Position numbers and translations under genes: made by a program. A DNA stretch of 22,874 nt from IMG/VR virus record IMGVR_UViG_3300025072_000056, one strand, 5' to 3'. Each line of letters opens with the position of its first letter. Positions within the stretch are counted from its first letter, which is position 1. Shown here piece after piece: positions 1 through 22,874 of the stretch. Origin of the DNA: a virus. Below the pieces are notes generated by a model. That model saw nothing but the letters and a program-made list of their open reading frames with translations, was not told where the DNA came from and did not search any database.

Positions 1-225
1 ATACTAGAACTTGCAAAGGAATCTGAGCACCCTAGGACCTATGAGGTTGCGGGTCAGCTAATCAAAACTGTATCAGAAGTTACAGAAAGATTGGCGGACT
101 TACAAGAGAAGATGCAGAGATTGAAAGAGGTTCCTGATAAAGGACCCAAAAATGTCACCAATGCATTGTTTATTGGTTCAACAAAAGAACTTCAAGCACT
201 ACTAAAGAATAAATCTGATGAGTGA
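1..225 (+). CDS. gp16: Terminase small subunit (gp16), C-terminal part, truncated by the window edge
   Basis: Frame 1 from base 1 reads ILELAKESEHPRTYEVAGQLIK...KNVTNALFIGSTKELQALLKNKSDE*. The HPRxYEV and NALFxGST motifs are typical of T4-like gp16. It overlaps the gp17 start by 8 nt. Confidence 0.88.
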   Translation: MLELAKESEHPRTYEVAGQLIKTVSEVTERLADLQEKMQRLKEVPDKGPKNVTNALFIGSTKELQALLKNKSDE

Positions 226-1885
226 TAAGACCTATAAAGGTAATCCTAATTTACCTGCGGCAGGTTATAGGACAGAGTTTACAGAAGTTCAAGTAGCAGA
301 GTTTATCAAGTGCTCTAATAATCCTGCATATTTTATCCAGAAATATGTGAAGATTGTTAGTATTGATGAGGGGCTAGTCCCTTTCAATCTATATCCTTTT
401 CAGAAAGATATTATTGGTACTTTCCATAAGAACAGATTTACCATATGCAAACTGCCTAGACAGTCTGGTAAGTCTACTACTATTCTATCGTATCTGATTT
501 ATTATATTATCTTCAATGAAACAGTAAACGTGGCAATCCTTGCTAACAAAGCGGCAACAGCAAGAGACCTGTTATCTCGTTTACAGATGGCTTATGAGCA
601 TCTACCCAGTTGGTTACAGATGGGTGTGATGAACTGGAACAAAGGTTCCCTGGAGCTAGAAAATGGATCTAAAATCTTGGCTGCATCTACTAGTGCTAGT
701 GCTGTTCGTGGTGGCTCTTATAATATTATCTTCCTTGATGAGTTTGCGTTTGTGCCTTCTAACATTGCTGAACAGTTTTTCAGCTCGGTGTACCCGACTA
801 TTACTGCGGGAACGTCATCGAAAGTAATGATTGTATCTACTCCACACGGAATGAATATGTATTACAAGATGTGGATGGATGCAGTAAATGAAAAAAATGA
901 GTTTGTTCCTATTGAGGTGGCTTGGAACGAAGTGCCAGGCAGAGATGAAGCCTGGAAGAAACAGACTATAAAGAATACAAGTGAACAGCAATTCTTACAG
1001 GAGTTTGAGTGCTCGTTCCTGGGTAGTGTTGATACTCTGATATCACCCACAAAGATTCAAGTAATACCACACTTTGATCCTATTGAAAGTAGTGCTGGGT
1101 TGGATATTTTTGAGAAGCCGATAAAGGACCATCAGTATTGTATGACAGTTGATGTGGCCCGGGGCGCTGCAAATGATTACTCCGCCTTTGTGGTGATAGA
1201 TATTACCAAAATGCCTTACAAGTTAGTAGCGAAATACAGAAACAATGAGATAAAGCCTTTGGTATTTCCTGATGTGATTTATCGCACAGGCAAGACATAC
1301 AATGATTCTCATATACTTGTAGAGATAAATGATATCGGTGGTCAGGTGGCAGACGCTCTACACCACGATATGGCATACGAAAACATCATAATGACACAGA
1401 TGCGAGGTCGTTTAGGGCAGATAGTAGGGTCAGGGTTTGGTGATGCCCCTACAGATTTGGGTGTAAGAACTACCAAACAAGTAAAGAGAGTTGGTTGTTC
1501 TAACTTCAAACAGTTGATAGAAGGTGATAAGTTGTTAGTAAATGATTTTGATATCATTGCTGAAATGTCCACCTTTGTGCAGAAAGGGCAATCATTTGAG
1601 GGTGAAGATGGTTCTCCTGATGACTTGGTGATGTGCTTGGTGTTTTTCTCTTGGCTGACAGACCAACAGTATTTTAAGGACTTGACAGATGAAGATATCC
1701 GTACTAGACTATATGAAAGTCAAAGAGAAAACATAGAAGCTGATATGGCTCCGTTTGGATTTATTGATGATGGAGTCCATTACGGAGAAGATATTGTAGC
1801 ATTCACAGATGAGGATGGTGATTATTGGCGACCTGTTGAGGATACTCCAGACTTCTTTGATGATGATAGATTCTTAAAGCATTAG
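218..1885 (+). CDS. gp17: Terminase large subunit (gp17)
   Basis: 555 aa. N-terminal YKGNPNL, Walker A PRQSGKST, Walker B IIFLDEFAF, nuclease motifs TVDVARG and DDLVM. Confidence 0.97.
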   Translation: MSDKTYKGNPNLPAAGYRTEFTEVQVAEFIKCSNNPAYFIQKYVKIVSIDEGLVPFNLYPFQKDIIGTFHKNRFTICKLPRQSGKSTTILSYLIYYIIFNETVNVAILANKAATARDLLSRLQMAYEHLPSWLQMGVMNWNKGSLELENGSKILAASTSASAVRGGSYNIIFLDEFAFVPSNIAEQFFSSVYPTITAGTSSKVMIVSTPHGMNMYYKMWMDAVNEKNEFVPIEVAWNEVPGRDEAWKKQTIKNTSEQQFLQEFECSFLGSVDTLISPTKIQVIPHFDPIESSAGLDIFEKPIKDHQYCMTVDVARGAANDYSAFVVIDITKMPYKLVAKYRNNEIKPLVFPDVIYRTGKTYNDSHILVEINDIGGQVADALHHDMAYENIIMTQMRGRLGQIVGSGFGDAPTDLGVRTTKQVKRVGCSNFKQLIEGDKLLVNDFDIIAEMSTFVQKGQSFEGEDGSPDDLVMCLVFFSWLTDQQYFKDLTDEDIRTRLYESQRENIEADMAPFGFIDDGVHYGEDIVAFTDEDGDYWRPVEDTPDFFDDDRFLKH

Positions 1886-2154
1886 TGCGGCCAGCGAGGA
1901 TCAGTATCTTCTTTGATTAGTATGTGATACTCTCTGGACATAACACAATGGACACAGACAGGAAAACTATCTCTCATTAGTCCCATAGCCTCAGCATATT
2001 CTTCAGTCTTTTTGCCGAACCGTAACAAGTTGTGTTTTATTTTTTGATGATGTGGAAACCAGGTCAATAGGTGTGGTTCAGAAATACCACACACTTCACA
2101 ACTCTTACCATTGAGAGTTTCTATTAGTTTCAGTTTCCTTCCAACGTCCCTCAT
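1882..2154 (-). CDS. Small zinc-binding, degenerate HNH-like protein (about 90 aa; start reassigned to ATG at 2154)
   Basis: MRDVGRK...CEVCG...WFPHH...PVCVHCVMSREYH has two CxxC pairs spaced as in HNH proteins. A minus-strand TATAAATA lies 5 nt upstream of this ATG. The ORF-track extension to 2280 is AT-rich promoter DNA. Confidence 0.7.
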   Translation of the reverse strand: MRDVGRKLKLIETLNGKSCEVCGISEPHLLTWFPHHQKIKHNLLRFGKKTEEYAEAMGLMRDSFPVCVHCVMSREYHILIKEDTDPRWPH

Positions 2155-2159
2155 GCTGG

Positions 2160-2167
2160 TATTTATA
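2160..2167 (-). promoter_or_regulatory. T4-type late promoter TATAAATA (minus strand)
   Basis: Plus strand tatttata is the reverse complement of the exact gp55 consensus. Confidence 0.8.
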
Positions 2168-2204
2168 CAAATGTGTGTTTTCCAAATGTCTAAAAACAGA
2201 TTTG

Positions 2205-2212
2205 TATAAATA
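2205..2212 (+). promoter_or_regulatory. T4-type late promoter TATAAATA for gp18-gp19
   Basis: Exact consensus in the intergenic region upstream of tail sheath. SD AAGGAG lies at 2279-2284. Confidence 0.85.
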
Positions 2213-2295
2213 AAAGTGTAAAATTGAAAAAAGTTCTCTTTAATATGTGAACTAAACTTTGTTATATTAACAAAAAACAAGGAGAAAATAGAAAA

Positions 2296-4257
2296 ATGGC
2301 TGATCTAATTTCGCCTGGTATACAAGTAAAAGAAAAAGACTTAACCACAACGGTTAGAAGTGAACCCACTTCTATTGGTGGTATGGTTGGTGTTTTCCAG
2401 CAAGGTCCTATTGATGAGGTTGTTACAGTTGATTCTGAGCAAACTCTGATACAGATTTTTGGAAAACCTAATCTTACTAACTATCAATACTGGTTTAGTG
2501 CTGCTTCGTTTCTTGCTTACACCAATACTCTCAAACTAGTTAGAGCCGAAGTGACCGGGGCTGTTAATGCCGCTCACAGCGGTACTAATATTCTTATTAA
2601 GAATACAACTCATTATGCTGATGGTGACGGTGTAACAGGTCCTTATAGTGACGGTTCTGCTAATGTCGGTAACTGGGCTGCAAAAACAGCTGGAGAATGG
2701 GGCAATGCTCTAAAAATCTCCATGTGTGCGACTGCTGGTGCTTATTATGAAAGTAATAAGTCTACAGTTACACCAGCTGAAGCTGCTGGTCAAACAGTTA
2801 TTACTTTGGCAGATGGCTCTGGTTTTAATGTAGGTGATATCGTTTATTTTGATGAAGCTGATGGTCAGAAGTATAAAATCTCAGCAATATCTTCTAATGA
2901 TATTACTATCGTAAGATATCCCGCTTCTAATGCAACTGGTTTGGCAGAAGCTTTGCCGAACAATACTAATGCATCTCGATGGTGGGAGTTCTATGAGGAG
3001 TTTGATCGTGCACCTGGCACATCAGCGTATGCTACTGATAAGAGTTCAAGTGCTGATGAAATGCATATTATCGTTATTGATGCTACTGGTGTAATCAGTG
3101 GTGTTAAGAATGAAATTTTAGAGAAATGGACAGACCTATCAAAAGGTTCGGATGCTGTGACAGATGATGGCGCTGGTAATTATTATGCAGATGTTCTTTA
3201 TACATCTTCAGAATATATTTACTGGATGGATCATCCTGCCGGCACTTCTGATTGGGGAACGACTTGTGCTGCAGCTGCAGCATTTTCAAACCCAACCAAT
3301 ATTGTTGAAACCATAACTTTAACTGGTGGTGTTGGTGGAGCAGTTGCTCCGACCGAAGGTCAAAGACAAGTAGCGTATACTAAGGCATTTAGCGACCCTG
3401 ATGTTGAAGATGTAAATCTTCTGATTGCGGGTCCTGCTTCGGTAGGTAATACAGGTAGTACAACTCACGGTGTCTTTATGATTGATCTCGCAGAGAAGCG
3501 TAAAGATTGTGTTGCGTTTTTATCACCTGATAATAATGATGTTGTAAATATTGCTCGTAGCTACACACAGACTTCAAACGTAGAGGCTTATTTTGATGCT
3601 TTGGCGAGTTCGTCTTATGTAGTATTCGATAGTGGTTATACAAAACAGTATGATAAGTACAATGACGTTATGCGTTGGGTACCTCTAAACGGTCATATGG
3701 CTGGTCTCTGTGCTCGCACAGACCATCTGGAAGATGCGTGGTGGTCACCTGCTGGTTTGAACCGTGGACAGATTCGTAGTTCTATCCAATTGGCTTACAA
3801 TCCAAAGCAAACAGAACGTGATGAACTTTATCGTGCTCGTATCAATCCCGTAGTAACATTCCCGGGTGAAGGTACGATGCTGTTTGGTGACAAAACTGGC
3901 TTGGCAAAGAATAGTGCGTTTAGTCGTATTAATGTTCGCCGGCTATTCCTCGTAATTGAGGAGGCTATTAAATTAGCAGCTCGTACAGTTCTTTTTGAAT
4001 TCAACGATGAATTCACAAGAAATAATTTCAGGGCTATGGTTGATCCATATCTGAGAGATATCCAGAGCAGACGTGGTATTATCGACTTCCTAACAGTGTG
4101 TGATGAAACAAATAACACACCTCAGGTAATTGATAATAATGAATTCCGGGCTGATTTTTACATCAAGCCGGCACGTTCAATTAACTTCATCACACTGACA
4201 TTCATTGCAACACGAACAGGTGTTGACTTCAATGAAATCGTCGGTAGAGCCGGATAA
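2296..4257 (+). CDS. gp18: Tail sheath protein (gp18)
   Basis: 653 aa. N-terminal SPGIQVKEKDLT; C-terminal WWSPAGLNRG, RINVRRLF, FEFNDEFTR and IKPARSINFITLTF motifs. Confidence 0.97.
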   Translation: MADLISPGIQVKEKDLTTTVRSEPTSIGGMVGVFQQGPIDEVVTVDSEQTLIQIFGKPNLTNYQYWFSAASFLAYTNTLKLVRAEVTGAVNAAHSGTNILIKNTTHYADGDGVTGPYSDGSANVGNWAAKTAGEWGNALKISMCATAGAYYESNKSTVTPAEAAGQTVITLADGSGFNVGDIVYFDEADGQKYKISAISSNDITIVRYPASNATGLAEALPNNTNASRWWEFYEEFDRAPGTSAYATDKSSSADEMHIIVIDATGVISGVKNEILEKWTDLSKGSDAVTDDGAGNYYADVLYTSSEYIYWMDHPAGTSDWGTTCAAAAAFSNPTNIVETITLTGGVGGAVAPTEGQRQVAYTKAFSDPDVEDVNLLIAGPASVGNTGSTTHGVFMIDLAEKRKDCVAFLSPDNNDVVNIARSYTQTSNVEAYFDALASSSYVVFDSGYTKQYDKYNDVMRWVPLNGHMAGLCARTDHLEDAWWSPAGLNRGQIRSSIQLAYNPKQTERDELYRARINPVVTFPGEGTMLFGDKTGLAKNSAFSRINVRRLFLVIEEAIKLAARTVLFEFNDEFTRNNFRAMVDPYLRDIQSRRGIIDFLTVCDETNNTPQVIDNNEFRADFYIKPARSINFITLTFIATRTGVDFNEIVGRAG

Positions 4258-4270
4258 GGGAGGATAAGAA

Positions 4271-4828
4271 ATGTCTAATTTAAATACATTTGTACAGAAT
4301 CTCGCCGGTGGTGGTGCTCGTGCTAACCAGTATGAGATTCAAATTACTGGTTCGCCAGTTCCTAATGGTACGTTTTCGTTTCTGTGCCGTTCAGCTCAGA
4401 TTCCTGGCATGACTGTCGGTGAAGTCCCAGTGGCTTACCGTGGTCGTCAGATTTTTGTTGCTGGTGATCGCACATATGATGCTTGGACTGTTACTGTATT
4501 CAGTGATACTGCATGGACTTTGAGAAATTCCTTTGAAGCTTGGAGTCATCAGATTGCCCATACGGAAGCTGAGGCTACAGGTGCTACAGCTCCTAATGAG
4601 TATTATGCTACTGCTGAGGTGAAACAGTTTGATCGAGCGGGAGGCACTAGGGCTAATTATTTCTTAGCTGATTGCTGGCCGACTACGGTTGATCCAATTG
4701 ATCTTGCTTATGACACTAATGACGCCGTAATGGAGTTTGGTGTTACTTTGCGATTCAACTATCTGACAATAGGTGCTGGTGGTGCAGGCGGAGGTCAAGC
4801 TGGTCCTCGAGGCAGAGCAGGCCGATAA
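4271..4828 (+). CDS. gp19: Tail tube protein (gp19)
   Basis: GGGARANQYE, PVAYRGRQIFVAGDRTYDAWTVT and WPTTVDPIDL motifs; directly follows gp18. Confidence 0.95.
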   Translation: MSNLNTFVQNLAGGGARANQYEIQITGSPVPNGTFSFLCRSAQIPGMTVGEVPVAYRGRQIFVAGDRTYDAWTVTVFSDTAWTLRNSFEAWSHQIAHTEAEATGATAPNEYYATAEVKQFDRAGGTRANYFLADCWPTTVDPIDLAYDTNDAVMEFGVTLRFNYLTIGAGGAGGGQAGPRGRAGR

Positions 4829-4864
4829 TTGAAAGCTTAGTTTGAAATAATGTTTTATATTATG

Positions 4865-4872
4865 TATAAATA
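4865..4872 (+). promoter_or_regulatory. Late promoter TATAAATA for gp20
   Basis: Exact consensus 8 nt before the portal ATG. Confidence 0.85.
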
Positions 4873-4880
4873 GTTATGTT

Positions 4881-6542
4881 ATGGCAGAACTATTTGGATT
4901 TGAGATAAAGAAAAAGAAGGAGACGGGCGGCAAGGCGCAAAGCTTTGTCGCCCCATCCGACGAGGAAGGTACACTAGATATTGCTGGTGGTGCCGGGTTT
5001 TTTAGTCAGTACCTAAACCTGGATAAAGCAGCAAAGAATGACTGGGACCTGATTCGTAAATATCGTTCAACAGCTGAAGCACCTGAGTGTGATCAGGCGT
5101 TGGAAGATATTGTATGCGAGGCTATCACTTCAGACGAAACAGATACCTCAGTAAAAATTAATTTGGACCTAGTCCATTTATCATCCTCTGTAAAGAAAAA
5201 AGTCATTGCAGAGTTTGATGAGATTTTGCGGCTTTTGGAATGGAAAGATAAAGCACACGAAATCTTTAGACGGTGGTATATTGACGGACGTATCTATTAT
5301 CATAAGTTAGTAGAACAAAATTCCGCTCGAAAAGGCATCACCGAAGTCCGTTACATTGATCCTAAATTTATTAAAAAGGTTCGTGTAATTGAAAAGGACA
5401 AAGGTACAAATAATAAGGATGGTATTGAGCTTGTTAAATCAGTTCAAGAATTTTACTTATTTAATGAAGGTGGTGTGTATCCTGGTCTTACAGGAATACA
5501 AACACAGATAAAAAATTCCCAAGGGTTGAAGATTGCTCCTGACAGTGTAACTTTTGTCACCTCAGGCATTTACAATCCTACAACAAAACAGGTGTATGGT
5601 CATTTACATAAGGCCATCAAGCCTGTAAATCAATTACGAATGATGGAAGATGCGTTAGTTATCTATCGTATCAGTCGTGCTCCAGAAAGACGTATCTTTT
5701 ATATTGATGTGGGTAATCTACCCAAACCTAAAGCAGAATCTTATTTGAAAGATGTAATGAGTCGTTATCGTAATAAGGTTGTGTATGATGGTGCTACTGG
5801 TGAAGTCAAAGATGACCGTAACCAAATGTCAATGTTAGAGGACTTCTGGTTGCCACGTAGAGAAGGTGGTAGAGGTACAGAAATCACAACACTACCTGGC
5901 GGCACAAATCTCGGAGAAATGGAAGACGTAAACTATTTCAAAGAGAAACTTTATCGTTCACTAAACATCCCCGCTTCTCGTTTGATTACAGATACAGGCT
6001 TTAATATGGGCCGGTCAGCTGAAATCACAAGAGATGAAGTGAAGTTTGCTAAATTTATTCAGAAGTTGAGAAAAAGATTTAGTAAAATCTTCCAAGATAT
6101 GCTCAAGACTCAATTGGTATTGAAGGGTATCATAACGATAGATGATTGGGATAAGATAAAAGAAAAAGTTGTTTATGATTTCTATGATGATAACCATTTC
6201 TATGAGTTAAAAGATGCTGAGATACTGAAAGAGCGTGTAGAGCAATTGCAGTTGATGAGTGAATATATCGGTACTTATTATTCTGTTCAATGGATTAGAA
6301 AGAATGTCTTGAAGCAGACCGATGAAGAAATGGAAGAGATTGATAATCAGATTGATAATGAAAAATCTGAAGGTGGAATAGATCCAGAAGCCGGTACTGG
6401 TATGGGTGGTCCTGAAGGTGGATTTGGTGATCCAACTAGAGGCGTAGAACAGGAACCTGAATACCCACCTGAGCAGGGTGGAATGCCACCTGATGCGGAT
6501 GAGCCCGAAAATAAGGGTAAGCCGGAATCACAAAACCTATAA
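4881..6542 (+). CDS. gp20: Portal protein (gp20)
   Basis: MAELFGFEI start, RRWYIDGR, YRISRAPERRIFYIDVGNLPK and EDFWLPRREGGRGTEITTLPGG motifs. Confidence 0.98.
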   Translation: MAELFGFEIKKKKETGGKAQSFVAPSDEEGTLDIAGGAGFFSQYLNLDKAAKNDWDLIRKYRSTAEAPECDQALEDIVCEAITSDETDTSVKINLDLVHLSSSVKKKVIAEFDEILRLLEWKDKAHEIFRRWYIDGRIYYHKLVEQNSARKGITEVRYIDPKFIKKVRVIEKDKGTNNKDGIELVKSVQEFYLFNEGGVYPGLTGIQTQIKNSQGLKIAPDSVTFVTSGIYNPTTKQVYGHLHKAIKPVNQLRMMEDALVIYRISRAPERRIFYIDVGNLPKPKAESYLKDVMSRYRNKVVYDGATGEVKDDRNQMSMLEDFWLPRREGGRGTEITTLPGGTNLGEMEDVNYFKEKLYRSLNIPASRLITDTGFNMGRSAEITRDEVKFAKFIQKLRKRFSKIFQDMLKTQLVLKGIITIDDWDKIKEKVVYDFYDDNHFYELKDAEILKERVEQLQLMSEYIGTYYSVQWIRKNVLKQTDEEMEEIDNQIDNEKSEGGIDPEAGTGMGGPEGGFGDPTRGVEQEPEYPPEQGGMPPDADEPENKGKPESQNL

Positions 6543-6545
6543 ATA
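6538..6545 (+). promoter_or_regulatory. Late promoter TATAAATA overlapping the gp20 stop codon
   Basis: Exact consensus, followed by AAGGA and the ATG at 6566. Confidence 0.8.
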
Positions 6546-6565
6546 GTAACAAGGAAATAAATATT

Positions 6566-6784
6566 ATGGCTAAAACAACAAAGGACATGATAGGTTCTAT
6601 CATTGACGGTGACCTTGCTCGGGCTAATAAAGAGTTTGACGAGATATTAGCAGCTAAACGTGCATCAGAATGGGAAGGGATTAAACAAGATTTCGCCCGT
6701 ACAGCATTTGATGAAGTAACTCCAGAAGTTACACATGAGCCCGTAGATACTGGAATAACAGGAGAACCAGAGGAAGAAAAATGA
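6566..6784 (+). CDS. Small acidic prohead core protein (gp67-like)
   Basis: 72 aa with an acidic C-terminus, sitting between portal and prohead protease as gp67 does. Assigned by position only. Confidence 0.6.
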   Translation: MAKTTKDMIGSIIDGDLARANKEFDEILAAKRASEWEGIKQDFARTAFDEVTPEVTHEPVDTGITGEPEEEK

Positions 6785-7425
6785 AACTAATATCAGAACA
6801 CATGGGTTTTGTTGAGTATATTACCGAAGATGGTGACACCGGTAAAAAGAATTATAAAATCCGCGGTGTCTTTATGCAAGCTGATATAAAAAACCGTAAT
6901 AATCGGATGTATCCTGGGGAAATTTTAGAGAAAGAAGTAAAGAGATACAACAAAGAGTACATTCAACAGAATCGTGCTTTTGGTGAGTTAGGTCATCCTG
7001 ATGGACCTACGGTGAATCTTGAAAGGGTGTCACATATGATTACAGACCTTTATCCAGATGGAAAGAATTTCATCGGTGAGGCTAAAATCCTAGACACTCC
7101 TTATGGCAAGATTGTAAAGAATCTCATAGATGAAGGTGCCAAGCTTGGTGTTTCATCTAGAGGTATGGGTTCATTAGAACCAAGACGAGATATGCACGTT
7201 GTCAAAGATGATTTTTATCTAGCAACTGCGGCCGATATTGTTGCAGATCCTTCTGCACCATCTGCTTTTGTAGAAGGTATTATGGAAGGAAAAGAATGGG
7301 TTTGGAATAATGGCGTAGTAAGAGAGGTTGATATTGCTGAATATCGTAAAGATTTGAGTAAAAAGACTAAAGACCGAGAAGAAAAACACATAAAAGTGTT
7401 TGAAAACTTCATGTCTAAACTCTGA
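6781..7425 (+). CDS. gp21: Prohead protease (gp21)
   Basis: MKLISE start, KNRNNRMYP, GELGHPDGPTVNLERVSH, LGVSSRGMGSL and DIVADPSAP motifs. Confidence 0.97.
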   Translation: MKLISEHMGFVEYITEDGDTGKKNYKIRGVFMQADIKNRNNRMYPGEILEKEVKRYNKEYIQQNRAFGELGHPDGPTVNLERVSHMITDLYPDGKNFIGEAKILDTPYGKIVKNLIDEGAKLGVSSRGMGSLEPRRDMHVVKDDFYLATAADIVADPSAPSAFVEGIMEGKEWVWNNGVVREVDIAEYRKDLSKKTKDREEKHIKVFENFMSKL

Positions 7426-7429
7426 AAAT

Positions 7430-7437
7430 AATAAATA
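7430..7437 (+). promoter_or_regulatory. Probable late promoter variant AATAAATA for gp22-gp23
   Basis: One mismatch to TATAAATA in the gp21-gp22 gap; the region is AT-rich, so a chance match is possible. Confidence 0.5.
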
Positions 7438-7478
7438 ACTAATACAGTATAATAACAAATACAGGGAGTTATCCAACA

Positions 7479-8630
7479 ATGACAGATATCAACACAGAGT
7501 TAGAAGCTATCGCCGCAGAAGAATTAGGTGACGAGCAACTGACCGAAGTAGCTGCAGACGAGCCCAAGAAAGGTGCTGCCGCCGCCATGCCGCCTGAGAA
7601 GGTGGAAGGTGAGCGTCAGGATATGGGTCCTGCCGTTGTTTCTCCTGATGCCAAATCTGATCCTGGTAAAGAAGCTTCAAAAAAGGCGAAGAAGTCTCCT
7701 GACTTGCCCGATAAGGGTAAGCCATCAGACGCTTCTCCGTCAGCTATGGGTGACGGAAGTGGTCCTATGAAATCAGGTGCTCGTGAAGAAGTAGAGTATG
7801 ATGAGGACGCAGAAGTCGAAGCTATCGCTGAAGAAGAAGATACCCAAGATGAAATGGTAGAAGGGGAAACGATTGAAGATCGTGTTTCTGCTATGGATCT
7901 TTCTGATGATGTTAATGCTCTGACAGAAGGGGAAGACCTTTCGGAAGAGTTTAAAGAGAAAGCCGCAACAATTTTTGAAGCAGCTATCAAAGCTAAACTC
8001 CAAGCAGAGATTGAACATCTTGACGAAATATACCAAGCACAATTTGATAAGGAACTTGAAGAAGCCAAATCTGCAATTGCAGAGAAGGTAGATTCATACC
8101 TTTCATATGTAGTAGAAGAATGGATGAAGAAGAACGAAATCGCTCTAGAGCATAAGCTCAAGACAGAAATCGCTGAAAGCTTTATCAAAGGTCTCAAGAC
8201 CCTCTTTGAAGAGCATAATGTTGCTATTCCCGATGAACAGTTTGACGTTCTAGACGCAGCCGCCGATCAGGTGAATGAACTAGAAGCTAAGTTGAATGAA
8301 ACCATCGAAAGTAATATGGCTCTTTTACAGGAAGTTAATTCCTTAAAGAGAAATGAGATCCTTCTTGATGTTGCTTCTGATCTAGCAGATACAGAAGTAG
8401 AGAAGTTTGCTGAACTTGCGGGAACTGTTGATTACGAGAACGAGGAAGATTTTCGTCAGAAAGTCGATACGATCAAAGAATCATATTTTCCAAAAGAAAA
8501 ATCAGCAACCAATAATGATACAGCCGAAGTAGATACGACAGAAGATGTGGACGTGTCCGACACAATGGCTGCTTATTTGTCTGCTATCACACGCACTGAA
8601 AAGCGCGCCGTGGCAGCACCCAAAGTTTAA
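7479..8630 (+). CDS. gp22: Prohead core scaffold protein (gp22)
   Basis: Acidic coiled-coil protein with LSEEFKEKAATIFEAA, KVDSYLSYVVEEW and IKESYF motifs; lies directly upstream of the major capsid gene. Confidence 0.93.
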   Translation: MTDINTELEAIAAEELGDEQLTEVAADEPKKGAAAAMPPEKVEGERQDMGPAVVSPDAKSDPGKEASKKAKKSPDLPDKGKPSDASPSAMGDGSGPMKSGAREEVEYDEDAEVEAIAEEEDTQDEMVEGETIEDRVSAMDLSDDVNALTEGEDLSEEFKEKAATIFEAAIKAKLQAEIEHLDEIYQAQFDKELEEAKSAIAEKVDSYLSYVVEEWMKKNEIALEHKLKTEIAESFIKGLKTLFEEHNVAIPDEQFDVLDAAADQVNELEAKLNETIESNMALLQEVNSLKRNEILLDVASDLADTEVEKFAELAGTVDYENEEDFRQKVDTIKESYFPKEKSATNNDTAEVDTTEDVDVSDTMAAYLSAITRTEKRAVAAPKV

Positions 8631-8654
8631 CACATAATAGGGAGAAAATAACAA

Positions 8655-9956
8655 ATGTTTCAAACGGAACACCTACAGGAAAAGTGGCAGCCAGTACTTG
8701 AGCATCCTGAACTCCCAGAGATTAAAGATGCTTACCGTCGGGCCGTTACTACACTAATCCTGGAAAACCAAGAGCGAGCTATGAGAGAAGATGGCGAATT
8801 TCTCAAAGAAGCTGCTCCTACAAACGCAACCGGTGCGTCAGTTGCAAATTGGGATCCGATCCTAATTTCGCTAGTCCGTCGTGCCATGCCTTCACTTATC
8901 GCTTATGACGTATGTGGCGTTCAGCCAATGACAGGTCCTACAGGACTTATCTTTGCAATGAAAGCTCGTTATACTTCACAAGCTGGTGATGAGGCACTAT
9001 TCAACGAAGCTGATACTGACTTTTCTGGTGACGGGACTCATGTGGGTTCTGATGTACTAAAAGTTATGTCTAATGCAAACTATCGTGCTGGCACGGCCAT
9101 GACCACAGCAGCTGCTGAAGCTCTGGGCGATTCCGCCTCAAATGCTTTCGCAGAGATGGCATTCAGTATTGAGAAAGCAACCGTGACTGCAAAGTCCCGT
9201 GCTCTCAAAGCTGAATACACGATGGAACTTGCTCAGGACTTGAAAGCCATTCATGGTTTGGACGCAGAAACAGAACTTGCTAATATTCTAAGTTCTGAAA
9301 TTCTTGCTGAAATCAACCGTGAAGTAGTCCGTACAATCTATGTCAATTCAAAACAGGGTGCAGCTCAGAACACGACTACATCCGGTATCTTTGACCTAGA
9401 CACAGACTCCAACGGCCGATGGTCAGTTGAGAAATTTAAAGGTCTTATGTTCTCTATCGAGCGTGATGCCAACGTAATTGCACGTGATACTCGTCGTGGT
9501 AAAGGTAATATTATCCTTTGCTCCGCTGATGTTGCTTCTGCTCTTTCGATGGCCGGCTTGCTTGATTATACATCTGGTCTTTCTGACAGTCTTACAGTAG
9601 ACTCCACAGGCAACACATTCGCTGGTACATTGAATGGTCGCTTCAAAGTCTATGTCGATCCTTATGCAAATATGGGCGCACCTTATGGTGGTTCTGGAGC
9701 AAGTGAGTTCCAGTACTATGTTGTTGGTTATAAGGGCTCGTCTCCATATGATGCTGGTTTATTCTATTGCCCGTATGTGCCGTTGCAGATGGTGCGTGCC
9801 GTTGGTGAGAATAGCTTCCAGCCGAAGATTGGCTTTAAGACTCGTTATGGTATGCAGGTTAATCCTTTCGCACAAGCCGCCGCTGCTACAGATGGTGCTG
9901 GTGCTCGGGACTCCAACGTGTACTACCGTCGCGTTCAGATTGCTAACCTTATGTAA
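8655..9956 (+). CDS. gp23: Major capsid protein (gp23)
   Basis: QPMTGPTGLIFAM, KSRALKAEYTMELAQDLKAIHGLDAE and FQPKIGFKTRYG motifs. A probable gp21 cleavage site (L-x-E) is seen at FLKE/AAP. Confidence 0.98.
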   Translation: MFQTEHLQEKWQPVLEHPELPEIKDAYRRAVTTLILENQERAMREDGEFLKEAAPTNATGASVANWDPILISLVRRAMPSLIAYDVCGVQPMTGPTGLIFAMKARYTSQAGDEALFNEADTDFSGDGTHVGSDVLKVMSNANYRAGTAMTTAAAEALGDSASNAFAEMAFSIEKATVTAKSRALKAEYTMELAQDLKAIHGLDAETELANILSSEILAEINREVVRTIYVNSKQGAAQNTTTSGIFDLDTDSNGRWSVEKFKGLMFSIERDANVIARDTRRGKGNIILCSADVASALSMAGLLDYTSGLSDSLTVDSTGNTFAGTLNGRFKVYVDPYANMGAPYGGSGASEFQYYVVGYKGSSPYDAGLFYCPYVPLQMVRAVGENSFQPKIGFKTRYGMQVNPFAQAAAATDGAGARDSNVYYRRVQIANLM

Positions 9957-10021
9957 GAGAAGTCTTATTACAAAAAACATTCGCCATAATAATATTATAA
10001 AGAATGTGATTTTTGGACCCC

Positions 10022-10048
10022 AACCTCCACCGCGGTTGGGGTTTTTTT
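10022..10048 (+). terminator. Rho-independent terminator after gp23
   Basis: AACCTCCAC-CGCG-GTTGGGGTT forms a GC-rich stem with one G-U pair and one mismatch, followed by a T tract. Confidence 0.75.
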
Positions 10049-10057
10049 ATTATAAAA

Positions 10058-10324
10058 ATGTATAAATTTTCTGATAAACATATTTGTGAAGAATGCCTTT
10101 ATGAGCATTTTCCTACAAAGGCCGAGCGTATTATCTGGAGGTCTATAACAGAAGTTGATTATTTAGATTCTAAAGTGAAGAAGGTTCAATCTACATTGGC
10201 CCGGGCAGACCCTAACCGTAATGATAATGAGCATGAAAGAAAAATTGCTCAACGACAGGCGGATAAGATGATGCAAAAATATGATATGGTGAAAGTGGTA
10301 TGTGATTGGTGTAATGATAAATAG
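10058..10324 (+). CDS. Hypothetical 88-aa protein with a DUF2786-like helical core between two CxxC motifs (start reassigned to ATG 10058)
   Basis: CEEC near the N-terminus and CDWC at the C-terminus. The middle KVKKVQSTLARAD...NEHERKIAQRQADKMMQKYD resembles the DUF2786 pattern. The ORF-track start runs through the terminator. Confidence 0.6.
   Translation: MYKFSDKHICEECLYEHFPTKAERIIWRSITEVDYLDSKVKKVQSTLARADPNRNDNEHERKIAQRQADKMMQKYDMVKVVCDWCNDK
10316..10323 (+). promoter_or_regulatory. Late promoter variant GATAAATA
   Basis: One mismatch to consensus, upstream of the 126-aa gene and gp3. Confidence 0.55.
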
Positions 10325-10384
10325 TAAGAATAAAGGTATCTTTCCGTATGATAAGCTCTACGGGTACCAACAAGGAGAAATAAA

Positions 10385-10765
10385 ATGGCTAGTACAAGTC
10401 AAATTTTAAGAAATAAAAAACAAGGTAGTTTTGTCGTAAAGGTTGAAGGTGATGATGCTGCTACAACAAATTTAGATGCATCAGCTCTTACAGGTTTGCC
10501 GGCCGACGGAACAGCTACATTACGAAGAGCGATGTGGACTATGGCAAGTGGCGCTATTACAGTAACTTGGGATGGGGCTACAGACGCTGTAGCAGCAAGG
10601 TTTTCGGGTAATGGAAATTGGAATCTAACACAGAATCCTCCAGTGATTGCTAATAATGCTACAGATCCTACTGGTGATATAGTGATAGCAAAAACTACAG
10701 CTTCTGTCTATTCAATAATTTTAGAATTCGGCACTGGTGCTTATAAGGAAGATGCCGCGGCATAA
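10385..10765 (+). CDS. Hypothetical beta-rich protein, probable virion structural protein
   Basis: 126 aa, rich in Ala/Thr/Gly, strong SD AAGGAG, late-like promoter upstream, located between gp23 and gp3. Confidence 0.6.
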   Translation: MASTSQILRNKKQGSFVVKVEGDDAATTNLDASALTGLPADGTATLRRAMWTMASGAITVTWDGATDAVAARFSGNGNWNLTQNPPVIANNATDPTGDIVIAKTTASVYSIILEFGTGAYKEDAAA

Positions 10766-10769
10766 TTAG

Positions 10770-11381
10770 ATGGCTCAATCATCAACTTTACCTTCTACGG
10801 GTGATGTGAATCCGTTACAGAGGCAGCCCACAACTTTTGATTTTGCTCAGACTAATCAATTTAAAGTGTATCTGCCTATCTTCCCTACGATGGAATGGTT
10901 TGTGGTGCGTGCTAATATTCCTGGTGTTACACTAGGACAAACGGTACAAGCCACACCATTCACGGATTCTCCTGTGTCTGGAGATAAACTCCAGTATGAT
11001 GATTTTAATATGACGTTTTTGGTAGATGAAAAGTTAGAAAATCTTATGGAGCTGTATGCTTGGATGATGAATATTGGATTCCCTTTTAGTCGTAATCAGT
11101 TTAATAGATTGGAAAGGCCGGACAATTTGAACATGGATACAAAATCAGTATATAATTCTTCTGTGGGTAGAAATCTTCCAACAACAGATTCTAATTTATA
11201 TACTGATATTCTTATGACCGTAATGTCCAGCAAGAATAATGCTGTAGCTAATGTGGTTATTTACCGAGCTTTTCCTATTAATTTGAGTGGTATGGATTAT
11301 AGTTCAGCTGAAAGTGATACAACATATGCTGAGTGTACAGTAACATTTGCTTACCAGTGGTACGATATACAATCTGTATAA
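10770..11381 (+). CDS. gp3: Tail completion and sheath stabilizer protein (gp3)
   Basis: ANIPGVTLG, GDKLQYDDFNMTFLVDEKLENL and FPINLSGMDY motifs; standard position before uvsY. Confidence 0.88.
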   Translation: MAQSSTLPSTGDVNPLQRQPTTFDFAQTNQFKVYLPIFPTMEWFVVRANIPGVTLGQTVQATPFTDSPVSGDKLQYDDFNMTFLVDEKLENLMELYAWMMNIGFPFSRNQFNRLERPDNLNMDTKSVYNSSVGRNLPTTDSNLYTDILMTVMSSKNNAVANVVIYRAFPINLSGMDYSSAESDTTYAECTVTFAYQWYDIQSV

Positions 11382-11384
11382 ATA
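11377..11384 (+). promoter_or_regulatory. Late promoter TATAAATA overlapping the gp3 stop codon
   Basis: Exact consensus. Confidence 0.8.
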
Positions 11385-11390
11385 AAAATA

Positions 11391-11516
11391 GAAGCAGTGT
11401 ATGTCCTCAGTATTGGATATAATCTTCTAGACAATATTATTATTAAAGTAGAAGTATATTATAGCTAAATGCATGCAATTAAAGGCGCGAGAGACCTCTG
11501 GCTGCTTCGCCTTTTT
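11391..11516 (+). ncRNA. Putative structured RNA or 5' leader upstream of uvsY
   Basis: Begins 6 nt after TATAAATA. GAAGCAGT (11391-98) is complementary to GCTGCTTC (11501-08). Internal stem 11418-29 pairs with 11449-63, and AAAGGCG pairs with CGCCTTT. Folded by eye only. Confidence 0.45.
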
Positions 11517-11521
11517 ATATT

Positions 11522-11947
11522 ATGGACTTTGAAGAATTACGAAAGCAAATTGATATTGATTTGAGGATAGATGATACTGAGTTGGATTTAGAAAGTATCA
11601 GGACTCCGCAGATACACAACAAGTATTTGCAATTATACACCAAGTATTCCTTACAACTCAAGAAAGCTCGGGACGATTACAATTCTTTGTATCGGACCAA
11701 ATGGGAGTATTATACAGGCAAAGCTGAGCCTGAGGTGTATAGAGAAAATCCTTTTGACATAAAGGTACTCAAAGCTGATGTGGGAATCTACCTCAACTCT
11801 GATTTGGAATTACAACAACAGAGTCAGAGAGTAGAATATGTAAAACAATATGTAGATTATTTGGAAAGAATACTACGAGAGATAACAAATAGAGGATTTC
11901 ATATAAACAACACCATAAAGTGGAAGCAATTTCTGCATGGTGAGTGA
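11522..11947 (+). CDS. uvsY: Recombination mediator UvsY
   Basis: 141 aa. HNKYLQLY, KWEYYTGKA and RGFHINNTIKWKQF motifs; precedes uvsW. Confidence 0.88.
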   Translation: MDFEELRKQIDIDLRIDDTELDLESIRTPQIHNKYLQLYTKYSLQLKKARDDYNSLYRTKWEYYTGKAEPEVYRENPFDIKVLKADVGIYLNSDLELQQQSQRVEYVKQYVDYLERILREITNRGFHINNTIKWKQFLHGE

Positions 11948-13422
11948 TAGTGGAAAAAGTAATACTTGAAAAATTTGATGAAGCATATCTCAGGATTAAA
12001 TGTGAGCCTGGAGTCAGTAAGGAGTTATCTGACTTCTTTACATTTACCGTGCCGGGAGCGAAATTCATGCCATCCGTCCGACGAAAAATATGGGACGGAA
12101 AAATCAGACTATATTCTGCTGGTACTGGTAAAATCTATCTGGGATTATTACCTTATGTATGTAAGTATCTCAAGGAGCAAGGATGTAAAATCTCCTTCAG
12201 TGACAACCTTACCCGTCCACCAAAAATTAATAAAGACCTCGCGACAAAGTTTATCAGGTCTTTACAAACGGGTGACCTCAAGGCAAGAGAATATCAAATA
12301 GATGCCATACTCAATGTAATAGAGAATGAGCGAGCACTGATATTATCTCCTACTGGTTCAGGTAAATCATTTATCATTTATGCCTTGGTCAGGCACTACA
12401 TAGACTACCTCATATTCACCAATGGTATCCCAGGCAATAACCGGGTACTGATAGTCGTACCTACAACCAATCTTGTCGAGCAGATGTATACAGATTTTGC
12501 TGATTATGGTTGGACTCCAGATAAACATTGTCATAAGCTATATGCAGGTTCAGATAAAGAAACAGAGAAAGAAGTTATCATATCCACGTGGCAATCCATC
12601 TACAAACTGGATAAAAAATACTTCAGTCAGTTTGGTGCTGTGATTATTGATGAGGCTCATTTAGCTAAGGCAAAGTCATTGACCGGCATTATGACCAAAC
12701 TGAACCATTGTAGATATCGTATTGGGCTCACAGGCACATTAGATGGCACAGAGGTTCACAGATTAGTATTAGAGGGTTTGTTTGCGGTACATAAACAAGT
12801 CACAACCACCAGCCAGTTGATAGAAGATAAACATTTATCCAATCTAAACATACAATGTCTGGTATTGAAACACCACCAAAGTAAAAGATTTCTTATGCCT
12901 TATGAAAAGGAAGTAGCATTTCTAGCTGAAGATGAGTCCAGAAATAAATTCATATCTAAACTGGCATCTACTCAGGAAGGCAACACTCTGGTGCTATGTC
13001 GTTTTATCAGACAATTAGAGCTGCTGGAAGAGCTCCTCTCAACCACAGATAGAGAAGTTTATATGGTGTATGGTAAGACACCTGTAGACGACCGAGAGAA
13101 GGTGCGTCAATTGGTAGAGTCTGGTGATGACATTATCGTGTTAGCATCTTATGGTGTATTTTCTACTGGTATCAACATCAAAAGACTACATAACATCGTG
13201 TTTGGCTCACCTTATCGTAGTCAAATAAAAGTCCTACAGTCAATAGGTAGAGGACTAAGGACTTCAGATGATAAGGAGATTCTAAAAGTGTTTGACTTAG
13301 CGGATGATTTAGTGTATAATGGTAGAGATAACTACACAATTAAGCATTTTAGAGAAAGAATAAAAATATATGCTGAACAGGACTTTTCGTATGATATTGT
13401 CCAGGTAACACTAAAGAGATAA
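11944..13422 (+). CDS. uvsW: SF2 DNA helicase UvsW
   Basis: WDGKIRL, Walker A SPTGSGKS, DEAH box and motif VI QSIGRGLR. Confidence 0.96.
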   Translation: MIVEKVILEKFDEAYLRIKCEPGVSKELSDFFTFTVPGAKFMPSVRRKIWDGKIRLYSAGTGKIYLGLLPYVCKYLKEQGCKISFSDNLTRPPKINKDLATKFIRSLQTGDLKAREYQIDAILNVIENERALILSPTGSGKSFIIYALVRHYIDYLIFTNGIPGNNRVLIVVPTTNLVEQMYTDFADYGWTPDKHCHKLYAGSDKETEKEVIISTWQSIYKLDKKYFSQFGAVIIDEAHLAKAKSLTGIMTKLNHCRYRIGLTGTLDGTEVHRLVLEGLFAVHKQVTTTSQLIEDKHLSNLNIQCLVLKHHQSKRFLMPYEKEVAFLAEDESRNKFISKLASTQEGNTLVLCRFIRQLELLEELLSTTDREVYMVYGKTPVDDREKVRQLVESGDDIIVLASYGVFSTGINIKRLHNIVFGSPYRSQIKVLQSIGRGLRTSDDKEILKVFDLADDLVYNGRDNYTIKHFRERIKIYAEQDFSYDIVQVTLKR

Positions 13423-13425
13423 ATA
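13418..13425 (+). promoter_or_regulatory. Late promoter variant GATAAATA overlapping the uvsW stop codon
   Basis: One mismatch to consensus, 4 nt before the GTG at 13430. Confidence 0.45.
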
Positions 13426-13429
13426 AACC

Positions 13430-13942
13430 GTGGAAGAAATAGCAAATATTGAAACACAAGCAACACCATACAAAATACTAAAAATGGTGAATGGGGATTC
13501 GGTTCTCTGTAAAATACTGCAGGAATCTGATAACGCTATTGTAGTAGAATGTCCGATGAATATAGTAAAATCTACTATTACGGATAAGACTAGTCATGTA
13601 GTAGAGCATACTGGTTTAGAGCGTTGGATTAATTTTACTAAAGATATCAGTTTTATTATAGATAAAGAAAAGATAATGGCTTTTGGTGATCTAGCACCTG
13701 AAATCTTATTGTATTATAAAATGGTATCTTCCAGAGTAAAGGCTGAGATAGAAGAAAATAAAGATGATGACATGGATGAAACACAGTTTCTACAGAAGAT
13801 GGAAGAAAATGCTAGAAGGGTTCGTGATTTACTTGGAGTTTCTGATGGAGAAATGGAGATGGAAGAGCTGTTTGATGAACTGAATGAGGAAGATGTAGAA
13901 GCTAGAATAACACACCAACCTACTAAAAGGATTCTTCATTGA
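13430..13942 (+). CDS. Hypothetical protein of the type found between uvsW and gp55 in T4-like phages
   Basis: 170-aa ORF with a beta-rich N-terminal domain (KILKMVNGDSVLC...LERWINFT) and an acidic C-terminus ending in KRILH. Confidence 0.7.
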   Translation: MEEIANIETQATPYKILKMVNGDSVLCKILQESDNAIVVECPMNIVKSTITDKTSHVVEHTGLERWINFTKDISFIIDKEKIMAFGDLAPEILLYYKMVSSRVKAEIEENKDDDMDETQFLQKMEENARRVRDLLGVSDGEMEMEELFDELNEEDVEARITHQPTKRILH

Positions 13943-13978
13943 GCGCTATACCTATCTTTGGCTCAAACACTGCTGTAT

Positions 13979-14007
13979 ATTATACCATATAAAAATATAT
14001 AAGTCAA
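13979..14007 (-). promoter_or_regulatory. Consensus sigma70 promoter on the minus strand (antisense)
   Basis: Minus strand reads TTGACT-17 nt-TATAAT, with TG in the extended -10 position. Confidence 0.65.
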
Positions 14008-14013
14008 GCATAA

Positions 14014-14253
14014 ATGGAAAAAGGTTTGAATATAATTTCTATCACGGATATCATAGAGCAAAAGGTCCGTAAGCAAAAAGAGTTAGATTTTTATAATTCT
14101 CAATTAGAAGAATTACAACGTAAGAAGTTTTGGATAGAAAAAGAGATTCATTTAGCTGAGTTTATTATATCTGCCGTAAAGAATGAGATTTCACCACAGG
14201 CTTTTGTGAAGGCATTAATAGAAGCTGAATTAGGTACAGATGAAGATTCTTAA
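14014..14253 (+). CDS. Hypothetical coiled-coil protein
   Basis: 79-aa ORF with heptad-like EQKVRKQKELDFYNSQLEELQRKK; overlaps the next gene. Confidence 0.65.
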   Translation: MEKGLNIISITDIIEQKVRKQKELDFYNSQLEELQRKKFWIEKEIHLAEFIISAVKNEISPQAFVKALIEAELGTDEDS

Positions 14254-14662
14254 TATGGAAAAACCAGAACATAAACACATAATTATCAGGGCAGAGGTAA
14301 ATGATCCACCTCAAGAGAAAGATGGGGAATCTCTGGCTACATGGATAGAAGAATTGATTGATAAGATTGGCATGAAATTGTTACATGGGCCACATTTTGC
14401 TTATGTTGATGTTGAGGGAAACAAAGGACTAACTGCAGTTGCTATTATAGAGACCAGTCATATTGCTGTCCATGTATGGGAAGAAGTTTCTCCTGCATTG
14501 ATGCAGATGGATGTGTATACTTGTGGGCCATTTGATCCACAGATTGTATTTGACTTCTTAAAGGCCTTTAGTCCAGTTAAAATAGAATGGAAATATATGG
14601 ACCGAGAGTTTGATTTAAAAACTATTGATGTCGGTTCTTGGAGTAAAAATAAAAACTCTTGA
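14240..14662 (+). CDS. speD: Pyruvoyl-dependent decarboxylase of the S-adenosylmethionine decarboxylase (SpeD/SpeH) family; start may be ATG 14255
   Basis: HKHIIIRA, GLTAVAIIETSHIAVHVW (self-cleavage Ser-His) and MQMDVYTCG motifs. Confidence 0.85.
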   Translation: MKILNMEKPEHKHIIIRAEVNDPPQEKDGESLATWIEELIDKIGMKLLHGPHFAYVDVEGNKGLTAVAIIETSHIAVHVWEEVSPALMQMDVYTCGPFDPQIVFDFLKAFSPVKIEWKYMDREFDLKTIDVGSWSKNKNS

Positions 14663-14687
14663 CAATCTACTTTAGCCGTGTTATTAT
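14659..14687 (+). promoter_or_regulatory. Sigma70-type (early/middle) promoter for the NDT-gp55-gp47-gp46-dam block
   Basis: TTGACA (14659-64), 17 nt, TATTAT (14682-87), with an extended -10 TG. Confidence 0.75.
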
Positions 14688-14722
14688 ATAAGTGTCTAAA
14701 AAATAAAAAGTAGGCATTTTAT

Positions 14723-15193
14723 ATGAGTTTAAGAAAAACCGTCTATCTCGCCGGCCCTATTGCCGAGTGTGATGACAAAGAAGCAAATGAATGGCGTGAT
14801 TGGGTGACAAGCCGATTGCCGTATGGTATTATTGGTATTTCACCACTCCGTTGTGAGCCATTAAAAGAGGGTATGAGGTATACAGATCCGGGTGCCACAG
14901 AAAAAATGTGGTCCGATCCTAGAGCAATAGCAACCAAGAATTGGTTAGATACTGAATCGTGTGATTTGGTTCTAGCCTATCTCCCACAAGAATTGAATGA
15001 ACGGCGACCATCATATGGTACCGTGATTGAAATTGGTTGGGCTATTGGTTTGAGAAAGCCCCTTGTAGTGGTATCAGATGATGAATATCTAATGGAACAT
15101 CCACTCATTCAACATAATGCTTCTTGGAGATTAGATAATCTTGAGGATGCTGTAGAAGTTATTACAGGTCTTTTTGGAGATTATGTACAATGA
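14723..15193 (+). CDS. Nucleoside 2-deoxyribosyltransferase / nucleotide N-glycosidase-like protein
   Basis: VYLAGPI, D...CDLVLAYL and SYGTVIEIGWA..LRKP match the NDT/DNPH1-type fold, including the candidate catalytic Tyr and Glu. Confidence 0.8.
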   Translation: MSLRKTVYLAGPIAECDDKEANEWRDWVTSRLPYGIIGISPLRCEPLKEGMRYTDPGATEKMWSDPRAIATKNWLDTESCDLVLAYLPQELNERRPSYGTVIEIGWAIGLRKPLVVVSDDEYLMEHPLIQHNASWRLDNLEDAVEVITGLFGDYVQ

Positions 15194-15203
15194 GGAATAT
15201 CCG

Positions 15204-15692
15204 ATGGCCGCAAAGAAGAAAAAGAAAAAACACCATTATGTAGATAACAAGAAGTTTTTGGAAGCAATAATCGAAAGAAAAGAATTGATAGCTGAGGCAG
15301 AAGCTCAAGGCGAACCTAAGCCACAGATTAGTAATTATCTAGGAGAGTGTATCCTGAAGATTGCTAATCATTTGTCTTATCGTCCTAACTTTATCAATTA
15401 TACTTACCGTGAGGAGATGATATCAGATGGTATCGAAAACTGCTTACAGTATATAGATAAGTTTGATCCCAACTTTTCTACTAATCCTTTTGCTTATTTT
15501 ACACAGATTATTTACTACGCATTTATTCGTAGGATTCAAAAAGAAAAGAAACAGCAATCTATTAGAGAAAAATTACTGAAAGAAACTGGTATAGAAAATA
15601 GAATTGCTTTACAGAAACACGATGATGAAAGAGATTTTCAACAGAGTTTCGATGAAATGTTGGACAAGTATGTATTCCATGCTGACGAATAG
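15204..15692 (+). CDS. gp55: Late-transcription sigma factor (gp55); start reassigned to ATG 15204
   Basis: HYVDNKKF, KIANHLSYRPNFINY, EEMISDGIENC and NPFAYFTQIIYYAFIRRIQKEKKQ motifs. SD GAGG precedes 15204. Confidence 0.95.
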   Translation: MAAKKKKKKHHYVDNKKFLEAIIERKELIAEAEAQGEPKPQISNYLGECILKIANHLSYRPNFINYTYREEMISDGIENCLQYIDKFDPNFSTNPFAYFTQIIYYAFIRRIQKEKKQQSIREKLLKETGIENRIALQKHDDERDFQQSFDEMLDKYVFHADE

Positions 15693-15700
15693 GATTTTTT

Positions 15701-16762
15701 ATGTTAATAGCGTTGATAAGTGATACTCACTTTCAAGGAAAAAATGACAACCTACAATATGCTGAATTCCAAAAGAAATTTTATGACGAATATTTTTTCC
15801 CCACTTTAGATAGGGAGAATGTTAAGACCATCATTCATATGGGTGATGTGTTTGATAGACGTAAGTATTCCAATTTCAATACACTGAAGTTGGCAAAGGA
15901 AATGTTTTTTGAGCCAGTCAAGGTTCAAGGCATAGATTTACATATTATTTTGGGCAACCATGATTGTTATTTTAAGAGTACCAATGAAGTAAATTCGGTT
16001 GAGTTGACTTGTTCTGAATATGTTTTTAATTTATATAAGAACACACCTCAGGTAGTAGACTTTGATGGTTTAAATATTTGTTTTATTCCATGGTTAGCAT
16101 CAGATAATAAGGCGAAGTCAATAAGAATTATCTCTAAAGCAAAGGCAGATATAGCAATGGGACATTTGGCTATTGTTGGAGCTGAAATGTTAGATGGTGT
16201 TGTTAATGATTCAGGTTTAGAGAAGGATGATTTTAAGAGATTTGAGCGTGTATTCTCCGGGCATTTCCATTTACAGAGTGATGACGGGCATATCAGATAT
16301 GTTGGTGCTCCGTATGAAATAACATGGGCAGATTGGCAAACTAAAAAAGGTTTTCATATTTTTGATACAGACACAAGAGAGTTTAAGTTTTACGAGAACC
16401 CATATAAATTATTCCAGAAAATTTATTATGATGATACAAAAGAGAATGTATTGGAGAAGGACTTATCTCCTTATGAAGGCTCTTATGTAAAGATTGTAGT
16501 AATCAATAAGTCAGATTTTTATACCTTTGATAGATTTGTAGACAGGTGTTATGCTGAAGGTAATTTTTATGAGCTAAAGATTGTTGAGGATTTCAGTGAC
16601 CTTGATCCAGATACTATAGCAGATACCAGTTTGGAAGAAATAGAAGATACATTATCATTATTGGAGCGTTATGTGGATGAGATTGATAGTAAGGCATTGA
16701 ATAAGAAAAAACTCCATAGACTGTTGAAGTCGTTGTATGTAGAGGCTAATGAAGTTGAATGA
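15701..16762 (+). CDS. gp47: Recombination endonuclease subunit (gp47, Mre11/SbcD-like)
   Basis: Metallophosphoesterase motifs SDTHF, HMGDVFD, GNHD and SGHFH. Confidence 0.95.
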   Translation: MLIALISDTHFQGKNDNLQYAEFQKKFYDEYFFPTLDRENVKTIIHMGDVFDRRKYSNFNTLKLAKEMFFEPVKVQGIDLHIILGNHDCYFKSTNEVNSVELTCSEYVFNLYKNTPQVVDFDGLNICFIPWLASDNKAKSIRIISKAKADIAMGHLAIVGAEMLDGVVNDSGLEKDDFKRFERVFSGHFHLQSDDGHIRYVGAPYEITWADWQTKKGFHIFDTDTREFKFYENPYKLFQKIYYDDTKENVLEKDLSPYEGSYVKIVVINKSDFYTFDRFVDRCYAEGNFYELKIVEDFSDLDPDTIADTSLEEIEDTLSLLERYVDEIDSKALNKKKLHRLLKSLYVEANEVE

Positions 16763-18474
16763 TTAAGTTTAAGTCAGTAAAGTTTAAAAATTTCTTGAGT
16801 ACAGGGAATACACCCATAGAGATAGAATTGGATAAACACCATTCAACTTTAATAATAGGAGACAATGGTTCAGGCAAATCTACTATGTTAGATGCTTTGA
16901 CTTTCGGTTTATTCGGTAAGCCCTTTAGAAAGATAAACAAAGACCAATTGGTAAATAGTGTGAATGGTTCAGATTGCCGAGTTGATGTGGAGTTTAGTAT
17001 TGGCAGAAAGAAGTATCACATAGTCAGAAGCATTAAACCAAATAAGTGTGAAATCTATATGAATAATAAACTGATAGACCAGGACGCTAGTGTGCGGGAC
17101 TATCAGCGCCATTTAGAAAACAACATACTCAAATTGAATTACAGGTCGTTTACTCAGGTGGTTATTCTAGGTTCATCATCTTTTGTTCCATTTATGCAGT
17201 TGACACCATCCCATAGGCGTGAAGTGGTCGAGGACATTTTAGACATTAAGATTTTCTCTATGATGAATGTATTACTCAAGCAACGAAGAAAGGAATTGAA
17301 AATCCGGCAACAAGAAATAACTTATGAATATGAATTGTTGATTAGTAAAATTCAGTTGACCCAGGACCATATCACAAAGACAAAAGAGAAAGGCAAAACA
17401 TCTCTTATATCTTTAGAGAAAAAGTTAGAGAAGAACCAGCTAGAGTATGATAAGATTAAAAAGGAAGCAAGTGATCTAAAGGCCAAATTCAATGATTGGA
17501 ATACAAACATCAAACCGAAACAGGAAAAGTTGGATGAAGATACACAAAAAATGTCTTCCTTCAAGTGGAAGTTGCAAGACAAGGCGAGTAAGGCTAGACA
17601 AGAGATAGAATTTTTTGAGAAGAATGATGAGTGTCCAACTTGTGAGCAACACATAGATGAGGAATTCAAGAAGCAGGCCATAGAGGATAGAAATGTAAAA
17701 CTGGCAGCCAATGATATCGCTTTAGGTGAGTTAGTTGCTCAAGTATCGGAGATGGAAGACCGAAGTAAATTATATGAGGACATACGAAAAGATGCTAGAG
17801 ATTGGGAAGTAGAGGCGGCAAAGAAAACATCATCATCAAACTCTATTATCAATTTTAGTGATGAATTGGTTGAGCAGATGGACTCTATCAAAAATGTAGA
17901 TGGTGAATTGTCAGAAGATAAAACTAAACTCAAAACTTATAAGGAAGAGATGACTACGGTAGAGAAAGAGAAGAATAAGATGACAGAAGATGGTAATTAT
18001 TTTACCATAGCCAAACAACTTCTTCAGGACTCCGGCATCAAGACCAAGATTATCAAAAAGTATCTCCCCATAATGAACCAACTTATCAATGGTTATCTAA
18101 ACAAGTTGGAGTTCCAGGTGAAATTCAATTTAGATGAGCAATTCAATGAAACGATACAGAGTAGATTCCGTGATGTGTTTGGCTATGCTAACTTTAGTGA
18201 AGGTGAAAAAATGAGAATAGACTTGGCACTTCTCTTTACATGGCGACAGATAGCCAAGATGAAGAATAGCACCAACACCAATCTCCTTATCCTTGATGAA
18301 ATATTTGACAGTAGTTTAGACGCCAATGGCACAGAGGAATTCCTAAGGATACTGGACACACTGTCAAATGAGAATGTATTTTTAGTTTCACATAAAACAG
18401 ATTTATCCATTGACAAGTTTGAGCATATGATTATGTTTAGAAAAGAAGGTAATTTTACACAGGTGGTATCATAA
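16759..18474 (+). CDS. gp46: Recombination ATPase subunit (gp46, Rad50/SbcC-like)
   Basis: FKNFLSTGN, Walker A GDNGSGKS, zinc hook CPTC, signature FSEGE and LILDEIFD. Confidence 0.96.
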   Translation: MIKFKSVKFKNFLSTGNTPIEIELDKHHSTLIIGDNGSGKSTMLDALTFGLFGKPFRKINKDQLVNSVNGSDCRVDVEFSIGRKKYHIVRSIKPNKCEIYMNNKLIDQDASVRDYQRHLENNILKLNYRSFTQVVILGSSSFVPFMQLTPSHRREVVEDILDIKIFSMMNVLLKQRRKELKIRQQEITYEYELLISKIQLTQDHITKTKEKGKTSLISLEKKLEKNQLEYDKIKKEASDLKAKFNDWNTNIKPKQEKLDEDTQKMSSFKWKLQDKASKARQEIEFFEKNDECPTCEQHIDEEFKKQAIEDRNVKLAANDIALGELVAQVSEMEDRSKLYEDIRKDARDWEVEAAKKTSSSNSIINFSDELVEQMDSIKNVDGELSEDKTKLKTYKEEMTTVEKEKNKMTEDGNYFTIAKQLLQDSGIKTKIIKKYLPIMNQLINGYLNKLEFQVKFNLDEQFNETIQSRFRDVFGYANFSEGEKMRIDLALLFTWRQIAKMKNSTNTNLLILDEIFDSSLDANGTEEFLRILDTLSNENVFLVSHKTDLSIDKFEHMIMFRKEGNFTQVVS

Positions 18475-19298
18475 TGTTTCCGTATATGGGTGGCAAAAAA
18501 CAACACTCAACATGGATAAGTCCATATATACCGTCTAACATAAAGACATATGTGGAGCCATTCGGTGGTGCTATGTGGGTCTATTGGATGTCAAACAAGA
18601 CTCCTGTAGAAACTAATGTCTATAATGATTATAACAGGCACCTATGTAATGTGTTTAGTTGTGCTAGTGATGACCCAGATTTATTCAAGGGTGTATTGAT
18701 GTCCTATTATGATGACTTACACAACCCTGAGAAGTTTGAGCAGTATAGAGATGAGGTCTTTTCTTACAGGTCTATTAGGTTTGATATACCCGACTTCAAT
18801 ATGGCTGCCAAGTATATGCTTTTACAGATGCAGATATTTACAGGTGGGGATAATCTAACTGAAAAGAGTAAGATTTACATAGAAACAAAATACAAAGAGA
18901 AATACAAAATCTTCACAGAGAAGCTAGGTGATGACAAATATCTAAAAAAGCTAGCCAAACTAACCGTAAAGAATGATGATTATCGGAAAATAATAACTGA
19001 GTATGATAGTAAAGACACTTTCTTTTATGTGGATCCACCTTATTATAACATGGAACATTACTATACTGAGGATGATTTCGACCACGCAGACCATATGGAT
19101 TTGCTTCGGCAACTGCGCAGCACCAACGCGCGCTGGGCCCTTAGTTATTACCACTTTCCAGACTTGGAAATAGTGCTTCCACGCGATGAGTTTGTGTGGC
19201 ATGAGGAAAAAACCCATTCTATTAACGCTCGAGTTTCTTCTGCAGAGAGGACAGAATTATTGATAATGAATTACCCAATGTCCTTGACATTTCTTTGA
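18474..19298 (+). CDS. dam: DNA adenine methyltransferase, Dam/D12 family (alpha class)
   Basis: FPYMGGK, motif I VEPFGG and motif IV FYVDPPY. Target specificity cannot be determined from the sequence. Confidence 0.88.
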   Translation: MFPYMGGKKQHSTWISPYIPSNIKTYVEPFGGAMWVYWMSNKTPVETNVYNDYNRHLCNVFSCASDDPDLFKGVLMSYYDDLHNPEKFEQYRDEVFSYRSIRFDIPDFNMAAKYMLLQMQIFTGGDNLTEKSKIYIETKYKEKYKIFTEKLGDDKYLKKLAKLTVKNDDYRKIITEYDSKDTFFYVDPPYYNMEHYYTEDDFDHADHMDLLRQLRSTNARWALSYYHFPDLEIVLPRDEFVWHEEKTHSINARVSSAERTELLIMNYPMSLTFL

Positions 19299-19312
19299 GA
19301 ATGTTGTATAAT
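19284..19312 (+). promoter_or_regulatory. Perfect sigma70 promoter for def
   Basis: TTGACA (19284-89), 17 nt, TATAAT (19307-12). Confidence 0.85.
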
Positions 19313-19318
19313 ATAGAT

Positions 19319-19855
19319 ATGAATTTAGTTAAAGAATTAGATCCAATTTTGAGGAAAAAGGTTTCTTTGTGGAACTTTGAGGATCCATCTATGGATCCAA
19401 AAGAATTGGTGAAAGAGCTACAGGACGCACGGCGCGCAGGTCCGGGAGTTGGCCTCGCCGCTCCTCAGGTTGGTTTGGATACCAGTGTTATTGTAATCGG
19501 TATGGGCAATTTACAGACTGAAGGTGTTGAAGATTTTTCATCTGCTTATTTCAACCCCAAGATTACAGAGTTTGGTGAAGAAACTATGTATATGATTGAG
19601 GGCTGTTTGAGTTTTCCTGACCTGTTTGTAAAGGTCAAACGTCCCACAGATATTGTATTGGAGTATTATGATGTGGATGGTACTAAATATGAGGAGAGAT
19701 TTGTGGGTATGACTTCACGGATTATCCAGCATGAAGTAGACCATTTAGATGGTATTACTTTTATTCAAAGGGCTAATCGGCATCACTTGCAGACAGCCCA
19801 AAAGAATCGTAAACTACTACAACGTAGGAGAAAGAATATTGATCAAGCGGAATAA
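19319..19855 (+). CDS. def: Peptide deformylase; start reassigned to ATG 19319
   Basis: All three PDF motifs are present: GVGLAAPQVG, EGCLSF and QHEVDHLDG. Confidence 0.95.
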   Translation: MNLVKELDPILRKKVSLWNFEDPSMDPKELVKELQDARRAGPGVGLAAPQVGLDTSVIVIGMGNLQTEGVEDFSSAYFNPKITEFGEETMYMIEGCLSFPDLFVKVKRPTDIVLEYYDVDGTKYEERFVGMTSRIIQHEVDHLDGITFIQRANRHHLQTAQKNRKLLQRRRKNIDQAE

Positions 19856-20231
19856 ATTAGTAGATTATTTAGCTACTCAACTGGCCAAGTTTTTACCGAA
19901 TATAAAGATTCAGTATGAGCACGTTGCGGACCATGATTACATTACATTAGTGGCATGGGCTGAACAGTGGGAGCCAAAAGATGTTTATGAACTTGCTTAC
20001 AAACAATCGAATTTAGATTTTTTCCAGACTTGGGATGAATGGTCGGCCGATATGCGGCCTTTACCTTTAGCAGTTAAGACTGAATTGCAGAGGGCTTTGA
20101 AAATTCATCAGCGCGCTGGAAATTTAGAACCACTGAGAGCATATGCTTTTGTTCTCAAATGGCTCTCCGCTTTAGGATGGGTCATCTTGTGGAGTGTATT
20201 TGTTATTATGTCAATAGTAACATTTGCATAA
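19839..20231 (+). CDS. Hypothetical protein with a C-terminal transmembrane helix (about 130 aa; probable TTG start)
   Basis: SD AGGAG (19826-30) lies 8 nt before the TTG at 19839. The C-terminus WLSALGWVILWSVFVIMSIVTFA is hydrophobic. Confidence 0.6.
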   Translation: MIKRNKLVDYLATQLAKFLPNIKIQYEHVADHDYITLVAWAEQWEPKDVYELAYKQSNLDFFQTWDEWSADMRPLPLAVKTELQRALKIHQRAGNLEPLRAYAFVLKWLSALGWVILWSVFVIMSIVTFA

Positions 20232-20234
20232 ATA
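20227..20234 (+). promoter_or_regulatory. Late promoter variant CATAAATA for hsp20
   Basis: One mismatch to consensus, immediately before the structured leader. Confidence 0.5.
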
Positions 20235-20238
20235 GAAG

Positions 20239-20302
20239 TGAGAAATGCCTTCGGGGTTTCTCAATTTAACCTTGCTTGATATTTAAGGAGGATACTGAAA
20301 TG
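20239..20302 (+). promoter_or_regulatory. ROSE-like RNA thermometer in the hsp20 5' UTR
   Basis: The 5' hairpin has a cUUCGg tetraloop (20239-63). The 3' hairpin CCUUGCUU (20270-77) pairs with the SD AAGGAGG (20285-91), leaving a bulged G. Confidence 0.7.
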
Positions 20303-20752
20303 GTAACTACACAAGCACTCGCAAACGTATTCGATCACTTTGATCGGAATCTTTTAACCCCCTATGCTGTAGGTTTTGACCGTGTCTTTGACCGGCTACA
20401 AGACTACGCATCACACCAGGCTGCATCAACTGGTTTCCCACCCTACAACATTCGTAAGGATAGTGATACAGATTTTACTATCGAACTGGCCCTTGCCGGT
20501 TTGTCCCGTGATGACCTAGAAGTTGAGGTCGGTGATGGGGTTCTTACAGTTCGCACTAAAGCCAAGAAGGAAGAGGCTGATGATGTAGAACTTTTACATC
20601 GTGGTATTTCATTTCGTCAGTTCAGCCGTAAGTGGACTTTGGCGGATGATATCGTTGTGAAAGATGCAAAGATGGAAAATGGGATGCTCTTGATTAATCT
20701 TGAGAGAGTTATCCCAGACGAGAAAAAACCAAGACTCGTAAAAATAGGTTAA
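20300..20752 (+). CDS. hsp20: Small heat shock protein Hsp20 (IbpA-like); start reassigned to ATG 20300
   Basis: FPPYNI, IELALAG, LHRGISFRQFSRKWTL, NGMLLI and C-terminal PRLVKI (IxI/V motif). Confidence 0.95.
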   Translation: MVTTQALANVFDHFDRNLLTPYAVGFDRVFDRLQDYASHQAASTGFPPYNIRKDSDTDFTIELALAGLSRDDLEVEVGDGVLTVRTKAKKEEADDVELLHRGISFRQFSRKWTLADDIVVKDAKMENGMLLINLERVIPDEKKPRLVKIG

Positions 20753-20783
20753 CATTAAACACACACACAGAGGTACAATAAAA

Positions 20784-20870
20784 ATGAAAGAGATAATTGC
20801 TTTATTATCAGCTTGTGCTATAATAGCTTTTATTTATTTAACACCCGCCTTTTTATGGGTGATATTTTAA
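20784..20870 (+). CDS. Small hydrophobic protein (28 aa), not in the ORF track
   Basis: MKEIIALLSACAIIAFIYLTPAFLWVIF* with SD GAGG upstream; fills the gap between two genes. Confidence 0.6.
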   Translation: MKEIIALLSACAIIAFIYLTPAFLWVIF

Positions 20871-20893
20871 CACACTTACACACAGAGGAAATT

Positions 20894-21190
20894 ATGATGA
20901 GTGAAAATAAAACAACTGAAACACAATGGCAGAAATTTGCCGATGCGGCAAAATTGCCACAAGTAACCCTTAATAAGAATGGTTATGAAATTCGTACAGA
21001 ACTGCTTGGTATGGCCAAGGAATTTGTACAGAATGATTACCATGCAAAATGGGGTCAGTTTGAAACCAGTATCCATACTGAAGATAACGAATATTTGGTA
21101 ACAAAGGTAGAAATGCCTACGGTACCCGGCGTCGAACAGATTATGGATACAGCTCAGAAATTTTACGATTTTGTTAATCAAAAGAATTGA
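20894..21190 (+). CDS. Hypothetical phage protein (about 98 aa; start reassigned to ATG 20894 or 20897)
   Basis: SD GAGG at 20885-88. NKNGYEIRTELL...IMDTAQKFYDFV resembles conserved hypotheticals seen near hsp20 in T4-like phages (recognised from memory). Confidence 0.65.
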   Translation: MMSENKTTETQWQKFADAAKLPQVTLNKNGYEIRTELLGMAKEFVQNDYHAKWGQFETSIHTEDNEYLVTKVEMPTVPGVEQIMDTAQKFYDFVNQKN

Positions 21191-21198
21191 TTGAGTAT

Positions 21199-21275
21199 AT
21201 GGAGTGGGCTAGCCAATAACGGAGGGCACACCAAAATTACCCCTAGCAGTTAAGAGCTAGTCCACTCCATTTTTT
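21199..21275 (+). terminator. Long irregular hairpin followed by a T tract: terminator or small structured RNA
   Basis: ATGGAGTGGGCTAGC (21199-213) pairs with GCTAGTCCACTCCAT (21256-70): 14 Watson-Crick pairs and 1 G-U. TTTTT follows. Confidence 0.65.
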
Positions 21276-21413
21276 ATGTTTCTTTTTGATATAATCACAG
21301 GTATGGTTACAGGCCTTATTGTTGGTGGTATTATAGTTTTTCTAATGACATTTTCAGAAAGACGAAAAGAAAAAGAAAAGAAAAAACCTCGCCGTCCTGG
21401 TTGGGGTAGGTAA
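21276..21413 (+). CDS. Small membrane protein (45 aa), not in the ORF track
   Basis: MFLFDIITGMVTGLIVGGIIVFLMTFSERRKEKEKKKPRRPGWGR*: one TM helix and a very basic tail. No SD is visible. Confidence 0.5.
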   Translation: MFLFDIITGMVTGLIVGGIIVFLMTFSERRKEKEKKKPRRPGWGR

Positions 21414-21418
21414 AATGC

Positions 21419-21447
21419 TTGACATATTTTTTTAAATATGAGATAAT
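21419..21447 (+). promoter_or_regulatory. Sigma70 promoter for the nuclease-methyltransferase pair
   Basis: TTGACA (21419-24), 17 nt, GATAAT (21442-47), with an extended -10 TG. Confidence 0.7.
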
Positions 21448-21477
21448 AATATTATGAGAATTTGGAGATGAATAGAA

Positions 21478-22053
21478 ATGGATAGAAATGAATTGATGGC
21501 AGAATTTTGTGCGTGTATCGCTAGAGCGTTTGAAATATCAATCTTATTAGGTATTCCAAATCCTTTTGACAAGTCAAAATGGAGAGAGATGATTTGGGCC
21601 AATAAGTATAACCTTGATCTATTTACAGGTGCAAGTGGTGGTAAAGATAATGACGAAACTTATGGTGCTGATGCACTTTCTACAGAAGAAACTGATATAG
21701 TACCAGCCGGTGTAAAGAATGAATTGAAAACAGCTACTATGACAGATGTGCATAGAGAGAAATATGAATGTGGTATTTTGAAGAAACAATATGGTATGGT
21801 GTATAATGGCGCATATGATTATAAATCTATTAATCGATATAAAGATACTACACATTGGTTATCATTATTTAATGGAGCTGAAATGGTGGGATCAGTTATA
21901 GTACCTACAGAATATGTTATAGAACAGCTCACGAAAAATTTAGATTATGATAACAAACGTAGAGCGAATGGAGAAAATGTAACCACCAATTGTAATACTG
22001 TAAAGGTTCAGTTTGCAGATAGTGTACCTTTGATTGGTGAGTTATATGCTTAA
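21478..22053 (+). CDS. Hypothetical protein, probable PD-(D/E)xK (restriction-type) endonuclease
   Basis: YGADA...NELKT gives a D...E-x-K catalytic-like pattern. SD GGAG is upstream, and the gene overlaps the downstream methyltransferase by 8 nt. Confidence 0.55.
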   Translation: MDRNELMAEFCACIARAFEISILLGIPNPFDKSKWREMIWANKYNLDLFTGASGGKDNDETYGADALSTEETDIVPAGVKNELKTATMTDVHREKYECGILKKQYGMVYNGAYDYKSINRYKDTTHWLSLFNGAEMVGSVIVPTEYVIEQLTKNLDYDNKRRANGENVTTNCNTVKVQFADSVPLIGELYA

Positions 22054-22804
22054 TAATTTAGATTGTTTAGAGTACCTTAAAACACTAGATTCCAAATCAG
22101 TAGATTTGGTATTGGTAGACCCACCTTATTTTGGAATAGTAGATAATGAGTGGGATAACCAATGGCCTACTGAATTTGGATATCTAGGATGGTGTCAACA
22201 GTGGAGTGAAGAATGTGCTAGAGTACTCAAAGACAATCGAATGATGGTAGTATGGGGTACTCTTAAGACCGATACTTTTATAAAATATAAATTAAGCGTA
22301 CTCAATCGGATTGATTCTTTGGAGCCACAGACAGAAATTATTTGGCATTATAATTGGGGTGGTAGAACAAAAGCTAACTTTGCTAGAAAGAGTGAACTTG
22401 TTTGGTGTTATTCTAAAGGCAAGACTTTTCTTTTTAATAGTGATGATGTTCGTATTGAACGAAAAATGAAAAAGAATATGCGTACTGGTGAAGATTATGA
22501 GAAAGGAACTATACCTACAAACGTATGGGAATTTCAAAATCATACTACATCAAAAGAGCATTGTGGTTGGCACCCTACTACAAAAAATCTAGATGTTTTA
22601 GAAAGAATAATTAAAGCCTATAGTAATACAGGTGATATAGTATTAGATTGTTTTAGTGGTTCTGGTTCAACAATGATAGCGGCAGCCAAAGCTGGTAGAA
22701 AATTTACTGGCTGTGAAATTGATAAAGATTATTTTGAAAAATCAAAAGAGAGATTTGAAAATTTAGTTCCTATGGCAGACCGATTTTCTCTTGACAATGA
22801 ATGA
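22046..22804 (+). CDS. Beta-class N4-C/N6-A DNA methyltransferase; start reassigned to ATG 22046
   Basis: DCLEYLK, motif IV LVDPPY precedes motif I VLDCFSGSGST; HPTTK and GCEID are also present. Confidence 0.92.
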   Translation: MLNNLDCLEYLKTLDSKSVDLVLVDPPYFGIVDNEWDNQWPTEFGYLGWCQQWSEECARVLKDNRMMVVWGTLKTDTFIKYKLSVLNRIDSLEPQTEIIWHYNWGGRTKANFARKSELVWCYSKGKTFLFNSDDVRIERKMKKNMRTGEDYEKGTIPTNVWEFQNHTTSKEHCGWHPTTKNLDVLERIIKAYSNTGDIVLDCFSGSGSTMIAAAKAGRKFTGCEIDKDYFEKSKERFENLVPMADRFSLDNE

Positions 22805-22819
22805 AAAATGGTGTATAAT
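22791..22819 (+). promoter_or_regulatory. Perfect sigma70 promoter
   Basis: TTGACA (22791-96), 17 nt, TATAAT (22814-19). Confidence 0.85.
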
Positions 22820-22826
22820 TAATATT

Positions 22827-22874
22827 ATGAGCATAGATTATAAATTTAAAGAAAGTGAAGTTTTGAAAGAATTG
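22827..22874 (+). CDS. N-terminus of the next gene (partial), MSIDYKFKESEVLKEL
   Basis: ATG 7 nt after the -10 box, open to the window end. It resembles the start of a conserved T4-like hypothetical, but only 16 codons are visible. Confidence 0.55.
   Translation, partial: MSIDYKFKESEVLKEL

Follow-up and report, generated by a model that had tools for sequence, protein, structure and literature searches.

Short ROSE-like RNA thermometers, as described by Krajewski et al. (2013, PMC3669281), consist of two hairpins, the second of which contains a U(U/C)GCU motif that pairs imperfectly with the Shine-Dalgarno (SD) sequence; in addition, the AUG is unpaired and the core is flanked by G-C pairs. 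Of the two hairpins, hairpin II melts and hairpin I does not (PMC3669281). A ROSE-type leader can also be bound by a protein: IbpA of E. coli, Cedecea and Vibrio binds its own leader via R93, R97 and K98, which creates an aggregation-sensor loop, and an aromatic residue at IbpA position Y34 matters as well (PMC10474464). With regard to viruses, a 2024 review merely speculates that their RNAs could act like thermometers (PMC10884466), and our full-text searches of the literature found no description of a ROSE element or an RNA thermometer on a phage or cyanophage hsp20. Here, we analysed the leader of such a gene, for which an earlier note, made from the sequence alone, had proposed a ROSE-type thermometer behind a late promoter.

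Results

The window, by which we mean the whole 22.9-kb stretch of DNA analysed (IMG/VR record IMGVR_UViG_3300025072_000056), is part of the genome of an uncultured marine T4-like myovirus. It encodes the large terminase, tail sheath, tail tube, portal, prohead protease, scaffold and major capsid protein, the proteins UvsY, UvsW and gp47/gp46, a Dam methylase, a peptide deformylase, Hsp20 (20300-20752) and a second methylase, as well as a gp55-like late sigma factor on the + strand at 15174-15692 (phrog_234 'late sigma transcription factor', E 6.2e-60). Its capsid protein shares 73% identity with that of the OM43 phage Melnitz and 70% with those of Mosig and HTVC008M, two myophages of SAR11. 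IMG/VR contains several contigs that are identical or near-identical to the window, and a blastn search of the hsp20 locus against cultured phages gave no nucleotide-level match.

The hsp20 gene (+ strand, AUG at 20300, stop codon at 20750-20752) encodes a 150-aa IbpA-like small heat-shock protein recognized by Pfam HSP20 (2.4e-16), PHROG 432 (6.9e-41) and NCBIfam IbpA (109.6 bits, below the equivalog cut-off), which places the leader in the 5′ UTR of a small heat-shock gene. The counterparts of E. coli IbpA Y34, R93, R97 and K98 in the phage protein are F46, R106, R110 and K111. Directly 3′ of hsp20, a 28-codon hydrophobic ORF with its own SD occupies positions 20785-20871, and the ORF upstream of the leader, which ends at 20231, also has a hydrophobic segment at its end.

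Direct reading of the sequence recovered, at the same positions, all elements that the earlier note had claimed for the leader. On the + strand, positions 20227-20234 hold a T4-type late promoter-like box, CATAAATA (NATAAATA), which shares bases with the TAA stop codon of the upstream ORF (20229-20231). The box is followed by hairpin I (20239-20263), a stem of high predicted stability that contains a U-G pair and a single bulged G and is capped by a c(UUCG)g top at 20249-20254, and by hairpin II (20270-20291), formed by CCUUGCUU (20270-20277), the loop GAUAUUU (20278-20284) and the SD AAGGAGG (20285-20291). The ROSE motif UUGCU (20272-20276) pairs with this SD, leaving G20274 unpaired. The element ends 8 nt before the AUG, and the whole leader measures about 60 nt.

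RNAfold predicts that both hairpins form, and it bears out the proposed pairing of UUGCU with the SD around an unpaired G20274. At 25 °C, the predicted helix comprises C20270-G20291, C20271-G20290, U20272-A20289 and U20273-G20288, followed by the bulged G20274 and by C20275-G20287 onward; at 37 °C, a near-isoenergetic register turns the single bulge into a 1x1 mismatch of G20274 with G20288, so that G20274 has no Watson-Crick partner in either register. The lower flank of the helix consists of two C-G pairs (C20270-G20291 and C20271-G20290) and the upper flank of U-A, U-A, G-U and A-U, that is, the SD/anti-SD core lacks G-C pairs on its upper side. A weak, optional third hairpin (20293-20305, + strand), in which the spacer UACU pairs with the G of the start AUG and with GUA, is predicted here and in most, not all, near relatives.

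Hairpin II has a predicted ΔG37 of -5.0 kcal/mol, compared with -4.7 kcal/mol for a Pseudomonas ibpA control. Warming from 4 to 50 °C raises the predicted unpaired fraction of the SD from 0.22 to 0.44 in the window and from 0.01 to 0.36 in the control. In nearest-neighbour melting, the isolated hairpin II of every sequence stays above 50% pairing until 54-76 °C, and since this puts the midpoint above 50 °C even for the validated-type Pseudomonas control, such curves do not discriminate. As a single sequence, the leader gains only modestly in folding over its shuffles (z -1.9), and the case for the structure therefore rests mostly on comparison.

The earlier note had called for a search with the Rfam ROSE models. 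ROSE_3 (RF02523) matches 20239-20305 end to end (model positions 1-69; 28.6 bits, E 4e-4 in the 351 nt searched), a full-length match that nevertheless falls short of the gathering score of 43 bits; ROSE and ROSE_2 have no match in the same stretch. With ROSE_3, the Melnitz hsp20 leader scores 34.1 bits and the Pseudomonas ibpA positive control 69.2 bits. The alignment with the model shows a shared hairpin I layout (8 bp, G bulge, 2 bp and loop, with the sequence AUGCC...GGGU) and a hairpin II, CUUGCU...AGGAG, common to window and model. The classification as ROSE-type holds at the level of architecture: the leader has two hairpins, belongs to a small heat-shock gene, contains a U(U/C)GCU anti-SD and an unpaired G, and matches ROSE_3 end to end. 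The positive-control leader was taken from locus L088 (OQ572409.1, 'UNVERIFIED Pseudomonas phage Y7', 4784-6003); the sequence there has the appearance of a Pseudomonas ibpA of chromosomal origin, complete with ROSE_3 thermometer (69 bits), and the 22.6-kb unannotated record may be non-phage.

Several observations agree with the proposed late promoter. The window encodes a gp55-like factor and contains nine NATAAATA boxes on its + strand (at 2205, 4865, 6538, 6556, 7430, 10316, 11377, 13418 and 20227), all on the coding strand in intergenic positions and each preceding a gene (sheath, portal, scaffold, UvsY and others), with none inside a gene. ATAAATA falls outside genes (intergenic or at gene ends) in 9/9 cases on this strand, versus 27% for other 7-mers of the composition A5T2; this category makes up 6.8% of the window positions. 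Near relatives other than the window carry the box TATAAATA with 8/8 matching bases, and the window matches it at 7/8 (CATAAATA, with C instead of T as the first base). The distance of TATAAATA to the hsp20 ATG is fixed, at 68-74 nt in these relatives, in Melnitz, in Mosig and in loci L026 and L037, or 96 nt with an extra hairpin. In line with the earlier note, which saw no sigma32 promoter, there is no CTTGA...CCCCAT box upstream, and CATAAATA stands in its place. T4 late promoters are expected to start transcription about 6 nt after the box, which here is the foot of hairpin I, so that hairpin I would be 5′-terminal. We infer that a gp55-type sigma reads the NATAAATA promoters and that transcription of hsp20 starts a few bases after CATAAATA.

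In several near relatives (L008-L010, L014, L015 and L019), a sigma70-like promoter, TTGACA-N17-TAnnnT, adjoins TATAAATA about 100 nt before the hsp20 ATG, and hsp20 may be transcribed both early and late in these relatives. The window has no such promoter, because there the upstream ORF reads through to the late box. Loci L015 and L019 also reveal where homology with the window begins: identity is 100% in the 50-nt bin 20250-20299, which holds most of the leader, and only 62-76% in the middle of hsp20, and sequences upstream of the promoter are unrelated, with homology starting at the late promoter. From this break, promoter, leader and gene appear to travel together as a single cassette.

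A protein-guided scan of IMG/VR yielded 80 loci with Hsp20 proteins 47-100% identical to that of the window, and about 85 related phage loci provided a sample of 34 distinct hsp20 leaders. In this survey of phage hsp20 leaders, of the kind that the earlier note had suggested as a check, an anchored hairpin, comprising an outer helix, an unpaired G and an inner helix across GGAG, is kept in 34/34 distinct leaders, versus 3/137 controls, these being distinct starts with a GGAG that belong to other ORFs of the same DNA. All 34 contain UUGC or UCGC, the G of this UYGC is always kept, and a perfect helix occurs in 0/34. Where Hsp20 identity is 73-100%, the arrangement is (T/C)ATAAATA, 3-6 nt, hairpin I, AACCUUGC(U/A)U, loop, (A/U)GGAGG and AUG; near 50% identity, the upstream hairpins are quite different, and the core AACCU(U/C)GCUU...AAGGAGG is kept. 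The core is also present in the cultured phages Melnitz, Mosig, Syn9 and P-SSM4 and in the SAR11 podovirus HTVC115P.

Among the more distant loci (L023-L082, Hsp20 about 50% identical), leaders are longer, have two different upstream hairpins, keep the CCU(U/C)GCUU...AAGGAGG hairpin and have no TATAAATA within 110 nt. A manA RNA (RF01745, 58 bits) at L022:999-1207 points to cyanophage-like contigs. In L026 and L037 (1394-1488), an extra hairpin separates hairpins I and II, and the next gene, which is peroxiredoxin-like (about 1968), has its SD covered by a weak hairpin of the same type, UUUGCA...UGGAGA.

Covariation was assessed in nine distinct near relatives, aligned with MAFFT blind to structure, and the remaining leaders were handled by a scripted anchored parse, since wider MAFFT alignments that included Melnitz, Mosig and the cyanophages misplaced the loops. 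In the nine-relative alignment, 97.9% of cells are paired, compared with 88.9% in shuffles (0/500 shuffles reach the observed value), five pairs change on both sides, and controls with slid pairing all drop to 42-67%. Four of the 10 pairs of hairpin I carry compensatory changes among these relatives. An alignment of 35 distinct sequences, which was fitted to the model and hence leans to the structure by construction, is 96.5% paired, with compensatory changes in 12/16 pairs. In hairpin II, the changes seen in this larger alignment are U-A to A-U, C-G to U-A and U-G to C-G, the last being exactly the U(U/C)GCU alternation; as the SD is itself under constraint, hairpin II covaries at no more than two positions.

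The nine-relative alignment also served to build a covariance model, with the window sequence in its seed. This model has one match on the + strand of the 22.9-kb window (20237-20305, 77.7 bits), and all its matches with E<0.1 in 266 kb of loci lie immediately upstream of hsp20. Weak extra matches at L015:2285, L019:2408 and L077:1948 are terminator-like hairpins rather than ROSE elements. In a reverse scan of IMG/VR by DNA motif, 58/80 sites precede Hsp20 among the matches listed, of which, again among the matches listed, 54 stand before Hsp20 homologues and 4 before truncated Hsp20 N-termini. The anti-SD/SD motif ACCUUGCUU...AGGAGG was also encountered before a family of 90-95-aa ORFs in four viral contigs (weak phrog_28102; L111, L142, L178 and L187) and before a 67-aa ORF in L109 and L138.

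In a scan of species-representative genomes, the nearest bacterial Hsp20 proteins, at 42-54% identity, came from SAR86 single-cell genomes. Their hsp20 leaders (L094-L102) score 40-42 bits with the phage covariance model, the best bacterial match, and have no match to Rfam ROSE_3 at E<1. Where the phages have (C/T)ATAAATA, SAR86 has CTTGAT-N16-CCCCATAT, a sigma32-type promoter. The surroundings of hsp20 on a 181-kb SAR86 contig (L107, G002:C2:68000-86000) comprise genes for transporters and amino-acid metabolism, and this neighbourhood identifies the contig as chromosomal and non-viral. To our knowledge, the SAR86 hsp20 leader has not been described.

Discussion

The folding of the phage hsp20 leader into two hairpins is well supported by the sequence comparisons, and so is the view that a metastable, imperfect helix masks the SD. 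The reading that best explains the locus, and which we consider probable, is a ROSE-like thermometer leader on a phage hsp20 placed behind a late promoter. Late in infection, a gp55-type sigma would start the hsp20 mRNA a few bases after CATAAATA, and the resulting leader of about 60 nt would fold into hairpins I and II. Hairpin I, stable and positioned right at the 5′ end, probably shields the transcript and assists the folding of hairpin II. Hairpin II would hide the SD with the UUGCU anti-SD in a pairing that seems imperfect by design, with G20274 unpaired. Because this pairing is imperfect and metastable, translation of Hsp20 would be held low and would rise as the helix opens with temperature, as in Pseudomonas ibpA. 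The heat-shock leader would be intact, with its heat-shock promoter replaced by a late one.

That temperature is what opens the SD helix is the part of this account that we draw by analogy. It is suggested by the family resemblance to known thermometers, by the UYGC with its unpaired G in 34/34 leaders, by the stability of hairpin II and by the sigma32 context of the bacterial copies. Against temperature stand the shallow response predicted for the SD (0.22 to 0.44) and the lack of an upper G-C clamp in the modelled helix, as well as the thermal steadiness of the ocean, in which pelagic hosts seldom meet abrupt heat shocks.

Two other explanations keep the RNA and change or remove the signal. 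A serious rival, possible if rather unlikely, is that phage Hsp20 binds its own leader and represses translation until it is titrated off by aggregation-prone late proteins; such autorepression would not exclude temperature and may act alongside it. The phage protein is IbpA-like, with F46, R106, R110 and K111 at the mRNA-binding positions, and a late promoter uncoupled from heat shock would suit a load sensor for virion assembly. R106 and the other residues are, however, weak evidence, because the arginine equivalent to R93 is common among small heat-shock proteins, being present in 8/9 of those aligned (all but IbpB), and hence non-discriminating; we had considered R93 as a test of autorepression and rejected it as too widely conserved. 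Moreover, R97 and K98 are not conserved across all phage homologues. If instead no signal is involved, the leader would be a constitutive attenuator and stabiliser, in which hairpin I guards the 5′ end and an abundant late mRNA is held by hairpin II at a translation rate that is low and does not vary. A 5′-terminal hairpin flush with the proposed transcription start agrees with this explanation, as do the shallow predicted temperature response and the steady temperature of the ocean. Yet an attenuator needs neither the unpaired G nor UYGCU, both kept in 34/34 leaders across phages of cyanobacteria, SAR11 and OM43, and the same element occurs behind a sigma32-type promoter in SAR86, so that we regard a purely constitutive role as improbable.

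We strongly disfavour the remaining explanation, according to which the features are unrelated, hairpin I serving the upstream gene as a terminator or 3′ stabiliser and the pairing of the anti-SD arising by chance or from a MotA-box-like TGCTT. Hairpin I does start 8 nt after the upstream stop codon, but no T-run follows it, the terminator scan does not call it, and relatives with unrelated upstream genes keep it 3-6 nt after TATAAATA. Likewise, TTGCTTGA resembles a T4 MotA box, but the UCGCU variants break the box in TTGCTT and keep the pairing, and a MotA-type start would fall inside the coding sequence. Such a coincidence of independent features thus appears extremely improbable, and the ROSE-like thermometer leader remains the reading we prefer.

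The SAR86 copies indicate how this thermometer-like leader may have originated. As chromosomal copies have the leader behind a sigma32-type promoter, the phage version would be a heat-shock leader with an exchanged promoter, and the locus is best read as one in which the translational gate persisted and a late promoter took the place of the sigma32 promoter. This would make it a clean case of regulatory rewiring, in which the leader of a host passed to a virus intact. It can further be envisaged, with considerable caution and on balance against the odds, that with a host heat-shock leader taken over, a late promoter swapped in and an IbpA-like Hsp20 of its own, the phage has a closed feedback loop that senses both the aggregation load of virion proteins and temperature. 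If this loop is real, it would amount to a virus-encoded proteostasis sensor common to phages of cyanobacteria, SAR11, OM43 and probably SAR86.

The earlier note had also concluded from the ROSE element that the host is probably a proteobacterium. This does not follow: the cyanophages Syn9 and P-SSM4 carry the element, as do SAR11 and OM43 phages, and with so mixed a set of carriers its presence is no guide to the host. A marine proteobacterial host is nonetheless plausible on other grounds, namely the capsid affinities (70-73%) and the finding of the closest bacterial leader in SAR86.

The hsp20 gene belongs to the core gene set of marine cyanomyoviruses and their relatives, and a conserved translational gate on it provides a testable way into the question of when, and for what purpose, abundant ocean viruses produce a chaperone. 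We know of very few RNA thermometers or chaperone-feedback RNAs in phages, and the leader would add a widespread one to phage biology. The Rfam model seems to miss AU-rich marine ROSE-like leaders; that such variants score below the ROSE_3 threshold may explain why they have gone without annotation. The NATAAATA positions, together with gp55, constitute a ready late-promoter map for this phage. To the earlier proposal, the present analysis adds the gp55 and NATAAATA statistics, the SAR86 counterpart with its sigma32 promoter, the cassette boundary at the promoter and IbpA-type autorepression as a rival explanation.

Comparison with known systems

In phages, an mRNA structure with temperature-dependent translation is known from the cIII RNA thermometer of phage lambda. 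Unlike the phage hsp20 leader, cIII relies on two alternative folds of the whole mRNA rather than on a melting anti-SD hairpin, has no ROSE motif and belongs to a non-chaperone gene. The rhizobial hsp ROSE elements (Rfam ROSE and ROSE_2) are nearer, as they share with the phage leader the UYGCU anti-SD, the unpaired G, the 3′-proximal position of the hairpin and the association with small heat-shock genes (PMC3669281), but they comprise three to four hairpins and about 100 nt. In E. coli, the ibpA 5′ UTR (Cheng, Miwa and Taguchi 2023, PMC10474464) is likewise a ROSE-type leader before an IbpA-family protein, and the residues that IbpA needs for mRNA binding appear to be present in phage Hsp20, judging from the aligned sequences; the E. 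coli leader, however, is longer and has three hairpins. The SAR86 hsp20 leader has the same two-hairpin plan as the phage leader and the same core, CUUGCUU...AAGGAG, and differs in its sigma32-type promoter and in its location on a bacterial chromosome among metabolic genes.

Pseudomonas ibpA thermometers resemble the phage leader in their 5′ UTR of about 60 nt, their ibpA-type gene and their two hairpins only. Hairpin I is stable in both (in the phage, by prediction), with 8 bp, a G bulge, 2 bp and AUGCC...GGGU, and in both the U(U/C)GCU motif is imperfectly paired to the SD within a hairpin II of similar predicted stability. The phage leader departs from them in having a late promoter instead of a sigma32 one, in being viral, in scoring below the Rfam gathering threshold and in that its thermoregulation is proposed by analogy; it also differs from the P. 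putida thermometer in its AU-rich upper stem, where A-U and G-U pairs replace the G-C clamp needed there for repression.
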